From positions 1,088,001 through 1,152,000 of the forward strand of contig CATQHZ020000001.1 in assembly GCA_958296135.2 (NCBI GenBank): a stretch of DNA of 64,000 nucleotides, written 5' to 3'. A program made the position numbers and the translations under genes. The notes under the pieces are model-generated. The model was not told the DNA's origin. It did no database searches and saw only the letters and a program-made list of their open reading frames with translations. The stretch comes from an uncultured Poribacteria bacterium (GTDB taxonomy: Bacteria > Poribacteria > WGA-4E > WGA-3G). Of this stretch, positions 1-64,000 are shown in pieces (positions within the stretch are counted from its first letter, which is position 1; each line of letters opens with the position of its first letter).

Positions 1-60
1 TTCCTGCACGCCTGCCTTCGGCGGTAGTGCCTCCGTGAAAAACTCAATGTACTGACGCAT
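1..60 (-). CDS. 5' end of a CDS running off the window edge (MRQYIEFFTEALPPKAGVQE...), function unknown
   Basis: ATG at 60-58 preceded by GAAGGAGG on the minus strand; frame open to position 1. Confidence 0.55.
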   Translation of the reverse strand, partial: MRQYIEFFTEALPPKAGVQE

Positions 61-368
61 TTTTGACCTCCTTCGTCTTTAGGTTTAGCTTACGTGAAGT
101 TAAAAAAAATAATCGGTTTATTCCGAACAGATGGGCGGATATGAACGACATCCGCGCTTACCGTCAGGCGCAATGGCTGCAGTGACGCTGCAGGCAGCCC
201 GGGAACATTGTCCGAGTGATTACTAAAACTTCATCCGGGCCCAATTCATTCAAAGTCGCGATGTTTTCGTGTATCGCGCCTATAGGTTTTCGATCTGACT
301 AAAAAACACTAGAACCTTTAACCCACTTGTTTTGAAAAAATTCATTTAAAATGAAAAAAGTTGTTTTT

Positions 369-1550
369 TTAAGCTGCGCCGTTTGCATCGTGCTGCATTT
401 GCGGCTGAAATGGTGTCAGCGGCAGCGATGTCTCCTCTGTCGTCAACAATTCCGCGATGAGCTGCCCTGTAATCGGCGCGAGGAGGATGCCGTTTTTGAA
501 GTGGCCGGATGCCAATACGACGTTCTCATGTCCCGGCAAATAGCCAAGGAGGGGCCCCTTTTTCGCGTAGGGCCGTAGTCCTACCCACGTTTGCACAAAG
601 GTGCTTTGCGCGAGAGCCGGTGCGATGCCAATCCCCGCATCGATAAGCTGCTTAACCGCGTCCACCGTTGTGCTTTTATCGTAGCCGGCGAATTCAACCG
701 TTGCGCCGATGAGGAGTTTTCCGTCTGCGCGCGGCACGAGGTAAACGCCGAGCCCGTCGATTGGCCGGTGGAAGAGCGGTGGCATCGCCTCGACGAGGAC
801 GATTTGCCCTTTCGCCGGCACGATGGGTATCGGACAGCCGAGCATCCCGATGACGGCCCCTGCCCAACACCCGGCGGCAATGACAAAGGTGTCTGCATAA
901 ATGCGTTCGCCGTTGACGACGGTGGCGACGACGCGCCCGTGTTCTCGGATGAACTCGGCGGCAGGATTGCCTAATTTGAACCGCGTTCCGAGTTGCGCAG
1001 CCCCCTTCGCGAACGCCGTAACTAGTTTTGGGTTGCGCACTTGTGCATCTTCTGGGAATAGCACTGCGCTCTGAATAGAGGTTGAGAGTGCTGGTTCTAA
1101 GCGCAGTGCCTCTTCGGCTGTCAAGACCTGGGCTGAAAAGCCGCGGTTCACCCGCCGTTCGGCTAACCCGATTAATCCTGCTGCCTCATCAGGATGAAAG
1201 ATGGCAGACAGCGTGCCGGCTTGAATGAACTCAATATCTATCTGCGTTTCCGCTTTGAGTTCTGCTGCGAGTGCGGGGTAGAGCGCGAGGCTTGCGCGGC
1301 ACAGCGTGGGGTACGGTTCATGCGTTGAGGCGTGCGAGGTGAGAATTCCTGCGCCTGCCCAGGATGCTTCCGTGCCAACGCGCGGTGCTTTATCAATGAC
1401 GAGCGTGTTTACGTCCCGCTTGGCGAGATTGTAGGCGATGGCACATCCGATAATGCCACCCCCGATGATGACTACGTCTGCTTGATTCCGGGCCAAAGCG
1501 TCCTCCGAATGATAAAAGCATTGATTTTCGCGGTAAGAATAGTTTAACAT
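369..1550 (-). CDS. thiO: Glycine oxidase ThiO / DAO-family FAD oxidoreductase
   Basis: IIGGGIIG dinucleotide-binding motif, ASWAGAGIL, GLRP, GHFKNGILLAP; true start may be slightly downstream. Confidence 0.85.
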   Translation of the reverse strand: MLNYSYRENQCFYHSEDALARNQADVVIIGGGIIGCAIAYNLAKRDVNTLVIDKAPRVGTEASWAGAGILTSHASTHEPYPTLCRASLALYPALAAELKAETQIDIEFIQAGTLSAIFHPDEAAGLIGLAERRVNRGFSAQVLTAEEALRLEPALSTSIQSAVLFPEDAQVRNPKLVTAFAKGAAQLGTRFKLGNPAAEFIREHGRVVATVVNGERIYADTFVIAAGCWAGAVIGMLGCPIPIVPAKGQIVLVEAMPPLFHRPIDGLGVYLVPRADGKLLIGATVEFAGYDKSTTVDAVKQLIDAGIGIAPALAQSTFVQTWVGLRPYAKKGPLLGYLPGHENVVLASGHFKNGILLAPITGQLIAELLTTEETSLPLTPFQPQMQHDANGAA

Positions 1551-1587
1551 AAAAGAAGGGATTTGTCAAACTTTTGAAAAACTTTGC

Positions 1588-1616
1588 TTGAAATTTAAGA
1601 GGGTTTCGGGTATAAT
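1588..1616 (+). promoter_or_regulatory. Sigma70-like promoter upstream of the EutN/CcmL gene
   Basis: TTGAAA-N17-TATAAT. Confidence 0.55.
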
Positions 1617-1629
1617 TTTGACGCGCGGG

Positions 1630-1715
1630 AAGGATATCGGGACAAGGATGTCCCGCCTACCGGCATCGGTTCGGGTATAATAGGGTATCGGGACAAGGAT
1701 GCCCCGCCTACCGGA
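1630..1715. repeat. Two copies of REP-like unit (TATCGGGACAAGGATG(T/C)CCCGCCTACCGG)
   Basis: Direct repeat; related units occur inverted at 33000-33150. Confidence 0.7.
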
Positions 1716-1766
1716 TAGGGAGTTTGGAATTTGCGAAGTCCTGAACGAAAAAAAGGAATTTTTTTT

Positions 1767-2054
1767 ATGATACTTGGAAAAGTTACGGGGACAGTTGTCG
1801 CGACGCAAAAAGACGAAAAACTCGTCGGCAGCAAGTTGATGATTGTCCAAGATGTGGATTTAGATGGCGAATTAGACCGGAAGTATACCGTTGCAGTGGA
1901 CGCGGTGGGCGCGGGTATCGGGGAGATAGTCCTCGTGGCAACGGGCAGTTCGGCACGGCAGACACGGGTGACAGCCAATAAGCCGGTAGACGCGGTTATC
2001 ATGGCAATTGTGGATACCGTGGAAGTCTGCGGGAAAGTTCGGTACCAGAAGTAG
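1767..2054 (+). CDS. EutN/CcmL family bacterial microcompartment vertex (pentamer) protein
   Basis: MILGKVTGTVVATQK...VAVDAVGAGIGEIVLVATGSSAR...PVDAVIMAIVD. Confidence 0.93.
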   Translation: MILGKVTGTVVATQKDEKLVGSKLMIVQDVDLDGELDRKYTVAVDAVGAGIGEIVLVATGSSARQTRVTANKPVDAVIMAIVDTVEVCGKVRYQK

Positions 2055-2059
2055 CGAGA

Positions 2060-2175
2060 AGCATCGAGACGCGGGAGCATCGAGACGCGGGAGGGCTCGC
2101 CTACAAGGGGGCATCGAGATGCGGGAGGGCTCGCCTACGGTATTGCATCGAGACGCGGGAGGGCTCGCCTACAAG
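2060..2175. repeat. REP-like cluster (CATCGAGACGCGGGAGGGCTCGCCTAC x3-4)
   Basis: Near-identical short palindromic units ending in CTAC (GTAG on the minus strand). Confidence 0.8.
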
Positions 2176-2199
2176 AAGGAGGCATTAGGGAGGTACCAA

Positions 2200-2862
2200 A
2201 TGATGTCAAAGATGACGACAACAGAGAAATACTTCACAACCGTAAAACAGGTGCCTGTCTCTCGCCATGCGTCAACACCAAGACGGGAGATGCTTCGTGC
2301 TGAGACGCTTCGCCGCCGCGAGCAACTTCCTTCCGGGCTGCGCGCAACACTGAGCCAGCGGATTGCCTTTCACGTTGACGAGTGGATGCAAACTGGTTCG
2401 GCGGCATCGTGCGCCTACACGCGAGTGATGGTGTATCTGAGCATGGGAAGCGAAGTTGAGACTATCGGTTTGCTTGAGCAACTGCTTCGTGGCGGAGCCC
2501 AGGTCTGCGCGCCGGTAGTCAATATGCAGCGTCGGCAACTTATCCCCCGGCAGATTTGTGATGTGAGAACCGACTTGGTTCGTCACTCTTACGGCATGTT
2601 GGAGCCGAAAGAAGCCTGTCCGATCGTTTCACCGGCGCAACTGCAGCTTGTCTTCGTCCCTGGCATCGCCTTTGATAGCCGAGGCTATCGGCTCGGTTAT
2701 GCCAAAGGGTTCTACGACAGGTTTCTCCCGCGGTGCCCGAATGCCGTTGCGGTGGGGCTCGCTTATCAGGTGCAGTTGGTTGCGGATATTTTCCCGCAAT
2801 CGTGGGATGTGCCGGTGCGTCGCATTTTCACAGAGAACGGGCAGCTTATTCCACGCCGATAA
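2200..2862 (+). CDS. 5-formyltetrahydrofolate cyclo-ligase
   Basis: YLSMGSEVET, FVPGIAFDSRGYRLGYAKGFYDRFL, WDVPV; GGAGG RBS before ATG 2200. Confidence 0.9.
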   Translation: MMSKMTTTEKYFTTVKQVPVSRHASTPRREMLRAETLRRREQLPSGLRATLSQRIAFHVDEWMQTGSAASCAYTRVMVYLSMGSEVETIGLLEQLLRGGAQVCAPVVNMQRRQLIPRQICDVRTDLVRHSYGMLEPKEACPIVSPAQLQLVFVPGIAFDSRGYRLGYAKGFYDRFLPRCPNAVAVGLAYQVQLVADIFPQSWDVPVRRIFTENGQLIPRR

Positions 2863-3280
2863 AAGGCCGCAATTTCTCCAACGTCTTCTTGCTGATTCCC
2901 CTGACATTTTGGAGGGAGTTTACGGTGGCGAAGTTCCCGTGCTGTTCGCGGTATTGGACAATCCTCTGTGCTATCCGTGGTCCGATTTTTGGGAGTGTCT
3001 CAAGTTCTGCGGCAGTGGCGGTGTTAATATTGAGGTGCTGTGACTGAGAGCGTTTTTCTGTAGCCTTCGGTGCGGGCTCCCGAGCGCGATGCTCCTGGGT
3101 AGGAGCCGTTTTCTGAGTGCGATGCCTCTCTGCCTCTGGCGGCGTGGCGATGAGCTCTGGTTTGCCAAGGAACAGCCCCGGATTGAACCGCCGCAAACCC
3201 CAGAACCCGCTCCCGGCTAAAATGAGGAGCACCAGAAACGTCACCGCTCTCCAGTAATGACGTTCAACAAGGTTATCCAC
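2846..3280 (-). CDS. comEA: ComEA family helix-hairpin-helix DNA-binding protein with N-terminal membrane anchor
   Basis: LNINTATAAELETLPKIGPRIAQRIVQYREQHGNF...VRGI. Confidence 0.88.
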   Translation of the reverse strand: MDNLVERHYWRAVTFLVLLILAGSGFWGLRRFNPGLFLGKPELIATPPEAERHRTQKTAPTQEHRAREPAPKATEKRSQSQHLNINTATAAELETLPKIGPRIAQRIVQYREQHGNFATVNSLQNVRGISKKTLEKLRPFIGVE

Positions 3281-3354
3281 GTTCGTTTTCCTCCCTTAGC
3301 ATCAATAGCGTCGATGAGGGCTCTGGTAGGTTGGTGTTGAAGTTTCGGAGCCCT

Positions 3355-5061
3355 TCAACGAACGCCTTGCGAAATACGAAAAACTTGATTTGATGGGACA
3401 TTTTGGAAGTTCTGTTTTGCGCCGTTTTGCCACGAGACTTCAACGTTGTCCACACGCTCGTGCGCGCCAATGCCGAAATGAAGTTTGAGTTCCCGCTGTG
3501 AGAGGTAGCCGTCCCCACTCCGCACTTCTTGCGTTTGGGTGATATTTCCGGATGTGACTTTGACGCGCGTCCCGATTGCCTTCGCTGGTAATCGGATTTG
3601 CAGCCAATTGTTTCGATTTCCGCCCTCGTTTCGCAGCAGGCGAGGCGGCGTATTAGCATTGGTGACGAAGATATCAATGTCGCCATCCAAGTCGTAGTCG
3701 GCGAATGTGGCACCGCGGCTGACATCCTCGAATTGCAGTCCCTCGCCTAGCAATTCAGAGACTTCCGTAAACGTGCCATCGTGCTGGTTTTGGAAAATCA
3801 GGTTGCGCTGCCCGTAGGTGCCTTCCTGCCCGAGTGCCGCTAGATTCTCGTGTAGGTGCCCGTTAGCGACAAAAATGTCGTGATACCCATCGTTATCGTA
3901 ATCAATAAACGCCGTTGCCCAGCCGAGATACGGATAGGTAATCTGCGCTGTTTTTGTGGTGGCAGTCGCATCCGTGAAGAAGCCGTCGCCGTCGTTGTGG
4001 TAGAGCGTATTCGTCTGCTCGGCATAGTTGGTGACGGTGAGATCCAACCATCCATCGTTATCCCAATCGCCGAACGTGGTGCCCATTCCGTTTTCGGCGG
4101 CACCATTTTCGCTGAGTGCGACACCGAGCATAAACCCCACTTCCTCAAAAGTGCCATCGCCGTTATTGCGGTAAAAGAGATTTTCGGTTGAATCGTTGGC
4201 GACGTAGATATCCGGCGCGCCATCGTTGTTATAGTCACCCCACACAACGCCGAGCCCTTTGCCGGTAGTGTTGTAAATGCCAGCGGATTTCGTCACGTCT
4301 GTGAACGTGCCGTCGCCGTTGTTGCGGAAGAGCGTATCCGATTGCGCCGGGAAGTTATCGGGTTCACAATAAGCCCGGATGCCTTTCTCCTTAAGTCCGC
4401 ACCATGGGTTCTCCTCAATGCTGAAGACAATATAGTTGACGACGTAAAGATCGAGGTGGCCATCGCTGTCGTAGTCGGCGAAGGCGCAGCTGGTGCTCCA
4501 GCGCGGTTCGGCGACACCCGCCTTTTCGGTGACATCGGTGAACGTTCCATCGCCATTGTTCCGATAAAGCCGATTTTTCCCGTAGTTTGTGACGTAGAGG
4601 TCTGGGTATCCATCGTTATCGTAATCCCCCACTGCGCAGCCATGTCCATAACCGGTATCGGCGACACCCGCGCTTTCGGTGACATCGGTGAACGTGCCAT
4701 CGCCGTTGTTTTGGAAGAGGGAATTCGTTGGGCGGAAACTATAGAAATCCGCCCTTACAGTGGGTGGCAGCATCTGTCCGGATAGTTGACTGGCATGCTG
4801 CCTGACAGATGCCTCGTAACCGGGGAGCGGCGCGCCGTTGACGAGATACAAATCCGGGTCTGCATCTAAATCGTAGTCAAAAAACGCGGCACCTGAGCCG
4901 AGTGTCTCCATGAAGTATTTTTGTCCGCTGCGGCCGTCTATGTGCGTCCAGTGGATGCCAGCTTCGTGCGTTACATCGGTAAATTGGAGTGCTGTGTTTG
5001 CAAGGACGAGGGATGTCAACAGTAGGTGCAAGAGCAGGAGGGTTGTAAGGAAACGGAGCAT
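3355..5061 (-). CDS. CRTAC1-family protein (FG-GAP/VCBS repeats plus ASPIC/UnbV domain), secreted
   Basis: Signal peptide, repeated DYDNDGxxD and FTDVT motifs, C-terminal GDGYLSQ...LHFGIG. Confidence 0.9.
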   Translation of the reverse strand: MLRFLTTLLLLHLLLTSLVLANTALQFTDVTHEAGIHWTHIDGRSGQKYFMETLGSGAAFFDYDLDADPDLYLVNGAPLPGYEASVRQHASQLSGQMLPPTVRADFYSFRPTNSLFQNNGDGTFTDVTESAGVADTGYGHGCAVGDYDNDGYPDLYVTNYGKNRLYRNNGDGTFTDVTEKAGVAEPRWSTSCAFADYDSDGHLDLYVVNYIVFSIEENPWCGLKEKGIRAYCEPDNFPAQSDTLFRNNGDGTFTDVTKSAGIYNTTGKGLGVVWGDYNNDGAPDIYVANDSTENLFYRNNGDGTFEEVGFMLGVALSENGAAENGMGTTFGDWDNDGWLDLTVTNYAEQTNTLYHNDGDGFFTDATATTKTAQITYPYLGWATAFIDYDNDGYHDIFVANGHLHENLAALGQEGTYGQRNLIFQNQHDGTFTEVSELLGEGLQFEDVSRGATFADYDLDGDIDIFVTNANTPPRLLRNEGGNRNNWLQIRLPAKAIGTRVKVTSGNITQTQEVRSGDGYLSQRELKLHFGIGAHERVDNVEVSWQNGAKQNFQNVPSNQVFRISQGVR

Positions 5062-5066
5062 AATAT

Positions 5067-5275
5067 CTATCGTTTGAAAAAACTTATCAACAAACTTCCG
5101 ATGAGAACGACGGGGCTAATGGCGATTGCAATGTTCGCGACAATTCAGAGCGTCCCTCTAATTTGCCTTGGATCCAACTCACGTCTTGCTCAAGCGCGCC
5201 GAGCTGCCTGTTGACACGTTCTTCCATGCGTTCCATCCATTTTGGGGCGTGTTGCTGGAATTCTTGGTTTTCCAT
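5067..5275 (-). pseudogene. Small coiled-coil plus C-terminal TM protein, apparently frameshifted
   Basis: MENQE...LEGRSE in one frame; hydrophobic IVANIAIAISPVVLIGSLLISFFKR* in a shifted frame ending at 5067. Confidence 0.45.
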
Positions 5276-5357
5276 TATGATTTCTCCGTCGCGATGCGCG
5301 CTGGGTATGTCCCACAAAAAGAGTATACGATATTCCGAGCAAAAAATCAACTCTTTT

Positions 5358-7025
5358 TTACTTTTTTGGCCGATTCGCTTTCTGATCTTCCACAATTTCT
5401 GCTAAAGTTTGGCGGAAAGCCTCATGTTGCGGCGACATTTTAATCGCCGCATGAATTGCCTTGAATGCTTGTTGATGTTCACCGGCTTGAGCATATGCCA
5501 ACGCGAGCGTCTGTAAATATTGCGGTGCTGGTGCCAAACGGAACGCTTTTTGGGCAAAGGCGATGGCCTCTTGTATCTGGACTTTCTCCTGAATATAGAG
5601 CCTTGCCAGTCCGTTGAGCGCGTAGTGCGCTGCTGCATCTAGCGTTAACGCCGCCTGATACGCCGAGATTGCTGCGTCACTCTCGCCGCGGCGGTGGTGG
5701 ATAGCGGCAATGCCGGCCTGCGCTGTCGCTAACGAAGCGTCAAGCGCGAGAGCCGTCTGGTATTCAGCGAACGCCTTATCCAACTGTGCTTGTAGATAGT
5801 AGACTGCGGCTAAACCGGCGTGCGGCGCGGCGTGAGTTGGCGCGAGCGCGATTGCCTCAAGATAGGCGGTTTCGGCTTCTTGAAATCTGCGTTCGCGAAA
5901 GAACAGTTTTCCGAGTTTGTAGAACGCGGCGGCGCGGTAATCTTTAGCGGGGGCCGATGTCCCGCCTCCTGCGGCATGGAGCCTTATCGTTTCCCGATAC
6001 GCCGCAATCGCCTTATCGAATTTCCCATATTTTTCGTAGGTTATCGCTAGTTGATACTGCTTTTGCGGATTGCTGGGTTCATTGAGGGTTGCGCGCTCAC
6101 GCGTGTCGATTTCTTGCGCGATGGCGTTTAATCGGCGGTAGGTTTCCATTGCGCGTTTTCCCTGTTCCACCTGCTTCAGTCGGAATAGGGCTTGCGCGAG
6201 GTTGTAGTAGGCACCGACATGTTCTGCTTGTTGCGCGATGACGATGCGGTATGCCTCGGCGGCGCGCTGAAATTCGCGCTTCTTTGTGAGGATTAAGCCG
6301 AGTCTGTAACGGGCGGCAGTGAAATCGGGATTGAGCCGGATTGCGTTCTCCAACAGCGGTTGTGCCTTGTCCAATTCCCCTTGTTGCTGATAGATGGCAC
6401 CCAAGTTGCCGTTCGCCATCGGGAGTTCGGGCTGCAAAGTTAACGCCGCTTTGTAATAGCGAATTGCTTCCTCTTGCCTGTCTACCGCTTCATAACATGA
6501 GGCGAGGTTCGTCAGCGCCGCCGCTAACTTCGGGGAACGGCGGAGGCACTCGTGATACGCCTCGAGCGCATCTGAAAACCGGTCTGCCTGCTGATAGGCA
6601 GCTGCCAGGCCAAGCCGTACCTGCAGTGCATCCGGGTGCTGTCGGATGAGTTTCTGGTAGAGCCGGATAGCGTTATCCACACGTTCGGTTTTTGTATAGA
6701 GGCGCGCGAGATTCGCCGCCGCTTGTAGGTGCTGGCTCTCTATCTTCAGTGCCTGTTTCAGTGCCGCTTCTGCCTTAACAAACTCGCCGATTTGTAAGTG
6801 AACTGTGCCGAGGGCGGCGTGCGCCTTGGCGGAGCCTGCGTCTAGTGCTATTGCCTGCTGAAAATGGTGAAGTGCCTGCGCGTATTGGCCTCGGCGGGCT
6901 GCTTGCGTGCCGCGCGTGTAAAAATCTTCTGGAGATTGCGCGGTTGCGTTCCCCAAAATGAGCCAGAGAAAAATGGCGATTTTTGTCTTTCGCAAAGCGT
7001 TTGATAACATTTTCTGTGCAATCAT
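5358..7025 (-). CDS. Secreted TPR repeat protein
   Basis: Signal-like N-terminus and many TPR units; adjacent to CRTAC1-family gene. Confidence 0.9.
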   Translation of the reverse strand: MIAQKMLSNALRKTKIAIFLWLILGNATAQSPEDFYTRGTQAARRGQYAQALHHFQQAIALDAGSAKAHAALGTVHLQIGEFVKAEAALKQALKIESQHLQAAANLARLYTKTERVDNAIRLYQKLIRQHPDALQVRLGLAAAYQQADRFSDALEAYHECLRRSPKLAAALTNLASCYEAVDRQEEAIRYYKAALTLQPELPMANGNLGAIYQQQGELDKAQPLLENAIRLNPDFTAARYRLGLILTKKREFQRAAEAYRIVIAQQAEHVGAYYNLAQALFRLKQVEQGKRAMETYRRLNAIAQEIDTRERATLNEPSNPQKQYQLAITYEKYGKFDKAIAAYRETIRLHAAGGGTSAPAKDYRAAAFYKLGKLFFRERRFQEAETAYLEAIALAPTHAAPHAGLAAVYYLQAQLDKAFAEYQTALALDASLATAQAGIAAIHHRRGESDAAISAYQAALTLDAAAHYALNGLARLYIQEKVQIQEAIAFAQKAFRLAPAPQYLQTLALAYAQAGEHQQAFKAIHAAIKMSPQHEAFRQTLAEIVEDQKANRPKK

Positions 7026-7239
7026 GTCTCTCTCCGTATATCTGTGACTAGGTTTTCGGTACGAACCTAGGTATGATGATAACCGTTTCGCGTCTGTTTG
7101 TCAAGTGGGCAAGACCATTTCGTTTTCCCAGTAGGCGAGCCCTCCCGGTCTTGACTCATTCTGACCGGCGGGCGGGTATAGAAAACCGCTTTTGCAGAAA
7201 ATCCAAAACTAGATGACGCTGTCAAGTGGGGAAAATGAT

Positions 7240-7267
7240 TTGATTTTTCCCCGATTCCGTGTATAAT
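7240..7267 (+). promoter_or_regulatory. Sigma70-like promoter of the TRAP gene
   Basis: TTGATT-N16-TATAAT. Confidence 0.45.
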
Positions 7268-7290
7268 AATGAGAGCAACATCCTCAAAAA

Positions 7291-9189
7291 ATGGAAGAAA
7301 ACATGGAACAAACAGACACAAAAGAGGTTAGCGGGCTTGAAGCCCAACGCGCTGAAATGAAAGGCATCGCAAAATGGATTTTTGAAATAGGCGCGGTCTG
7401 CCTCGTCCTTTTTTATATCTATAGCGCAGGCTTCGGGACAGCGGCGGAGCAATATCATCTCGGTTTCTATCTGATTGTCACTTACGCGCTGATCGGACTG
7501 TTCTATAAGTTTGGTCCGAAGTCGCCTGATGCGCGGCCATCCGTGGTGGATATATTGCTAGTCGCGCTGAGTGTCTTGTCGGTGGGTTATTGGATAGTAG
7601 AATACCCCGATTTAGCAAACCGAGCGGGTGCGTATACGCGTTTGGATATTGCGATGGGCGCGGTGGCTATCATTGTCAGCATTGAAGTGAGCCGCCGCAC
7701 GGTAGGATGGGGGCTGCCTATCATCGCTGCTGTGGGCATTTTATATGCGCTGTTCGGCCGCGCCATGCCAGAAGCAATTGCGCACAAAGGTTTTACGCTG
7801 CGGCGGGTTATTGAGTATTGCTTTTTCAGCCAGGCCGGTATCTTCGGTATCATGGCGAACGTGATGGCAACCTACGTTATCCTCTTCATTTTCTTCGGTG
7901 CGTTTTTAGAGAGATCTGGTGTTGGGCAATTTTTCATCAATCTTCCGATGTCACTTGCTGGCCGCTCCATCGGGGGCGCGGCGAAAGTTTCTGTCGTTAC
8001 CTCCGGATTCTTCGGTTCTGTCGCGGGGAGTGCTATCGCGAACACCGTGACAACCGGTACGTTTACGATTCCGTTGATGAAGCGGACCGGCTTCCGCCCG
8101 CATGTTGCAGGCGCGGTAGAGGCATCTGCATCCGTCGGTGGGCAGTTCTTACCGCCTGTCATGGGCGCGGGCGCGTTTCTGATGGCGGAACGGACAGGTT
8201 TGCCGTACAGCCACATCGCGCTCATCTCTATTGTGCCCGCAATCCTCTATTTCTTATCTGTCTGGGTGATGGTGCATTTTGAGGCGAAAAAAGAGGGATT
8301 GGCGCGTATTCCTGCTTCAGAGATACCCAAACTCTCCGTGCTGCTCAAAACGAACTGGTATTACCTTTTGCCGCTGCTCACCCTTATCGGTATGCTGCTT
8401 GCCAAGCATACCGCCTACAACTCGGCGTTCTACGCGATTCTCGTCACGATAGGCGTGAGTTACTTCCGTCCCGAAACGCGCTTAACACCGAGGCGTATCT
8501 GGGGTGCTATGGTTACCGGTGCGAAGAATTCACTGGCTATCGGCGGGGCTGTCGGCACTATCGGCATTATTGTCGCAGTCATCGATTTGACAGGTTTGGG
8601 ACGGATTTTTCCAGATCTGGTGCTATCTGTCGCCGGGGATAGCCGCTTTATCGCTGTATTGCTCCTCGCCGCGGCATCGCTAGTTTTGGGGATGGGCATT
8701 CCTGTCACCGCCGCCTATCTGATTACGTCTGAGCTTGCTGTGCCGATTCTGACGAACCCCGAGCTCGGCGTGTCCGTTATTGCGGCGCACCTGATCATCT
8801 TCTGGCTGAGCCAAGATTCTAATATCACGCCGCCGGTTGCCCTAGGTGCGTATGCAGGAGCCGCCATCGCCCGGGCAGACCCGTGGCAAACCGGCTGGTC
8901 CTGTTTCAAGTTCGCTAAGCTCTTATACGTGATGCCGCTGCTATTTGCGTATACGCACATTTTGCTTGGCGGGACGCTTGCCCAAAATGTATTATCTATC
9001 GTCACGGCTGTCGTGGGGACACTCATTTTTTCCATGGTGACGATGGGCTATTTTGTGCGGAAGACGCATTGGTATGAGTGGATATTGCTCGCGCTGGCGG
9101 CGTTCCTCGCGTATGTCTACAACATTTGGGCGTTCATGATTTCGCTGGCGATAGTTGGCATTATCTATTTTCTGCAAAAACGTGTGTAA
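7291..9189 (+). CDS. TRAP transporter fused 4TM/12TM permease (TAXI type)
   Basis: GSAIANTVTTGTFTIPLMK, ASVGGQFLPPVMGAGAF, ITPPVALGAYAGAAIA. Confidence 0.92.
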   Translation: MEENMEQTDTKEVSGLEAQRAEMKGIAKWIFEIGAVCLVLFYIYSAGFGTAAEQYHLGFYLIVTYALIGLFYKFGPKSPDARPSVVDILLVALSVLSVGYWIVEYPDLANRAGAYTRLDIAMGAVAIIVSIEVSRRTVGWGLPIIAAVGILYALFGRAMPEAIAHKGFTLRRVIEYCFFSQAGIFGIMANVMATYVILFIFFGAFLERSGVGQFFINLPMSLAGRSIGGAAKVSVVTSGFFGSVAGSAIANTVTTGTFTIPLMKRTGFRPHVAGAVEASASVGGQFLPPVMGAGAFLMAERTGLPYSHIALISIVPAILYFLSVWVMVHFEAKKEGLARIPASEIPKLSVLLKTNWYYLLPLLTLIGMLLAKHTAYNSAFYAILVTIGVSYFRPETRLTPRRIWGAMVTGAKNSLAIGGAVGTIGIIVAVIDLTGLGRIFPDLVLSVAGDSRFIAVLLLAAASLVLGMGIPVTAAYLITSELAVPILTNPELGVSVIAAHLIIFWLSQDSNITPPVALGAYAGAAIARADPWQTGWSCFKFAKLLYVMPLLFAYTHILLGGTLAQNVLSIVTAVVGTLIFSMVTMGYFVRKTHWYEWILLALAAFLAYVYNIWAFMISLAIVGIIYFLQKRV

Positions 9190-10030
9190 GGTAAGAAAGA
9201 ATTTCTTCAGCGGCTCGGCGCGAGGCCTGCGCGTTGAACGCCGCCGCCGCCTTTTCTGCGCGGTAGTAATTTCCCTGATAATACCGCAGGAAAAGCGCGG
9301 TTGCCCACAAAGCTGCGTCCACGTAATGTGCATCTAACGCAGCGTCAACAGTGGCAAAGCCGAGCGCGCCGTTTAGCACAAAGGCATTGAGGCCGTCTGC
9401 CCAATTGCCAGTATAGACTTGTCCTGCGCCGGGTAAGATTACCGACAAGAGTTTCGCAAGTTTCATAGATTTCCGCGGCGCATTTATGGCTGCATCAAAG
9501 CGCGCGTCAAGTTCCGCAGCGTCTGAATCGGTAGCCGTGGCTTGTAACCTCGCGTAATGTTTCAGGGCGGCGCGCGCTTTTTCCCATCGGAGTTGGTAGA
9601 GATAGGCGATGCCTTGCAAAAATAGGGCGCGCCGATAGTGCGATTCCGTTGGGTTTCGCATCGTGATTTTTATCAACTCCAATAAACCGATGTCATAATT
9701 TTTGCTGGCAATGAGCGTTACGGCGAGTTCAAGTTGTCGCTCGGTTTTCGCCGTTTTATTGGTGGCGCGTTGGACAGCGAGGCGCATCGCCGCGGCTGCC
9801 TCTTCCCACAGCTGTTGTTCGCGATAGGCGAGTCCGATGTTGCGGTAGGCTTCTCCCGCGCGCGCGTCATCTGGGTGAAAGAAGAGGAAGCGTTTATACT
9901 CGGTGATGGCGGCATCGTAATTGCCGAGGGCGAAGAAATGAGCACCCAGGGAGAGGGGTGTCTCATCCGCTGACACCGTGAAACCGATGAGCATTAGCAG
10001 AAGGGAGAAGGTGATTTGCTTGATAAGCAT
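9161..10030 (-). CDS. Secreted TPR protein with C-terminal TM2-like hydrophobic domain
   Basis: Signal peptide, YDAAITEYKRFLF TPR, LSVILPGAGQVYTG motif. Confidence 0.8.
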   Translation of the reverse strand: MLIKQITFSLLLMLIGFTVSADETPLSLGAHFFALGNYDAAITEYKRFLFFHPDDARAGEAYRNIGLAYREQQLWEEAAAAMRLAVQRATNKTAKTERQLELAVTLIASKNYDIGLLELIKITMRNPTESHYRRALFLQGIAYLYQLRWEKARAALKHYARLQATATDSDAAELDARFDAAINAPRKSMKLAKLLSVILPGAGQVYTGNWADGLNAFVLNGALGFATVDAALDAHYVDAALWATALFLRYYQGNYYRAEKAAAAFNAQASRRAAEEILSYLTHVFAENR

Positions 10031-10145
10031 TGTATTTTTGCGTTTTCTGTTGTTGATGAAATAGGAATTTGTTTGCATTTCACGCGAAGTTAATGATACC
10101 CTAATTCTATTGAGATGTCAAACGAAAAGAAATGGAGAACGACTG

Positions 10146-10784
10146 ATGAAAACAGAGCCTGTTTTGGATACGGAGGCTATAGTCAGCAAGCGCCTTGAAA
10201 GCCTTTTTACGTGCCAAGAGGCCAGACCTGAGGCGTTAACCGACATTGAACTCGCCCGATTAACGCCTTTTCAGCGCGCGCTGCTTGCTACTGATGGCAC
10301 CGTCACGCGCTTTATTGAGACTTACACGCTCTCACCGGTGGAGATTACCCTTCTGCATCAAGAAGAACAGACGTTACCGGATGGGCATATTTGGCTGGAA
10401 CTTTCGTGTAGCGGGGAGGTTGTCTTCCGAGAAGTGCTGCTCCAAACGCCGGCCGCGGCGGGCCAATCGCAGCGCATCCATGCCTATGCGGTATCCGAAA
10501 TTGTTCCCCACCGTTTGCCAAAATACCTTTGGGATGGGGTGACCTCGGGTAAACAAGGGCTCGGCAGGCTTTTGTTAACCAGTCGGTTGGAGACCCGCCG
10601 CGAACTGTTATGGTGGGGTGTTGAACAGGGAGTCAATTTGCCGGATGTTATCAAGCCTCTTGAGTCCGAATCGTTCCTCAGCCGCACCTATCGGATAGTC
10701 GCCGATGGCATTCCGCTCATGTTGATTACCGAGAAGTTTCCACTGAAGGTAGACTTGAATTGGCGGCGACATTGTTCCGAATGA
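10146..10784 (+). CDS. Chorismate pyruvate-lyase family protein (UbiC/Rv2949c/DUF98-like)
   Basis: FQRALLATDGTVTRFIE, REVLL, GLGRLL, SRTYRI...PLMLITEKFP. Confidence 0.85.
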   Translation: MKTEPVLDTEAIVSKRLESLFTCQEARPEALTDIELARLTPFQRALLATDGTVTRFIETYTLSPVEITLLHQEEQTLPDGHIWLELSCSGEVVFREVLLQTPAAAGQSQRIHAYAVSEIVPHRLPKYLWDGVTSGKQGLGRLLLTSRLETRRELLWWGVEQGVNLPDVIKPLESESFLSRTYRIVADGIPLMLITEKFPLKVDLNWRRHCSE

Positions 10785-10918
10785 CGATGTGCTGTGGCTC
10801 GGCTGCATGGCCGAGGTGCGGATTTCCAACATCGCGCGCACGCAAATGGACAAAGGCATTGAAGGCGTGCTGGCTGTGAATCCGATGGATACATTGGCGA
10901 CGACGTGGGGCACCCTGC
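10759..10918 (+). pseudogene. Remnant of a LamG-like jellyroll protein C-terminus with LATTWG motif
   Basis: Frame from 10759 reads IGGDIVPNDDVLWLGCMAEVRISNIARTQMDKGIEGVLAVNPMDTLATTWGTLQ; N-terminal portion absent. Confidence 0.6.
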
Positions 10919-10920
10919 AG

Positions 10921-11853
10921 TCAAAACGGAAATTCGATTGACAGCGTTGATAGGAACTCGTTCGCTACTGTGCGATTGTAAACGCGCGCTGCAATGACGG
11001 AACCGTAGATATTGCCGAGATAGAAAGCACCGCTGATGGTGCCGAAAGTCCAGCCTTTCACTGATGTGATGCCATCTCTGCTGAAGCCGTCGTAAGCCTG
11101 CCAGCCAGTTAACCCGACAACGATAAGGCTGGCGATGGCATCGCTGGTGCGTCCGGTGTAAAGCCGCCCGGCTCCCGGCAGTGCTGTGGAGAGGAGCCCG
11201 GCTAGGAACGGGCTTCGGCTGGGGAGGCGCGCGCCTTGCTCGGCATAATGGTGATATTCCGCCGCTTTGTGCCTGACAGATTCTACCGCTGCTCCTTGCA
11301 ACGCCTTGAAAACTTCGCCTGCCGCGCGCCACTGCTTTTGCATCAGATAAGCGAGCCCGATGAGTTGTTGGGATTCGGCGTGTTGCCGCGCGGCCGTGAT
11401 GCGCGGCAACGTCTCTTGCAGAAACCGAGCGGTGTCCGCAAACTGCTCCATGATGAAATAGGAGACACCAATCTGGTAGTAGGCACGGCTCGCGAAAGTG
11501 CTTTGCGGATGCCGCTGTAAAAGCGTTTCAAAAGTATCAATTGCCTGCTTCGGTTTCCCGCCAAAACGATAACAGAGGGCGATTTGATAGTGGATGCCAA
11601 CGTTATCGCCCGTGGCGCGGCGGTTTGTCCCCTGCGCTTGCTCAGGCGCGCTTCGCAAACGCGCGTAATAGAGGTACCGTTGATACTCCCCGGCGGCGCG
11701 CAGATAATCGCCTTCCTCAAATAAGAAATCGGCGAATTGCAGGACATTTTCGGGGCTGTAATAGTCCACCTGCGCCTCGGCTACACTCGCGAGGCTGATG
11801 AGAATCATGAACGCAAGCTTAAAACGTCGCATAAGCTGAAACCGGGTCTGCAT
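10921..11853 (-). CDS. Secreted TPR protein with C-terminal TM2-like domain (paralogue of 9161-10030)
   Basis: FADFLFEEGDYLRAAGEYQR, LLSTALPGAGRLYTG. Confidence 0.82.
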   Translation of the reverse strand: MQTRFQLMRRFKLAFMILISLASVAEAQVDYYSPENVLQFADFLFEEGDYLRAAGEYQRYLYYARLRSAPEQAQGTNRRATGDNVGIHYQIALCYRFGGKPKQAIDTFETLLQRHPQSTFASRAYYQIGVSYFIMEQFADTARFLQETLPRITAARQHAESQQLIGLAYLMQKQWRAAGEVFKALQGAAVESVRHKAAEYHHYAEQGARLPSRSPFLAGLLSTALPGAGRLYTGRTSDAIASLIVVGLTGWQAYDGFSRDGITSVKGWTFGTISGAFYLGNIYGSVIAARVYNRTVANEFLSTLSIEFPF

Positions 11854-12301
11854 ATTTTCCTGTCACGGTATCTTTATGATAATGCGCCGCTTGCGAACCG
11901 TTGCATCGGAGGAGCCGGTCTGCCGTGAGCAAAATGCCGCGCAACACACCGTATTTTTGGATACATGCCATCCCAAAGCGCGAACAGGACGGCTGGAAAT
12001 TGCATGTCGGCCTGTCTTGGCTGGAGATGAATTTCTGATAGAGCCGAATGAGCCCTGTGGCGGCCCACTTGAGCTCCGACGTTTCTTGCGGGTTAAAGCG
12101 GCTTGGCGCGGCCCAGGCCCTCGCCCTCGCCCTCGCCCTATGGGTGGCATGGGAGAGGCTGCCTGCCTTCTGCGGTTTAGGCGTTTGGTTGAGAGCGATG
12201 ATAGGGTTCACTTTGCGGATAAAACCCAGGTCATCGGCTTCTCCTGCGAGTGCAGGCGAAACGAGAATGACAGCCATCAGCAGAGAAAGATAGTTTACCA
12301 T
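11819..12301 (-). CDS. yidD: YidD-like membrane protein insertion efficiency factor with N-terminal signal-like extension
   Basis: LIRLYQKFISS...CNFQPSCSRFG...G..RG.LLTADRLLRCN. Confidence 0.8.
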   Translation of the reverse strand: MVNYLSLLMAVILVSPALAGEADDLGFIRKVNPIIALNQTPKPQKAGSLSHATHRARARARAWAAPSRFNPQETSELKWAATGLIRLYQKFISSQDRPTCNFQPSCSRFGMACIQKYGVLRGILLTADRLLRCNGSQAAHYHKDTVTGKYADPVSAYATF

Positions 12302-13029
12302 TTGACCTCGGTTACCTTCACGGATGCCGGTAGGGTGAAGGTTAATATCGGATGTGGCGGCGCCGCGTTCACCTGCGGATGGCTATAGAGGATACGTTCA
12401 CGCTGGACCGGCTCAGACTTCCCTGCATAAAGCGTAGCACTTACTTCCATTGGGATATAGGTGTCGCCGAGTTTGCTGTGGTGCTGATAATGCGATGTTG
12501 CGGCAAGACGGCCATCAGGATTTTTGACTTCCGCGGAGATGAGCCTATCCTCGCGCATTCCCAGGAGAACCTCGCCGAGTTTATCCTTCGCCTTCTCTGG
12601 CGGCTTCCAATAGGTATAGAGCACCGCATCCTTCACATCGTGTCTGTCCAGAGAATATCCCATCGCGGTTAACCCATATTCCGCCTGCGTTGACTGGATG
12701 ATGGCTTCCACAAACGGGAGCGGTATTCGCCCCTCGGAGATGAACCGAAACGCCTGCTTCTCCACGGGATAGTAAATTTCCAGCACCTTGCCTTTTACGA
12801 GCATAATTTGCGAGAGTGGCTCTGTCACCTCCACGACAACCCGCTTCGCCTTCGCGTCATAGTGGAGGGTGCCAGATGTTGTTTCGGTTGTGCCTTTCTC
12901 GGTTAATTCGCGCGTGAAATCGAGGGAAAGCGTTTTTATCGGCGCGGCGGAAAGCGCGGGCGCGAGAAGCAACGTGATGAAGAATTGAAGGGTTGTAGAC
13001 ATCTGTTTTAATGATATTTTCTTCATCAT
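12295..13029 (-). CDS. LolA-like outer-membrane lipoprotein carrier-fold protein
   Basis: Signal peptide, TLSLDFTRE...SGTLHY, EVTEPLSQIM, C-terminal FTLPASVKV. Confidence 0.6.
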   Translation of the reverse strand: MMKKISLKQMSTTLQFFITLLLAPALSAAPIKTLSLDFTRELTEKGTTETTSGTLHYDAKAKRVVVEVTEPLSQIMLVKGKVLEIYYPVEKQAFRFISEGRIPLPFVEAIIQSTQAEYGLTAMGYSLDRHDVKDAVLYTYWKPPEKAKDKLGEVLLGMREDRLISAEVKNPDGRLAATSHYQHHSKLGDTYIPMEVSATLYAGKSEPVQRERILYSHPQVNAAPPHPILTFTLPASVKVTEVKW

Positions 13030-13166
13030 AAAACCTCTTGTAGGGGAGTTAGTTGCGCTTCGCTGATTTTACTTCATTATTTTATCACATGCCACACATT
13101 CTCGCAATACTTTTTTTTGCAAAATATGCTATAATGATTTCACATCACCTAAAAAAGGAGTTTGGT

Positions 13167-14678
13167 ATGAGCCAAGAAGAGAAAAAAGACACGGAAGAGA
13201 AGGCATCTGACGAGAAGTCGCTGCCGCCTGCCGAAGATAACCTCTCTGTCACGCACCATAGCGTTACAATAAACGGGGAGGAGATTCGCTATACCGCTAC
13301 CACCGGCACCCTCGTTCTCAGCGAGGAGAGCGAGAAAGAGGGCGAAAAGGCGAAGGCATCTGTTTTCTTCGTCGCCTATACCCGCGATGATGTGGAGGAC
13401 GTTGCGCACCGGCCGATAACGTTCTCTTTCAATGGCGGCCCCGGTTCCTCCTCTGTCTGGTTGCATTTGGGCGTCCTCGGTCCGCGCCGTATCAAGCCTG
13501 ATGTGACAGAGGCCCCGCCGAAACCGCCCTATCAACTTATCGATAACGATTTCTCCATTTTGGATAAGACTGACTTGGTTTTCATCGATCCGGTTAGCAC
13601 CGGTTTCAGCCGGGCGGTGCCAGGCGAAGAGGCAAAACAGTTCCACGGGTTCAAGAAGGATATTGAGTCTGTCGGCGATTTTATTTTGCTGTACCTGGGG
13701 CGTTACAAACGTTGGAGTTCGCCGAAGTTTCTCATCGGAGAAAGTTACGGGACAACTCGCGCCGGCGGACTTTCCGGCTATTTGCAGGAGCAGCACGGCA
13801 CCTACCTCAACGGCATCATGCTTGTCTCGGTGGTGTTGAATTTCCAGACGATTCTGTTTGGCCCCGGCAACGATTTGCCCTATATCCTCTTTCTGCCGAC
13901 TTACGCGGCAGCCGGGCTTTATCATAAGAAGTCGAAAGCCAGCGAGGAAATGCCCCTTGCCCCGGGTCAGGTTGAGAACCATTTTTACGCTACCTTGGAC
14001 GAAGTGAAGGAATTCGCGATGGGCGAGTACACGCTCGCGTTGATGCAGGGTTCCGAGATTCCGCCCGGCAAGCGTGCCGATATTATTAAACGGCTGGCGG
14101 AGTATACCGGCCTGTCACCAGAATACATCGACAGGACAGACCTGCGGATTGGGATTTCCCGATTTTGCAAGGAGCTGCTCCGCGACGAGGAACGCACCGT
14201 CGGAAGGTTTGATAGCCGCTACACGGGCATCGACCGGGATTCAGCGGGTGAGTCCGTTGAATACGACCCGAGTTTTGCGATAATTCAGGGTGCCTACACC
14301 GCCACACTCAACGACTACGTCCGGCGGGAATTGGCATTTGAGTCCAACCTGCCGTATGAAATCCTTAGCCGCCGCGTCCATCCGTGGAACTTTGATGAAC
14401 ATCAGAACCAGTATGTCAACGTTGCCGATACGCTCCGCAAGGCGATGACGATGAATCCGGCGTTGAAAGTCTTTGTCGCCAGCGGCTATTACGATTTAGC
14501 GACGCCGTATTTGGCGACGGAATACACCTTCACGCATCTTGGGCTGGACAAGTCCTTGCAGGCCAACATCACGATGGCGTACTACAAGGCGGGGCACATG
14601 ATGTATATTGACATGGCCGAGTTGGCGCGGATGAAGGTAGATTTGGATGCGTTCCTTGACAGCGCGCTGCCCGGTTAA
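13167..14678 (+). CDS. Peptidase S10 serine carboxypeptidase
   Basis: FNGGPGSSS, FIDPVSTGFS, GESYG, YDLATP, GHMMY. Confidence 0.93.
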   Translation: MSQEEKKDTEEKASDEKSLPPAEDNLSVTHHSVTINGEEIRYTATTGTLVLSEESEKEGEKAKASVFFVAYTRDDVEDVAHRPITFSFNGGPGSSSVWLHLGVLGPRRIKPDVTEAPPKPPYQLIDNDFSILDKTDLVFIDPVSTGFSRAVPGEEAKQFHGFKKDIESVGDFILLYLGRYKRWSSPKFLIGESYGTTRAGGLSGYLQEQHGTYLNGIMLVSVVLNFQTILFGPGNDLPYILFLPTYAAAGLYHKKSKASEEMPLAPGQVENHFYATLDEVKEFAMGEYTLALMQGSEIPPGKRADIIKRLAEYTGLSPEYIDRTDLRIGISRFCKELLRDEERTVGRFDSRYTGIDRDSAGESVEYDPSFAIIQGAYTATLNDYVRRELAFESNLPYEILSRRVHPWNFDEHQNQYVNVADTLRKAMTMNPALKVFVASGYYDLATPYLATEYTFTHLGLDKSLQANITMAYYKAGHMMYIDMAELARMKVDLDAFLDSALPG

Positions 14679-14716
14679 ATGGTGAGGGTGGATTTTTATG
14701 TCCATTGTAGAAACCA

Positions 14717-15763
14717 ATGAGTTACCAAAGAGAATTTGAGAACCGATTGAACGTTGCTGTCGTCGGGGTTGGTTTGCACGGCTATCGGAACGTTTTGCCG
14801 ACGCTGACTTTCCTGCCGATTCGGCTGCAGGCGTTTTGTGATGTCGATATCGCCCGTGCCCGAATCACTGCGGAACAATACGGCGTGAAGGCGTGTTATG
14901 AGAACATGGCAGACATGTTCCGGAACGAGGAATTGGATGCCATCTTCCTCTGTGTGCCACCGCGGTTGCACCCGGTGCTGGCCTGCGAGGCGTTGGATGC
15001 CGGTGTGCATGTGTGGCTAGAAAAACCACCGGGGATGTTCGCCGCCGAGGTAGAGGAAATCATTCGCCACCGGAACGATAAGGTGGTGGTTGTCGGCTTC
15101 AAAAAGGCGTTCATGCCTGCGACGGAGAAAATCATTGAAATTTTCGGCACGGCGGGATATGGGCCTTTACGCACTATCTTGGGCGTTTATCCGATGACAA
15201 TCCCCAAAGATGGCAAGCGTGTTCTCCGCGAGGGTGAACATACCAATTGGCTCCAAAACGGGTGCCATCCGTTGTCACTGCTCGTGGCAGTCGGCGGGAA
15301 AGTCTCGGCTGTCACCGTGCATGTAGGCCGGCGCGGCGGTGGCGCGTGCATCTTAGAATACGCCAGCGGCGCACTCGGAAATTTCCACTTGGCAGATGGT
15401 GCCCGCCACGGACAACCCTCGGAGCGTTACCAGTTTTTCGGTGATGGATGCCATGCGGAGATTACCAACGGCGACAGGGTTTTGCTACAACGCGGGATGC
15501 GTTTTGATTACCGCGGCAGCACCAGTTTCGTGCCGGAAGGTTTTGACAGCGGTGCTATCGTCTGGGAACCGCAAAACAGCCTTGGCACGTTGGAAAACAA
15601 GGGGCTTTTCATCCAAGGGTTTTACCAAGAGATGCGCTATTTCTGCGACTGCATTCTGGAAGGCAAGCCTGCAGAACGGGGCTCGCTAGAATTCGCCTTG
15701 GAAGTGATGAAGGTTTACGAGGCAGGGCTCCGCTCAGAAGGGGCGAGAGTTCTGGTTCAGTAG
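14717..15763 (+). CDS. Gfo/Idh/MocA family oxidoreductase
   Basis: VAVVGVG Rossmann motif, HVWLEKP. Confidence 0.9.
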
Positions 15764-15852
15764 AAGTCTTGATGGACTCGGCGGGCGCGTCCTCTGAGTC
15801 CCGCGAGAATTGGTAGGCGCGGTTTGCAATCGCGCGCTTCAGGAACAAAAGT

Positions 15853-16866
15853 ATGGAATATAGACGACTCGGCAAAAGCGGCCTCAAGGTTTCTGAAATC
15901 TGCCTTGGCACGATGACGTTCGGGCACGGCGCAGACGAGGCGGAAACCAACCGGATGATGCACTTCGCCTGGGATGCTGGCGTAAACTTTTTTGATACGG
16001 CGAATTCGTATGCCGATGGAGAGTCTGAGATGCTGCTCGGCAAGGCGCTGAAAGGCCGGCGGCGCGATGCTGTCGTCGCGACGAAGTTTTTCAATCCGAT
16101 GGGCCCCGGGCCGAACGATTCAGGGATGTCGCGCGTCCACATTATGCAGGCACTTGACGACAGTCTCAAACGGCTGCAGATGGATTACGTGGATATCTAC
16201 TACATTCACCATGTTGATACGCAAACGCCGTTAGAGGAGATGCTGCGCGCGTTGGATGATTTGGTGCGTCAGGGCAAGGTTCGTTATACGGCGTGTAGCA
16301 ACTATCAGGCGTGGCGGTTGTCCGAGGCGTTATGGCTTAGCGAGTCGCTGAACTTGGAACGGTTCGCCTGCTATCAGCCGCAATATAGCCTTGTCGTGCG
16401 GGATATTGAGCAAGAGTTGGTGCCGCTCTGCGAATACAAGGGGCTGGGCATCGTTGTCTGGAGTCCGTTGGCTGGCGGGTTTTTATCTGGCAAATACCGG
16501 CTGGGAGAGCGCACGCAGGGCGGCACGCGTTCCGCCGAGGGATGGGCGTATCCGCAACGCTATTTCGCCGCGAACGCTGACGAGACGCTGCAGACGCTCT
16601 ACGACGTTTCCGATGAGTTGGGCTATAGTCCCGCGCAAGTCGCGCTTCGATGGGTGCTGGAGCGGCGCGCTATAACTTCGGTGATTGTCGGCGCAAGACA
16701 CGCCGAGCATCTCCGCGATAACTTGGGTGCTGCAGGGTGGCGGCTAGCGGGAGAAGCACTTCAGCAACTGAACGCTGTCTCGCATCTGCCAGCCCGGTAC
16801 CCGGAAGCGATGGAGAAGGACATGCACGAACGCCGCGATAGTGCCGTGAAGATGCCCCTGCGATAA
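15853..16866 (+). CDS. Aldo/keto reductase
   Basis: LGKSGLKVSEICLGTMTFG, FDTANSY, WSPLAGGFLSGKY. Confidence 0.95.
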   Translation: MEYRRLGKSGLKVSEICLGTMTFGHGADEAETNRMMHFAWDAGVNFFDTANSYADGESEMLLGKALKGRRRDAVVATKFFNPMGPGPNDSGMSRVHIMQALDDSLKRLQMDYVDIYYIHHVDTQTPLEEMLRALDDLVRQGKVRYTACSNYQAWRLSEALWLSESLNLERFACYQPQYSLVVRDIEQELVPLCEYKGLGIVVWSPLAGGFLSGKYRLGERTQGGTRSAEGWAYPQRYFAANADETLQTLYDVSDELGYSPAQVALRWVLERRAITSVIVGARHAEHLRDNLGAAGWRLAGEALQQLNAVSHLPARYPEAMEKDMHERRDSAVKMPLR

Positions 16867-16936
16867 AAAGGTGAACCTTTCTGCATCTTATTTGTCTAAA
16901 AATAGCAAAGATGCATCTAGAAAGGAGGGATTTGCG

Positions 16937-19003
16937 ATGGGAAAATGGAAAGTTATCACAATTCTCGGCGTGATTGTGGTTGTCGTGGGAGCCGCAGTCG
17001 CTGTCGGACGCATCGTCTTTGCAACAAAAGCAGGCAACAACGGTGCCGATACGCCGGCAATTCAGACTGCAACAGTGGCACGGGGCGACATCGCTGTAAC
17101 TATTGACGCGACCGGCACCATCAAACCGCTGAATATCGTTGAAGTTAGTTCCAAAGCGAGTGGGAAGATTTTGGAATTGAAAGTGGATGCCGGCGATTAC
17201 GTTGAAAAGGACGACATTGTTGCTGTGATTGAGACTACCTACGTTCAGATTAGTTTAGAGCAGGCGAAGGCAGACTTACGCGCTTCCGAGGCACGCTTGC
17301 AACAGGCGGAGATTGACATCCAGCTCCAGCGCGAGCAGTCGAAAATCCAAATTCGGCAAGCCCGCGAGGCACTCGCCGAGGCGGAGAAACGGCTGGAACA
17401 ACTCACCGAGCAGATTCGGCTGGAGAAGGTAGCCAACAAACGTGGTATCATGGATGCTGAGAATAGCTTGAATATGGCGGGAATCCGTTACAAACTGCTC
17501 ACGTCTGGAGAGGTGCGGGAGGAGAGCAAGCGGCGCGCGGAAGCTACCGTGGAGCAAGATTTGGCGAGTTTCGATCTGGCGAAGGCGGAGGATGCGCGGA
17601 ATCAGCAGCTCTTTGAGAAAAAACTGATTTCACAAGCCGCCTTGGATGCCTCGCGTGCTCAGTTACGCGCCGCAGAGGCACGCTATAAATCCTCGGCCGA
17701 ACAACTCAAGTTAGTGGAGCAGCCGGCGAGTGAGGCGGAGTTGGAATTGGCGAGCGCGGATATTAAAAAGGCGGAGTTCGCCCTTGAGCTCGCCAATGAA
17801 CGCGTGGCCGCTGAAGAATCGCGAGATATGGATATTCCGCTTCAGAAAAACCGCATCGCGCAAGCACAAGACGCGCTGAACCTCGCACTCACTAACCAGA
17901 AACAGATCGCCCGGAAGGAACGCGACCTGGAGACAGCGGGTGCATCGCTTAAACGCAGCCAAGGCCAACTCGATCTTCGTCAAATTGAGTATGAGGATAC
18001 CGTCATCAAAGCCCCCATCTCCGGCACCATTTTGGAGAAGAAGGTTGAGGAGGGACAGGTTATCACCTCACGTCTCTCATCCCTCGCCTCTTCAGAGGGA
18101 CAGACGATTGTGACAATGGCAGACTTGGACACCGTTTACGTCGTCACCGAAGTTGACGAGACGGATATCGGCAAGGTGCAGATAGGGCAACCGGTAACGA
18201 TTACGGTGGAGGCATATCCGGACATGCCTTTTGCAGGCGAAGTCCTGAAAATCGCGCCACAAGGACAGGTAATCCAGAATGTCACAACCTTTGAAGTCAC
18301 TTCCGAATTGAAAAACGTTGGCGCGCGCGAAACGGCGCGTGGCCCAGGGCGACGCCAAGGTGGATGGCCCGGCGGTGATAGTGCCAATCTGACAGCGGAG
18401 CAACGCGAACGTTTCCGCGCGATGCGGCAGCAGGCTCAAGCCCAAGGGGGAGCTGGTGGTGAAGGCATGCGTCGGCCGCCCGCGACTGAAGAGACTCCGG
18501 CGCAGCCAGAGGCACCCACCCTTGCGAAATCGGACGAAGACGAAACAGAGGGAGCCGATGATTGGGGCAGTCTCTTTGGCGGATTTTTTGAGGAACAACC
18601 CCCGGATGCAGCACCAAGTCTAGCGCAAGAAACAAAGCCTGAGGCAGAAAAAATGCCGTTCCTCAAACCCGGCATGAACGCTTCTGTCCAAATATCTGCT
18701 GTCAACAAGGTAGGCATTCTGACGCTGCCTAATGAGGCAATCCTTGATATGCGCGGGAGAAAAATGGTGAGAGTCGTTGGAGTTGATGGGCAACCTGGCC
18801 GCCCGCAGCCCATCGCCGCTGGCGTGAGCAGTTTTGACAAAACTGAGATTATCTCTGGGCTCGCCGAGGGAGATGTCGTTGCCATCGGCGGCGGTTTCGC
18901 GCGCGGCGGTGGCGGGAATCGTGAAGAGTGGCGACGTAGGATGCAGAATCCTGCCTCCACAATGCGCCGGATGGGCGGGGGTGGCGGCCCGAGGGGCAGA
19001 TAG
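16937..19003 (+). CDS. Efflux RND/MacA-type periplasmic adaptor with long coiled coil
   Basis: ATGTIKP, VSSKASGKI, IKAPISGTI, VDETDIGKV, LKPGMNA. Confidence 0.9.
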   Translation: MGKWKVITILGVIVVVVGAAVAVGRIVFATKAGNNGADTPAIQTATVARGDIAVTIDATGTIKPLNIVEVSSKASGKILELKVDAGDYVEKDDIVAVIETTYVQISLEQAKADLRASEARLQQAEIDIQLQREQSKIQIRQAREALAEAEKRLEQLTEQIRLEKVANKRGIMDAENSLNMAGIRYKLLTSGEVREESKRRAEATVEQDLASFDLAKAEDARNQQLFEKKLISQAALDASRAQLRAAEARYKSSAEQLKLVEQPASEAELELASADIKKAEFALELANERVAAEESRDMDIPLQKNRIAQAQDALNLALTNQKQIARKERDLETAGASLKRSQGQLDLRQIEYEDTVIKAPISGTILEKKVEEGQVITSRLSSLASSEGQTIVTMADLDTVYVVTEVDETDIGKVQIGQPVTITVEAYPDMPFAGEVLKIAPQGQVIQNVTTFEVTSELKNVGARETARGPGRRQGGWPGGDSANLTAEQRERFRAMRQQAQAQGGAGGEGMRRPPATEETPAQPEAPTLAKSDEDETEGADDWGSLFGGFFEEQPPDAAPSLAQETKPEAEKMPFLKPGMNASVQISAVNKVGILTLPNEAILDMRGRKMVRVVGVDGQPGRPQPIAAGVSSFDKTEIISGLAEGDVVAIGGGFARGGGGNREEWRRRMQNPASTMRRMGGGGGPRGR

Positions 19004-19069
19004 GCGTTCCTCTGGTAGGAGCGATGTCCACATCGCGACTCCCCGGCAGGAGCGACAAGGAGGAAAACT

Positions 19070-20281
<1,212 letters not shown>

Positions 20282-20459
20282 AATGCTGAGATTCTGTTTC
20301 CGGTAGGCGCGGTTTCCGCCTGGGCCTCGAGTAGGTTGCGCGCTTTCAAAGCGCGCCTGCCGGCACTTATACCAAATGAATAAGGACAGGCCGGACGCAA
20401 ATGCCATTACTTTTCCATGCACGGGTGTTGAGTCTGCGTAAGTCCTCTAAGGAATTAAT

Positions 20460-21176
20460 ATGTCAAAAATAGCAGTCATTTCAGGCGTGGGTCCTGGCTT
20501 AGGCGCGGCACTCGCCCGTAAATTTGCACACGAAGGATGCAGCGTTGCGTTGCTCGCGCGCTCAGCGGCCTACATTCATCACTTGGAAAGAAAATTGGCG
20601 GAGACAGGTGCGACAGCCTTACCTATTCCGACAGATATTGCGGATGCGGCGCAGGTAGCGCGGAGTTTTGCGCGCATTCGTGAGGAATTAGGTGCGCCCG
20701 ATATTTTGATTAATCACGCGGGCAACGCGGCCTGGGGGACTTTCGCGAACCTCACACCGGAGGCGTTTGAAGGTTCATGGCGGGTTTGCACACTCGGTGG
20801 GTTTCTGTGTTCCAAACAGGTGGTGCCGGGGATGCTTGAGAAAGGCGGGGGTTGCATTCTGTTCACGGGGGCAACTTCTTCCGTGCGCGGCAGAGCGGGC
20901 GCGTTAGCGTTCAGCAGTGCGAAGTTTGCGACGCGCGGCTTGGCATCGGCACTTGCACGTGAGGTGGGGCCGCACGGCATCCATGTCGCACATGTAATTA
21001 TTGATGGGGTTATTGATACGCCGGGTGTCCGGGAGCGGTATCAGCTGAAACCGAATGAACCGCTGCTTGCGCCGGATGCGATAGCGGAGACGTATTGGGC
21101 TTTGGTGCAGCAGGAGCGGAGCGCGTGGAGTTTTGAGGTGGATGTCCGTCCGCATAATGAGGAATTTTTCACCTAG
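20460..21176 (+). CDS. Short-chain dehydrogenase/reductase
   Basis: GVGPGLG, FTGATSSVRG, FSSAKF, HVAHVIIDG. Confidence 0.93.
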   Translation: MSKIAVISGVGPGLGAALARKFAHEGCSVALLARSAAYIHHLERKLAETGATALPIPTDIADAAQVARSFARIREELGAPDILINHAGNAAWGTFANLTPEAFEGSWRVCTLGGFLCSKQVVPGMLEKGGGCILFTGATSSVRGRAGALAFSSAKFATRGLASALAREVGPHGIHVAHVIIDGVIDTPGVRERYQLKPNEPLLAPDAIAETYWALVQQERSAWSFEVDVRPHNEEFFT

Positions 21177-21227
21177 TGGGGCAGGAGCTCGTGCTGCGGT
21201 GGCAGTGACGTTTTTCGTGTCGGGCGC

Positions 21228-21290
21228 GGGTTCGCGAGGGGCACCCTCGGCGATTCGCGCTCGCCGGGTTTTCCCTCGCGCTACGGTGGG
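21228..21290. repeat. REP-like hairpin
   Basis: CGCGAGGG...CCCTCGCG-CTACGG inverted repeat; relatives at 63650 and inside the R-M gene. Confidence 0.65.
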
Positions 21291-21342
21291 GAGAAGCAAA
21301 TCGGCGCTGCGGTGGGATGCGGCCTCCTTCTCACGGATTCAC

Positions 21343-21834
21343 CTATTGCTGTTTTGAAAGCAAGTCGACTATCTTGTTCAACATCGGGAAGAGTCTCTCG
21401 GTGAACGCTTTTATTTCGACGTAACGTCCGAATACGTCCGCTACCTCCTCCCTCAATTTTGCTATCGCCTCGCCTTTTTTAAGCAAGTCTTGGCGGAGCA
21501 TCTCGTTTTCCCGGCGGAGTTCGTCGTTTTCCGCTTGCATGGCGTTAAGTCGCCGGTCGGTGGCACTCTGAAACTCCCGGTATTGCAGGCGGAGTCCCTC
21601 GTTTTCCTCTCGGAGTTTTTCGTTTTCCGCTTGCATGGCCTTGAGTTGCCGGTCGGCAGCACTCTGGAATTCACGTTGTTGCAGGCGAAGTTCTTCGTTT
21701 TCCTTTCGGAGTTCTTCGTTTTCCTTCTGAAGGGTATTGCACCGCCGATACAACAGAAACAATCCCAGGAAACTAAAACTAAACACGCCTATGTCAACAA
21801 TAGTCACATTGAACCAAACCAGATCCATTTCCAA
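21343..21834 (-). CDS. Membrane-anchored coiled-coil protein with an internal 35-aa repeat
   Basis: N-terminal hydrophobic helix; ENEELRxENExLRLQxREFQSAxDRxLxAMQA repeated; GGAGG RBS before TTG. Confidence 0.7.
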   Translation of the reverse strand: MEMDLVWFNVTIVDIGVFSFSFLGLFLLYRRCNTLQKENEELRKENEELRLQQREFQSAADRQLKAMQAENEKLREENEGLRLQYREFQSATDRRLNAMQAENDELRRENEMLRQDLLKKGEAIAKLREEVADVFGRYVEIKAFTERLFPMLNKIVDLLSKQQ

Positions 21835-22030
21835 TCCTCCTTGTTTTGGAACTCCCAGAGATTGCGAGAAGGCGTTCCATGTAGATAGGATACCACAGTT
21901 TAATTTGGCGTGTCAAGTTTTTTTTTGCGAGAAATCAGGACGATTTCAATTAAGGGCGGATATGGACATCCGTCCTTACCGTTTATATGAGAATTGAATC
22001 GTCTTGGCGAGAAACCTGCGCGAGAAAAAT

Positions 22031-22059
22031 TTGACTTTTTAATGCCGCTGTGGTATAAT
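22031..22059 (+). promoter_or_regulatory. Sigma70 promoter of the cys cluster
   Basis: TTGACT-N17-TATAAT with extended TG. Confidence 0.7.
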
Positions 22060-22100
22060 TAACGTAATCAATAGGGAGGAGTGACGCGCGCCGCAACAAA

Positions 22101-23048
22101 ATGAAAGCCAAAAACCTGACGCAGCTCATCGGGAATACCCCCACGATTCGCCTCAATGCCTTGACAGGAACGGAAGATGCTAGCATCTTCGCAAAGTTGG
22201 AGGCTTACAACCCCGGTGGCAGTATCAAAGATCGGATTAGTTATGCGATGATAATTGATGCTGAGGCGCGCGGTGTCCTGCGAAAAGGCGATACTATCGT
22301 TGAACCGACGGCTGGCAACACCGGTTTAGGGCTCTCACTTGTCGGTATTGCGCGCGGCTATCCGGTGATTTTGACGATGCCGGAGAACGTCAGTAGCGAG
22401 AAGTACGCGCTTCTCTCCGCATTCGGTGCGAGCATTAGGCTAACGCCGGAGCACGGGGGCATGGCTAGTGCTATCTGGAAGGCAGAGGAGATTGTCCGAG
22501 AGCATCCGCGGCACTATATGCCGAACCAGTTTACGAACCCTGCGAATCCGGAGGTTCACCGTCGCACTACCGCCGTGGAGATTCTCAGGGATATCGGGAC
22601 AGACATTGATTTTTTCGTTGCGGGCGTAGGCACAGGTGGTACACTGACGGGTGTCGGCGAGGTGCTAAAGGCACATTGCCCCGATGTCAAAATTATCGCG
22701 GTGGAGCCCCGCGTTTCAGCGGTGCTCTCCGGGGGTAGCCCGGGTCCCACGCGAATTGATGGGCTTGGCGCGGGCATGATTCCAGAAGTCTTAAACGTGG
22801 ACATCATCGACGATGTCATCGCAGTCCCCGAAGAGGTGGCTTATGAGATGATGAAGACGCTGTCACGCTGCGAAGGATTGCTGGTGGGGATGTCCTCCGG
22901 TGCGAACGCTCACGCCGCCTTGCAGATTGCGCAAGGACGGGGAGCCGATAAAACTGTCGTCACTATTCTGCCAGACACGGGTGAACGCTACTTCAGCCTG
23001 AGTCGCTATTTTGAGGTTGAATCGGACGTTATGGGGGCACTGCCCTAG
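22101..23048 (+). CDS. cysK: Cysteine synthase A family PLP enzyme
   Basis: KLEAYNPGGSIKDR, EPTAGNTG, GVGTGGT, PDTGERY. Confidence 0.92.
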   Translation: MKAKNLTQLIGNTPTIRLNALTGTEDASIFAKLEAYNPGGSIKDRISYAMIIDAEARGVLRKGDTIVEPTAGNTGLGLSLVGIARGYPVILTMPENVSSEKYALLSAFGASIRLTPEHGGMASAIWKAEEIVREHPRHYMPNQFTNPANPEVHRRTTAVEILRDIGTDIDFFVAGVGTGGTLTGVGEVLKAHCPDVKIIAVEPRVSAVLSGGSPGPTRIDGLGAGMIPEVLNVDIIDDVIAVPEEVAYEMMKTLSRCEGLLVGMSSGANAHAALQIAQGRGADKTVVTILPDTGERYFSLSRYFEVESDVMGALP

Positions 23049-23079
23049 AGTGGCATAGCCTTTTTTGGAGCAGGTTAAC

Positions 23080-23862
23080 ATGTCCACGCAAGAAATCAGA
23101 ACTGCTTCGACTATAGCGAACTCTGCTGTAGATGAAGCACTTCGCCAGGAAGTTCTCTTGACAGCTGAGCCGCAAGCTGTCCTTTTCTCGCTGTTTAAGC
23201 GTTTCAAGGAGCGGGCGGCGATTGTCACGAGTGGGCAGCTTTCTGGCATGGTGTTGATTCACTTGGCCGCGGAAAACCACTTGCCGTTTCGGGTTTGCAC
23301 ATTGGATACGCTGCGCCTCTTTCCGGAAACGTACGCCTTCCTTGAGCAGGTTGAAGCGCGCTACGGTATCCAAATTGAGCGGATTCAACCCGATGCACAG
23401 GAAGTCCAGCGGATGATTTCGCAACACGGGGAATACCTATTTTTTGACAGCCATGCGAAGCAGGAGCACTGCTGTAACGTTCGGAAAGTCCGGCCGATGC
23501 AACGGCTGCTGAAAACGCTGGATGTCTGGATTACGGGGCTACGGCGAGATCAGTCGGCGGAAAGAGGGAAGCTCCCGAAGGCGGAGCTCCTCTCAGCTAT
23601 GACGCACCCTATCCTGAAGGTGAGTCCGCTCATCCAATGGACGACTGAAGAGGTGTGGCAGTTTATTCGTGACAATGACATCCCGGTGAATCCGTTGCTT
23701 GAGGCAGATGCGCATGGGCATGTTTATGAATCGCTTGGGTGCATGACATGCACCACGCCTATTCGGCCGGGCGAGCCGAAACGGGCCGGACGCTGGCGTT
23801 GGCAGAACGCCGCTCCTTCCGAAGAGAACGCCAAAGAGTGTGGTTTACACTATTCTATTTAA
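23080..23862 (+). CDS. cysH: APS/PAPS reductase (Fe-S APS-reductase type)
   Basis: LDTLRLFPET, CCNVRKV, WITGLRRDQS, SLGCMTCT, RAGRW, KECGLH. Confidence 0.92.
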   Translation: MSTQEIRTASTIANSAVDEALRQEVLLTAEPQAVLFSLFKRFKERAAIVTSGQLSGMVLIHLAAENHLPFRVCTLDTLRLFPETYAFLEQVEARYGIQIERIQPDAQEVQRMISQHGEYLFFDSHAKQEHCCNVRKVRPMQRLLKTLDVWITGLRRDQSAERGKLPKAELLSAMTHPILKVSPLIQWTTEEVWQFIRDNDIPVNPLLEADAHGHVYESLGCMTCTTPIRPGEPKRAGRWRWQNAAPSEENAKECGLHYSI

Positions 23863-23956
23863 CCTTTTTTATTGTTTCTAGCGGTGGTGCAGCTGTGGCT
23901 GTGAAGCCAGCATCCGCTAGGAAATACGAACATGTCTATAGGAGAAATCTATTGCT

Positions 23957-24232
23957 ATGGCTGTAACAGTCCGTATTCCAACGCCGTTGCGTCGGTTGAC
24001 GCAAAATTTGGGAGAGGTTGCCGCCGAAGGTGCTGATATTGAAGGCATCATTGAAAACCTTGAGGCAAACTATCCGGGGATGAAGGAACGTCTCTGCGAT
24101 GAAGGCGGAAATATCCGCAGGTTTGTGAACGTCTATCTCAACGATGAGGACATCCGTTTCCTTGATGGGAAAGCCACGCCGGTCGCCGATGGCGCGGAAA
24201 TTTCGATTATTCCGGCTATTGCCGGTGGCTAG
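23957..24232 (+). CDS. MoaD/ThiS/CysO-type ubiquitin-like sulfur carrier
   Basis: VRIPTPLR...FVNVYLNDEDIRF...IIPAIAGG C-terminus. Confidence 0.92.
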   Translation: MAVTVRIPTPLRRLTQNLGEVAAEGADIEGIIENLEANYPGMKERLCDEGGNIRRFVNVYLNDEDIRFLDGKATPVADGAEISIIPAIAGG

Positions 24233-24399
24233 GGCTTACGGTTGGGGAGGGCGGATGTAGCCGTAGCATGCTGAATGCAGATTGCCGCCTCCGTCCGCCG
24301 CACCACCGCGTCCTTCTTTTTTAAAAGATACTTAATTATCAGCAACTGGTTCAGCTGCATTGAAGCAGGGCGCGAACGCCGGCGACCGGATTGCAGAAT

Positions 24400-24867
24400 A
24401 TGCTAGTTTTACAACCCGAAACCCTAGAACAGATATATGCCCATGCGCGCTCGGAGTTTCCTGAAGAATGCTGTGGGGTTATTTTGCGCGCCGAAGATGG
24501 ACAAGAATTCGTCAGGCAGTGCCGAAATATCCAAAACGCGCGGCACCAGCAAGACCCGGGTAATTACCCGCGCGACGCGCGCACGGCATATTTAATGCAC
24601 CCCGATGACCTCATTGCTGTGCATAAAGAGGCGGAGACGCAGCACCGGCCGATTCAGGCGTTCTACCATTCACATCCAAACCACGACGCCTATTTCTCTG
24701 AAAAGGATAAGGCAGATGCGTTTCTGAAGGAATGGGACATGCCTGCTTATCCGGGTGCAGCATACATCGTTATATCTGTCTACGGCGGCGAGATTCGCGC
24801 CATGAAAGCCTTCGCATGGAATGAAACAGCCGCGGATTTCATCGAAGTGCCAGTTCAAAACCGGTAG
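24400..24867 (+). CDS. M67/JAMM (Mec-like) metallopeptidase
   Basis: PEECCG, FYHSHP...YFSEKD JAMM motif. Confidence 0.9.
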   Translation: MLVLQPETLEQIYAHARSEFPEECCGVILRAEDGQEFVRQCRNIQNARHQQDPGNYPRDARTAYLMHPDDLIAVHKEAETQHRPIQAFYHSHPNHDAYFSEKDKADAFLKEWDMPAYPGAAYIVISVYGGEIRAMKAFAWNETAADFIEVPVQNR

Positions 24868-24931
24868 GTGCTGTTTCCAACCGCGTCCCCTTGTAGGCGC
24901 GCCCTCCCGGTCGCGAGAAGGAGCAACACCG

Positions 24932-25171
24932 ATGTCCTCTTTAAGGGTTCGCTTAACATTTCCACCCGAAAAAGTGACTGAGCCTATCATCTATACTATC
25001 GGGCAACAGTATCAGGTAGTCACCAACATCCGCCGCGCCAACGTCACAGAGGAAGCGGGTTGGGTGATGCTAGAATTGCTGGGGCCGACGGACGAAATCG
25101 AGCGCGCCGTGAATTACCTGAAAAACATCAACGTGCAGGTTGAACTCGTCGCGGGCGATGTCGTGCAATAA
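24932..25171 (+). CDS. Stand-alone NIL domain protein
   Basis: LTFPPEKVTEPIIY...VVTNIRRANV...GWVMLEL; AAGGAG RBS. Confidence 0.85.
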   Translation: MSSLRVRLTFPPEKVTEPIIYTIGQQYQVVTNIRRANVTEEAGWVMLELLGPTDEIERAVNYLKNINVQVELVAGDVVQ

Positions 25172-25213
25172 AATGTAGAACGGAAGGCGAAAAAAACGCC
25201 GTAGGAGAATAAA

Positions 25214-25909
25214 ATGAACCGGAAGACCTTGGGCATCGCGATAGCTATCCTCATCGCCTTCTGCGCCGGCATCTATTTCTGGGCCGAATGGCAGAAGCAG
25301 AAGTTCGATGCATCGCTACCGAAACCACCCGCTGTTGAACAACAGCAGGACACCGCTACCGACGATGTCACCGAGGATACCGCCGCCGGCCACTGGAAAC
25401 CCGACGGAGATGGAAAACCCGCCGGTCCGCATGAGGACCAAGCCGTCATACCAGACGAAAACACCTCAAACGGTGACGAATGGCTCACCATTGGCGATCC
25501 CTCCACAGGGGTAACAATTACCACCGATGTGGATATCTCCGAGCTCCTCACCGCCAGCGAAATTCAGACACTTAACGAGAAGATTCGCCGGGGAGACGTT
25601 CACCGTCACCCCGAGAAACTCTCGCAACGCGAAATAGAGTACCTGAGCCACGTCGGGATCGACCTCGCCATGGTACCACCCGACATACGGCGGCAAAGAC
25701 TGCAGGAAATAGAGAGAGAATTCTACGGGCAATACGGGCTCAAGCCACCGCCCGAAGGATACGGCTACAATTTCCATGACATGGACAAAGGCATCCTGTA
25801 CTTGGACGAAAACGGGATGCCCATCCTATCTGACGATAGAACCGGACGCGATGTCCCTTGGGCAGAAGTATCCGCGCACTTTGAAGGAGATCCCTATGTT
25901 CAGAAATAA
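25214..25909 (+). CDS. Hypothetical membrane-anchored or secreted protein
   Basis: AGGAG RBS, N-terminal hydrophobic helix, 231 aa. Confidence 0.75.
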   Translation: MNRKTLGIAIAILIAFCAGIYFWAEWQKQKFDASLPKPPAVEQQQDTATDDVTEDTAAGHWKPDGDGKPAGPHEDQAVIPDENTSNGDEWLTIGDPSTGVTITTDVDISELLTASEIQTLNEKIRRGDVHRHPEKLSQREIEYLSHVGIDLAMVPPDIRRQRLQEIEREFYGQYGLKPPPEGYGYNFHDMDKGILYLDENGMPILSDDRTGRDVPWAEVSAHFEGDPYVQK

Positions 25910-26034
25910 ACGAACTTGAAACATTCTCCTTGCCTCCCTCCTTCGCATGGAACCAGAGCTCCGAAAACTACCAGACAGGAAACATCTCGCTTGAAGAATC
26001 CATTCGCCGTGCCAGAAACTGAAAAGGGAACCCC

Positions 26035-28296
26035 ATGCAACGCTTACAAACCCGTTTATCGCAGTTTCTACCCGATTTAGGCGTTGTCCGCTCTTCTCCC
26101 CTTCAACCTTACGTCGGACTCATCACCTTCTCAGCACTTTCCCTCGCAATAGGCTGCGGGATAGTCCTCCGAAACTATCTCACTTTTGCATGGCACGATA
26201 CTTCAGGCGTAATCGGCTGGGTCCGCATTCACCAGTATCCGAAACAACAAGAATTCTTCTATTACCTACTGGCACTTATTGGCATCCCCGCGGTGATATG
26301 TCTCTACTGGCTCGGCTGGCAGCTCTATTCTCATTGGGCAGCCAAACTGACAGCGCAACCGGTCTGCCATGTGCTTAAGGCGAACGCCTTGGCATCACTG
26401 CCGTTGTGGTTCTGTTGGCTACAACTTGTCAACGTGGACGCGGCTGGGGTGGCAGGTTTATTTCTCCCCATCGGTTTATCTGTCTTGACCAAGGTTGGGT
26501 TGCTCTATAACCGCTTTCTACCCGCCTTACAACATTCGGCAGATTTGCAAATTGAGGCACCATCTGCGGGAGTAAGCGCGCCCTCCCGGTCCCGGCTTCT
26601 AGACTTCAGTCAACGTTGCGCTGAATACGTCCTCCTCCCGATTTTCGTGTACCTCCTGATGTATTCGGGGAATATTGATGGGGCGCTCGATCTGTTTCAC
26701 GAAGGCGAACGCCTCGCGCCGCTGAATGAGATGTTACGCGGCGGCATTCCGTTCCGCGATATTTACGTCCAGCACGGGCTCTTCCAGAATACCTATTTGG
26801 CAGGCGTTGGGAGTCTGCTCTTTGAACCCACCCTGATGGGTGTGCGTTTGATGGAGCACGTCTTAGCCCCACTCGGCTACGTCGCGCTCTATCTACTCGG
26901 TTTGCAAGTCTTCCGCGCGCGATGGTTAATCGCCTTTATTTGCGTCCTCATCGCCTCTGGCACCGAATTCTCCGTTTCCGCGCGGCACAGTTTGGGTTTG
27001 CTCAGTTTCGCGATGGTGGCGAATTTTCTAACGCACTTCCGTAAGAGAACCCTCCCTGTCTCCGGGATTCGTCAGCATCTCACTTTCGGATGGAAGCTCA
27101 TCGTCGCCGGTATTTTGACAAGTTTGGCATTCTGGTATAGCACCGAGATTGGGCTCTATTCCCTCGGCGGTATCGGTTTATTCCTACTGCTATTTAGTCT
27201 GCAAAACGGGATGTCACTCTCAACGCGTCCGTTACCGTTGAGCCATTACATTTGCGGGATTCTGCTCGGTTTCCTCCCGGTGAGCCTTTACTTTCTGTGG
27301 CACGGTGCATTGGATGACCTGGGCTGGAATACCTATATCCAATGCCGCTACCAAATCGCGACGTGGGGATTAGCGTTTCCTTCACTCTCAGAGACACTGG
27401 GGATTCTCACTAAGGAAGGCTGGCGGGCTTTTGTCTTAAGCGAGGGGTTTCGGTGGTATCTGCCGATTGGCGTTTTTCTCACCGTGGCAGCCCATCTCAC
27501 CTATCGGTGTCTCCGCGGCGAATTGTGGACTTCAGAAGGCGCGACGAAACTGCTCCTCTTGTTGCTCGGCGGGATAGCCTTTTTCCGGACGGCCCTCGGC
27601 AGAGCTGATGGCGGACATTTGCATTACGGTTCGACTTTCCTGTGGCTTCTCTGTTTACTGCCGCTTGAACGCGGATTTTTCGGCATGGCGCATCATCTAT
27701 TTGCGAGTGCCCTGCGTTTTGTAAGGCGGCCGCCCACTCCTATCCCGCGCCGAGGCTTAACCTCTCTGAACGCCGCATGGATACTGATACCGATAGCGAT
27801 ATTCGGCTGGTATGTCGGCGAAGTGCATCAACCGCTGGCCGGTTTTGGGGAAAAATGGCAGCGATTGCGTCAAAATCCTTTCAGTCGGCGCGTTGCATCG
27901 GCAGAATTGGCGCGCGCCGGGCGCGTTGACATCCCCGATAAGCAGGTAGAACAGCTCCAGAAAGTGGTGGCCTACATCCACGAACACACCGCGCCCGACG
28001 AAAAGATTTTTGATTTTACGAGTCAAGGTGCCTATTACTTTTTCGCGAACCGGCCGAGCGTCACCCGATTTCATCAGGTTTCGTATGCCTCAACGCCTGC
28101 GATGCAGCGAGAGGTTGTCGCAGCATTGGCACGCGATGGGACGCGGTTGGTGCTCTTCAAAACCGGCGGTTGGTTTGATGCCGTTGATGGAATTCCTGTT
28201 GAGGCGCGGCATCCTATCATCGCGGCATATCTGCGAGCCAACTACACACGGGCCGTTGACATTAACGGCACACAAATTTTATGGCGGAACCCTTAG
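26035..28296 (+). CDS. Polytopic membrane protein, possibly GT-C glycosyltransferase-like
   Basis: Many TM segments; DLFHEGE...G.IPFRDIYVQHG motif; soluble C-terminal domain. Confidence 0.6.
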   Translation: MQRLQTRLSQFLPDLGVVRSSPLQPYVGLITFSALSLAIGCGIVLRNYLTFAWHDTSGVIGWVRIHQYPKQQEFFYYLLALIGIPAVICLYWLGWQLYSHWAAKLTAQPVCHVLKANALASLPLWFCWLQLVNVDAAGVAGLFLPIGLSVLTKVGLLYNRFLPALQHSADLQIEAPSAGVSAPSRSRLLDFSQRCAEYVLLPIFVYLLMYSGNIDGALDLFHEGERLAPLNEMLRGGIPFRDIYVQHGLFQNTYLAGVGSLLFEPTLMGVRLMEHVLAPLGYVALYLLGLQVFRARWLIAFICVLIASGTEFSVSARHSLGLLSFAMVANFLTHFRKRTLPVSGIRQHLTFGWKLIVAGILTSLAFWYSTEIGLYSLGGIGLFLLLFSLQNGMSLSTRPLPLSHYICGILLGFLPVSLYFLWHGALDDLGWNTYIQCRYQIATWGLAFPSLSETLGILTKEGWRAFVLSEGFRWYLPIGVFLTVAAHLTYRCLRGELWTSEGATKLLLLLLGGIAFFRTALGRADGGHLHYGSTFLWLLCLLPLERGFFGMAHHLFASALRFVRRPPTPIPRRGLTSLNAAWILIPIAIFGWYVGEVHQPLAGFGEKWQRLRQNPFSRRVASAELARAGRVDIPDKQVEQLQKVVAYIHEHTAPDEKIFDFTSQGAYYFFANRPSVTRFHQVSYASTPAMQREVVAALARDGTRLVLFKTGGWFDAVDGIPVEARHPIIAAYLRANYTRAVDINGTQILWRNP

Positions 28297-28363
28297 CCAA
28301 GGCTTCTTTGGCACATCTGAATTTTCTTGCAATGCAATGCCAAAATATGCTATACTACAAACT

Positions 28364-31300
28364 ATGCCACTGCTCAACCTCAAACCAACGCATAAGGCAA
28401 TAACTGCCTACTACGCCGCCCTTGAAAGGTATCAACAACTCGGTGTCTCCCACGAGACCGCGGTGCGCGCCGCCTTTCAAGCCCTGCTTGAAGCATGCGC
28501 ACGACGACGGAATTGGACGCTGGTTTGTGAATACTCGCTGCGACTTCCTGAGGGTTCGCGGGGGAAACCCTCGGCAGTTAGTGACTGCCGGGCCCCCGCG
28601 CTACGGGAGCCGCGACACGCGGTGATTCGCCTTGATGGCGCGCTGCTTGATGAACATAACTTGCCGCGCGGCACTTGGGAGGCAAAAGGGGTTCACGGAG
28701 ACCTCCGCGCTGACATGAGAAAGAAATTCGAGGCAGGGTATCCACAGGACAACATCCTCTTCCAAACCCCCGAGCGTGCCATTCTCTATCAGAACGGCCG
28801 CGAGGTGCTAGACGCAGACATCACTGAGCGGGAGACGCTCGTCTCGGTGCTGGAGACGTTCTTCGCCTACGAGCGTGAGAACGCCGCCGAGTGGCACGCT
28901 GCTGTCGCCGAGTTCAAAACCAAAGTGCCCGAACTGAAACGCGAGGTGGAGGCACTCATCACGGAGCAGCACGAAACGAACGCGCGCTTCCGAACGGCCT
29001 TCGCCGATTTCTATCAACTCTGTCAAGCCGCCATCCATCCGGCGCTCTCCCGGGCTGCCGTGGAGGAAATGCTTATCCAGCACTTATTGACAGAACGCAC
29101 CTTCCGCACGGTGTTCGCCAATCCGGATTTCACGCGCCGCAATATCATCGCACGCGACATTGAGAACGTCATTGACGCGCTCACCTCTAAGGCGTTTAGT
29201 CGAGACGCATTCCTCCAAAACTTGGACAGGTTCTATCGCGCCATCGAACGCGAGGCAGCCACCCTCGTCGATTTCTCACAAAAACAGCATTTTCTGAATA
29301 CCGTCTATGAACAGTTTTTTCAGGGCGATTCTGCCGATGTTGCCGATACGCACGGCATCGTCTATACGCCGCAACCGATTGTGGATTTCATGGTGAAGAG
29401 CGTTGACGCGCTCCTCCGAACCGAGTTCGAGCGTTCCCTCTCCGACGCGGGCGTTCACCTCATCGATGCGTTTGTCGGCACCGGCAACTTTATCGTCCGG
29501 CTGATGCGCGAGCTCGACCCGCTCAAACTGACTGCAAAATACCGTTCCGAACTCTGGTGCAACGAGGTGCTCCTCTTGCCCTACTATATCGCCAGTCTCA
29601 ATATTGAACGCGAGTTTTACGACATCACGCAGCAATATCTGCCGTTTGAAGGCATTTCCCTTGTCGATACGTTCGATCTGGCGGAAGACCGGCAGTTGTC
29701 ACTCTTAACACAAGAGAACACGGCGCGCGTGGAGAAGCAGAAGGCATCGCCGATGTTTGTCGTCATCGGCAATCCGCCCTATAACGTCGGGCAGGCGGAT
29801 GAACATGACCGGAACACGAACCGCAAGTACGCGGCGCTAGACAGGTTCATCCAAGAGACGTATGCGAAGGACTCAGTAGAGACGAACAAAAAATCGCTCT
29901 ATGACCTTTACGTCAAAGCGATAAAATGGGCATCGGAACGCATCGGCGAGGAGGGCATCGTCGCTCTCGTGACAAATAACAGTTTTCTGGACGCGAAGGC
30001 GTTTGACGGCATGCGCAAACATCTCGCCCAAGATTTTGACGCGCTCTATCTCCTCGACCTGGGTGGCAATGCCCGCAAAGACACCTTAGTCTCCAATGCG
30101 AGTGTGTTCGGCATCCGCGTCGGCGTAAGCATCAACTTCTTCGTCAAAAATCCCCGTAGGCGAGCCCTCCCGGTCTCAACAGGACGCATTTTTTACTATC
30201 GCACCGACGACGCGTGGGACAAAAACCAGAAATTCGACTTCCTCGCGCAAGCCGAGCACGTCGGCAACATCCCATGGCAAACGCTTTATCCCGACGCGCG
30301 GCACACGTGGCTCACCGAAGGACTCAACAGCGAGTTCACGACGTTTATCCCGCTAGGCAGCAAAACCGCTAAACGCGCCAAAGGCGAGGTTGAAGGTGTC
30401 ATTTTCCACCTCTATAGCAACGGCGTGAAAACCAATCGCGACCCGTGGGTTTGCAACTTTAACCGAAACACACTCGCCGAAAAGGTGCAGCTGATGAGCG
30501 ATTTCTACAATTCGCAACTGCGCGAGTGGAACGGCACCGAGGACACATCCGGGCTCACGGTTGATGATTTTGTCACCTATGCGCATACAAAAATCAAGTG
30601 GACCGGAGATTTGAGGGCGAAGTTGAAGCGCGGCCGCGCCGCCGAATACGATGAAAGCAACATTCGGCACTCGCTTTACCGCCCCTTCACAAAAACGCAT
30701 CTCTACTTTGAGCGGCACTTCAATGATAGAGTGTATCGGTTTCCCGCTATCTTTCCGACGCGAGAGACAGAAGCGGAAAATCGGGTGATTTGCGTCAATG
30801 TGACGCAGGAAAGACCTTTTACTTGTCTGATGGTTAATTGTCTCCCGAACATATCCGTGGCAGGAGGTTTTGGTTCGCCGGCGCAGTGCTTCCCCTTCTA
30901 CGTTTACGATGAAGACGGCACAAACCGCCGAGAAAACATTACCGATTGGGCGTTGCAAAACTTCCGCGTGCATTACGGCGACGAGAGTATCACCAAGGAG
31001 CACATCTTCAACTATATCTATGGGCTCCTGCATCATCCCGAGTATAGCGAACGGTATGCCGCCGATCTCAAGCGTGATCTGCCGCATATCCCTTTCGTTG
31101 AAGACTTCTGGGCATTTGCGGATGCAGGCGCGCGACTTGCTGAACTCCACGTCAACTATGAGGCGCAGCCGCAATATGAACTGACATCTATCAGAACGGG
31201 CCGCGCGTTCAATTTGCGCGTGGAACGGATGAAGTTGTCCAAAGACCGGACGCAGCTCATCTATAACGCGTCGCTCACGTTAGATGGGATCCCGGCGCGG

Positions 31301-31522
31301 GCGTTGGCGTATCGGTTGGGTGGGCGTTCGGCGTTAGAGTGGGTGGTGGATCAGTATCGCGTCAAAACCTATGAGCCGAGTGAGATTGTGAACGATCCGA
31401 ACGATGCGGAGGTGCCGGAGGCTATCGTGGCACTTATCGGTTCGGTAATTACGGTGAGTTTGAAGACGGTGGAGGTTGTGGAGGGGTTGCCGGCGTTGCA
31501 GTTGGATTTGGATTTGATATGA
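28364..31522 (+). CDS. Single-polypeptide restriction-modification enzyme (nuclease + N6-adenine MTase + type ISP-like TRD, no helicase)
   Basis: RLDG...WEAK nuclease motif, GIVYTPQPIVDFMV, DAFVGTGNF, NPPY, C-terminal YRLGGRSALEWVVDQY. Confidence 0.88.
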   Translation: MPLLNLKPTHKAITAYYAALERYQQLGVSHETAVRAAFQALLEACARRRNWTLVCEYSLRLPEGSRGKPSAVSDCRAPALREPRHAVIRLDGALLDEHNLPRGTWEAKGVHGDLRADMRKKFEAGYPQDNILFQTPERAILYQNGREVLDADITERETLVSVLETFFAYERENAAEWHAAVAEFKTKVPELKREVEALITEQHETNARFRTAFADFYQLCQAAIHPALSRAAVEEMLIQHLLTERTFRTVFANPDFTRRNIIARDIENVIDALTSKAFSRDAFLQNLDRFYRAIEREAATLVDFSQKQHFLNTVYEQFFQGDSADVADTHGIVYTPQPIVDFMVKSVDALLRTEFERSLSDAGVHLIDAFVGTGNFIVRLMRELDPLKLTAKYRSELWCNEVLLLPYYIASLNIEREFYDITQQYLPFEGISLVDTFDLAEDRQLSLLTQENTARVEKQKASPMFVVIGNPPYNVGQADEHDRNTNRKYAALDRFIQETYAKDSVETNKKSLYDLYVKAIKWASERIGEEGIVALVTNNSFLDAKAFDGMRKHLAQDFDALYLLDLGGNARKDTLVSNASVFGIRVGVSINFFVKNPRRRALPVSTGRIFYYRTDDAWDKNQKFDFLAQAEHVGNIPWQTLYPDARHTWLTEGLNSEFTTFIPLGSKTAKRAKGEVEGVIFHLYSNGVKTNRDPWVCNFNRNTLAEKVQLMSDFYNSQLREWNGTEDTSGLTVDDFVTYAHTKIKWTGDLRAKLKRGRAAEYDESNIRHSLYRPFTKTHLYFERHFNDRVYRFPAIFPTRETEAENRVICVNVTQERPFTCLMVNCLPNISVAGGFGSPAQCFPFYVYDEDGTNRRENITDWALQNFRVHYGDESITKEHIFNYIYGLLHHPEYSERYAADLKRDLPHIPFVEDFWAFADAGARLAELHVNYEAQPQYELTSIRTGRAFNLRVERMKLSKDRTQLIYNASLTLDGIPARALAYRLGGRSALEWVVDQYRVKTYEPSEIVNDPNDAEVPEAIVALIGSVITVSLKTVEVVEGLPALQLDLDLI

Positions 31523-31524
31523 AG

Positions 31525-31615
31525 CATCGAGCCCCGAGGTCTCTCCTACAAGGAGAAAGCGAGACGCGGGAGGGGGTGCCTAGCGAACATTGAGACGCGG
31601 GAGGGGGCACCTACA
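31525..31615. repeat. REP-like cluster
   Basis: CGAGCCCCGAGGTCTCTCCTAC and GAGACGCGGGAGGG..CCTAC units. Confidence 0.7.
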
Positions 31616-31700
31616 AGTCATTTCAGTTTCCCTACAGCCGCGGGCGCGGGACAAATCAACGTGATTTGGTATAACTCACAAAATTAAAAGGAGTTTTCTC

Positions 31701-32921
31701 ATGAATAGGCACTTTTTTTACAGGGGGCTGCTGGGCTGTGTGCTGAGCGTTTTCGTGCTTATGCCCATCGCCAGTGCGCAAGAATCTCCCACTACAAAGA
31801 TATACTGGGCGAGACCCGGGCGCATCGGGTGTGCGAATCTTGATGGCTCAAACCCTCAGGACCTGCTTCGTGCAGGACAGGGATGGGTGATGTCTCTCGC
31901 GCTAGACGCTGCTCGCGGCAAAATGTATTGGCGTGAATATGGAGCGGGGACAAATATGATTCGTTGTGCGAATCTTGATGGCTCAAACCCTCAGGACCTG
32001 CTTCGTGCAGGACAGGGATGGATAATTTCCCTTACGCTAGATACGAGTGCTGGCAAAATGTATTGGCGCGAAAAAGGTAAGATTCGTTGTGCGAACCTCG
32101 ATGGAACAAACCCGCAAGATTTGCTCACGGGACTGGTATCTGACTTAGTGCTAGATACTACCGGCGGCAAAATCTACTGGACCGAATTTGACGTGAGCAC
32201 CGACGCAGATAAAATTCGTTGTGCGAACCTCGATGGTTCAAACCCCCAGGACTTGCTCACAGGATTGGCATCCGTATCTAGTCTGATGTTGGACACTATC
32301 GGCGGCAAAATGTATTGGCGCGAAAACGGCTGGAACTTGCGCGCAGATAAATTTCGGTGCGCAAATCTGGATGGAACGGCCCCGCAAGAGCTCGTCACGG
32401 GATTTGATGTCGGTTCCTTCAGACTAGATACTATCGGCGGCAAAATCTATTGGATCAAACATGACTCAAGCACCGGAGAAAACAATTTTCGGCGTGCGAA
32501 CTTGGATGGCACAAATGTCCAAGCCCTCGTCACGGGCTTGGATGAAATTTGGTCTGTCACACTTGATGCTGCCGGCGGCAAAATCTACTGGCGCGAGTAT
32601 GACTCGGACACGCAAGAAGATAAAATTCGGCATGCGAATCTCGATGGCTCAAACCCGGAGACTCTCTTTACGAAGAAGGGATCTCCGGGCATTGTACCTA
32701 TCGTCGTGTTTCGCACAGAAGGTGCCGAGAGCGTGGTTGCTGCGGATGTCAATGGCGATGGGGTTGTGAACATTCAGGATTTAACCTGGGTCGCCTCGCG
32801 TTTTGGGAGAACGGGGCCGGATAGCGCGGATGTTAACGGCGATAATGTTGTTAATATTATGGATCTTGTCTTGGTGGCTGGGGCCCTAGATGCTGAAGCC
32901 GGCGGGCCTAGCGAAGATTGA
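31701..32921 (+). CDS. Secreted LDL-receptor class B (YWTD-like/DUF5050) repeat protein with C-terminal dockerin-like domain
   Basis: Seven KxYW...IRxANLDGSNPQ repeats; DVNGDGVVNIQDL and DVNGDNVVNIMDL. Confidence 0.9.
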   Translation: MNRHFFYRGLLGCVLSVFVLMPIASAQESPTTKIYWARPGRIGCANLDGSNPQDLLRAGQGWVMSLALDAARGKMYWREYGAGTNMIRCANLDGSNPQDLLRAGQGWIISLTLDTSAGKMYWREKGKIRCANLDGTNPQDLLTGLVSDLVLDTTGGKIYWTEFDVSTDADKIRCANLDGSNPQDLLTGLASVSSLMLDTIGGKMYWRENGWNLRADKFRCANLDGTAPQELVTGFDVGSFRLDTIGGKIYWIKHDSSTGENNFRRANLDGTNVQALVTGLDEIWSVTLDAAGGKIYWREYDSDTQEDKIRHANLDGSNPETLFTKKGSPGIVPIVVFRTEGAESVVAADVNGDGVVNIQDLTWVASRFGRTGPDSADVNGDNVVNIMDLVLVAGALDAEAGGPSED

Positions 32922-33295
32922 GACCAGGAGGGCGCGGGGCATCGAGCCCCGAGGTCTCTCCTACAAGGGGACATTGAGACGTGGGAGGTTGCGCCGCCGG
33001 TAGGAGGGACATCCCTGTCCCGATAAGGAATCAGCGAGACGCGGGAGGTTGCGCCTACAGCATCGAGACCAGGAGGTCTCTCCTACAAGGGGACATCGAG
33101 AGGCGGGAGGTTGCGCCGCCGGTAGGAGGGACATCCCTGTCCCGATACGGAACCAGCGAGACTACCGGGGAGGAGTCGAGCCCCGAGGTCTCTCCTACAA
33201 GGGGATATCGAGACGTGGGAGGTTGCGCCGCCGGTAGGAGGCGGAACCAGCGAGACTACTGGGGGGCATCGAGACGCAGGCGGTCTCTCCTACCG
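32920..33295. repeat. Composite REP (BIME-like) array
   Basis: Repeated GGGAGGTTGCGCCGCCGGTAGGAGGGACATCCCTGTCCCGAT and GAGGTCTCTCCTAC units. Confidence 0.85.
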
Positions 33296-33326
33296 AACAA
33301 GGAAGTAGACGTTTTTTTTTCGATAG

Positions 33327-34856
33327 ATGGGGGTGTTATTCATGCTAAACTTGAGCGATGTGCTCAATCCTTCAGCGAATGTGCAGGTGCATGCACACTG
33401 GGATGCGATGGCAGACGGGACGTTCAAACTATACGAAGATTCCCCACAACACGTGGAGTTGTTCAGCCTGTCTCCTGTCTCCCCGGTCCAGGCGTATGAG
33501 GCATCGGCGTTCACAGCCTTTCTCCCACCCTCGGACGTGACGGTGGGAGACGTATGGGAGTTGGAATTGGACAAGGTTGTCCCGTTCCTTTACCAATTTC
33601 ACACTGGGGCGACTGGGAAGTTAGTGCACGGGCAGGAAGGCGCGTTCGCCTGCTTACGGGCCCTTTCATCGGGTTATGCAGATATCGCGTTCCGCATCCA
33701 TGCAGAATTTACGTTGGAGAGTCCGGCACATAGGGAGTGGGCAAAGGCCAACGCGAGCGATGGTTGGGAGCCCCAGGCGCGTTTTATTCCATCGCAGTTC
33801 GCGGGACGCGTGCGGATCAATCTCAAGACGGAGCGGGTTCGCGATTTTTCGCTCTACCTGCCACCCCGCAATAGCAATGTTGATATCAACGCCTTTCGGT
33901 GCGCTGATATGGTATTTGTGCCGCGCATGGAACTTGGTGCCTCTGATAGGGCAGACCGCGGTGAGATTGCGTGGGATAGTGCTATCTCCGAGGAAGCCGC
34001 GCGCAAGGCGTTGGAACTGAAGTTCTACCGATTTGCTCAAATTGCGTGGAAACCGATTGAGGAGGCTGTTGCGTTTGCAAAAGCGGCGAACCGGCCCCTT
34101 CACGCGGTTCTGGTTTGGGGGCCGCTTGACGACGAATCGTGCTGAGCGAATGGCAAGAATTTGAGGGCGGGTCCGCTCTCTTCGCCGGAAGTTATTGAGA
34201 CGCTCAACGCGCAGTTTGTCAATACGTGGGTGCTACTTCGTGAGTTGCCGGCCCTGATAGATGGCGCGAGAGGGGAAGGTGCCGGTCGCGTCGCCGCGAA
34301 ACTCCAAGAGCATTACACCGATTCTGTTGATATTTTGGCACTGACTCCGGAGGCAGAGGTGATTATGCATCAGCCGGAGATGGCACTTATTGGGCGCAAT
34401 AAGGCCCCCTCTTATCTGACACTGCTTCGGCGTTCTGTGGAAGCGTTTGAGGGGAAACCCTTGCACCGCCCGATTAGTTTGGGGGAAAGGCAGGAGGTAT
34501 CAGGCACTTTTCGCGCCCCTGGCGATGGCTATCAGGATTACACGCCGGTTGAGATTGATGCCACCGCGTTTGAAAACGGCGGTGTCCTCCACATTGAGGT
34601 GCAGGTAGGCGACGACGGGGCGGAAGGCACGTGTGCCCTGTTTGATGCCGACACCGAGCTGCCGACAGAAGGAACGCCGGATGACGCGTTGGCTGGCCGT
34701 CGGGCTATTCCGCCCGGTGAAAAGGGACATGTTTTTCACCGTTTCAAACAGGGGCAGTGCTTTCGGCTGGGCGTGACAGGCAGCTGGGAAAACGAGAAGG
34801 GTAGCACCAACACCTTTCGCGCGCGTATTGCTATCGTGCCAAACCCGGTAGATTGA
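33327..34856 (+). CDS. Selenoprotein N (SelN/SELENON)-like protein; in-frame TGA at 34143-34145 read as selenocysteine
   Basis: ORFs 33327-34145 and 34161-34856 share a frame; motifs GAFACL, FRIHAEF, PSQFAG, PRMEL, WGPLDDESC*ANGKNLR...LNAQFVNTW match SelN on both sides of the TGA; start may be ATG 33342. Confidence 0.88.
34146..34186 (+). promoter_or_regulatory. Putative bacterial SECIS element
   Basis: Stem GAGGGCG(34163-69)/CGCTCTC(34174-80) with GGTC loop 24 nt after the TGA; GCGAA/TTCGC can form a lower stem. Confidence 0.75.
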
Positions 34857-34874
34857 TTTGTGGGGCGAGGGGGA

Positions 34875-35282
34875 AACCTGTCGCGCGCGTTTCAAATCTC
34901 CGCGCGCACAAAGGCGAGATACGCTCCTGACATTAACACATCGAGAGGCGGGAGGTTGCGCCGCCGGTAGGAGGGACATCCCTGTCCCGATACGAAATCA
35001 GCGAGACGCGGGAGGTTGCGCCTACCGGGAGAAATCGAGCCCCGAGGTCTCTCCTACAAGGGGACATTGAGAGGCGGGAGGTTGCGCCGCCGGTAGGTGG
35101 GACATCCCTGTCCCGATACGGATACAGCGAGAACAGAGGTTGCGCCTACCGGGGGAAATCGAGACCAGAGGTCTCTCCTACCGGGGAAATCGAGCCCCGA
35201 GGTCTCTCCTACCGGGTGGAACCTGTCGCGCGCGTTTCAAATCTCCGCGCGCACAAAGGCGAGATACGCTCCTGACATTAAC
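34875..35282. repeat. 63-bp direct repeats (34875-34937, 35220-35282) flanking a REP array
   Basis: AACCTGTCGCGCGCGTTTCAAATCTCC...CCTGACATTAAC present twice; the interval holds the same units as 32920-33295. Confidence 0.85.
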
Positions 35283-36646
35283 GCGATGAAAAGCAGCACG
35301 AGCAGTAGCAAATCCACTGCGGCGGTGTTGAAATCTCGGTTGAGGCTGCGTGTGTCTTTAAAGCGCGGCATTGCGGCGGGTTCAACCTTTCTCTGTGACA
35401 TGCCGGTGGGCACGCCGATGAGATGGAGACTCTCCGCATCGTGTCCATCGTTCTCGATGATGAATTCCCGGAATTGGCGGGCGTAAGGCTGAACGTTCTC
35501 CAAGAATTGGAGGTGTCTCTCGAACCCTGTGCCGGCGAACGTCTCCATGAGATGCTGGACGAGTGCTACAGGAGAGATTCGGATGATGGCACGTGCCTCC
35601 TTAACTTGTTGGATTTCCTGTGCTAAGCGTTCTCTGTTTAAGCGTTCATGTTGCTGTGCGTCTTTGGTGACGTACGCTCCCTGTTCTTGCAGGACAGCGT
35701 ATCGTTTCGTGTTTCGGATCCGGATGTATTCGCGATACTGCTCCTTAAGTGCCGTATCAAGTTGTCCCCGGCGTTCCTGAAATTCGGCGCGGGACATTGG
35801 TGATGAGAACCCCCGGACAATGGTGGCGAGGGTGCTCGGCATGAAAACGACGAAGGTTACCCAAGCCAAGAGGAGAATCACGAGACTCACGGCGCTGCGT
35901 TGCATCCGTGCAGAAACGAGCAGGCCTAACGCGAGGAAAAGGCAGACGTAGAGGATTGCGATGATGAAGATGATGCCTAGCCGGCCCCACTCTCCTGCAG
36001 TGAGTTGGACGCTGCGGGACGTGGAAATCACGAGCAGGTTCATCAAGGTGGCGAGTGTGAAAGGGATGAGGAGACTGATGAGCGCGCCGAGGAACTTGCC
36101 GAGTAGCACGGCGTGCCGTGGAATGGCATTTGCTAGCATTAAGCGCAGTGTGCCGCTTTCTCGCTCACCGGCGATGGCATCAAATGTGAACAGCAGCGCG
36201 GTAAGACTCAACACATAGCCGACGATGAACCCCCAATCCACTTTGGTAACCTCTGGGCGGATATTAGCCAAATTGGGTCTGACGGAGGGATAGTGCAGCC
36301 GCCAGAAAGATTTCAGCGCACCCCGCCGCCACGAGTGGGATTCTCCCCGAACAACGTCGGGTATAAATGCCTCGCCGCCTTCGGCACAGAAGTGGAGCGG
36401 TGACGGCGTTTTGTAAAAGTTGCCGGGGCCCTTTTGTGCAAGGGTATACAGGTTGTCTGCCCGCGCCGTTAAAGCATTTCGGGTGTTGGTGATAGCATCG
36501 TGATACTTCTGCATCCGTTTTGGATGTTCGCGGAGATGCGTCACGGCATTGGTGAGCATCAATGCGAGGAGCAGGAGGAGTGTCAAGCCAAAGCGGAGGC
36601 TATTGAGATTCTCGTAAATTTCGCGTGTTGCGATGTGCCAAATCAT
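35237..36646 (-). CDS. ABC-2 type transporter permease, subtype B copy 2
   Basis: MIWHIATRE, FTFDAIAGERESGTLRLMLAN, AYLAFVRAEI. Confidence 0.9.
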   Translation of the reverse strand: MIWHIATREIYENLNSLRFGLTLLLLLALMLTNAVTHLREHPKRMQKYHDAITNTRNALTARADNLYTLAQKGPGNFYKTPSPLHFCAEGGEAFIPDVVRGESHSWRRGALKSFWRLHYPSVRPNLANIRPEVTKVDWGFIVGYVLSLTALLFTFDAIAGERESGTLRLMLANAIPRHAVLLGKFLGALISLLIPFTLATLMNLLVISTSRSVQLTAGEWGRLGIIFIIAILYVCLFLALGLLVSARMQRSAVSLVILLLAWVTFVVFMPSTLATIVRGFSSPMSRAEFQERRGQLDTALKEQYREYIRIRNTKRYAVLQEQGAYVTKDAQQHERLNRERLAQEIQQVKEARAIIRISPVALVQHLMETFAGTGFERHLQFLENVQPYARQFREFIIENDGHDAESLHLIGVPTGMSQRKVEPAAMPRFKDTRSLNRDFNTAAVDLLLLVLLFIALMSGAYLAFVRAEI

Positions 36647-36700
36647 TTGTGTGTCCTCTGTATTCCCGGTAGGAGCCGCTCCGAGCCGCTCCGTTTGTGA

Positions 36701-38215
36701 TTACACCTCACTCCTCACGAACACCAGAAATATCGCCATAAATAAGACAAAGTTGGTTAGCACTAGGAGGAAAAGATGCGGCACTGCGCGCTGTGCGTTT
36801 ACCGCAATCCCGCTTCGCTGGTAAGAGAACGGCGGCAGCGTGCTCCAATCTGCCTCCGCTTTATCTGACAGAAACCACTCTCGCGCCGCGTAAACCTCTG
36901 TATCGTAGAGATAATTGACGAGTGCCCGCCGCCACTGCCGGGCTGCGACAAAAAAGTCTTGGATGCTCCCCCAATCGGTGCCTGCCCATGCTTGTGTTGC
37001 TGCATCATACATGCCGATAGGTGAAAGGTTCAACCACATTCTGTCCACTGCCGCCTGCTGGCCGTAGATATCCTTGAGTGCGGCATCTCGGACGTGCCAT
37101 GTCTGCTCTGCAGTCTTTATCATCAGCGGCACCAGGAATCGGAAATAATTCTGTGCGTGCGGTACCAGCGTTTCGCCCCTCGGTCCAACTTCACTATACT
37201 GGATGCTTATCCAGTAGTAATACCTTAAGGTTCTCCGCGAAGAGTTAAAGTCTGCTCCCACACTTCCGTATCCGTGTATGCCTAAATCCGGTTCCTCTCC
37301 AGGAACCAGATCATTGTGGAGGAACTTGAGGCGTTCTCTATCAAATTCTGTCCACAGTTGCTCTATCTGCTCAAAAGCGGTATCTCTGCGCGCCCTCGGG
37401 TCTTCCGGCGGATCCGTGGCGACTAAGATGACGTTTGGATACACCAGCACTAAGAAGCCCCATGCGAACATAGAGACTATCAAGGCGGTGCTTGTGCGGC
37501 GTGTCGCCGCCGAGATGAGCATTCCGATGAGGTAGAACACCGAGAGATACGCGAGCGATGCTAGCACGATGCCGCCGATGCGGAGAAAATCGTCGGTGCT
37601 CAGCGCGACGGCGGTGGCGGTAGTTAGCAAAATCAGCGCGAGGAGCAGACTCATCACCAACGGCACCAGGAGGCAGAGCATTGCACTGATGTATTTGGCG
37701 AGCAGGATGTATCCGCGGCGGATAGAATTCGTCAGGACTAAGCGTAACGTGCCGCGTTCGTGTTCTCCCGCAATCGCATCGTAGGCGAAAATGAGTGCCA
37801 TCAGGCTGAGCACTACCTCGAAGATGAAGACGATGTCAATGGCGGTGAAGATATTGAAGAGCGGATTATCCGCCCCGTGTGTGAAAGCATCCCACAGTGT
37901 CGGCACCAAATCGTGCGCAGCCGATACCGAGTTGCCCAACCGTTTATCCAATCCGACGTTGAAAATACTTAACGGATTCGGCGGTCTGGCGAGTTTTATC
38001 TCTTCGGCCAACCCCGCCATATAATTCTTTTTCTCCCGCAATTTCTGTTGATGCGTTTTGACAGCGGTGTTGTAGTCGGCTAATCGCCGCTCGTAGTCTT
38101 CAATGAGCACGGCCGTATTGGCGACGATTAACAGCAACATGATAAAGAGTGCCGCTGCGAAGCGGAATGTCATCAGATTATCAAGCAGTTCTCGGCGGAT
38201 AAGTGTTGTTAGCAT
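36701..38215 (-). CDS. ABC-2 type transporter permease, subtype A copy 2
   Basis: MLTTLIRRELLDNL, RPPNPLSIF, AYDAIAGEHERGTLRL. Confidence 0.9.
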   Translation of the reverse strand: MLTTLIRRELLDNLMTFRFAAALFIMLLLIVANTAVLIEDYERRLADYNTAVKTHQQKLREKKNYMAGLAEEIKLARPPNPLSIFNVGLDKRLGNSVSAAHDLVPTLWDAFTHGADNPLFNIFTAIDIVFIFEVVLSLMALIFAYDAIAGEHERGTLRLVLTNSIRRGYILLAKYISAMLCLLVPLVMSLLLALILLTTATAVALSTDDFLRIGGIVLASLAYLSVFYLIGMLISAATRRTSTALIVSMFAWGFLVLVYPNVILVATDPPEDPRARRDTAFEQIEQLWTEFDRERLKFLHNDLVPGEEPDLGIHGYGSVGADFNSSRRTLRYYYWISIQYSEVGPRGETLVPHAQNYFRFLVPLMIKTAEQTWHVRDAALKDIYGQQAAVDRMWLNLSPIGMYDAATQAWAGTDWGSIQDFFVAARQWRRALVNYLYDTEVYAAREWFLSDKAEADWSTLPPFSYQRSGIAVNAQRAVPHLFLLVLTNFVLFMAIFLVFVRSEV

Positions 38216-38255
38216 GAGGGTTGTCCGATGTTTTCAGTTTGTAGGCTAGGAGGGC

Positions 38256-39659
38256 TCAAATCTCCACGCGCACGAAGGCAAGATACGCCCCCAATAGCAG
38301 CACGATGAGAAACAGCACGAGCAGTAGCAAATCCATTGCGGCGGTGTTGAAATCTCTGCCCAGGTCGAGTGTATCCTTGAACTTTGGAATTGCTTCCATC
38401 GCGACTTTTTTCTGTGACATCCCTTCCCGCACGCCAACAACGTGGAGACTCTCCGCATCGTGCCGGTCTGTCTCAATGACAAATTTCTGGAATTGGCGGG
38501 CATAAGGCCGAACGTTCTGCAAGAATTGCCGGTGCCGCTCGAACCCTGTGCCAGCAAACGCTTCAAACAGGTGCTGCACCATCGCGACGGGTGAAATTCG
38601 GGTGATGCTGCGCGCTTCGCGAACTTGTTCGAGCTGCTGGGCTAAGTGTTCTTGGTTCAAGCGTTCCTGTAGTTGTGCTTCTTCGGTGACGTATTCTGCG
38701 AGTTCTCGTCTTCTTCTTTCGGGCTGCTCTGCGTCATAAGTGTCATATTTCTTCCGAAGTTCGGAGCCAATTTCCTTTCGTCGTTTCCGGTACTCATCGG
38801 AGGACATGGGCGATGAGAATCCGCTTGCGATGGAGGCGAGCGTGTTCGGCATGAATACCACCAGGCCTACCCACGTTAGCAAGAGAATCACGAGACTTAC
38901 CGCGCTGCGTTGCACGCGGGCGGAGACGAGCAAGCCTAACGCGAGGAAAAGGCAGACGTAGAGGATTGCGATGATGAAGATGATGCCTAGCCGGCCCCAC
39001 TCTCCTGCAGTGAGTTGGACACTGCGGGACATAGAAATCACCAGCAGGTTCATCAAGGTGGCGAGTGTGAAAGGGATGAGGAGACTGATGAGCGCGCCGA
39101 GGAACTTGCCGAGTAGCACGGTGTGCCGTGGAATGGCATTTGCTAGCATTAAGCGCAGTGTGCCGCTTTCCCGCTCACCGGCGATGGCATCAAACGTGAA
39201 CAGCAACGCAATCAGACTCAACACATAGCCGACGATGAATCCCCAATCCACTTTGGTAATGTCCGGCTCGATGTTGTCTACGTTCGGTGTGACAGTGGGA
39301 TATTTCAGCCGCCAAATGCTGCGTAGCCCACTAGCCCAGCCCCAATCGCCGCTCCCGCCGTGGACAACGTTCGGCAAAAAGGCTTCTCCGCCCTCTGCAC
39401 AGAAGTGGAGCGATGACGGCGTTTTGTAAAGCCTGCCGGGCCCTCTGCGGACAAGTTCATACAAGTTGTCAGCCCGGTCTCTCAAACTGTTCAGAGATTC
39501 GGCGACTGCGTCGTGATATTTCTGCATCCGTTTTGGATGTTCGCGCAGATGCACCACGGCGTTGGTGAGCATCAGTGCGAGGAGCAGGAGGGTTGTCAAA
39601 CCGAAGCGGAGGCTATTGAGATTCTCGTAAATTTCGCGTGTTGCGATGTGCCAAATCAT
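38256..39659 (-). CDS. ABC-2 type transporter permease, subtype B copy 1
   Basis: Paralogue of 35237-36646. Confidence 0.9.
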   Translation of the reverse strand: MIWHIATREIYENLNSLRFGLTTLLLLALMLTNAVVHLREHPKRMQKYHDAVAESLNSLRDRADNLYELVRRGPGRLYKTPSSLHFCAEGGEAFLPNVVHGGSGDWGWASGLRSIWRLKYPTVTPNVDNIEPDITKVDWGFIVGYVLSLIALLFTFDAIAGERESGTLRLMLANAIPRHTVLLGKFLGALISLLIPFTLATLMNLLVISMSRSVQLTAGEWGRLGIIFIIAILYVCLFLALGLLVSARVQRSAVSLVILLLTWVGLVVFMPNTLASIASGFSSPMSSDEYRKRRKEIGSELRKKYDTYDAEQPERRRRELAEYVTEEAQLQERLNQEHLAQQLEQVREARSITRISPVAMVQHLFEAFAGTGFERHRQFLQNVRPYARQFQKFVIETDRHDAESLHVVGVREGMSQKKVAMEAIPKFKDTLDLGRDFNTAAMDLLLLVLFLIVLLLGAYLAFVRVEI

Positions 39660-39719
39660 TTTTGTGTCACCCGATGTCGGGGTAGGCGCGGTTTGAAACC
39701 GCGCCTACCGGACGGCCCT

Positions 39720-41228
39720 TTAGACTTCGCTTCTCACAAAAATCAGAAATATCGCCATAAACAAGACGAGGCTAATCATGAGCAAGAGCATCATATCCGG
39801 CAATGCGCGCTTTGCATTTATCTCCACGCTTCTTCTCTCAAAAGAGAACTGCGGTAGTGTGCTCCAATCCGCCGCGCTTTTGTCTGCCAAAAACCATTCC
39901 CGTGCACCGAACGCGTCTTTATCCTCGTAGTAGGTTATCACCGTTTGCCGGTACTGCCGCGCGGCATCAAAAAAATCGCGGATACCGAGGAGATTTGTGC
40001 CGGCCCAGGCTTGTGTTGCGGCATCATATACCCCGAGGGGCGAGAGTTTCAACAGGGTTCTCTTAAGGTTCGCCTGCCGCACGAGGGTGTCCACCAGTGC
40101 CTCTTTCCGAATGAGCCAGGTCCGGTCTGCTGTTTGAATCGTCAGCGGGATGAGGAATCTGTGATAATTTTGGACGTGTGGCACGGCTGGTTGGTATTCT
40201 TCATCAATTTCATCAAAGGCCAGCGTCCTGTCATATATATTAAAAAGTGTTAACCGATTTTGGTAATAGGATTCCACAGCATACCCCCAATACCCTTTAA
40301 TGTTAAACTTCGAGTCTTCCCCCGGAAAAGCGTCCGCTGCGAGAAAGCGTTGCCGTTCCCTGTCAAACTCCTCCCAAATCTGTTTGATGTGATTCAAGGC
40401 GGAGGCGGCACGCTCTTGGGGGATGTCCGATGTCTCGAGCGTCGCGAGCATCATGTTCGGATAGACGAGCACCAGAAAACCCCACACGAACATTGCGAGC
40501 ATGAGTGCAGTGCTGGTGCGGTGCGTTATGGCGGAGATCAGGAGTCCGATGAGATAGAACACCGACAAGTATGCAATGGATGCGAGGAATATCCCCCCGA
40601 TGCGGAGAAAGTCGTCGGCGCGCAAGGAAATGGCGGCGGAGGTTGTCAACAAAATGAGCGCGAAGAGCAGACTCATTACCACTGGCACGAGGAGGCACGT
40701 CATCGCGCTGATATATTTGGCAAGCAGCAGGTGGCCACGGCTGACAGAGTTCGTCAGCACGAGGCGTAAGGTGCCGCGTTCACGTTCTCCGGCGAGCGCG
40801 TCGTAGGCGAACATCAGTGCTATTAAGCTGAGAACTACCTCAAAAATAAAACCCAGGTCTATCGCAGAGAAGAGGTTGAGGAGCGGATTGTCGGAACCGT
40901 TCATGCCTGCTTCCCACAGCGTTGGCACCGTGTTATACATCAGCCAGAGCTCGTTGCCCAACCGTTTGTCCAATCCGACGTTGAAGATACTCAACGGATT
41001 CGGTGGCCGGTTGAGCACTATTTCTCCGTCTGCATACATTTTTTTCTTTTGCAGTTCCTGCCGATTCGTTTTAACAGCGGTGTTGTAGTCCCCCAATCGC
41101 CGCTCGTAATCGTTGATGAGGACCGCCGTATTGGCGACGACTAAGAGCAACATGACAAGCAGTGCGGCGGCGAAGCGGAACGTCATGAGGTTGTCGAGCA
41201 GTTCTCGGCGGATGAGTGTGGTTAACAT
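39720..41228 (-). CDS. ABC-2 type transporter permease, subtype A copy 1
   Basis: Paralogue of 36701-38215; start set at MLTTLIRRE. Confidence 0.9.
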   Translation of the reverse strand: MLTTLIRRELLDNLMTFRFAAALLVMLLLVVANTAVLINDYERRLGDYNTAVKTNRQELQKKKMYADGEIVLNRPPNPLSIFNVGLDKRLGNELWLMYNTVPTLWEAGMNGSDNPLLNLFSAIDLGFIFEVVLSLIALMFAYDALAGERERGTLRLVLTNSVSRGHLLLAKYISAMTCLLVPVVMSLLFALILLTTSAAISLRADDFLRIGGIFLASIAYLSVFYLIGLLISAITHRTSTALMLAMFVWGFLVLVYPNMMLATLETSDIPQERAASALNHIKQIWEEFDRERQRFLAADAFPGEDSKFNIKGYWGYAVESYYQNRLTLFNIYDRTLAFDEIDEEYQPAVPHVQNYHRFLIPLTIQTADRTWLIRKEALVDTLVRQANLKRTLLKLSPLGVYDAATQAWAGTNLLGIRDFFDAARQYRQTVITYYEDKDAFGAREWFLADKSAADWSTLPQFSFERRSVEINAKRALPDMMLLLMISLVLFMAIFLIFVRSEV

Positions 41229-41300
41229 GCTACTTTCTCGGCACTTGATTTGCTCCACTTGTCCCGACTTCTCGGCGGATGAGTGTGGTTAACATGCTAC
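41202..41300. repeat. 32-bp direct repeat of the permease start region (41202-41233, 41269-41300)
   Basis: TTCTCGGCGGATGAGTGTGGTTAACATGCTAC twice, 67 bp apart. Confidence 0.9.
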
Positions 41301-41475
41301 CGCTCCCTAGAACTTATGATAATCTGGACAAATCTATCCTAATCTGACCTGTCCTCTTATCTGTCGTAGTTGCTGTTTCAACGCGTCGTGCCTCCGAGAC
41401 ACACGAGGTGTGCCTACTATGAGGGCTTATAGTCGCTCCGCAGCCGTTTTACCTCTCCGTCAAGCTCGCGGCGAG
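41280..41475 (-). ncRNA. Predicted TnpB omegaRNA (scaffold ~41475-41300, guide ~41299-41280)
   Basis: omegaRNA derives from the tnpB 3' end and right end (established); local hairpins present; exact limits inferred. Confidence 0.5.
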
Positions 41476-42549
41476 GGTTCTTAAATTATGCGCGGCATTC
41501 AAGTCGCGGTCGATACCCACGCCACATGCCTCGCAGTGATATGTCCGCTCCGAGAGGGACAACTTCGTCTTCTTCTTCCCGCAAGCACTGCACGTCTTCG
41601 ATGACGGGAAGTTCACCGGTGCTTCGATAATCTCAACGCCGTGTGCCGCTGCTTTATACCGAAGCATCGTCAGGAAACCACTTAATGACGCATCGCTCAA
41701 CGCCTTTGCAAGACGGCGGTTTTTCAACAAGCCTGCCACGCGTAGACGCTCGATGCCGAGAACGTCAGCCGACTTTACAATCGCCGTGCTTGCCTTGTGA
41801 TGGGCATCCTCACGGAGACAGCAGATACGATAGTGAATCTTCTGAACGCGCACCTGCTTCCGATACCAATTCCTGCTTCGGTAAACCGAACGAGAGAGCT
41901 GACGCTGCGCACGCCGCAACTTCCGTAGATAGCGGTAGAGTGCCTTTGGGTTTTCAAACTCAACACCATCGGATGTCACGGCTAGGGTTTTGATACCTAC
42001 ATCAACACCAACTACCCGCATAGGACCCGCCTCAGAACGCACACGTGGCGCGCTGTCGGAAACCACCTTCACGAGAACCGATAGAAACCACCTGCCTGCA
42101 CGTTTTGAGACGACACACCGCCGAATCTCGCCACGCCACCGTAACTTCTCGCGCAGGCGAACCCAGCCAATCTTCGGTAGTTTGACACGTTTCTTATCAA
42201 TTCTCACACGTTCATTCGGTTGGTAGGAAGTCCTACTCGCTCGGGTGTGATAACGTGGGAATCGATTTTGACCGCGCCGCCACCGTTTGACTGCGTCATC
42301 AATGTGCATCACAGCGTTCTTTGCTGCACGTTGGTCGAGTTCCTTACACCACGGATATGTCTCGTGTTTCACGGCGTTGAATCGAACGTTCAACGTGTAA
42401 CCACTGCGCCACTCGTTTTCGGCGAGTCCCGCCTTGAAATCTGAGAGTGCATGGTTACGCGCCACGCGTGCATAACCACAATGTCGTGCAAGCAGCGTCG
42501 CCTGCTTATTATTCGGGTCCAACGCCATTAAATGCGTTTTCAATGTCAT
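41449..42549 (-). CDS. tnpB: RNA-guided endonuclease TnpB
   Basis: LDPNNKQ HTH, RuvC GVDVG / IERL / DRDLNAA, zinc finger CSAC...CEAC. Confidence 0.95.
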   Translation of the reverse strand: MTLKTHLMALDPNNKQATLLARHCGYARVARNHALSDFKAGLAENEWRSGYTLNVRFNAVKHETYPWCKELDQRAAKNAVMHIDDAVKRWRRGQNRFPRYHTRASRTSYQPNERVRIDKKRVKLPKIGWVRLREKLRWRGEIRRCVVSKRAGRWFLSVLVKVVSDSAPRVRSEAGPMRVVGVDVGIKTLAVTSDGVEFENPKALYRYLRKLRRAQRQLSRSVYRSRNWYRKQVRVQKIHYRICCLREDAHHKASTAIVKSADVLGIERLRVAGLLKNRRLAKALSDASLSGFLTMLRYKAAAHGVEIIEAPVNFPSSKTCSACGKKKTKLSLSERTYHCEACGVGIDRDLNAAHNLRTLAASLTER

Positions 42550-42658
42550 AGAGCGTCACCGTTCGCCGTTGTTTTTCCTTCCTACTAAGGTAAGGTGGAG
42601 GTGAGAGACACGGCGGGCAGCCGCGCTTAGTAGGTCTCACCTCCCAACGGTAACTATA

Positions 42659-42687
42659 TTCTACCACAAAATCAAGCAGAACGCAAG
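42659..42687 (-). promoter_or_regulatory. Sigma70-like promoter upstream of tnpB
   Basis: TTGCGT-N17-TAGAAT with extended TG on the minus strand. Confidence 0.5.
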
Positions 42688-42730
42688 TCAAAATGCACAT
42701 CGATAGATTCGGGTAGGTTCTGCTAGATTC

Positions 42731-43819
42731 TCATAGAGTTCTCGCCACTGCACCGATGCCCTGTTGCGCTACAAAAATGCGGTAGATTTCCTCAAACAAG
42801 CGCACATCTGTCAGCGTATCTTCGGCGGAGGAGCGGAACGGTTCATCGCTGCGGACATTCGCCACAAAGTATTCCGCCTCCCGGCGGTATGCCCACGTCC
42901 ACGCGGGGCGCGGAATAGGACGCGTGAGCTCCTGCTCTTCACCGGCGCGGTAAATTTCCACTTCGGCAGGTGTATTCTTCAACAACAGCGGCGGTGCCCA
43001 GGTGTGAACCCACCCGTTTTCAAAGTAGATTTGGCTATGCTCGTCCCACCGATAATGTGAGACATGCCCGGTCTCCAGCGTTACCCGAATGCCGCCCATA
43101 TTAAAGAGGACAACGCCGGCATACCCGTTTGCATCCAGATCGACGGCGGTAATGCTGACATCGTCGCCTGCATCGAGCAACCAGCGCATGAGGTTGATGT
43201 TGTGCGTGTACTGCTGGAGGTATCCCAAATAGGGGCGGCGATATTGCTCAGGCAGCCACTCCGGGGTGATGATAGGCGCGCTCGGCTTCGGTTCTTCCGT
43301 GCTGTCCATCTGTGTATCCAGATTGCACACCCAATCGCCGCCAAATCCGTGATTTCGGGCATAAGTCAACCTGCCGAGTTCACCGGATTCTCGGAATTGG
43401 GTGACTTTCTCCTTGACAATCTCGTTGCCGGCATCGTACCGTTTCATGTAGCCTACCATCAGTTTTTTGCCGGCTGTGCGCGAGGCATCGACGATGGCTT
43501 CCGCTTGCGCGAGGGAGACAGCCATCGGTTTCTCCATGAAGACGTGCTTGCCGGCGAGCAGCAGGTCCTTCGCGATTTCGCCTTGGAGCGCGAAGTCTGC
43601 GGATACGGCGACGGCTTCAATGTCCGCGTCTTGAGCGAGTTCGTGATGGTGTGCGTAAAGCCGTGGGATGCCGAACCTTTTTTGAACTTTCGCGCCGAGT
43701 TCGGTGCGCACCTCGGCGAGCGCGAGGAGTTCGCAGTCTGGGGTGCCGGTAAAGTTTGGGATGTGAACCTTTTGCGCCATGAATCCACATCCAATGTAAC
43801 CGAGTCGGATTTTTTCCAT
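42731..43819 (-). CDS. Gfo/Idh/MocA family oxidoreductase
   Basis: MEKIRLGYIGCG, HVFMEKP, VGYMKRYD; GAGG RBS. Confidence 0.9.
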   Translation of the reverse strand: MEKIRLGYIGCGFMAQKVHIPNFTGTPDCELLALAEVRTELGAKVQKRFGIPRLYAHHHELAQDADIEAVAVSADFALQGEIAKDLLLAGKHVFMEKPMAVSLAQAEAIVDASRTAGKKLMVGYMKRYDAGNEIVKEKVTQFRESGELGRLTYARNHGFGGDWVCNLDTQMDSTEEPKPSAPIITPEWLPEQYRRPYLGYLQQYTHNINLMRWLLDAGDDVSITAVDLDANGYAGVVLFNMGGIRVTLETGHVSHYRWDEHSQIYFENGWVHTWAPPLLLKNTPAEVEIYRAGEEQELTRPIPRPAWTWAYRREAEYFVANVRSDEPFRSSAEDTLTDVRLFEEIYRIFVAQQGIGAVARTL

Positions 43820-43840
43820 TCCAATTTCCTCAAAATCGAG

Positions 43841-44070
43841 TTTCCATTCCCTTGCGACGGGAAAGCGCAGTTCAAATCGAGACCGGGAGGTCTCTCCTAC
43901 AGGCGGATCCCATCGCGGGGTTTCCATTGCCTTGCGACGGGAAAGCGCAGTTCAAATTGAGACCGGGAGGTCTCTCCTACAGGCGGATCCCATCGCGAGG
44001 TTTCCATTGCCTTGCAACGGGCAAGCGCAGCTCGAATCGAGACCGGGAGGTCTCTCCTACAGGCGGATCC
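43841..44070. repeat. Three tandem 80-bp REP-containing units
   Basis: TTTCCATT(C/G)CCTTGCGACGGGAAAGCGCAG...GAGACCGGGAGGTCTCTCCTACAGGCGGATCCC at 43841, 43921, 44001. Confidence 0.92.
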
Positions 44071-44087
44071 CTCGGGTCTTTAGTTTA

Positions 44088-44116
44088 ATTATAGCACAAC
44101 TCAACTGAAATGTCAA
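44088..44116 (-). promoter_or_regulatory. Consensus sigma70 promoter for the Gfo/Idh/MocA gene
   Basis: TTGACA-N17-TATAAT with extended TG. Confidence 0.75.
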
Positions 44117-44261
44117 AGTTTTTGAACTTTGCATGAAAATTGCCCCAACGGCGGATACTCCGAGATTTTTAGGGAAAATTGGCAGATGTTGGCGTGTCTC
44201 CCCCAAAATGGCCGCTTTACTGGGCTATGCGCGAGTGAGGAACGGTTGGTATGCTGGTTCC

Positions 44262-44810
44262 TTAAAATTGTTTGTGCCGCGATTCAATTTGCTCCACCGC
44301 GCTTTTCGCGCCTTCGCGGACTAGCGCGGACAGGTCGCGTTGCGCGATGTGTCTCAGTTTGTCAAGTCCTGCGGCAGCTTGTCGGGCAATCTGTCCATCG
44401 GCCCCGTTTACTTCAATTTTGCCGAGGGCTACCGCGACGAAGTAACGGACGTCCGCGTCCTCATCGTCTAGTGCTTCGAGCAGTGCCTCAATATCCGTGG
44501 GGGTGGCCAGGTCGCGTTCTTCGTTGCCGATGTTAATCAAGGATTGCGCTGCGATGCGCCGCGAGTGGATGTCGCCGTAGCGCAGCGAGGCGAGTAGCCC
44601 GTCATTGGCCGCTGCGGGGATAACGGTGAGATTGTCCCAATCGCAATCAAGGCAGAACCATGAATCTTCGGCTAGATGCTGGACGTTTAGACTGCCGCAA
44701 TAGGGACATTCGTCAAACGCCGTTTCCCCGGTGAGCGGGATTTGTAACCCCGCGTCCATTTTCTGACTCATGAGGTTTCGTCTTCCTCCAGTTCCGGTAA
44801 ATCGCGCCAT
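44262..44810 (-). CDS. Zinc-ribbon plus HEAT-repeat protein
   Basis: CPYCGS...CLDCDW; ALLEALDDEDADVRYFVAVALG; true start probably ~44771. Confidence 0.75.
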   Translation of the reverse strand: MARFTGTGGRRNLMSQKMDAGLQIPLTGETAFDECPYCGSLNVQHLAEDSWFCLDCDWDNLTVIPAAANDGLLASLRYGDIHSRRIAAQSLINIGNEERDLATPTDIEALLEALDDEDADVRYFVAVALGKIEVNGADGQIARQAAAGLDKLRHIAQRDLSALVREGAKSAVEQIESRHKQF

Positions 44811-45142
44811 ATTTCAGGGCCTTCCGGTTTGAAATTGATGGTGGCGATAAACTGCATGCCGTGATAGAAGTTAATCTTGAACTTCCCGCCGCCGAAATGT
44901 TGCTTGAGGTAGTCCAAGGGGGTTTCAATCAACGGCCCCATTTCATCTGCGTAGTAAAAAGCGAGTCGTTTGAATCGCACCGTGTTACCGATGGGTTCCT
45001 GCACGAGGAGTCGCGCGGATGTTGCTGGAAACAGCACTTTAAACGCGTTCCACAGGTCATCCATCGTTGGGTTCGGATTGCCAACCCGCTTTTTGAAGTC
45101 GTTTACTAGGTATTCCGAGAACGTGTTAAATACCCATTCCAT
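44768..45142 (-). CDS. Hypothetical protein
   Basis: AAGGAG RBS, 124 aa, globular composition. Confidence 0.75.
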   Translation of the reverse strand: MEWVFNTFSEYLVNDFKKRVGNPNPTMDDLWNAFKVLFPATSARLLVQEPIGNTVRFKRLAFYYADEMGPLIETPLDYLKQHFGGGKFKINFYHGMQFIATINFKPEGPEIWRDLPELEEDETS

Positions 45143-45155
45143 AAAAAATCTCCTT

Positions 45156-45700
45156 CGTGGCCGCCCGGCATCGCGGGGGACAGGCCCCCGCGCTACGGTA
45201 GGAGAGACGGCTCTACATCGGTGGTCAGGCTTCCGCGCTGCGGTAGTCGTGGCCGCCCGGCATCGCGGGGGCCAGGCCCCCGCGCTACGGTAGGAGAGAC
45301 GGCTCTACATCGGTGGTCAGGCTTCCGCGCTGCGGTAGTCGTGGCCGCTCGGCATCGCGGGGGCCAGGCCCCCGCGCTACGGTAGGAGAGACGGCTCTAC
45401 ATCGGTGGTCAGGCTTCCGCGCTGCGGGAGTCGTGGCCGCTCGGCATCGCGGGGGCCAGGCCCCCGCGCTACGGTAGGAGAGACGGCTCTACATCGGTGG
45501 TCAGGCTTCCGCGCTGTGGGAGTCGTGGCCGCTCGGCATCGCGGGGGCCAGGCCCCCGCGCTACGGTAGGAGAGACGGCTCTACATCGGTGGTCAGGCTT
45601 CTGCGCTGCGGGAGTCGTGGCTGCTCGGCATCGCGGGGGACAGGCCCCCGCGCTACGGTAGGAGAGGGAGCCTCACGTCGGAAGACAGGCTTCCGCGATG
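45156..45700. repeat. Tandem array of about six 92-bp REP-containing units
   Basis: Units start at 45156, 45248, 45340, 45432, 45524, 45616; core CGCGGGGG(A/C)CAGGCCCCCGCGCTAC. Confidence 0.95.
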
Positions 45701-45796
45701 CGGGAGGAGAGCGGTGCCGACCGGTTACAGTGGTGCCTTCAAGAAGTCCTTCCAGTCAAAATGAGGCAGAGGGAACTCCTCCGTGGCTTTGCATTG

Positions 45797-46294
45797 TCAG
45801 AACGTGGCGGCTTTCTCGAAGAATTCGATATCGACGCGTTCGATTTGCGCGGCGCGCGCGTTTTCGGCGACACGCTGGACAACCATCTCGCGCACGAACG
45901 GGATCGGGATGCGCTTCACGCGATGCACCACTTCCTCCGTGCAAGGCACCGTGGTGTTTCCGAGGAAGGGGCCATCCTGCGCGGCGGCTTCTGCGAGATG
46001 CTCGCACGTTTCCGGCACCAATTGTTGCAAACGCATTGAGACGTAATTGGTTACCCACTGCTTTAACGCTTCCGCTTGTGCGGCATCCGTGCCATTATCG
46101 GTAGGAGATGCGTGCAGGGCTTGAGGCCCTGGGGCAGTAGGAGCAACCTCCTGTTCCCGATTCTCCTGTGCGTCACCTGATAAGCGCGCGTTTCTATCTA
46201 ACTTCTGGTTGATACTGACGAGGAGGCTTTCCACGTTGGTCAGCCGTTCTTCCACATCTGTCAGCCGTTCTTGCAGGTGAATTTGTTCGCTCAT
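45797..46294 (-). CDS. Coiled-coil protein with C-terminal PCP_red-like domain
   Basis: CTEEVVHRVKRIPIPFVREMVVQRVAENAR...ID; AGGAGG RBS. Confidence 0.7.
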   Translation of the reverse strand: MSEQIHLQERLTDVEERLTNVESLLVSINQKLDRNARLSGDAQENREQEVAPTAPGPQALHASPTDNGTDAAQAEALKQWVTNYVSMRLQQLVPETCEHLAEAAAQDGPFLGNTTVPCTEEVVHRVKRIPIPFVREMVVQRVAENARAAQIERVDIEFFEKAATF

Positions 46295-46339
46295 ATTTCC
46301 TCCTATGGCCATTGCACTCCGCTGTAGTGCTTCATCCTG

Positions 46340-47059
46340 TTAAATCGCCCAGTATTTCCAGAGTTCTTCTGGAATCTCGTATTTAATCGCCTCTCGGCGT
46401 TTGTGGGAGTAGCGCGCGAACACGCCGAAACGTGGGATATCCCTCATATTCGCTGAGCCTGTGTGACACAGAAACGCGTGCCACAGCACAACATCTCCCG
46501 CGGCGGCGGTGAATTCCCGCGGGCTTTCCGGCGATAAATCCGAGAGCCTGTTCCAATCCCATCCTTCAACCTTCCTGAAGCTGCCATCGATTTGCTCAGG
46601 ATACTGAAGGAAGTATTGATGCGTTGTGTGGTGACTTCCGGGCCAATAGACGAAGGCTCCGCCGCTGGGTTGCACATCGTAGAGGTACGTCGTCGCGCCG
46701 AGCATGAAAGGGCTCCAGCCGCTGGCGCCGTAGGCATCAATGTGTCCAATCGCTGGCATTGCCCATTTTTCGTTTGGGTTGGGCCATTTCACGAGAGGTG
46801 AGCCGCCGCCGCCCGTGAACGCGCCCCCGCCGAGTTGTTCGGTTATCGCCTGCATCGCAGGCAGCTGCCCGAAGAGCGGTGAGAAACTGAAGTTCTGCAC
46901 CACGTAGCCGTTGGGCCATGTCTCTGGCGTATCTAAACTGGAATTGAGATGCTCCCAGACCTGGGCGCGCCATCCGTCAATTACATCCGAATTGATGAGA
47001 TTTTCAAGGATAATGTATCCATTTTCCTGAAAAAATGTGACTTGTGCTGGTGTTAGCAT
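46340..47059 (-). CDS. Phytanoyl-CoA dioxygenase (PhyH) family 2OG-Fe(II) oxygenase
   Basis: MLTPAQVTFFQENGY, HID, WPGSH, AGDVVLWH...H. Confidence 0.88.
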   Translation of the reverse strand: MLTPAQVTFFQENGYIILENLINSDVIDGWRAQVWEHLNSSLDTPETWPNGYVVQNFSFSPLFGQLPAMQAITEQLGGGAFTGGGGSPLVKWPNPNEKWAMPAIGHIDAYGASGWSPFMLGATTYLYDVQPSGGAFVYWPGSHHTTHQYFLQYPEQIDGSFRKVEGWDWNRLSDLSPESPREFTAAAGDVVLWHAFLCHTGSANMRDIPRFGVFARYSHKRREAIKYEIPEELWKYWAI

Positions 47060-47120
47060 GCGATTTTCCTTGTCAGCATAAGTGCCGTCGAACGACGCGT
47101 TGCGAGATACAAAAAACGCG

Positions 47121-48428
47121 TTAACGCCGCGGCGTGAAAGATGGAATTCCTGTCTTGTCAAACCGCTTTTTGACCGCTTTCATTAACTCCGGTGTGATTT
47201 CCCGATGTCCGTGTTCGTGCGCGTATTTTTCAACGCTCTTGATAACCATCCCCCGTGCGAAAGAGGGGACGCGCTTTAACCGCTTCTGTGCTGCATCATT
47301 CCACTGCAAATCGTAGGCTGGTTCTGTCGCGAACGCGGTTGTTTTTGCGAATTGAACGGCCTGACGTTGTTGCCCCGGTTGATATTCGCACGATGCGTCA
47401 GCGGCGAGGTAATTGCCGGTGTCGGCGTAGGCGCGCGCGCGGCATCCGCCGCAGACTTCTCGGAATTCACATGCGCCGCACTTCCCTTCGAGCCGGTCGC
47501 GGTTTCGCAAATTCTGGAAGGGTTCGGATTCATTCCAGAGTTTGACGAAACTTTCGTCCTTCAGGTTACCGACGCTCACGGGCAGATAAGGGCACGGAGT
47601 CAACTCTCCTTCCGGTGAGATGCGGCAGTAGTAAATACCACACGGACAGGTGCCGCTTGGGTAGCCCTGCAAGAAGGCGGAATCGGATTGCTGTTCGTAG
47701 ATGACGCGCTTATAGTGCGGTGCGCACTTCGCCGCGATGAGCATCTTCCCACTGTAGTCGGCTTGCAGCTGGAACATCGTCTCCAGCATCTTCTCATATT
47801 GCGCCGCGGTCAGATCCATCACCGTCTTCCCTCTTCCTGTCCGCACGAGAAAGTAGAGGTTCAGCACCTTCGCGCCGAGTTGGTAGGCGAATGCCACAAT
47901 CTGTGGGATTTCATCGTAATTCCACTGCGTTACCGAGGTCTGGACGAGGAAGTCAAGTTTAGCGCGTTTGAGTGCCTCAACGCCGTTCATCGTCGCTTTC
48001 CATGCGCCTTCCATGCCACGAAACCTGTCGTGGTTGGCGGGTTGGATAGAATCGATGCTGAGCCCTGCGCCGGTTACGCCGTGCCGTTGCATCTGCTCAA
48101 CGACTTCGTGGTTCAGTAGCACGCCGTTTGTGCCCATCACGACGAGGAATCCCGTGTCGGCGGCGTATTTGGAAATCTGCAAAATATCGGGACGTAACAA
48201 CGGTTCGCCGCCGGTGAGGATGAGCAGAATGTTTGGATTTATCTCGGCAATCTCGTCAATGATACGGAAGCATTCCGATTGGCTGAGTTCTGCGTCGCGG
48301 TAATAGCCGTGCGGGAATTCGTCTGTATCAACGAATCCTGCTGGCAGGTAGCAGTGCGTGCATTTCAGATTGCATAACCGCGTGATATTCCACGAGACTG
48401 CCTGAACTTTTGTTTTTTGGTTTTCCAT
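47121..48428 (-). CDS. Radical SAM/SPASM protein (NirJ/AhbC-D-like) fused to a C-terminal PCP_red domain
   Basis: WNITRLCNLKCTHCY, TGGEPLLR, CAPHY, GKCGACEFREVCGGCRARAY, WNDAAQKRLKRVPSFARGM. Confidence 0.88.
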   Translation of the reverse strand: MENQKTKVQAVSWNITRLCNLKCTHCYLPAGFVDTDEFPHGYYRDAELSQSECFRIIDEIAEINPNILLILTGGEPLLRPDILQISKYAADTGFLVVMGTNGVLLNHEVVEQMQRHGVTGAGLSIDSIQPANHDRFRGMEGAWKATMNGVEALKRAKLDFLVQTSVTQWNYDEIPQIVAFAYQLGAKVLNLYFLVRTGRGKTVMDLTAAQYEKMLETMFQLQADYSGKMLIAAKCAPHYKRVIYEQQSDSAFLQGYPSGTCPCGIYYCRISPEGELTPCPYLPVSVGNLKDESFVKLWNESEPFQNLRNRDRLEGKCGACEFREVCGGCRARAYADTGNYLAADASCEYQPGQQRQAVQFAKTTAFATEPAYDLQWNDAAQKRLKRVPSFARGMVIKSVEKYAHEHGHREITPELMKAVKKRFDKTGIPSFTPRR

Positions 48429-48505
48429 TTCGTTTTTTAGTCGTCCGTGCGTGTCTGACAGATTGTAAGGACAGATTTCTATATCTGTCCGCTGCAAGCA
48501 AGGGG

Positions 48506-48958
48506 TTAGATTTTTAGTCGCATCGCGATGCCGAAAACAGCTAAGCCTGCGATGAGCGTCAAAACGCCGAAGAGATTGACAGTTGGGCTCGGGTTGCGCT
48601 GTGCGTTTTCTTGTTCAAGGTGCCGCCGATACAGCGAGCTGTGTAGCCCCCAAAACAGTGCCATGAATCCGAACGCTGCGAGTTTCACAACAAAGTTTAC
48701 CATATATCCGACATTGAATGCCATATCATTATTCCATGCGACGATAAAAAACACCATCGCGCCTGTTGTGAGGAGAATGTGAATCATGAGACGGATCCAA
48801 CGTCGGAGGCGGTTATGGATTTCCAGCGGCGCGTTGCTTGGCAAATGTCGCTGCACAATCGGCATGGCGATGAAGGTAGAGAAGACGACTCCGCCGAACC
48901 AGACTATCGCTGCGATGAGGTGTATGCATCGGATGCAAAGTTCTACGATTGTTCGCAT
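48506..48958 (-). CDS. Four-TM CopD/DUF4149-like membrane protein
   Basis: IHLIAAIVWFGG, LLTTG, VKL; four hydrophobic helices. Confidence 0.7.
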   Translation of the reverse strand: MRTIVELCIRCIHLIAAIVWFGGVVFSTFIAMPIVQRHLPSNAPLEIHNRLRRWIRLMIHILLTTGAMVFFIVAWNNDMAFNVGYMVNFVVKLAAFGFMALFWGLHSSLYRRHLEQENAQRNPSPTVNLFGVLTLIAGLAVFGIAMRLKI

Positions 48959-49011
48959 TTTTGTGTTGAAGTTTCGTTAACCTGGAGCTCATCCTATTTG
49001 GCGTGAGAGTG

Positions 49012-49896
49012 TCAACCGTGCGTTCCGCGCCCATTTGGATTTCCTGTAACGAGTGGGCAGATCCCTTCAAATTCAAGGCGCGTTGCGGGGCGAATGGAAA
49101 AATATTGGTGCCGCTGTCCCTTGAAGCGGGCTTTTAACGCCGGTCCTTTCTGGAAGGTTTGGTAGCGGGGGTGTGGATAGCCGCCGTTTAAGTTGAGGGG
49201 TATATCCTCTGATTCCCGCAGCTCTAAATCCAATTGAAGGATTTCTTCGACGGTGTAGGACAGTTTCAGGTAAAGCACGGCTACCAAGCGGGCAAACTTT
49301 TGAAACTGCACAGGCGTTTCGCGAAACGCTTGATAGAGTTGCGGTAGCGGCGATTCGTGGATTTCTAGGCCATTTTCGTGTTCTAATGAGGGGCCGTTAC
49401 GCACCCGATATTCAAATAGCCACGGACTCGCAACACCGAGTTTTTCATCGAGAAGGATTCGCTTTGCTCGCAGTTCGGCTATCTGATCTCCTGTAAAATC
49501 ACCGAACCTCTTCTCATGATGCAGGCCCTGCTCCTGACTCTTTTCCAGAACCACCTCCCAACCAGACGAAGTTTCAGTAACCGTTTGCGGCGCAACCCAC
49601 GCGGCGTAGTCGCGGTGCGCAAAAGCGAAGTCTCCACCGCCTCCCGTTTTTAGCGAATGCAAAAATTCGGTTTCTTCGGGTGATTCTGGCAGCAGTTTGA
49701 GAGAAATTTCGGATGAATTCACGCGCGCCTCTTGCACCCGAACAAAATACTGGATCCGGTTTGTCGGGCGTAGAAGCACAAATTCGCAGGGCTCGCTCTC
49801 CGGGGGGACTGCCTCAGTGAAATCACTGCTACTCGGCTGAGGGATGACCTTTCGGTACCTTTCCATGAGAGTGAGTTCATAAACGTGTTGTGGCAT
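49012..49896 (-). CDS. Hypothetical protein
   Basis: 294-aa ORF, no motif confidently recognised. Confidence 0.65.
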   Translation of the reverse strand: MPQHVYELTLMERYRKVIPQPSSSDFTEAVPPESEPCEFVLLRPTNRIQYFVRVQEARVNSSEISLKLLPESPEETEFLHSLKTGGGGDFAFAHRDYAAWVAPQTVTETSSGWEVVLEKSQEQGLHHEKRFGDFTGDQIAELRAKRILLDEKLGVASPWLFEYRVRNGPSLEHENGLEIHESPLPQLYQAFRETPVQFQKFARLVAVLYLKLSYTVEEILQLDLELRESEDIPLNLNGGYPHPRYQTFQKGPALKARFKGQRHQYFSIRPATRLEFEGICPLVTGNPNGRGTHG

Positions 49897-50039
49897 TTTT
49901 AGCGTTCAAGCAGATGTGCATTAATTAACGGCATCCGCGCCGCTTGACCTGGTTCTCCACGTTTTTAATGCTAACAGATTCCGCGGAAAATGTCAAATTA
50001 ATTTCACGCGAAAAGAGACAAGTTTTCCATTTTGTCTTC

Positions 50040-51719
50040 CTACGGTGCCAGCATCGTCTTGATGTCTGCAGGCAGCTTAGCGTCGATAATCCGCTCAAAG
50101 TCTGCAACGCTCTTGTAGAGGGAGTGGAACAGGGCTGAAACATCCAACCCTATTCTTCCTGCAGCAGCCAAATCCGCTTTGGCTTTATCCCCATTTTGTA
50201 GGCACAGCCAAACGAGAGCCCGATTGAAATAAACCAGCGCATCATGCGGATTTACCCCTATTGCCGTGGTGTAGTCTTCAATGGCTAGATCGAACTCGCC
50301 TGTGCAGAAGTAAGCAGCGCCGCGATTGCAATAGGCTTTGGCATTATTGGGACTCCACTCTATCGCTTTGGTATAGTCTGCTATTGCCGGCTCAAACTGA
50401 CGTTTTTTGCCGTAAGCAACACCCCGGTCGTAATAGGCATCCGCGAAATCGGGGTTGAGTTTTATCGCTTCGCTCAAGTCTTCGATGGCTTTGCCAGCGT
50501 CGCCTGCTTTACCATAAAGGTTGCCGCGATTGTAGTAGGCATTGGCATAATTGGGATTGAGTTCTATTGCCGTGTTAAAGTCTGCAATCGCCCTTTCCAA
50601 TTCGCCGGTTTTGTGATAAACACTCCCGCGGCTGTTATAGGCCTCGGCAAAACACGGGTCAAGTTTTATCGCCGTGTTCAAGTCTTTGAGAGCCTTATCA
50701 ACGTTGCCTTCGTTGCTGTAGACGTTGCCGCGATTATTATAGGCATCGGCGTAATCTGGTTTAAGCGTAATCGCGGTGTTAAAGTCATTGATAGCGTTGT
50801 TAACTTCGCCTTTGACGTTATAAACGATGCCCCGATTGTTATAAGCCCCGGCATAACTAGGGTTGAGTTCGATCGCTGTGTTGAAATCGTCAAGGGCCTT
50901 TTCAACCTCACCGACGTTGCCGCGATTATTATAGGCATCGGCGTAATCTGGTTTAAGCGTAATCGCGGTGTTAAAGTCATTGATAGCGTTGTTAACTTCG
51001 CCTTTGACGTTATAAACGATGCCCCGATTGTTATAAGCCCCGGCATAACTAGGGTTGAGTTCGATCGCTGTGTTGAAATCGTCAAGGGCCTTTTCAACCT
51101 CACCTATGTTGCAGTAAACGATGCCCCGATTGTTATAAGCCCCGGCATGCTCTGGCTTCAGATTAATTGCATGCGAATAAGCTTCTATCGCTCTCTCCGT
51201 TTCCCCGAGCATCATCAGAAAGTTTCCCTGCTGGAACACCCACTCAGGTAGCGTTTCTTTTTTTGCAGCGTTAGATACCCGAGCCCGCGTTTCGGCAACA
51301 GCTTCTCGGATTCCATCTACCACGTTTTGCCAACCCCTACTCTCAGGATGCCATTCGTTAATCGGCACGCCTTTGTCAGGAAGTACCTCAAAATCCTGGA
51401 GTTGATGATTGAGCCAATCACAACTCTCAAGGATGATGGGGATGACTCTCATGTCTAACCTGAGTGCTTCGGCTAATTCCTTGTTGCAGTTTTTAGAGGC
51501 AAGACTCTCAGCAGAAACGAGATAGAGAAGCAAGTCCGAATCGGCAAGGTGTTTGAGAATGTCTTCTTGGCTCGCTTTGTCTCCCGCGGTGAGGTCTCCA
51601 TCGTGCCAAGTGGTGAGTTCGTTTTGCTGTTCCATCACAGCAAGACGCGTTCCCAATTTGTTCTTTGCTTCGGTGTCTGCATGCGAATAGGCAATGAATC
51701 CCTTGAGTGGTTTGCTCAT
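50040..51719 (-). CDS. TIR domain plus TPR repeat protein
   Basis: FIAYSHAD, LLYLVSAESLASKNCNKEL, VIPIIL; about ten AYNNRG TPR units. Confidence 0.92.
   Translation of the reverse strand: MSKPLKGFIAYSHADTEAKNKLGTRLAVMEQQNELTTWHDGDLTAGDKASQEDILKHLADSDLLLYLVSAESLASKNCNKELAEALRLDMRVIPIILESCDWLNHQLQDFEVLPDKGVPINEWHPESRGWQNVVDGIREAVAETRARVSNAAKKETLPEWVFQQGNFLMMLGETERAIEAYSHAINLKPEHAGAYNNRGIVYCNIGEVEKALDDFNTAIELNPSYAGAYNNRGIVYNVKGEVNNAINDFNTAITLKPDYADAYNNRGNVGEVEKALDDFNTAIELNPSYAGAYNNRGIVYNVKGEVNNAINDFNTAITLKPDYADAYNNRGNVYSNEGNVDKALKDLNTAIKLDPCFAEAYNSRGSVYHKTGELERAIADFNTAIELNPNYANAYYNRGNLYGKAGDAGKAIEDLSEAIKLNPDFADAYYDRGVAYGKKRQFEPAIADYTKAIEWSPNNAKAYCNRGAAYFCTGEFDLAIEDYTTAIGVNPHDALVYFNRALVWLCLQNGDKAKADLAAAGRIGLDVSALFHSLYKSVADFERIIDAKLPADIKTMLAP
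50721..51104. repeat. Perfect 192-bp tandem duplication inside the TPR region
   Basis: 50721-50912 repeated at 50913-51104. Confidence 0.9.
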
Positions 51720-51955
51720 GGCTTTCTCTCTTTCACGGTGCAAATTTTCTTCATGATGATAACATATCTCACGAAACAAATTGCAACTGAATTTCGCTAA
51801 TGTTCCAAACAGGCTGTCACTCGCAATCAGGACGCTCGGCGGGGGCTAAATACGTCGCCCTTCCATGGATAAAGAAGCCTTTAGTTCCGCATGGGAAAAG
51901 TCCCTCTGCCATGCGGCAGCCATATCCTTCGGTGGTGCCCCTCGGTAGTTATGAA

Positions 51956-52222
51956 TTAACCCTGTCGTATGCGCCTCTCGTATTCGTCGTGTTTTCCAAT
52001 CCAAAACCAGACGAGAGTTCCCTTTCGTTCAACAGCCAACATCCGATAGGCATCGCTGATTCGTGCAGCCCACAGCGTCTTCTTAACCTTTTTCAAGTGC
52101 AGTGACGGATGTTTTGGATTGTCAAACAACAATTTGATTTTCCTGAGTGCGCGTTCTTGAACGTTTTGTGGGAGTCTGTTATAATATCTCCAAAAACCTG
52201 CGTCCAGGCTATGTTTATTCAT
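51956..52222 (-). CDS. RelE/ParE-superfamily toxin
   Basis: FWRYYNRLP...NPKHPSLHLKKV...WAARISDAYR...WFWIGKHDEY. Confidence 0.88.
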   Translation of the reverse strand: MNKHSLDAGFWRYYNRLPQNVQERALRKIKLLFDNPKHPSLHLKKVKKTLWAARISDAYRMLAVERKGTLVWFWIGKHDEYERRIRQG

Positions 52223-52665
52223 AACTCTTCGTACGTGTAAGCGCGAAAATCAGAAAGATTTTGAGGCCTTCCGACTTTTGCGTCTCTGCATCCGAGCAAG
52301 GCAGTCTTCAAAGATTGAAGCACAGCCCCGGGGGCATCTGACGAGTGCTGCGCGAGAAACACGCCCAGGTCTTTGCATTTACCCGCGTCAAAATCGGCAA
52401 TGACGCGCTCGGCGATAGCATCGAATTTCCCGGCATCCACGTCTGCCTCGATTTGCCGATCCCAAGCGTCTGCGTGAGCTGCTAATGCCTCGCGAAGTCT
52501 GACTTCTAGCGTTCGCATCAACGCCTCTTTCGTTTTCGCGTGACACTTCACCTCAGGGAATTCCTGAATCGACCCATTCCATCCCTCGCTATTCTCCCAG
52601 ATGTTGGCGGTATAGATTTCGCCATCATCAGGGTCTTGGATTTCGTGAGTATAAACGCTTGTCAT
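52219..52665 (-). CDS. Putative antitoxin (HicB-like N-terminus fused to WDRQIEAD domain)
   Basis: WNGSIQEFPEVKCHAKTKEAL; AWDRQIEADVDAGKFD; 4-bp overlap with toxin. Confidence 0.7.
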   Translation of the reverse strand: MTSVYTHEIQDPDDGEIYTANIWENSEGWNGSIQEFPEVKCHAKTKEALMRTLEVRLREALAAHADAWDRQIEADVDAGKFDAIAERVIADFDAGKCKDLGVFLAQHSSDAPGAVLQSLKTALLGCRDAKVGRPQNLSDFRAYTYEEL

Positions 52666-52720
52666 GCGTGGCTCCTTTCATTGATATGGGGCAGCGCGCT
52701 TGGAAAAGCGCGCCTACTTG

Positions 52721-53254
52721 CTAGAACTGCGAGGGGAAATTCCCACGGGCCGCATCCATTACCTCCGCGGTAATCTCTGCGTGGCCGTTGTCTTTCGCGA
52801 AACCTTCAATGCCCATCTTTGCCATAGGCCGGACAAAACTCGGGATCCGCTCCAAGCGTGCTAATGCCTCCGCTGACCAGGTGGGACCGGCAGGTTCTAC
52901 CTTCGGCTCTTCTTCCTCAAACGCGCCCGCGATAACGGAGGTAAAGGGACACTTGCCGCCCTCAGCAGTTCCCGCCGCGTTTGCGTCTTGTGCGTCGGGT
53001 GTGTCGGGCATCGGCTCGCGTTTGGCTGTGCCTAATTGTGAACGCACCATCTGCATCGGTTGCGCTGCCTCGGCAGTGCCGCCTAGCTGCAAGTCCAAGG
53101 ATTTTAGCATCTGGGTTTCCCAGGGGTTGAGGAACATCGCGAATTCCACGAAGCAGTCGGGGCATTCAAACACGGCGGTGACAGAGCCTTGCTCCGGGCG
53201 CGTCACGTCTTTGAATTTCATCGCTGTATCGCAGTCTCGGCATAAGAATTTCAT
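52721..53254 (-). CDS. CxxC zinc-ribbon protein with C-terminal PCP_red domain
   Basis: CRDC...CPDC; WSAEALARLERIPSFVRPMAK...ITAEVMDAAR. Confidence 0.85.
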   Translation of the reverse strand: MKFLCRDCDTAMKFKDVTRPEQGSVTAVFECPDCFVEFAMFLNPWETQMLKSLDLQLGGTAEAAQPMQMVRSQLGTAKREPMPDTPDAQDANAAGTAEGGKCPFTSVIAGAFEEEEPKVEPAGPTWSAEALARLERIPSFVRPMAKMGIEGFAKDNGHAEITAEVMDAARGNFPSQF

Positions 53255-53256
53255 TG

Positions 53257-54129
53257 TTAAGTCTCCTTAAAGAAATGTTGAATTTTTCCGGCAACTGCTG
53301 TGAGTGCTAGGCTTGCGGGAGTGTCCGGGTATTCTCGCACATAAGGCATGCCTTTGTCGCTACAGTAGGCGAGTTTCGCATCGAAGGGTATGCTACCGAG
53401 TGTCTCCTCCCATAAAGGTTCATCGGTAGAGAAGAGGGGTTCCTTTTCGCCACAATGCTGGCAGATATGAAACGCCATATTTTCGATAACGCCGATGATA
53501 GGCACGTTGAGGATATGTTGCGCCATCGCTAATGATTTTTTGACGATGAATTGCGACACCTCGGAGGGTATCGTCACGACGAGAACGCCGCCAAGGTTCG
53601 GCAGAAGTTCGACGACGTTGGGGAGTTTGTCTGTGCCCGGCGGCAGATCGAGCAGGAGGTAGTCAAGTGCGCCCCATTCGGTATCGCCGATGAATTCTCG
53701 GAGTGCGCCGACTTCCATCGTGGCGCGCCAGGTGAAGGCATCTTTCTGGGTATGCGCATTCCACAGCACGGGTGCCTCATCCTCGGCAAGCAGTAAATCC
53801 ATGGAGATAACCTTGATGCCGAGGGCGTTGACAATGGGGGTGACTCCTGCCGGCGAATAGTGGAGTGCGGCGTTCCGCACGCCCATCATTTTGGCTATCG
53901 ATGGCCCGTTGATATCCGCGTCGACTACGCCAACAGCGCAGCCTTCCAGCGCGAGCGCGGCGGCGAGGTTCGCGGTTATCGCGCTCTTGCCGACACCGCC
54001 TTTCCCGCTCATAATTGCGACGGTGTGTTTCACATCGGCAAGCCGTTTTTGGAGTCGGTTTAGCTGCGCTGTGACTTGCCCGATGATGTCGGATCCGGCA
54101 TCAGCCGGTAGTTCGTTGTAGGTTTTCAT
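53257..54129 (-). CDS. Mrp/NBP35/ApbC Fe-S cluster carrier ATPase
   Basis: MSGKGGVGKS, DADINGPS, DLPPGT, ENM...CQHC. Confidence 0.93.
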   Translation of the reverse strand: MKTYNELPADAGSDIIGQVTAQLNRLQKRLADVKHTVAIMSGKGGVGKSAITANLAAALALEGCAVGVVDADINGPSIAKMMGVRNAALHYSPAGVTPIVNALGIKVISMDLLLAEDEAPVLWNAHTQKDAFTWRATMEVGALREFIGDTEWGALDYLLLDLPPGTDKLPNVVELLPNLGGVLVVTIPSEVSQFIVKKSLAMAQHILNVPIIGVIENMAFHICQHCGEKEPLFSTDEPLWEETLGSIPFDAKLAYCSDKGMPYVREYPDTPASLALTAVAGKIQHFFKET

Positions 54130-54245
54130 AATGGACAGGACGGACGTGAACGTCTAAAACTCCGGTTCGGTAGGCGCGCTTTATTCGGAATTATCCGTTT
54201 ATTTTTTTACTTCATCAAAACGCGCCCCAAGGTTGCTGGAAAAGG

Positions 54246-54854
54246 CTAATCCGCCAGCAGTTTAAAAGTATGCCGATGGATTTCCGACGCGCCGAACTCC
54301 GCAATCGCTGTCCGATGCTGTGGTGTCGGATACCCTTTGTGCTGCGGAAATCCGTAGTTTGGATAGGTTTCGCCGAATTCAATCATCAGCGCATCACGTG
54401 TCGTTTTGGCGATAACGGAGGCCGCTGCGATGGAGAGACTCAAACTATCCCCCTTTGGAATTGCTTGTCCCATAACCCTTGTTTCGGGCAGATCCAACCC
54501 ATCTACCAGTAGGTAATCTGGAGATGGAGAGAGATTAGCAACAGCGTCCTGCATGGCTAAGAGCGTTGCGCCTAAGATATTGAGACGCGCTATCATCGGC
54601 GGATCGGCGCGGCCGACACCTACTGAGATGGCCACCCGGTGGATTTCATCCCGCAGGCGCGAACGTTGATGCGGTGATAACTGCTTTGAATCCCTCAAAC
54701 CGGGAATCTGGCAATTAGGTGGTAGAATGACAGCGGCGGCGATGACGGGGCCGGCCAAGGCGCCTCGGCCCACTTCGTCAACGCCAGCAATTTGTCGGTA
54801 GCCGTTCTGTCGGCAGGCGCGCTCGAAAGCGTTCAGGCAAACGTGTTTCTCCAT
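54246..54854 (-). CDS. rnhB: Ribonuclease HII
   Basis: AGVDEVGRGALAGPV, DSKQL, IAAASVIAK, HKGYPT. Confidence 0.95.
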   Translation of the reverse strand: MEKHVCLNAFERACRQNGYRQIAGVDEVGRGALAGPVIAAAVILPPNCQIPGLRDSKQLSPHQRSRLRDEIHRVAISVGVGRADPPMIARLNILGATLLAMQDAVANLSPSPDYLLVDGLDLPETRVMGQAIPKGDSLSLSIAAASVIAKTTRDALMIEFGETYPNYGFPQHKGYPTPQHRTAIAEFGASEIHRHTFKLLAD

Positions 54855-54858
54855 CAGC

Positions 54859-55203
54859 CTATCTTCTTCTCTCTTTGACACGCGCGGCCCTTCCGGTGCG
54901 TTCCCGTAGGTAATACAACTTTGCCCGCCGGACGGCACCGTACCGGACGACTTGGATACTGTCAATATTCGGCGAATGGAGCGGGAACGTTCTTTCACTC
55001 CCGGTTCCGAACGCGACGCGCCGCACCGTAAATGTCGCCCGCGCGCCGCTGTGCGCGCGCCGAATGACGGTGCCTTCGTACACCTGAATTCGCTCTTTCT
55101 GCCCCTCCCGGATACGGGTGTTCACCTTGACAATGTCGCCGGGGCCAAATTGAGGGAGATCACTCTTCAGATATTGGCTTTCAACGGACTCAATTAAGTT
55201 CAT
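54859..55203 (-). CDS. rplS: 50S ribosomal protein L19
   Basis: EGQKERIQVYEG, ERTFPLHSP, VRRAKLYYLR. Confidence 0.97.
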   Translation of the reverse strand: MNLIESVESQYLKSDLPQFGPGDIVKVNTRIREGQKERIQVYEGTVIRRAHSGARATFTVRRVAFGTGSERTFPLHSPNIDSIQVVRYGAVRRAKLYYLRERTGRAARVKERRR

Positions 55204-55325
55204 CGTGGGTTCCTCCTATGGATGTTTCGTTATTTGATATGAATAGGACTCGCGACACACGCTGGGTGGGTGCGGTTTGTAACCGCACGCGTAGTCAAAC
55301 ATGCGTGCGTCCAATGCGCGTCATC

Positions 55326-56060
55326 CTATTTCAATTCTGTCAACCCTGCCGCTTTGAGAATTGCGATATCCTCTGCGGTGAGTTCAAGTTTTTGAAGCAG
55401 TGCCGGGCGGCGTTGCGCCGTGCGCCTGAGTGCCTCCGTGTACCGCCACTTCTCAATGTTATCGTGATGTCCACTTAGTAGCACTTCTGGCACCTGCATC
55501 CCTTCAAATTCGGCGGGACGCGTGTAGTGCGGATGATCGAGCAGTTCGTGGCTGAACGAGTCGACTTGGGCGGATTCATAATCGCCGAGGGCCCCCGGTA
55601 GGACACGGCCGATGGCATCAATGAGGACGAGCGCGGCAATTTCGCCGCCGCTCAAAACGTAATCGCCGATGGAGATTTCAGTTGTTACCAATCTGTCGCG
55701 CACGCGTTCATCAACGCCTTTGTAACGTCCGCATAAGAGGATGAGGTGCGTCTCCAGAGAGAGCGATTCCGCGAGTGCCTGCGTGAGCGGCGTGCCTTGC
55801 GGTGTCAGGTAGATAACGTGCGCGGTCTGCCCCGGGTTTAAATCAGCGAGTGCAGAAAAAATGGGGCCTGGTTTCAGAATCATTCCTGCGCCGCCACCGT
55901 ACGGATAATCGTCCACCGATTTATGTTTGTCGGTTGCCCAATCACGCAGATTATGGACGTTGACAGCGAGTTTATCGGCCTCTTGCGCGCGTCTGAGGAT
56001 GCCGGTTTGCAGTGCTGGCGCGAGTATCTCTGGGAACAAGGCGAGAACATCGATTTTCAT
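55326..56060 (-). CDS. trmD: tRNA (guanine37-N1)-methyltransferase
   Basis: [37 protein letters not shown]. Confidence 0.97.
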
Positions 56061-56254
56061 TTTTTCATGGGTTCAACATTTGCAATCGTGCCGGGGCCAG
56101 AGTGCGTCGGAGACGGCTTATGCAAACTCATAAAGGTGGCGCGTCTAGGGCTCGCTCTTATACCAAATTGCCCGAACCCGGCGAGCTCAGGTGCTCTCGC
56201 CCTAGAGAGAAAAGACGAGACGTTCTCCCTACGGCGAGGGCAGTCAACGCGGCC

Positions 56255-56512
56255 CTATGCCTCGGATGCCTCATCAGGGGATTCGATCAATTCAAGGATG
56301 ACCTTTCGATTCGCGTGTATCCCGGCGGTATAGAGCACACTGCGGATGGCTTTCAGGGTTCTGCCATATCTACCGATAATTTTCCCTAAATCTTCTTCTG
56401 CTACCGTCAATTTGACAATGACGACAGTCTCGCCAGTTACTTCGTGAACCACCACCCGGTCTGGATAATCAACGAGTGACTTTGCGATGTATTCAATCAA
56501 ATCTTTGAACAT
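56255..56512 (-). CDS. khpA: KH-domain RNA-binding protein KhpA
   Basis: LIEYIAKSLVDYP, DLGKIIGRYGRT; canonical position after rpsP. Confidence 0.92.
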   Translation of the reverse strand: MFKDLIEYIAKSLVDYPDRVVVHEVTGETVVIVKLTVAEEDLGKIIGRYGRTLKAIRSVLYTAGIHANRKVILELIESPDEASEA

Positions 56513-56793
56513 TTTGGTATCCTACTATGAAACGGGTGTTATCCACGTTCACTGGTGCCCCGGTCTTCGGATTGGCGTAGTGAGGGACAATAGTGAGGGA
56601 CAGTGGACATCTCTGCAGCGAGGCTGCAGCTCAGTCGATCGTGCAGTGTATTCCGTTTACGGAAGACACATCTTCGGCGTTCGGTATTCCCGAACGCCTA
56701 CACGATCGACAGCAGATGACAAAGTTATCGGTTCGCGGTGTCTGAAGACGGGCCCTCGCCCGACGTGAATCCGAGCGTGCCGAGTGCCTGCTG

Positions 56794-57177
56794 CTACTGC
56801 CCCGGGTCGGGTGTTGTTTCGGTGAGCAGCGTTCCCACTTCGGAGGGGGGTTTAGGCGATTCAACGTCTTCGTCTGGTTCTTCGGCAATCTCTGCGTCAG
56901 GCAGAGGTTTTCCGAGTTTCTCATAAGTGAATTTCTTCCAAATGCCGCGTTTGGCGAGTAAGTTTTTCGCCGTATCGGAGGGTTGCGCGCCGCGCCGTAG
57001 CCACTTCAAAGCCTTCTCTTCATCAATAACAATTTCCGGGGGCTCGGTGAGTGGGTTGTAATGGCCGAGGCGTTCCAAAAACGCGCCATCCCGCTGCGCG
57101 CGTACATCCGCCGCGACTAGCCGGTAAAAGGGACGTTTCTTTCTACCGTGCCGTTGTAATCTGATTCTAACTGCCAA
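56794..57177 (-). CDS. rpsP: 30S ribosomal protein S16
   Basis: [26 protein letters not shown]. Confidence 0.97.
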
Positions 57178-57319
57178 AAAATTATCTCCTCTTGTTTGAT
57201 AAGCGCGCTTTGAGCGCGCGTCTCTCTGATGTAGGGCCTGACATAGGGCGAGGGAAACCTCTCCCTCGCTGAGAACGGGTTTCTGGTGCGGTAGGCGCGG
57301 TTTGCAACCGCGCTGCCAA

Positions 57320-58714
57320 TTAACGTGATTTGCGGCGTTTGCGCCGCCGCGGCTTCTTCGCTTTCCGCTTCGGACGAGGGAGCGCGCCGAGCTTCGGGCC
57401 CATTTGCGGCATCGCCATCGCCGTTTGCTGATTGAGCATGCGGTTCATCATCCGCAGCTGATTCACCAACGTGTTTATCTGATTTACCGTGGTGCCACTG
57501 CCTTTGGCAATGCGGAGTTTCCGGCTCCTATCCAACAACGTGGGGTCCCGCCGTTCCTCGGGTGTCATCGATTGGATGGCGGCTTTCGCGTAGTTCAAAT
57601 GGCTCTCATCCGGCTTGAGATTCTTGACAGGCAGTTGATTCTTAAACGGAATCAGATCTACCAGTTGATCCAAGGGCCCCATGTTTCTGATTTGCTCAAG
57701 TTGCGTGAGAAAATCGTTGAAATCTAACCCCTTATTCTCGGAGAGTTTGCGTTCGAGTTCCCTCGCCTGGTCTTCTGAGAAAACATCCTCTGCCTTCTCA
57801 ATCAAGGTTTGGAAGTCGCCCTGTCCAAGGATGCGCGAGGACATCCGTTCTGGGTAGAATTCCTCCAACGCCGCTGCTTCAATCTTCTCGCCGATACTGA
57901 TGAACTTAATCGGCTTATCCGTGATGTGCCGAATGGAGAGTGCTGCACCTCCACGGGCATCGCCGTCCATCTTCGTGAGGATAACGCCGTCAATGTCCAA
58001 ATCGTTATTGAAGTTTTCGGCGACATTGACGGCATCTTGTCCTGTCATCGCATCGACGACGAGCAGGATTTCTGTCGGGTTTACCGCGTCCTTGATGCCC
58101 CGCAGTTCGCCCATTAGTTCCTCATTAATATGCAGACGGCCGGCGGTATCCACAATAACACAGTTCTGTCCGTGTGCCAAGGCTTCCGTGACAGAGGCTT
58201 TCGCAATTTTCACCGGTGAGACATCCGTGCCCATCGAGAAAACGGGGGTTTCTGTCTGTTCGCCGAGGATTTGCAGCTGCCGAATCGCTGCGGGACGGTA
58301 AACATCGGCGGCGACGAGGAGCGGGGTGCGTCCCTCTTTGCGGAATTTGAGAGCGAGTTTCGCTGCGACTGTCGTTTTGCCGGCACCTTGCAGCCCGACG
58401 AGCATGACGACTGTCGGCCCGCTTGGTGCGATGCGAATTTTCTCCGCCTCGGCCCCCATCAGTTGGGTAAGTTCTTCCCCAATAATCCGGGCGATTTGGA
58501 GCTCAGGCGTGAGGCTGCCCATTACCTCTTGGCCGAGGGCGCGCGTCTTAATCCGCTCTATAAAGTCGCGCGTGACTTTATAGTTGACATCTGCTTCCAG
58601 AAACGCGCGCCGCACCTCGCGCAGGGAGTCGGAGATATTACTCTCTGTCAATTTCCCTTGTCCGCGTAGTTTTTTGAAGGTGCTTTGCAGTCTTTCGTTT
58701 AAGCTCTCAAACAT
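57320..58714 (-). CDS. ffh: Signal recognition particle protein Ffh
   Basis: [33 protein letters not shown]-domain. Confidence 0.97.
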
Positions 58715-58768
58715 CGTTTCCGCTTCCTTCCCGATTTTTCGTTTCGGATGGGCTTTATTATTATTATA

Positions 58769-58797
58769 ATTATAGCAAATTTTACTGCAAATGTCAA
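58769..58797 (-). promoter_or_regulatory. Consensus sigma70 promoter of the ffh operon
   Basis: TTGACA-N17-TATAAT with extended TG. Confidence 0.75.
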
Positions 58798-59164
58798 ATT
58801 TTTTTCGCGATTTGTCAGAATGGTAGGTTTTTCCGTGTATCTTGTGCTTCATTCAGCGTTAATTTCTGTTGCTGAATTGCGGATTTGCAGGATGAGGGTG
58901 GGACTCTCTGGCGTGCCACCGGCATGCTGGGTTGTCTTGTTTGGAGACGAGGCATCGCGTGAAACGTTTCTTTGGGGCGGTTAGGTCCTGCATATCTATA
59001 GCGCGTCGGAACGCCAACAACCCTAAGGTTAGTTAGGTCCTTAAAGTCCTGTTGTTCCTCCTATAGGTTTGATTCAGACAATTAACATGATACCAAATTC
59101 TGCGGCGGATGTCAAAATTTTTACGCGCTTGACAAAAATCGGTATCTCTGCTAAAAATTAGGGT

Positions 59165-60205
59165 ATGAAAATCGCAATGTTAAAAACCCTCTTTATCCTC
59201 GCCTTGACATGCTGCTATTTGGGATGCCAAGGCGGCGCATTGAATCTCAATTCTGTCGGCGGCTCGGGGATTATTGAGAAATCTGGCGAACTCACCGAAA
59301 ACGAAGTGTGGGACGGACGTATCTATGTCACCGGCACCGTTATTGTCCCCGAGGGCATCACGCTGACTATCCGTTCCGGTTCCATCGTCGGGTTTGAGCC
59401 GATGGACACTCCCGGTGAAATTCTTGTGCGGGGGGAGCTCTACGCGGAGGGCTCTCCAGAGCTGATGATAGTTTTCGGTTCTCTCGGCGCGCAGCCGACG
59501 GAGCAACAGGAAACTGCACCTTCAGCGGCTTCGCCTATTACGAGTGGGTACGGCTTTCCGCAGACACAGACACCTATACAGGCAACACCGATGACGGCTG
59601 CCCCGCCAAAAGCCGGTGATTGGCGCGGCATTCGCATTGAGGCACAAAGCCCGAATAGTCGGCTTACCTATTGCCGCATTCAACACGCGACGGCTGGCAT
59701 TACGATAGTTGCGGATTCGGTGCAAATCGAGAGGTGCCTCTTCAGTATGAATAATATCGGAGTGCTGTGCGAGAATGCTAATCCGACTCTCACGAATAAC
59801 GAATTCAACCGGAACGGCACGGGGCTCCAATTTCGCGGTGCTGCTGCATCGGACGTTGAGCACAACGCCTTCGCCGCAAATGAGTACGGGATTATCTGCG
59901 AGGATGATTCTCGTCCGCGCATCGTTTACAACGAGATTCGCGCGAATTATCAGCATGCCATCGTCTGCTATTCCACAGCCTCGCCGGAGATTGTCTCTAA
60001 CAACATCACGATGAACGTCGGATGGGCAGTTTACGATGGCGGCAGACTCCGCGATAATTACATCAGCGGGAACAAACAGATGGGTCCGGGCGTTACAGAC
60101 CTTTCCATCGGAACGCAAAGCGACCAGGTTTACAGCGTTGATGAGACGTTAGATGCGAGGAGTACGCCTGTCCCGGAGGCAGGGGTTCAACGGGAGAATT
60201 TTTAG
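59165..60205 (+). CDS. Lipoprotein with right-handed parallel beta-helix repeats
   Basis: Lipobox-like YLGC, VPEGITLTI..G, GDWRGI, repeated N..GI.C...P.I..N. Confidence 0.82.
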   Translation: MKIAMLKTLFILALTCCYLGCQGGALNLNSVGGSGIIEKSGELTENEVWDGRIYVTGTVIVPEGITLTIRSGSIVGFEPMDTPGEILVRGELYAEGSPELMIVFGSLGAQPTEQQETAPSAASPITSGYGFPQTQTPIQATPMTAAPPKAGDWRGIRIEAQSPNSRLTYCRIQHATAGITIVADSVQIERCLFSMNNIGVLCENANPTLTNNEFNRNGTGLQFRGAAASDVEHNAFAANEYGIICEDDSRPRIVYNEIRANYQHAIVCYSTASPEIVSNNITMNVGWAVYDGGRLRDNYISGNKQMGPGVTDLSIGTQSDQVYSVDETLDARSTPVPEAGVQRENF

Positions 60206-60335
60206 GGCGCGGTTAGAAACTGCGTTTCCCGGAGCCGGTCCTTCATCACTAAAAGCGCGTCTACGGTTACCCAATTTCGCCCGTTTGTAAGTGCTGATTT
60301 CTGTAGTTTCCGCCTGTCACCTGAAAGTAGCCATC

Positions 60336-61259
60336 ATGAGCCGACTGAGAGCCTATCTTGAACTCATCCGCTATCCGCTTTTTGCGATTCCGATAGTCGC
60401 GACGCTCCCCGGTGCGCTCATCGCGAGTCAGGGGCGATTGACGTGGCGCGTCGCGGCGGCCCTACTCATCGCGCTGTGCGGCTACTTCGCGGGGATGATA
60501 AAAAATGACTACTTCCACTGCGAGACAGACAGCCTTACGAATCCTGAACGTCCGCTTCCGTCAAACCGCCTAACGCCGCGGCAGGCACTTATCCCGGCGA
60601 GTGTTATCTACGGGCTCTGCGTTGTTGCAGGCTTCTGGCTGAACGTCAAAGCGGGATTTCTGGTGATAGGCTTAGTGGCGATTTCGCATCTCTATAACGC
60701 GATTTTCAAGGCGCGCGGCATCTTGGGCAGCCTCACATTGCCGGTGGGCATTGGGTTGCTGAGCGTTTTCGGTGCGTTGGTGGTGAGCGGTGCGGTGCCG
60801 CGGTTGGTGTGGTATGCCTTCGCTGCGACGACGCTTTACGATTTCGGCACGCACATCACCACCACGTTCAAAGATCTTTCGCGTGACGAGGCACTCGGCA
60901 TCACGACGACACCGCTCCAGATAGGTATCCGTCCGGCATTACTGCTCTCTGCGCTAGCAACAGTGCTCGCGTTTGCTATCGCGCTCCTCCCGTATTGGCT
61001 GGAGCCGTTGAGCCAGAAATCTTATGCGGTTTGGGTTGTTTTGGGTATCGTTGCGACAGTTGCGACACGGATCCCGCTCTACCTGCGGCCGAATGAGCAG
61101 AACGGCTATTTTGCGCTGAGGGGTTCGATGGTGGGCTCTATTCTGTTTTTTCCGTGCCTCATTGGCGCGCAAGTGCCTATTGTTGTTGCATCGGCGGTTA
61201 TCGTGCCGTTGCTATTGATAACGACGTTTTTGTTGAAGACGACGCGTCAAGAAGTCTAA
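60336..61259 (+). CDS. UbiA family prenyltransferase
   Basis: NDYFHCETD...PERPLPS, FKDLSRDEALGITT; multiple TM helices. Confidence 0.88.
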   Translation: MSRLRAYLELIRYPLFAIPIVATLPGALIASQGRLTWRVAAALLIALCGYFAGMIKNDYFHCETDSLTNPERPLPSNRLTPRQALIPASVIYGLCVVAGFWLNVKAGFLVIGLVAISHLYNAIFKARGILGSLTLPVGIGLLSVFGALVVSGAVPRLVWYAFAATTLYDFGTHITTTFKDLSRDEALGITTTPLQIGIRPALLLSALATVLAFAIALLPYWLEPLSQKSYAVWVVLGIVATVATRIPLYLRPNEQNGYFALRGSMVGSILFFPCLIGAQVPIVVASAVIVPLLLITTFLLKTTRQEV

Positions 61260-61315
61260 TTGTCAGGGGTGGCTGTCTCTATCCGCCCATCATAAGCCAA
61301 AGGAGACTGAACTAC

Positions 61316-62764
61316 ATGAAAAACATCGTCTTACTCATTACGGACACGTTCCGTTATGACAATCTCGGAGAGCGGGCGGCACGTCCTATTCGCACGCCGC
61401 AGCTCGATCGGTTTGAGGCGACACGCGCTACTGCCATCGATAAATTCTATATGAGCAGTTTCCCCACGGTGCCGCATCGCACGGATGTGGCGACAGGCAC
61501 AGTCGGGTGGCCCCATTACCCGTGGCAGCCGATCGATCAGAGCGGTCCGAACCATATTGCGCAGCTCTTGGGGGCGCGAGGTTATGCGACGCAGTTGATC
61601 TGTGATTGCCCGCATTTGTTCAACACGCGCTTCCAGCACGGGTTTGATGCCGCCTTCCAGCACCGCGGGCAAGAAGGCGATAAACCGCTCTTGCACCTCA
61701 ATGATCCGGTTCAAATCGTCATGCCGGATGAGAAGACACGTCCACATCCGTCGTTCAGAGGGCACACCTTGCCCAACACGCATCGATGGACAAACCGCTA
61801 TTATCAATATGAGGCGGAGACGTTTTCTGGTAGGACATCGGAGACGACGATTCGGTGGTTAGAGGAGAACTACAAATCAGGTCCGTTTTTTCTGTGGGTG
61901 GATTTCTTCGATCCGCATGAACCGTGGGATCCGCCGGAGTACATCGTCAGACGGTATGACCCGGGTTACACCGGTGCGCCGATGCTCCATCCGAATTATG
62001 GCAGAGCGGCATTGTATACGGAAGCGGAGTTGCACAACTTGTGGGCGCACTATGCGGGCGAAGCAGAGCTGGTAGACCGGCACATCGGCCGCATCCTTGA
62101 GAAGGTGACAGACCTGGGTTTGTGGGACGATACCCTCGTTGTCGTCATGTCGGACCACGGTATGTCCATCGGGGAGCATGGCCGGACGGGTAAATCCAAC
62201 ATCGATGCGGATGACTCGCGTTACTGGCCGACGTATCCGGAGATTAACCACGAGATGTTCCTCATCGCGGGTGGCGATGTGCCGCGCGGGCAACGCCGGG
62301 ACTTCATCGCGCAGCCGATGGATATTCTGCCGACACTCTGCGAATTGGCTGGCGTTACGGTAGAACCGCGCAAACCGTTTGAGGGACGTTCCTTCGCCGA
62401 GGGGCTCCTCAGTGGTGAGGGACAGCATCGGGAGTATGCGGTAACGGGCTGTCATATCGGTGCGCGGGATGGCACGGTACCGAGCCGTGCGACAACGCCG
62501 TTTCTCGTTACGGAACGGTGGGGTTACGCGCCGGTTGGTGCCGATGGCACGCCGGAGTTGTTCGATCTGCCTGTCGATGCATTAGCCGAGAATAACATTG
62601 CGGCGGATAACGTATCGCTTGTTGCGGAATTGCACGAGATGTTCATGGCGCATTTGGTAGAGCATAACGCGCCGGAACATTTCTTGGCACTCTGGCGGGA
62701 GCTGCCTTCCGGGGAGGGGCGTGGCACCTGGTCTGTCGATTATCCGAATAAATCTGAGGAGTAG
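61316..62764 (+). CDS. Sulfatase-like hydrolase (alkaline phosphatase superfamily)
   Basis: NIVLLITDTFR, TVPHR, FDPHEPW, SDHG; AAGGAG RBS. Confidence 0.9.
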   Translation: MKNIVLLITDTFRYDNLGERAARPIRTPQLDRFEATRATAIDKFYMSSFPTVPHRTDVATGTVGWPHYPWQPIDQSGPNHIAQLLGARGYATQLICDCPHLFNTRFQHGFDAAFQHRGQEGDKPLLHLNDPVQIVMPDEKTRPHPSFRGHTLPNTHRWTNRYYQYEAETFSGRTSETTIRWLEENYKSGPFFLWVDFFDPHEPWDPPEYIVRRYDPGYTGAPMLHPNYGRAALYTEAELHNLWAHYAGEAELVDRHIGRILEKVTDLGLWDDTLVVVMSDHGMSIGEHGRTGKSNIDADDSRYWPTYPEINHEMFLIAGGDVPRGQRRDFIAQPMDILPTLCELAGVTVEPRKPFEGRSFAEGLLSGEGQHREYAVTGCHIGARDGTVPSRATTPFLVTERWGYAPVGADGTPELFDLPVDALAENNIAADNVSLVAELHEMFMAHLVEHNAPEHFLALWRELPSGEGRGTWSVDYPNKSEE

Positions 62765-62769
62765 AGAAA

Positions 62770-63685
62770 GAAGCCGGGTTTCGTGGGGCCGACGGTAAAA
62801 AGGGCCCCTTAGTCCGTAGGGCGCGGTCCTGTGCTGCGCCATGCATCGGTAAAAAGGGCGCCTTAGTCCGTAGGGCGAGGGCCTGTGCTGCGCCGTGCTT
62901 CGGTAAAAAGGGCGCCTTAGTCCGTAGGGCGAGGGCCTGTCCCTCGCCATGCTGCGGTCTATCAATGAGGATTGCGAGGGATGGGTTCTTGCGCGATGGT
63001 GAAAGGGCCCCTTCGTCCGTAGGGCGCGGTCCTGTGCCGCGCCATGCTTCGGTTAAAAGGTGCCTTTCTTGTCGCGTGAACGATCGCGAGGGACAGGCCC
63101 TCGCGCTACGGTGAAAGGGGCCGTTTTGAGGGATCGAGCGATCGCGAGGGACAGGCCCTCGCGCTACGGTGAAAGGGGCCTCTTTCGCGCTACGATGAAA
63201 GGGGCCCTTAGTCCGTAGGGCGCGGTCCTGTGCCGCGCCATGCTGCGGTCAATTGAGGAAGATCGCGAGGGACAGGCCCTCGCGCTACGATGAAAGGGGC
63301 CGTTTTGAGGGATCGAGAGATCGCGAGGGACAGTGGACATCTCTGCAGCGAGGCGGCAGAGATGACAAAGTTTCGGCGTGACGGCCCTCGCGCGACGGTA
63401 GAAGGGGCCCTTCTTGTGGTCCGAGGGATCGCGAGGGACAGTGGACATCTCTGCAGCGAGGCGGCAGAGATGACAAAGTTTCGGCGTGACGGCCCTCGCG
63501 CGACGGTAGAAGGGGGGCCCTTCTTGTGGTTCGAGAGATCGCGAGGGACAGTGGACATCTCTGCAGCGAGGCGGCAGAGATGACAAAGTTTCGGCGTGAC
63601 GGCCCTCGCGCTACGGTAGAAGGGGGCCCTTCTTGTGGTTCGAGAGATCGCGAGGGGCACCCTCGGCGATTCGCGCTACGGTTAT
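62770..63685. repeat. ~0.9-kb composite REP array
   Basis: TTAGTCCGTAGGGCG units, GATCGCGAGGGACAGGCCCTCGCGCTAC units and three ~110-bp units with CAGTGGACATCTCTGCAGCGAGGC (also seen near 56600). Confidence 0.9.
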
Positions 63686-63695
63686 AAAGGGACCG

Positions 63696-64000
63696 TCAGT
63701 TAAAATGTGCCTTAGTCCGTATCTGATTCCGAAACAACTTCTGCAACGCCTTCGCGATGACATGCTCTTCCCCTTCGTTGAGGGTGTAGGCATTCATCAC
63801 CAGCGTCTCTTTGCCGTGTGTGTTGAGTTTGATGCGCGGCGTGCTGGCATCTAATTCATTCGCTATTTGCGCTGCATCCTTGCCGATGCGCGCCGCATCA
63901 AATGTGACATGCAGGTTGGACAGCGTATGACTCATCTTTTGGTGATGCACTTCACACGACACACCAGGGATGTTCTCAATGCCCCGTGTGAGCGCGGCGT
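63696..64000 (-). CDS. C-terminal part of a SelA-related/DgaE-like PLP enzyme (5' truncated by window)
   Basis: IENIPGV...AAQIANEL..STPRI...MNAYTLNEGEEHVIAKALQKLF resembles SelA-like C-termini. Confidence 0.55.
   Translation of the reverse strand, partial: AALTRGIENIPGVSCEVHHQKMSHTLSNLHVTFDAARIGKDAAQIANELDASTPRIKLNTHGKETLVMNAYTLNEGEEHVIAKALQKLFRNQIRTKAHFN

What the first reader, a model, noticed from the sequence alone, without database searches (positions are those of the whole stretch)
33327..34856. Probable bacterial selenoprotein N (SelN) hidden as two ORFs split by an in-frame UGA
Seen: ORF 33327-34145 ends ...LHAVLVWGPLDDESC-TGA. The same frame continues without another stop (ANGKNLRAGPLSSPEVIETLNAQFVNTWVLLREL...) to 34856, giving ~505-510 aa. 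Recalled from memory: animal SELENON has [49 protein letters not shown], with upstream GAVACL, FRIHAEFQL, PAQFTG, VRDFRL, NVD and PQMEL blocks. All of these have counterparts here in the same order (GAFACL, FRIHAEFTL, PSQFAG, VRDFSL, NVD, PRMEL). The TGA falls exactly on the Sec position. SelN is regarded as a eukaryotic ER redox/calcium protein. Inference: this is a Sec-containing SelN in a probable sponge symbiont, either a bacterial ancestor or a host-symbiont transfer. Standard annotation would call it two hypothetical proteins.
Basis: partly seen in the sequence, partly recalled or inferred. Interest (0 to 1): 0.95.

Follow-up and report, generated by a model that had tools for sequence, protein, structure and literature searches.

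The report
Bacterial selenoprotein N homologue gene
The two "hypothetical" reading frames are one gene of a sponge-symbiont-type bacterium whose internal UGA almost certainly encodes selenocysteine, and its product is a soluble bacterial relative of animal selenoprotein N, the poorly understood human muscle-disease protein.

Summary
Window 33327-34856 (+) is one 509-codon frame with a single internal TGA at codon 273.

The TGA is conserved. In the 80 best related loci, all Candidatus Poribacteria MAGs, 82 of 84 homologous sites carry TGA, and the frame is conserved on both sides. A 7-bp hairpin with a GGUC loop starts 17 nt after the TGA. It is 95.2% paired across 75 distinct sequences and shows compensatory changes.

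The genome holds selA, selB, a UGA-containing selD, and tRNA-Sec next to selB.

The protein matches named animal selenoprotein N across the TGA. BLASTP against the hagfish protein gives 5e-32.

It differs from animal SelN in four ways: no membrane anchor, no EF-hand, a bacterial coding-region SECIS, and an extra C-terminal beta-sandwich.

The direction of transfer, ancestor versus host-symbiont, is unresolved.

My literature searches found no report of bacterial SelN. This scan has already found the same family in at least 8 other genomes.

Verdict: a real selenoprotein gene, a new bacterial variant of a known family.

The parts
33327..34856 (+). Complete selenoprotein N-like gene: 509 codons plus the terminal TGA. 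The true start may be the second Met, codon 6.
   Evidence: Searches give the frame. One search shows a single copy in the own genome, 100% match with '1 TGA' inside. Searches show homology to animal SelN. One search shows the closest orthologues also start near here, without a signal peptide.
34143..34145 (+). In-frame UGA at codon 273, read as selenocysteine. It follows Cys272 directly, giving an S-C-U-A motif.
   Evidence: TGA is present at 82 of 84 homologous sites in 80 poribacterial loci; the other two are one TGG and one TGT with the frame lost. Animal SelN gene models have a 2-residue hole at exactly this column.
34163..34180 (+). Bacterial-type SECIS hairpin inside the coding sequence. 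The 7-bp stem is 34163-34169 paired with 34174-34180, and the loop GGUC is 34170-34173. It lies 17 nt after the UGA.
   Evidence: One search gives the fold; 75 distinct sequences, 95.2% of 525 cells paired, 3 of 7 pairs with changes on both sides, and 0 of 500 shuffles reach the covariation score.
33387..33932 (+). N-terminal beta-rich domain shared with animal SelN, about residues 21-202. The boundaries are approximate and were transferred from the model of homologue P0005.
   Evidence: AlphaFold2 model of P0005, pLDDT 91.7, strands 39-219. maps query 47-505 to P0005 65-522; the alignment to animal SelN starts at query 64/87.
33975..34436 (+). Thioredoxin-like domain carrying the Cys272-Sec273 pair, about residues 217-370. 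Boundaries are approximate.
   Evidence: in the P0005 model the Cys and the Sec column (284-285) sit in the loop between strand 270-275 and helix 288-295. Foldseek hit to DsbH oxidoreductase 2ju5, TM-score on the target 0.63 over 147 columns.
34488..34841 (+). Extra C-terminal beta-sandwich module, about residues 388-505. Animal SelN and the shorter bacterial forms lack it.
   Evidence: many proteins match only query 388-506; the animal and roughly 390-420-aa bacterial forms end before it; hits to the collagenase collagen-binding domain 3jqw (TM-score on the target 0.62), CBM6 and GOLD; the same module occurs on S9 peptidase, ECF-sigma and BlaR1-M56 proteins.

Best explanation
This is one functional gene for a selenocysteine-containing bacterial homologue of selenoprotein N.

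Sec insertion (inferred from the parts found). During translation, SelB carrying Sec-tRNA(Sec) binds the hairpin at 34163-34180 in the mRNA. It delivers selenocysteine at UGA273, so the ribosome makes one protein of about 509 residues instead of stopping.

Domains. The protein has three: an N-terminal beta-rich domain, a thioredoxin-like domain, and a C-terminal beta-sandwich. The first two are shared with animal SelN. In the thioredoxin-like domain the adjacent Cys272-Sec273 pair sits just before the first helix, where thioredoxin-fold enzymes keep their redox centre. The beta-sandwich recurs as a module on other proteins and probably binds a partner or ligand.

Function (inferred). The protein most likely acts as a thiol/selenol oxidoreductase. 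It would cycle between a selenol/thiol state and a Cys-Sec selenenylsulfide to reduce oxidised cysteines in client proteins. A January 2026 review attributes oxidoreductase activity to the animal S-C-U-G motif.

Location (inferred). This copy lacks any hydrophobic N-terminus, so it probably works in the cytoplasm. Exported paralogues in related genomes differ in this respect.

Shown: the frame, the conserved TGA, the conserved hairpin, the Sec machinery, and the homology. Inferred: actual Sec insertion, the redox chemistry, the location, and the client.
For: Frame and TGA.

Conservation. 82 of 84 homologous sites in the 80 best loci (all Candidatus Poribacteria MAGs) have TGA, with in-frame conservation on both sides. 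Codons right after the TGA vary synonymously (GGC/GGT/GGA, AAA/AAG), so they are translated. With the paralogue P0006 as query, 117 of 151 genomes of the phylum match. Nine of the listed best matches have no stop inside, and every other listed match has exactly one TGA.

Single-ORF relatives show the two halves are one protein. L068 has TGG at the column. L104-L109 have GGC or GGA. The records P0124, P0129, P0155 and P0174 run through the column with Cys.

Hairpin. The stem is 95.2% paired. Changes on both sides: GC to CG in 3 rows, CG to UA in 1, GC to AU in 8. None of 500 shuffles reaches the covariation score, and every slid register scores lower. The third codon positions inside the stem are almost fixed.

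Machinery in the own genome. selB 317.5 bits, with tRNA-Sec (78.1 bits) beside it; selA 596 bits; selD 350.6 bits, itself with one in-frame TGA.

Homology. phmmer E 3.7e-25 and 8.4e-21 to two animal proteins, one named 'Selenoprotein N' by UniRef. BLASTP 5e-32 and 3e-32. The hagfish protein's own best 120 of 413 hits are all animal proteins, most of them named selenoprotein N or SELN. In the ESM Atlas the nearest cluster to the bacterial form P0124 is 'Selenoprotein N', score 0.93.

Fold. AlphaFold2 model of the 43%-identical homologue P0005, pLDDT 91.7, pTM 0.80. The Cys/Sec column lies before helix 288-295. Foldseek hits DsbH at TM-score 0.63 on the target.

No hydrophobic segment: the maximum 15-residue Kyte-Doolittle mean is 1.2, against 2.06 for the N-terminus of P0005.

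Papers. The animal motif S-C-U-G and its redox role: PMC12839072, passages seen. Thioredoxin domain holding the Sec: PMC7474598, passages seen.
Against: There is no direct evidence of selenium incorporation.

The hairpin alone is not more stable than shuffled sequence: z = -0.68, and 43 of 200 shuffles fold at least as well. Its bases also encode the conserved peptide L-R-A-G-P-L-S, so part of its conservation may come from the protein. In the fixed register, 4 to 10 of 75 rows break some pairs. These are mainly a subgroup that, by my inspection, forms the stem one base shifted.

No Rfam family matched near the TGA.

The residue after Sec is Ala here, not Gly.

Sec is not indispensable in the family: verified Trp and Gly codons occur at the column in some relatives.

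The one other genome of the same genus that was searched had no match with the P0006 query.

The structure was predicted for a homologue, not for the window's own protein. The fold hits are weak and cover single domains only.

The neighbours are a Type ISP restriction enzyme, a dockerin/beta-propeller protein and ABC-2 permeases on the other strand. They give no functional clue.
Confidence: 0.9

Rival explanations
1. The TGA is a real stop, from a nonsense mutation or a sequencing error. The locus would then be a pseudogene, or only a truncated 272-residue protein is made.
For: Table 11 reads a stop at 34143-34145. Gene callers and NCBI annotate the halves of relatives as separate hypothetical proteins. 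One relative (L089) has lost the frame right after this column.
Against: The same TGA is present at 82 of 84 sites in loci only 40-63% identical at protein level, and both halves are conserved in frame. Contigs from 4 runs carry the TGA unchanged, although they come from one sample that may be the source. A conserved hairpin follows the TGA. The full Sec machinery is present. A random nonsense mutation would not recur at one column in well over a thousand paralogues.
Confidence: 0.04
2. There are two separate genes. The N-terminal domain protein ends at the TGA, and an independently translated second protein starts at the TTG at 34161.
For: A TTG lies 5 codons after the TGA, so ORF 34161-34856 can be called. 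Databases hold many second-half proteins of this kind, such as P0117 and P0118, which start at query 279.
Against: The five codons between the TGA and the TTG (A-N-G-K-N) are conserved as protein, with synonymous changes. Relatives with a sense codon at the column are single ORFs. Animal SelN aligns continuously across the junction. In the structural model the junction lies inside one thioredoxin-like domain, between its first strand and first helix. Splitting there would cut that fold.
Confidence: 0.03
3. The gene is real and Sec-containing, but it is not a redox enzyme. The Cys-Sec pair would serve as a metal or selenium-binding site, or as a sensor, and the resemblance to SelN says little about function.
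For: No activity has been shown for any bacterial member. Some paralogues replace Sec with Gly or Trp, which a strict redox catalyst would tolerate poorly. Relatives are fused to ECF sigma factors (P0155, P0110), and the C-terminal module also occurs on sigma and BlaR1-type sensor proteins. This hints at signalling roles. Even animal SelN's biochemistry is described as poorly defined (PMC7474598, passages).
Against: The pair sits at the canonical thioredoxin-fold active-site position, and the nearest fold hit is an oxidoreductase. Some paralogues carry an AhpC/Redoxin domain after the SelN-like core, which links the family to thiol redox chemistry. Cys is invariant at column 272 in alignment A2.
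Confidence: 0.15
4. The gene is eukaryotic, from the sponge host: either contamination or a very recent host-to-symbiont transfer.
For: SelN is otherwise described only from eukaryotes. The sponge Amphimedon has its own SelN (PMC3473315, passages). An AU test does not reject grouping animals with this poribacterial clade: p = 0.13 and p = 0.85.
Against: The gene lies inside a multi-megabase bacterial contig of a 5.19-Mb, 94.7%-complete genome, between bacterial genes. It uses a coding-region hairpin, whereas the sponge SelN is reported to carry a eukaryotic-type SECIS element. It is only 29-31% identical to animal SelN but up to 63% identical to other poribacterial copies. The careful tree separates the animals from it with 100/99 support.
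Confidence: 0.01

Closest known systems
Animal selenoprotein N (SELENON / SEPN1 / SelN)
   Same: Homologous over the N-terminal beta-rich domain and the thioredoxin-like domain: 29-31% identity, BLASTP 5e-32 and 3e-32. The UGA falls at the column where animal gene models have a 2-residue hole. A review places the animal Sec in an S-C-U-G motif (PMC12839072). Paralogues in relatives read S-C-U-G-S/T-G-K.
   Different: No N-terminal transmembrane anchor and no EF-hand. The SECIS is a bacterial hairpin inside the coding sequence, not a 3'-UTR element. An extra C-terminal beta-sandwich is present. Ala replaces Gly after Sec. The protein is probably cytoplasmic rather than in the ER lumen. No SERCA-like client is known.
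Poribacterial SelN-like paralogue families (unannotated 'hypothetical protein' halves)
   Same: Same core, same TGA column and same hairpin. The window protein nests in a poribacterial clade with 100/99 support.
   Different: Relatives carry many copies, with up to about 20 matches per genome and tandem arrays, whereas this genome has one. Some paralogues have signal peptides or membrane anchors. Others have an AhpC/Redoxin C-terminal domain, an ECF-sigma N-terminal fusion, or Gly/Trp in place of Sec.
Thioredoxin-fold oxidoreductases such as DsbH (PDB 2ju5), and the C-terminal G-C-U-G centre of thioredoxin reductase
   Same: A thioredoxin-like fold with the redox pair just before the first helix. 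The adjacent Cys-Sec pair resembles the reductase motif; that comparison is made in PMC12839072.
   Different: No sequence-level match to any PDB chain and none to any Pfam or NCBIfam thioredoxin family. The pair is C-U, not CxxC. The structural similarity is modest (TM-score 0.63 on the target).

Membership tests
Selenoprotein N (SELENON/SEPN1) | Significant sequence similarity to named SelN proteins across the conserved core, on both sides of the Sec codon | tested here: met
   phmmer E 8.4e-21 to P0258 (UniRef 'Selenoprotein N', hagfish) and 3.7e-25 to P0215. BLASTP 5e-32 over query 87-346 and 3e-32 over 64-301.
Selenoprotein N (SELENON/SEPN1) | Selenocysteine directly after a Cys in the S-C-U-G redox motif | tested here: met
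   The window reads S-C-UGA-A, while paralogues read S-C-UGA-G. The animal motif is taken from PMC12839072. Animal gene models lack two residues at this very column, so the column match is indirect. The fourth residue here is Ala, not Gly.
Selenoprotein N (SELENON/SEPN1) | Thioredoxin-like domain that encloses the Sec | tested here: met
   Tested on the 43%-identical homologue P0005, not on the window protein. The model has pLDDT 91.7, the Cys/Sec column lies before helix 288-295, and Foldseek hits DsbH at TM-score 0.63 on the target.
Selenoprotein N (SELENON/SEPN1) | Type II membrane anchor and luminal EF-hand calcium sensor at the N-terminus | tested here: not met
   No EF-hand family in Pfam. 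No hydrophobic segment. The animal N-terminal extension has no counterpart in alignment A2. The feature itself is described in PMC7474598 and PMC10650576.
Selenoprotein N (SELENON/SEPN1) | Eukaryotic SECIS element in the 3' UTR | tested here: not met
   The Rfam scan of 33200-35100 at E<=10 found no SECIS family. Instead a conserved hairpin lies 17 nt after the UGA inside the coding sequence.
Selenoprotein N (SELENON/SEPN1) | ER redox regulation of the SERCA calcium pump | not testable with these tools
   This is a functional property of the animal protein (PMC7474598). No bacterial client is known.
Bacterial selenoprotein (SelB-dependent UGA decoding) | In-frame UGA conserved among homologues, with coding conservation on both sides | tested here: met
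   82 of 84 sites in 80 loci. Nearly all listed matches in 117 genomes have '1 TGA'.
Bacterial selenoprotein (SelB-dependent UGA decoding) | Stem-loop just downstream of the UGA with G/U in the apical loop | tested here: met
   A 7-bp stem with loop GGUC, 95.2% paired, compensatory changes in 3 of 7 pairs, 0 of 500 shuffles as high. The consensus spacing and loop rule are recalled, not taken from a call. The free energy alone is not significant.
Bacterial selenoprotein (SelB-dependent UGA decoding) | selA, selB, selD and tRNA-Sec in the same genome | tested here: met
   All four score over the curated cut-offs. tRNA-Sec lies next to selB, and selD has its own in-frame TGA.
Bacterial selenoprotein (SelB-dependent UGA decoding) | Cys-containing homologues at the Sec column | tested here: inconclusive
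   The protein records P0124, P0129, P0155 and P0174 show Cys at the column.
Bacterial selenoprotein (SelB-dependent UGA decoding) | Selenium physically present in the protein | not testable with these tools
   This needs 75Se labelling or mass spectrometry.

The most novel reading that the evidence does not exclude
Animal selenoprotein N did not arise within animals. It descends from a large and diverse bacterial selenoprotein family through an ancient transfer into the animal stem lineage, possibly from a symbiont lineage like today's sponge-dwelling Poribacteria. The EF-hand and membrane anchor were added afterwards.

If so, soluble single-chain bacterial members such as this one are direct, tractable models for the catalytic core of the human disease protein, which has no solved structure.

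The evidence allows this reading. There are 642 representative clusters at 50% identity, most of them gene-called with prokaryote-style truncation at the TGA, against a single long-branched animal clade. An AU test does not reject an animal plus Poribacteria grouping.

It is not shown. The tree is unrooted, most rows carry no taxon label, and the reverse direction of transfer is not excluded.
Probability: 0.35. Interest if true: 0.85.

Novelty: new variant of a known kind. Interest (0 to 1): 0.72.

Why it matters
Selenoprotein N is mutated in SEPN1-related myopathies, yet its biochemistry is poorly defined. The 2020 PNAS study states that no 3D structure is solved. It also says the pure active protein is hard to obtain, because it is a membrane protein and a selenoprotein (PMC7474598, passages).

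A soluble bacterial homologue that keeps the same two core domains and the same Cys-Sec centre would make several things directly testable: structure, redox potential, substrate trapping, and the effect of changes at conserved positions near the active site.

The finding also adds a large family to the prokaryotic selenoproteome, one that current annotation splits into 'hypothetical' halves. There are well over a thousand matches in 117 of 151 sampled genomes of the phylum.

It reopens the question of where an 'animal' ER protein came from.

Finally, it suggests that selenium-based redox chemistry is a major and unrecognised trait of dominant sponge symbionts.

Tried and rejected
Family and structure libraries. 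Pfam, NCBIfam and the PDB sequence search on the read-through gave nothing meaningful. The family has no curated model and no solved relative.

Rfam. A scan at E<=10 over 33200-35100 gave four chance-level hits and no SECIS family.

Promoter and terminator scan of 32800-35300. One promoter-like and one terminator-like site, no more than in shuffles. The transcription unit is not defined.

Profile search with bacterial run-through forms (A6). Only 3 proteins were returned, so it said nothing about taxonomic range.

My own recollection. I recalled that the 2020 PNAS SEPN1 paper used a poribacterial homologue. That was wrong: the paper's text holds 0 occurrences of 'bacteria', and 'poribacteriae' occurs in 0 papers.

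Early note corrected. I first noted that the C-terminal beta-sandwich is fused to Redoxin proteins. One search shows that those records (P0099 type) are post-TGA halves of paralogues carrying an AhpC/Redoxin domain instead of the beta-sandwich.

Literature. Seven searches for a bacterial SelN, besides the 'poribacteriae' search, found no report. Text searches found no SelN or bacterial-SelN mention in:
- the May 2026 prokaryotic selenoproteome review, PMC13188914;
- the BSepDB paper;
- the 2008 GOS paper;
- the Asgard selenoproteome paper;
- the January 2026 SelN review.
Supplementary tables were closed. Those of PMC4807772 (S9, planctomycete selenoprotein candidates), of the review and of BSepDB could list this family under another name.

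Expression. No RNA holder was listed. The four runs that hold the stretch are contigs of one sample and may be the source, so they are not independent.

Phylogeny. The quick 90-row tree placed animals apart with weak support, but the constrained tree scored better. The careful 60-row tree separates them with 100/99 support, yet the AU test gives p = 0.13. I therefore draw no conclusion on the donor or the direction of transfer.

Not used: complex prediction, the second structure job, and the viral fold library. No open question needed them.
Full report
Observation.

Translating window 33327-34856 (+) with TGA read as U gives one uninterrupted frame of 509 codons. It has a single internal TGA at codon 273 (nt 34143-34145) and a terminal TGA. 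Under table 11 the frame is split into ORF 33327-34145 (272 aa) and ORF 34161-34856 (231 aa).

Is the TGA a conserved coding position?

A pattern scan of one genome per prokaryotic species confirmed 300 relatives. The best 80 loci are all Candidatus Poribacteria MAGs, 40-63% identical to the query. These 80 loci hold 84 homologous sites, because four loci carry two tandem copies. Of the 84 sites, 82 have TGA. One has TGG (L068). One has TGT followed by loss of the frame (L089).

The residues before the TGA (…DDESC) are conserved in frame, and so are those after it (A/G-N/S/T-G-K-x-L-R-A-G-P-L-S). The codons just after the TGA vary synonymously, so they are translated.

I then used a paralogue (P0006) as query against 151 genomes of the same phylum. 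117 genomes matched, with more than a thousand matches in all. Nine of the listed best rows had no internal stop, and every other listed row had exactly one TGA. Among 8 of the 10 fetched loci of that orthologue group, 2 have TGA, 4 have GGC and 2 have GGA at the column. So Sec has been replaced by Gly in some copies, and the two halves form a single ORF there.

The window's own genome holds one copy.

Recoding signal.

Seventeen nucleotides after the UGA lies a 7-bp stem (34163-34169 paired with 34174-34180) with loop GGUC. On its own the 63-nt stretch does not fold better than shuffles (z = -0.68).

Across 75 distinct sequences, however:
- 95.2% of 525 pair cells are standard pairs.
- 3 of 7 pairs change on both sides (GC to CG in 3 rows, CG to UA in 1, GC to AU in 8).
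- None of 500 shuffles reaches the observed covariation score.
- All slid registers score lower.

By my reading of the rows, the subgroup that breaks the fixed register (L062, L070-L074) forms an equivalent stem shifted by one base, again with GGU in the loop.

The position and the G/U-containing loop fit what I recall of bacterial SECIS elements. That consensus comes from memory, not from a call. No Rfam family matched.

Machinery.

The same genome is 5.19 Mb in 4 contigs and 94.7% complete. It encodes:
- selB (317.5 bits), with tRNA-Sec (78.1 bits) immediately beside it;
- selA (596 bits);
- selD (350.6 bits), which itself contains one in-frame TGA.
All four score above the curated cut-offs.

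What the protein is.

No Pfam, NCBIfam or PDB sequence match exists.

phmmer of the read-through against 1.84 billion representatives found 642 proteins at E<=1e-3 and 355 at E<=1e-10. Most of the listed hits end exactly at query residue 272, which is also their own C-terminus. They are therefore relatives truncated by gene callers at the same TGA.

Two of the listed hits are animal proteins. P0258 is named 'Selenoprotein N' (hagfish) by UniRef, and P0215 is the wombat orthologue. Their phmmer E-values are 8.4e-21 and 3.7e-25. Pairwise BLASTP gives 5e-32 (query 87-346) and 3e-32 (query 64-301), in both cases across the TGA. The hagfish protein's own best 120 of 413 hits are all animal proteins, most of them named selenoprotein N or SELN, including echinoderm sequences.

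The animal gene models lack two residues exactly at the window's U-A column. A January 2026 review states that the animal Sec lies in an S-C-U-G motif resembling the G-C-U-G of thioredoxin reductase (PMC12839072, passages). Poribacterial paralogues read S-C-U-G-S/T-G-K. The window copy reads S-C-U-A-N-G-K.

The ESM Atlas places the bacterial form P0124 nearest a cluster named 'Selenoprotein N' (score 0.93). The next clusters are bacterial hypothetical proteins, commonest in Planctomycetota.

Architecture.

The job used an alignment of 133 rows, and the model has pLDDT 91.7 and pTM 0.80. It shows three domains:
- a beta-rich N-terminal domain;
- a thioredoxin-like alpha/beta domain, in which the Cys and the Sec column (284-285) sit in the loop between strand 270-275 and helix 288-295;
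- a C-terminal beta-sandwich.

Foldseek against the PDB gave domain-level hits only. The thioredoxin-like part hit DsbH oxidoreductase 2ju5 (TM-score on the target 0.63). The C-terminal part hit a collagenase collagen-binding domain 3jqw (0.62), CBM6 and GOLD.

The C-terminal module is missing from animal SelN and from the roughly 390-420-aa bacterial forms. It recurs on S9 peptidase, ECF-sigma and BlaR1-M56 proteins. Other paralogues carry an AhpC/Redoxin domain in its place or an ECF sigma factor at the N-terminus.

The window protein has no hydrophobic N-terminal segment, and neither do its closest orthologues. Other subfamilies have one. I therefore infer that this copy is cytoplasmic.

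The neighbours give no functional clue. They are a Type ISP restriction-modification enzyme, a dockerin/LDL-repeat protein, and two ABC-2 permeases on the other strand.

Mechanism.

Shown: the conserved UGA, the conserved hairpin, the complete Sec machinery, the homology to SelN, and the active-site position of the Cys-Sec pair in a confident model of a homologue.

Inferred: SelB-dependent insertion of Sec at codon 273; a thiol/selenol oxidoreductase cycle through a Cys272-Sec273 selenenylsulfide; partner binding through the beta-sandwich; and cytoplasmic location. I put 0.9 on 'a real Sec-containing SelN homologue' and about 0.6 on the redox-enzyme reading.

Origin.

A careful ML tree (60 rows, 389 columns) places the window protein inside a poribacterial clade (100/99). 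It separates a 37-row group containing that clade from a 23-row group containing the 8 animal sequences (100/99). The animals sit on one long branch.

The AU test does not reject joining the animals to the window's poribacterial clade. It gives p = 0.131, with the constrained tree 18.6 log-likelihood units lower. In the larger quick data set the constrained tree was even better than the free one (p = 0.848). Most rows carry no taxon label, and the tree is unrooted.

A recent host-symbiont transfer is unlikely at 29-31% identity. The sponge Amphimedon also has its own SelN, reported with a eukaryotic-type SECIS element (PMC3473315, passages). An ancient link between animals and these bacteria, in either direction, remains open.

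Novelty.

Seven literature searches for a bacterial SelN, besides the 'poribacteriae' search, found no report. Text searches of five papers found none either: the 2026 prokaryotic selenoproteome review, BSepDB, the GOS 2008 paper, the Asgard paper and the 2026 SelN review. A 2020 survey treats SelN as part of a metazoan accretion (PMC7016017, passages). Supplements were closed and could list the family under another name.

Within this scan the same family was already reported from at least 8 other genomes, so this window is a further instance rather than a first sighting. What is particular here is that the copy is single, lacks a signal peptide, and carries the beta-sandwich module.

Noticed in passing
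own genome G000:C1:2864299-2865270 (outside the window; locus L011): The selD gene (selenophosphate synthetase) contains one in-frame TGA, so it is probably itself a selenoprotein. tRNA-Sec (C1:2394175-2394264) lies directly beside selB (C1:2394310-2396223).
   Followed up: partly
L102-L109 (loci of related genomes): Within one orthologue group of the SelN-like family the Sec column is TGA in 2 loci, GGC in 4 and GGA in 2. Sec has been replaced by Gly, not Cys, in close relatives.
   Followed up: partly
L070, L071, L072, L074; protein record P0002: These loci hold tandem SelN-like copies. Gene callers fuse the post-TGA half of one copy with the pre-TGA half of the next into a chimeric 'protein' (P0002, 541 aa).
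   Followed up: partly
protein records P0155, P0110, P0169, P0179, P0168, P0099: The family's modules are shuffled. An ECF sigma factor is fused to a SelN-like domain. The C-terminal beta-sandwich also occurs on ECF-sigma, BlaR1-M56 and S9 peptidase proteins. An AhpC/Redoxin domain follows the SelN core in other paralogues.
   Followed up: partly
window 28010-31522 (+): A 1170-aa Type ISP restriction-modification enzyme (Type_ISP_C 1.4e-102, coupler and methylase domains) lies directly upstream. It is followed at 31701-32921 by a dockerin plus LDL-receptor class B / DUF5050 beta-propeller protein.
   Followed up: no
window 35237-38215 (-): Two adjacent paralogous ABC-2 permease genes with DUF3526, on the opposite strand.
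   Followed up: no
window 34116 and 34432: Contigs of two of the four runs from the same sample carry 1-2-base insertions here, while the other two match exactly. This looks like assembly noise rather than variation.
   Followed up: no
The genome search handle G080 (same genus as the window's genome): The only other sampled genome of the same genus gave no match with the paralogue query P0006, although the window's genome did (1.8e-81). The gene may be absent there, or too divergent for that query.
   Followed up: no

Follow-up and report, generated by a model that had tools for sequence, protein, structure and literature searches.

A probable bacterial-type SECIS hairpin behind the in-frame UGA of a selenoprotein N homologue from Poribacteria

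Within the 64,000-nt stretch of an uncultured Poribacteria genome analysed here (the window), two open reading frames on the forward strand share a frame and form a single gene if an in-frame UGA (codon 273 of a frame running from 33327 to the stop at 34854–34856) is read through (Table 1). The read-through protein begins with a beta-rich domain at its N-terminus, continues with a thioredoxin-like domain containing the motif S-C-U-A and ends in a beta-sandwich, and its AlphaFold2 model (pLDDT 91.6) is one compact chain with the TGA inside the thioredoxin-like domain; an initial model from 7 sequences, with a pLDDT of 50, was discarded. A match of the Thioredox_DsbH type (7tkv_B) was obtained, and searches of the read-through protein against Pfam, NCBIfam and PDB sequences gave no match above the cut-offs, the Pfam search thus showing no EF-hand. 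A search of the ESM Atlas with a form carrying Gly at the TGA site (P0050) returned only a weak Poribacteria cluster. Conservation among homologues extends to either side of the TGA, and the uninterrupted homologues have Gly or Cys at this position.

The earlier note on this DNA had called the protein SelN-like, and this label was borne out by BLASTP against animal SelN (E-values of 3e-32 and 7e-36), with the TGA aligned to the animal Sec position. A profile search likewise recovered a hagfish protein named 'Selenoprotein N' (3.3e-35) and proteins of wombat, Nematostella, Sanderia and Potamilus, with a sea-spider SEPN1 and a snail protein as two further matches. Judging from these alignments, the bacterial protein is truly homologous to animal selenoprotein N. 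The two share their N-terminal and thioredoxin-like regions, and Sec occupies the equivalent place of an S-C-U-G/A motif in each, whereas the bacterial protein starts at the conserved domain, lacks the transmembrane or EF-hand N-terminus of SELENON, and differs from it by an extra C-terminal beta-sandwich domain and by bacterial decoding. S-C-U-G is named as the SelN redox motif in a passage of PMC12839072; the window protein carries S-C-U-A, and family copies in related genomes carry S-C-U-G-S/T-G.

We counted 399 relatives in bacterial genomes, with up to 13 family copies per Poribacteria genome, and a search with the family profile gave 873 representative clusters, a few of which are animal SelN. 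Gene callers split nearly all of the homologues at the TGA, and many database proteins of 280–304 aa end in ...DDESC. The gene comes from a sponge symbiont, and its human relative is a muscle-disease protein: loss of SELENON causes congenital myopathy, and SELENON biochemistry is poorly understood. Sequencing runs containing this sequence were four from one sample, with no RNA run among those listed. In the literature we found no described bacterial or Poribacteria SelN, and Table S9 of PMC4807772 and the BSepDB family lists could name the family.

Table 1. Features of the selenoprotein N homologue and its hairpin (positions in the window)
Feature	Position	Strand	Basis
Bacterial selenoprotein N homologue, 509 residues with UGA read through	33327..34856	+	ORFs 33327..34145 and 34161..34856 share a frame
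Predicted Sec codon UGA, residue 273, after Cys272	34143..34145	+	Same aligned TGA codon in 124 distinct homologues
17-nt spacer, codons +1 to +6 (A N G K N L)	34146..34162	+	Gapless across the 87-sequence alignment
Stem, 5′ arm GAGGGCG	34163..34169	+	Window letters, RNAfold; 93.8% of cells paired in 87 sequences
Apical loop GGUC	34170..34173	+	G28 and U30 invariant; Gly codon GGT in 79/79
Stem, 3′ arm CGCUCUC	34174..34180	+	Window letters, RNAfold, pairing across 87 sequences
TTCGC, suggested to pair with GCGAA (34146–34150) as the 3′ side of a lower helix	34181..34185	+	Outside the conserved element

The UGA, the hairpin, its GGUC loop and the 24 nt from UGA to loop are letter for letter as first described. 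Between the UGA and the stem lies GCGAATGGCAAGAATTT (34146–34162), and TTCGCC (34181–34186) directly follows the stem, which consists of seven pairs (G-C, A-U, G-C, G-U, G-C, C-G and G-C, hence a single G-U) and is included in the RNAfold minimum-energy structure. Counting the U of the UGA as nt 1, the loop occupies nt 28–31. The additional lower pairing GCGAA/TTCGC suggested in the earlier note did not hold up: the letters of the window permit it, yet across 87 homologues only 37.2% of its cells are paired, and as part of the element it was rejected with a pairing below that of the shuffles (500/500 do as well). As a lone sequence the hairpin is not beyond chance, with a 58-nt fold of −17.7 kcal/mol (z −0.78) that 37 of 200 shuffles equalled in stability, and genome-wide a perfect hairpin of 7 bp with a 4-nt loop stands at +17 after 261 of 162,893 TGA trinucleotides. 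The significance of the hairpin comes from comparison, namely from its conservation, the suppression of synonymous change and its excess over recoded sequences. An Rfam scan of 32500–35600 with E-values up to 10 gave only two chance RsmV matches, located in flanking repeats, and no SECIS family, hence no match to a eukaryotic-type 3′ UTR SECIS.

The comparison covered 111 loci in Poribacteria genomes and other metagenome contigs, which yielded 124 distinct TGA forms, and a hairpin was counted as kept when it had at least 6 contiguous pairs. A lack of hairpin conservation among TGA-containing homologues had been named beforehand as the outcome that would refute a SECIS, and the hairpin was found at the same place in 120 of the 124; in all 120 the loop starts at nt 27 or 28, which is 23 or 24 nt from the UGA. 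The loop was GGUC in 78 forms, AGUU in 22, AGGU in 17 and another sequence in 7. G28 and U30 were each present in 124/124, the latter despite being a four-fold degenerate third codon position, and position 29 was G in 102 and U in 22. One subfamily uses another register, with a 6-bp stem (GAGGRC-AGGU-GUCCUC) that leaves the distance of the invariant G and U from the UGA unchanged.

Changes that preserve pairing were seen at pair 30–41 (G-U in 45 sequences, A-U in 39) and at pair 33–38 (G-C in 69, A-U in 14); in one locus (L040) a C-G pair is replaced by U-A with pairing kept, and in another (L118) G-C becomes A-U by way of two synonymous Leu codons. Covariation, proposed earlier as a check, gave a divided result. 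Across 87 sequences the percentage of paired cells, the number of double-change cells and the covariation score all lay above 500 of 500 shuffles, a test that overstates the signal because the sequences are related, but changes on both sides occurred in only 2 of the 7 pairs, a count matched by 126 of 500 shuffles, and classical covariation is thin because most stem positions hardly vary.

The bSECIS consensus model (Zhang and Gladyshev 2005, bSECISearch), as restated in the legend of Fig. 2 of PMC13188914, allows a loop of 3–9 nt, a stem of 4–16 bp, a UGA-to-loop distance of 16–37 nt and an MFE of at most −7.5, and requires a G at loop position 1, 2 or both, usually as G[G|U]. The window hairpin has a 4-nt loop that opens with GG, a 7-bp stem, a spacing of 24 nt and an energy of −11.0 kcal/mol, all four quantities lying within these limits, and it is located inside the open reading frame 3′ of the in-frame UGA with coding conservation on both sides. 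It thus resembles the model in coding-region site, loop, stem, leading GG, spacing and energy, and the G or U at position 29 of the homologues agrees with the consensus G[G|U]. It is unlike the model in that the lower stem is not conserved and in the unusual invariance of its sequence across homologues with 28–60% protein identity. The SECIS of E. coli fdhF is a stem-loop after the UGA with an apical GGUC loop, the G and U of which contact SelB. Both the GGUC loop and the position right 3′ of the UGA are common to fdhF and the Poribacteria hairpin, whereas the fdhF loop is at nt 22–25 and its stem contains a bulged U, and the Poribacteria loop is at nt 28–31 on a stem without a bulge.

The same genome encodes the components of bacterial Sec decoding, all above curated cut-offs: selB (317.5 bits) with an adjoining tRNA-Sec (78.1 bits), selA (596.2 bits), and selD (350.6 bits), which itself has an in-frame TGA. 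In at least nine other genes of the genome a Pfam or NCBIfam domain spans an in-frame TGA and a SECIS-like hairpin follows; these encode two AhpC-TSA proteins, a multi-HMA protein, a WD40-HMA protein, a thioredoxin-like protein, formate dehydrogenase, a DUF3179 protein, a UGSC protein and SelD. Their loops are GGU, GGU, GGA, GGA, GGC, GGG, UGGAU, CGUGU and GUA, an additional UGA of the multi-HMA gene is followed by an AGU loop, and GG-first loops are found in five of the nine genes and six of eleven UGA hairpins. These hairpins have stems of 5–8 bp and loops that start 19–26 nt (0-based) after the U, whereas the hairpin of the SelN-like gene has a 4-nt GGUC loop that starts at 27, just past this range, and its stem has no sequence similarity to theirs. 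Elsewhere TGA is an ordinary stop, terminating 314 of 1,455 long open frames.

We conclude that the hairpin at 34163–34180 is very probably the bacterial SECIS of a Poribacteria selenoprotein N homologue. The SelB-type SECIS of the original proposal is supported by the agreement with the bSECIS limits, the conservation in 120/124, the codon choice described below and the presence of selA, selB, selD and tRNA-Sec in the genome. Adaptation of the hairpin to SelB decoding would also make the gene bacterial and not host contamination, as had been argued before, which its location in a 5.0-Mb bacterial contig and the 399 relatives in bacterial genomes support. While the UGA occupies the ribosomal A site, the hairpin, which begins 17 nt further 3′, would sit just outside the mRNA entry channel, where SelB, loaded with GTP and Sec-tRNA(Sec), would use its C-terminal domain to bind the apical loop (G28, U30 and G or U at 29). 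SelB would then deliver selenocysteine ahead of the release factor, giving a 509-residue protein with a predicted Cys272-Sec273 redox pair in its thioredoxin-like domain. We infer both that SelB binds the hairpin and that Sec insertion depends on it.

The hairpin might alternatively be a by-product of the peptide L-R-A-G-P-L-S and of codon habits, with no RNA function. This peptide is conserved across the bacteria, even in Cys forms (P0124, P0126), and nearly so in the SelN of Nematostella, so that part of the nucleotide conservation is protein-level, and the lone-sequence fold is not significant. Codon choice argues against such an origin. Synonymous diversity in codons +6 to +11 was 0.17 (L), 0.49 (R), 0.29 (A), 0.00 (G), 0.06 (P) and 0.05 (L), whereas most flanking four- and six-fold codons reached 0.46 to 0.81; the third base of the Arg codon is G or A, either of which pairs with U. 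The hairpin Gly codon is GGT in 79/79, compared with 597 of 1,875 Gly codons family-wide, and other hairpin codons are similarly fixed (CTC in 83/85, CCG in 67/69). When each sequence was replaced by 300 synonymous versions encoding an identical peptide, none of the 300 reached the stability of the window hairpin (−11.0 kcal/mol for the 27-nt segment, compared with −3.55 ± 2.2 after recoding), and across 87 sequences the mean was −10.8 against −3.9, with at most 3 of 300 recodings reaching the observed value in 56/87, which places these homologues in the top 1%. The second pairing register, moreover, arises where the peptide differs. These counts point to codon choice that is clearly selected for RNA structure, and leave the peptide explanation very improbable and already close to refuted. 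Hardly credible at all is that the TGA is a true stop between two genes (33327–34145, and 34161–34856 starting from TTG) with an intercistronic hairpin. The splitting of nearly all homologues at this site by gene callers, into proteins of the ...DDESC type, would fit such a layout, but conservation runs unbroken through the TGA in 124 homologues, the Gly and Cys forms (P0050, P0124) are single uninterrupted proteins, the alignment with animal SelN spans the site, and the compact AlphaFold2 chain places it within the thioredoxin-like domain.

It is also improbable, although less so, that the hairpin is a functional RNA structure that is not, or not only, a dock for SelB, and instead slows the ribosome, hinders the release factor like the animal SRE, or serves mRNA stability or folding. 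The hairpin is not strictly tied to the UGA, because all seven Sec-to-Gly orthologues keep a 6-bp stem, and its spacing slightly exceeds that of the nine other selenoprotein genes found here. Passages of PMC8704476 and PMC1440920 further describe a coding-region hairpin of animal SELENON, over the same codons, as an element (SRE) that promotes recoding and is not the SECIS. The Gly orthologues are, however, close relatives (synonymous diversity of 0.31 in the flanks and 0.20 in the hairpin) and too near to the TGA orthologues to show decay, and the loop invariant is broken in three of the seven (AACU twice and AGUC once, in two independent events) compared with 0/124 TGA forms; a roadblock would not need G28 and U30 to be invariant. 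Moreover, the loop follows the G[G|U] pattern that characterises SelB-dependent elements, and no other conserved hairpin lies in the 16–37 nt range required for bacterial Sec decoding. A metagenome scan seeded with Cys forms gave 18 loci, and the site was visible in 14 of these and was TGA in all 14.

Taking the hairpin as the probable SECIS, its likeness to the animal SRE is a lead. Both are coding-region hairpins just 3′ of the homologous Sec codon in homologous genes. According to the relevant passages of PMC1440920, the SRE starts <10 nt after the UGA, and those of PMC8704476, PMC3541580, PMC1440920 and PMC12839072 describe it as acting together with a 3′-UTR SECIS and SBP2/eEFSec, whereas in the Poribacteria gene 17 nt separate the UGA from the stem, which is the putative sole SECIS. 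Human disease mutations in the SRE (G463V, R466Q and R469W/Q, with Sec at 462 in the numbering of PMC12839072) reach codon +7, which is the Arg codon of the bacterial 5′ arm, an overlap judged by codon position. In a FastTree phylogeny of 110 rows, seven named animal sequences and one unnamed row formed a clade (support 99) that, with midpoint rooting, was nested in a 46-row clade of metagenome sequences; we claim no direction of transfer from this midpoint-rooted tree, whose remaining rows are unlabelled.

A possible but doubtful scenario is that the animal SRE descends from the bacterial SECIS. The gene would have been transferred between bacteria and the stem lineage of animals together with the hairpin that covers its codons +6 to +12, and this hairpin would have been kept as a recoding enhancer after a 3′-UTR SECIS took over. 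The reverse may also apply, with sponge symbionts acquiring the gene by transfer and its animal SRE then being recruited as a site for SelB. If the SRE did come from a bacterial SECIS, it would be a molecular fossil linking bacterial and eukaryotic selenocysteine decoding. Since the hairpin covers the same codons as the SRE, the old question of why bacterial-looking hairpins lie beside the UGA in some eukaryotic selenoprotein mRNAs becomes testable through the mRNAs of early-branching animals.

For the bacteria themselves, the hairpin supports the view that a large protein family, nearly always split by gene callers, uses selenocysteine via the ordinary bacterial route. The bacterial version may provide a tractable model of SELENON, if expressed with its own SECIS, SelB and tRNA-Sec.

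The in-frame TGA of the gene for the selenoprotein N (SelN) homologue, the following spacer and the arms and loop of the hairpin all read in the window as the earlier note had described them, with a stem of seven pairs including one G-U and a UGA-to-loop distance of 24 nt, and the minimum-energy structure predicted by RNAfold includes this 7-bp stem. With an energy of -17.7 kcal/mol (z -0.78) and equal stability in 37/200 shuffled sequences, the fold is ordinary for its composition; across the whole genome, 261 of 162,893 TGA trinucleotides precede a perfect hairpin of the same geometry. Considered by itself, the hairpin is no proof of function.

Hairpin elements and reading frames in the window, and further selenoprotein genes on contig G000:C1 of the same genome
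Feature	Coordinates	Strand	Remark
UGA (TGA)	34143-34145	+	codon 273 of read-through frame
Spacer, 17 nt	34146-34162	+	between TGA and stem
Stem 5' arm GAGGGCG	34163-34169	+	sequence reading
Loop GGTC	34170-34173	+	sequence reading
Stem 3' arm CGCTCTC	34174-34180	+	sequence reading
TTCGCC	34181-34186	+	directly 3' of stem
ORF upstream of TGA	33327..34145	+	mechanical ORF listing
ORF downstream of TGA	34161..34856	+	mechanical ORF listing
Selenoprotein gene L158	G000:C1:3124010-3125161		nine-gene selenoproteome
Selenoprotein gene L157	G000:C1:3118815-3119387		nine-gene selenoproteome
Selenoprotein gene L159	G000:C1:2594471-2595376		nine-gene selenoproteome
Selenoprotein gene L160	G000:C1:3466052-3467632		nine-gene selenoproteome
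Selenoprotein gene L162	G000:C1:4910215-4911210		nine-gene selenoproteome
Selenoprotein gene L163	G000:C1:3622943-3625702		nine-gene selenoproteome
Selenoprotein gene L164	G000:C1:2487883-2488908		nine-gene selenoproteome
Selenoprotein gene L165	G000:C1:1067214-1067987		nine-gene selenoproteome
selD	G000:C1:2864299-2865270		hairpin after UGA

Every distinct copy of the site was collected from all retrieved loci, giving 124 TGA forms (111 loci) and seven non-TGA forms. The hairpin proved to be conserved among the TGA-containing homologues, with at least six contiguous pairs in 120/124 and five in each of the four weaker forms, and in all 120 the loop began at nt 27 or 28, with the U of the UGA taken as nt 1. 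The loop was GGUC in 78 forms, AGUU in 22, AGGU in 17 and another sequence in seven, with G28 and U30 invariant (124/124) and position 29 either G (102) or U (22). The main pairing register was GAGRGCG-GGUC-CGCUCUC, while a subfamily with Val or Ala for Pro used GAGGRC-AG[G/U]U-G[U/C]CCUC, which is two bases shorter, and the distance of G28 and U30 from the UGA was identical in both. Distant Cys-form queries retrieved metagenome contigs with only 28–50% protein identity to them, on which the same 18 nucleotides were present in 11/11 loci with a readable hairpin region, and three additional metagenome loci showed TGA. The UGC-UGA-G context (34140-34148 in the window) was as invariant as the hairpin, with the preceding Cys codon being TGC in 86/87 sequences and the base directly after the UGA being G in 87/87.

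The stem is encoded by the peptide L-R-A-G-P-L-S, which is itself conserved. Synonymous diversity in an alignment of 87 distinct homologues was low at codons +6 to +11 after the Sec UGA (L 0.17, R 0.49, A 0.29, G 0.00 with GGT in 79/79, P 0.06 and L 0.05), while most flanking four- and six-fold codons ranged from 0.46 to 0.81; for Arg in the hairpin just two codons occurred, AGG and AGA, whose third bases pair with U alike. When each peptide was recoded 300 times using the family's own codon usage, none of the 300 recodings of the window segment reached the observed -11.0 kcal/mol (recoded -3.55 ± 2.2), and the 87 sequences averaged -10.8 versus -3.9 kcal/mol when recoded, with at most 3/300 recodings reaching the observed value in 56/87. 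In the same alignment 93.8% of the stem cells were paired; pair 30-41 alternated between G-U and A-U (45/39), pair 33-38 alternated between G-C and A-U (69/14), and one C-G to U-A change was found. In locus L118, two synonymous Leu codons exchange a G-C pair for A-U. The percentage paired, the double-change cells and the covariation score all exceeded 500/500 shuffles, although these shuffle and pair tests overstate the case because the sequences are related, and double changes occurred in two pairs, a count that 126/500 shuffles also reached. The stem is more conserved than covarying.

Seven orthologues of one subgroup (L096, L109, L111, L116, L117, L119 and L120, all in related genomes) carry Gly (GGA or GGC, one base from TGA) in place of the TGA, and these genes are likely to be redox-dead copies. 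The 6-bp stem was present in 7/7, and the loop invariant was broken in 3/7 (AACU twice, AGUC once) versus 0/124 TGA forms, with these three changes representing only two events; with synonymous diversity of 0.31 in the flanks and 0.20 in the hairpin, the Gly forms are too young to judge decay. One of them also lacks the neighbouring Cys (A-S-G), and sister orthologues, 78–81% identical to family protein P0050, retain the TGA. Cys forms were found as the proteins P0124, P0126 and P0127 (all three with S-C-C-G-S-G-K), P0153 and P0244, of which P0124 and P0126 retain L-R-A-G-P-L-S.

The bacterial SECIS consensus, as summarised in PMC13188914 (Fig. 2 legend), comprises a 3–9 nt loop on a 4–16 bp stem, a G at loop position one or two (predominantly as GG or GU), a UGA-to-loop distance of 16–37 nt and a free energy of -7.5 kcal/mol or lower. 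The window hairpin agrees with 4/4 of these constraints: its loop is 4 nt long and opens with GG, its stem has 7 bp, its UGA-to-loop distance is 24 nt and its free energy is -11.0 kcal/mol. In the genome, selB (317.5 bits) immediately adjoins tRNA-Sec (78.1 bits), and selA (596.2 bits) and selD (350.6 bits) are also present, the latter with its own internal TGA. TGA is otherwise an ordinary stop, terminating 314 of 1,455 long open frames. Frames interrupted by a TGA and carrying a hairpin and a Cys nearby were sought across this genome and then passed through Pfam, which confirmed eight further selenoprotein genes with a Pfam domain spanning the U; selD brings the number to nine, and two other candidates matched no Pfam family. 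The eight encode two AhpC-TSA proteins, a four-HMA-domain protein (three HMA with U), a WD40-HMA protein, a thioredoxin-like (thioredoxin-TPR) protein, formate dehydrogenase (FdhA), a DUF3179 and a UGSC protein. Gene callers would split all nine genes, each of which has a hairpin after the UGA. These other hairpins have 5–8 bp stems, loops of GGU, GGU, GGA (three UGAs), GGC, GGG, UGGAU, CGUGU, GUA and AGU, and loop starts 19–26 nt (0-based) downstream of the U. With its start at 27, the loop of the SelN-like gene resembles theirs in style and has a spacing at the long end. Overall, the hairpin is very probably the SECIS of the SelN-like gene, and decoding would follow the ordinary bacterial mechanism. 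The bacterial-type SECIS suggested earlier is supported in this form, without the lower helix: the GCGAA/TTCGC pairing is not conserved, forming in 37.2% of cells, fewer than in shuffles.

The reading frame opens at 33327 and ends with a stop codon at 34854-34856, and its protein gave no match in Pfam, NCBIfam or PDB sequence searches. A large protein collection contained 115 relatives, the named members being Candidatus Poribacteria, and the majority were 280–304 residues long, aligned to the query's first 52% only and ended in ...DDESC, which indicates gene calls cut at the TGA. Scanning one genome per prokaryotic species gave 399 relatives, with 78 of the best 80 loci titled Poribacteria and two 'uncultured bacterium', and 78/101 sampled genomes of the phylum had a match (up to 13 each). 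A single copy is present in the window's own genome, while related genomes contain tandem arrays of two to three TGA-bearing paralogues per 4–7 kb locus (e.g. L071, L079, L091, L100, L132, L133 and L135), and the gene call P0002 fuses the end of one copy with the start of the following one. Domain variants occur at L056, L067, L069 and L086 and in proteins P0097-P0116, P0110, P0126 and P0085: some members have an AhpC/TSA-redoxin-like domain in place of the C-terminal beta-sandwich, P0110 has sigma-70 domains (precomputed Pfam), P0126 a long N-terminal extension resembling an ECF sigma factor by eye only, and P0085 WD40 repeats. At 33327-33400 the window protein begins right at the conserved domain, without the signal-peptide-like N-terminus of members such as P0012 and P0018, and the original 5' end or promoter of the gene may have been replaced by the upstream repeat array. 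Arrays of ~60-nt repeat units, in families of five to eight copies, flank the gene on both sides (32919-33290 and 34908-35217), and the downstream array lies between the two copies of a 69-nt direct duplication (34869-34937 and 35214-35282, 97% identity), which also overlaps the 3' end of a minus-strand permease-like gene (35237..36646). The arrangement has the appearance of repeat DNA inserted with duplication of the target.

The label 'SelN-like' was correct. A profile built on full-length members matched 873 representative clusters (E up to 0.001), including hagfish 'Selenoprotein N' (3.3e-35), wombat, Nematostella, jellyfish, mussel and snail proteins and a sea-spider 'SEPN1', and BLASTP aligned the window protein with those of wombat (3e-32) and Nematostella (7e-36), both alignments passing through ...WGALDDQSC[U]GSGRTLRE.... 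One truncated bacterial fragment carries the IMG label 'selenoprotein N'. The AlphaFold2 model (pLDDT 91.6, 51-row alignment) has an N-terminal beta-rich domain, a thioredoxin-like domain, in which Cys272-Sec273 follows strand 258-263, and a C-terminal beta-sandwich; the best relevant structural match of the thioredoxin-like domain was the Thioredox_DsbH protein 7tkv_B (rmsd 3.6 over 145 columns). Unlike animal SelN, the window protein lacks the EF-hand and membrane anchor. In a FastTree phylogeny of 110 rows, seven named animal sequences and one unnamed row formed a clade (support 99) nested in a 46-row metagenome clade, with the window protein in the other, 64-row clade; with an arbitrary root and labels missing from most rows, no direction of transfer is claimed.

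In animal SELENON mRNA, the Sec redefinition element (SRE) is a hairpin that adjoins the Sec UGA and promotes Sec insertion, according to the relevant passages of two reviews (PMC8704476, PMC12839072), and the relevant passage of Pedersen et al. 2006 (PMC1440920) places it <10 nt downstream of the UGA and notes its resemblance to prokaryotic coding-region SECIS elements. Mutations assigned to the SRE in a section of PMC3541580 are G463V, R466Q and R469W/Q, and with Sec being residue 462 in that numbering (PMC12839072, same passages), the SRE would extend to codon +7, which in the bacterial stem is an Arg codon forming the 5' arm. Nematostella SelN reads L-R-E-G-P-L-E-S at the corresponding site, and we hypothesise that the bacterial hairpin and the animal SRE may be homologous. 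In a search over the main texts of a limited set of papers, no description was found of selenoprotein N from Poribacteria or other bacteria, or of its SECIS. New here are the quantitative case for RNA-level selection on the hairpin, the invariant G28 and U30, whose distance from the UGA is fixed across two stem registers, and the comparison of the hairpin with the other SECIS elements of the genome, and the main interest of the hairpin lies in its testable link to the animal SRE.
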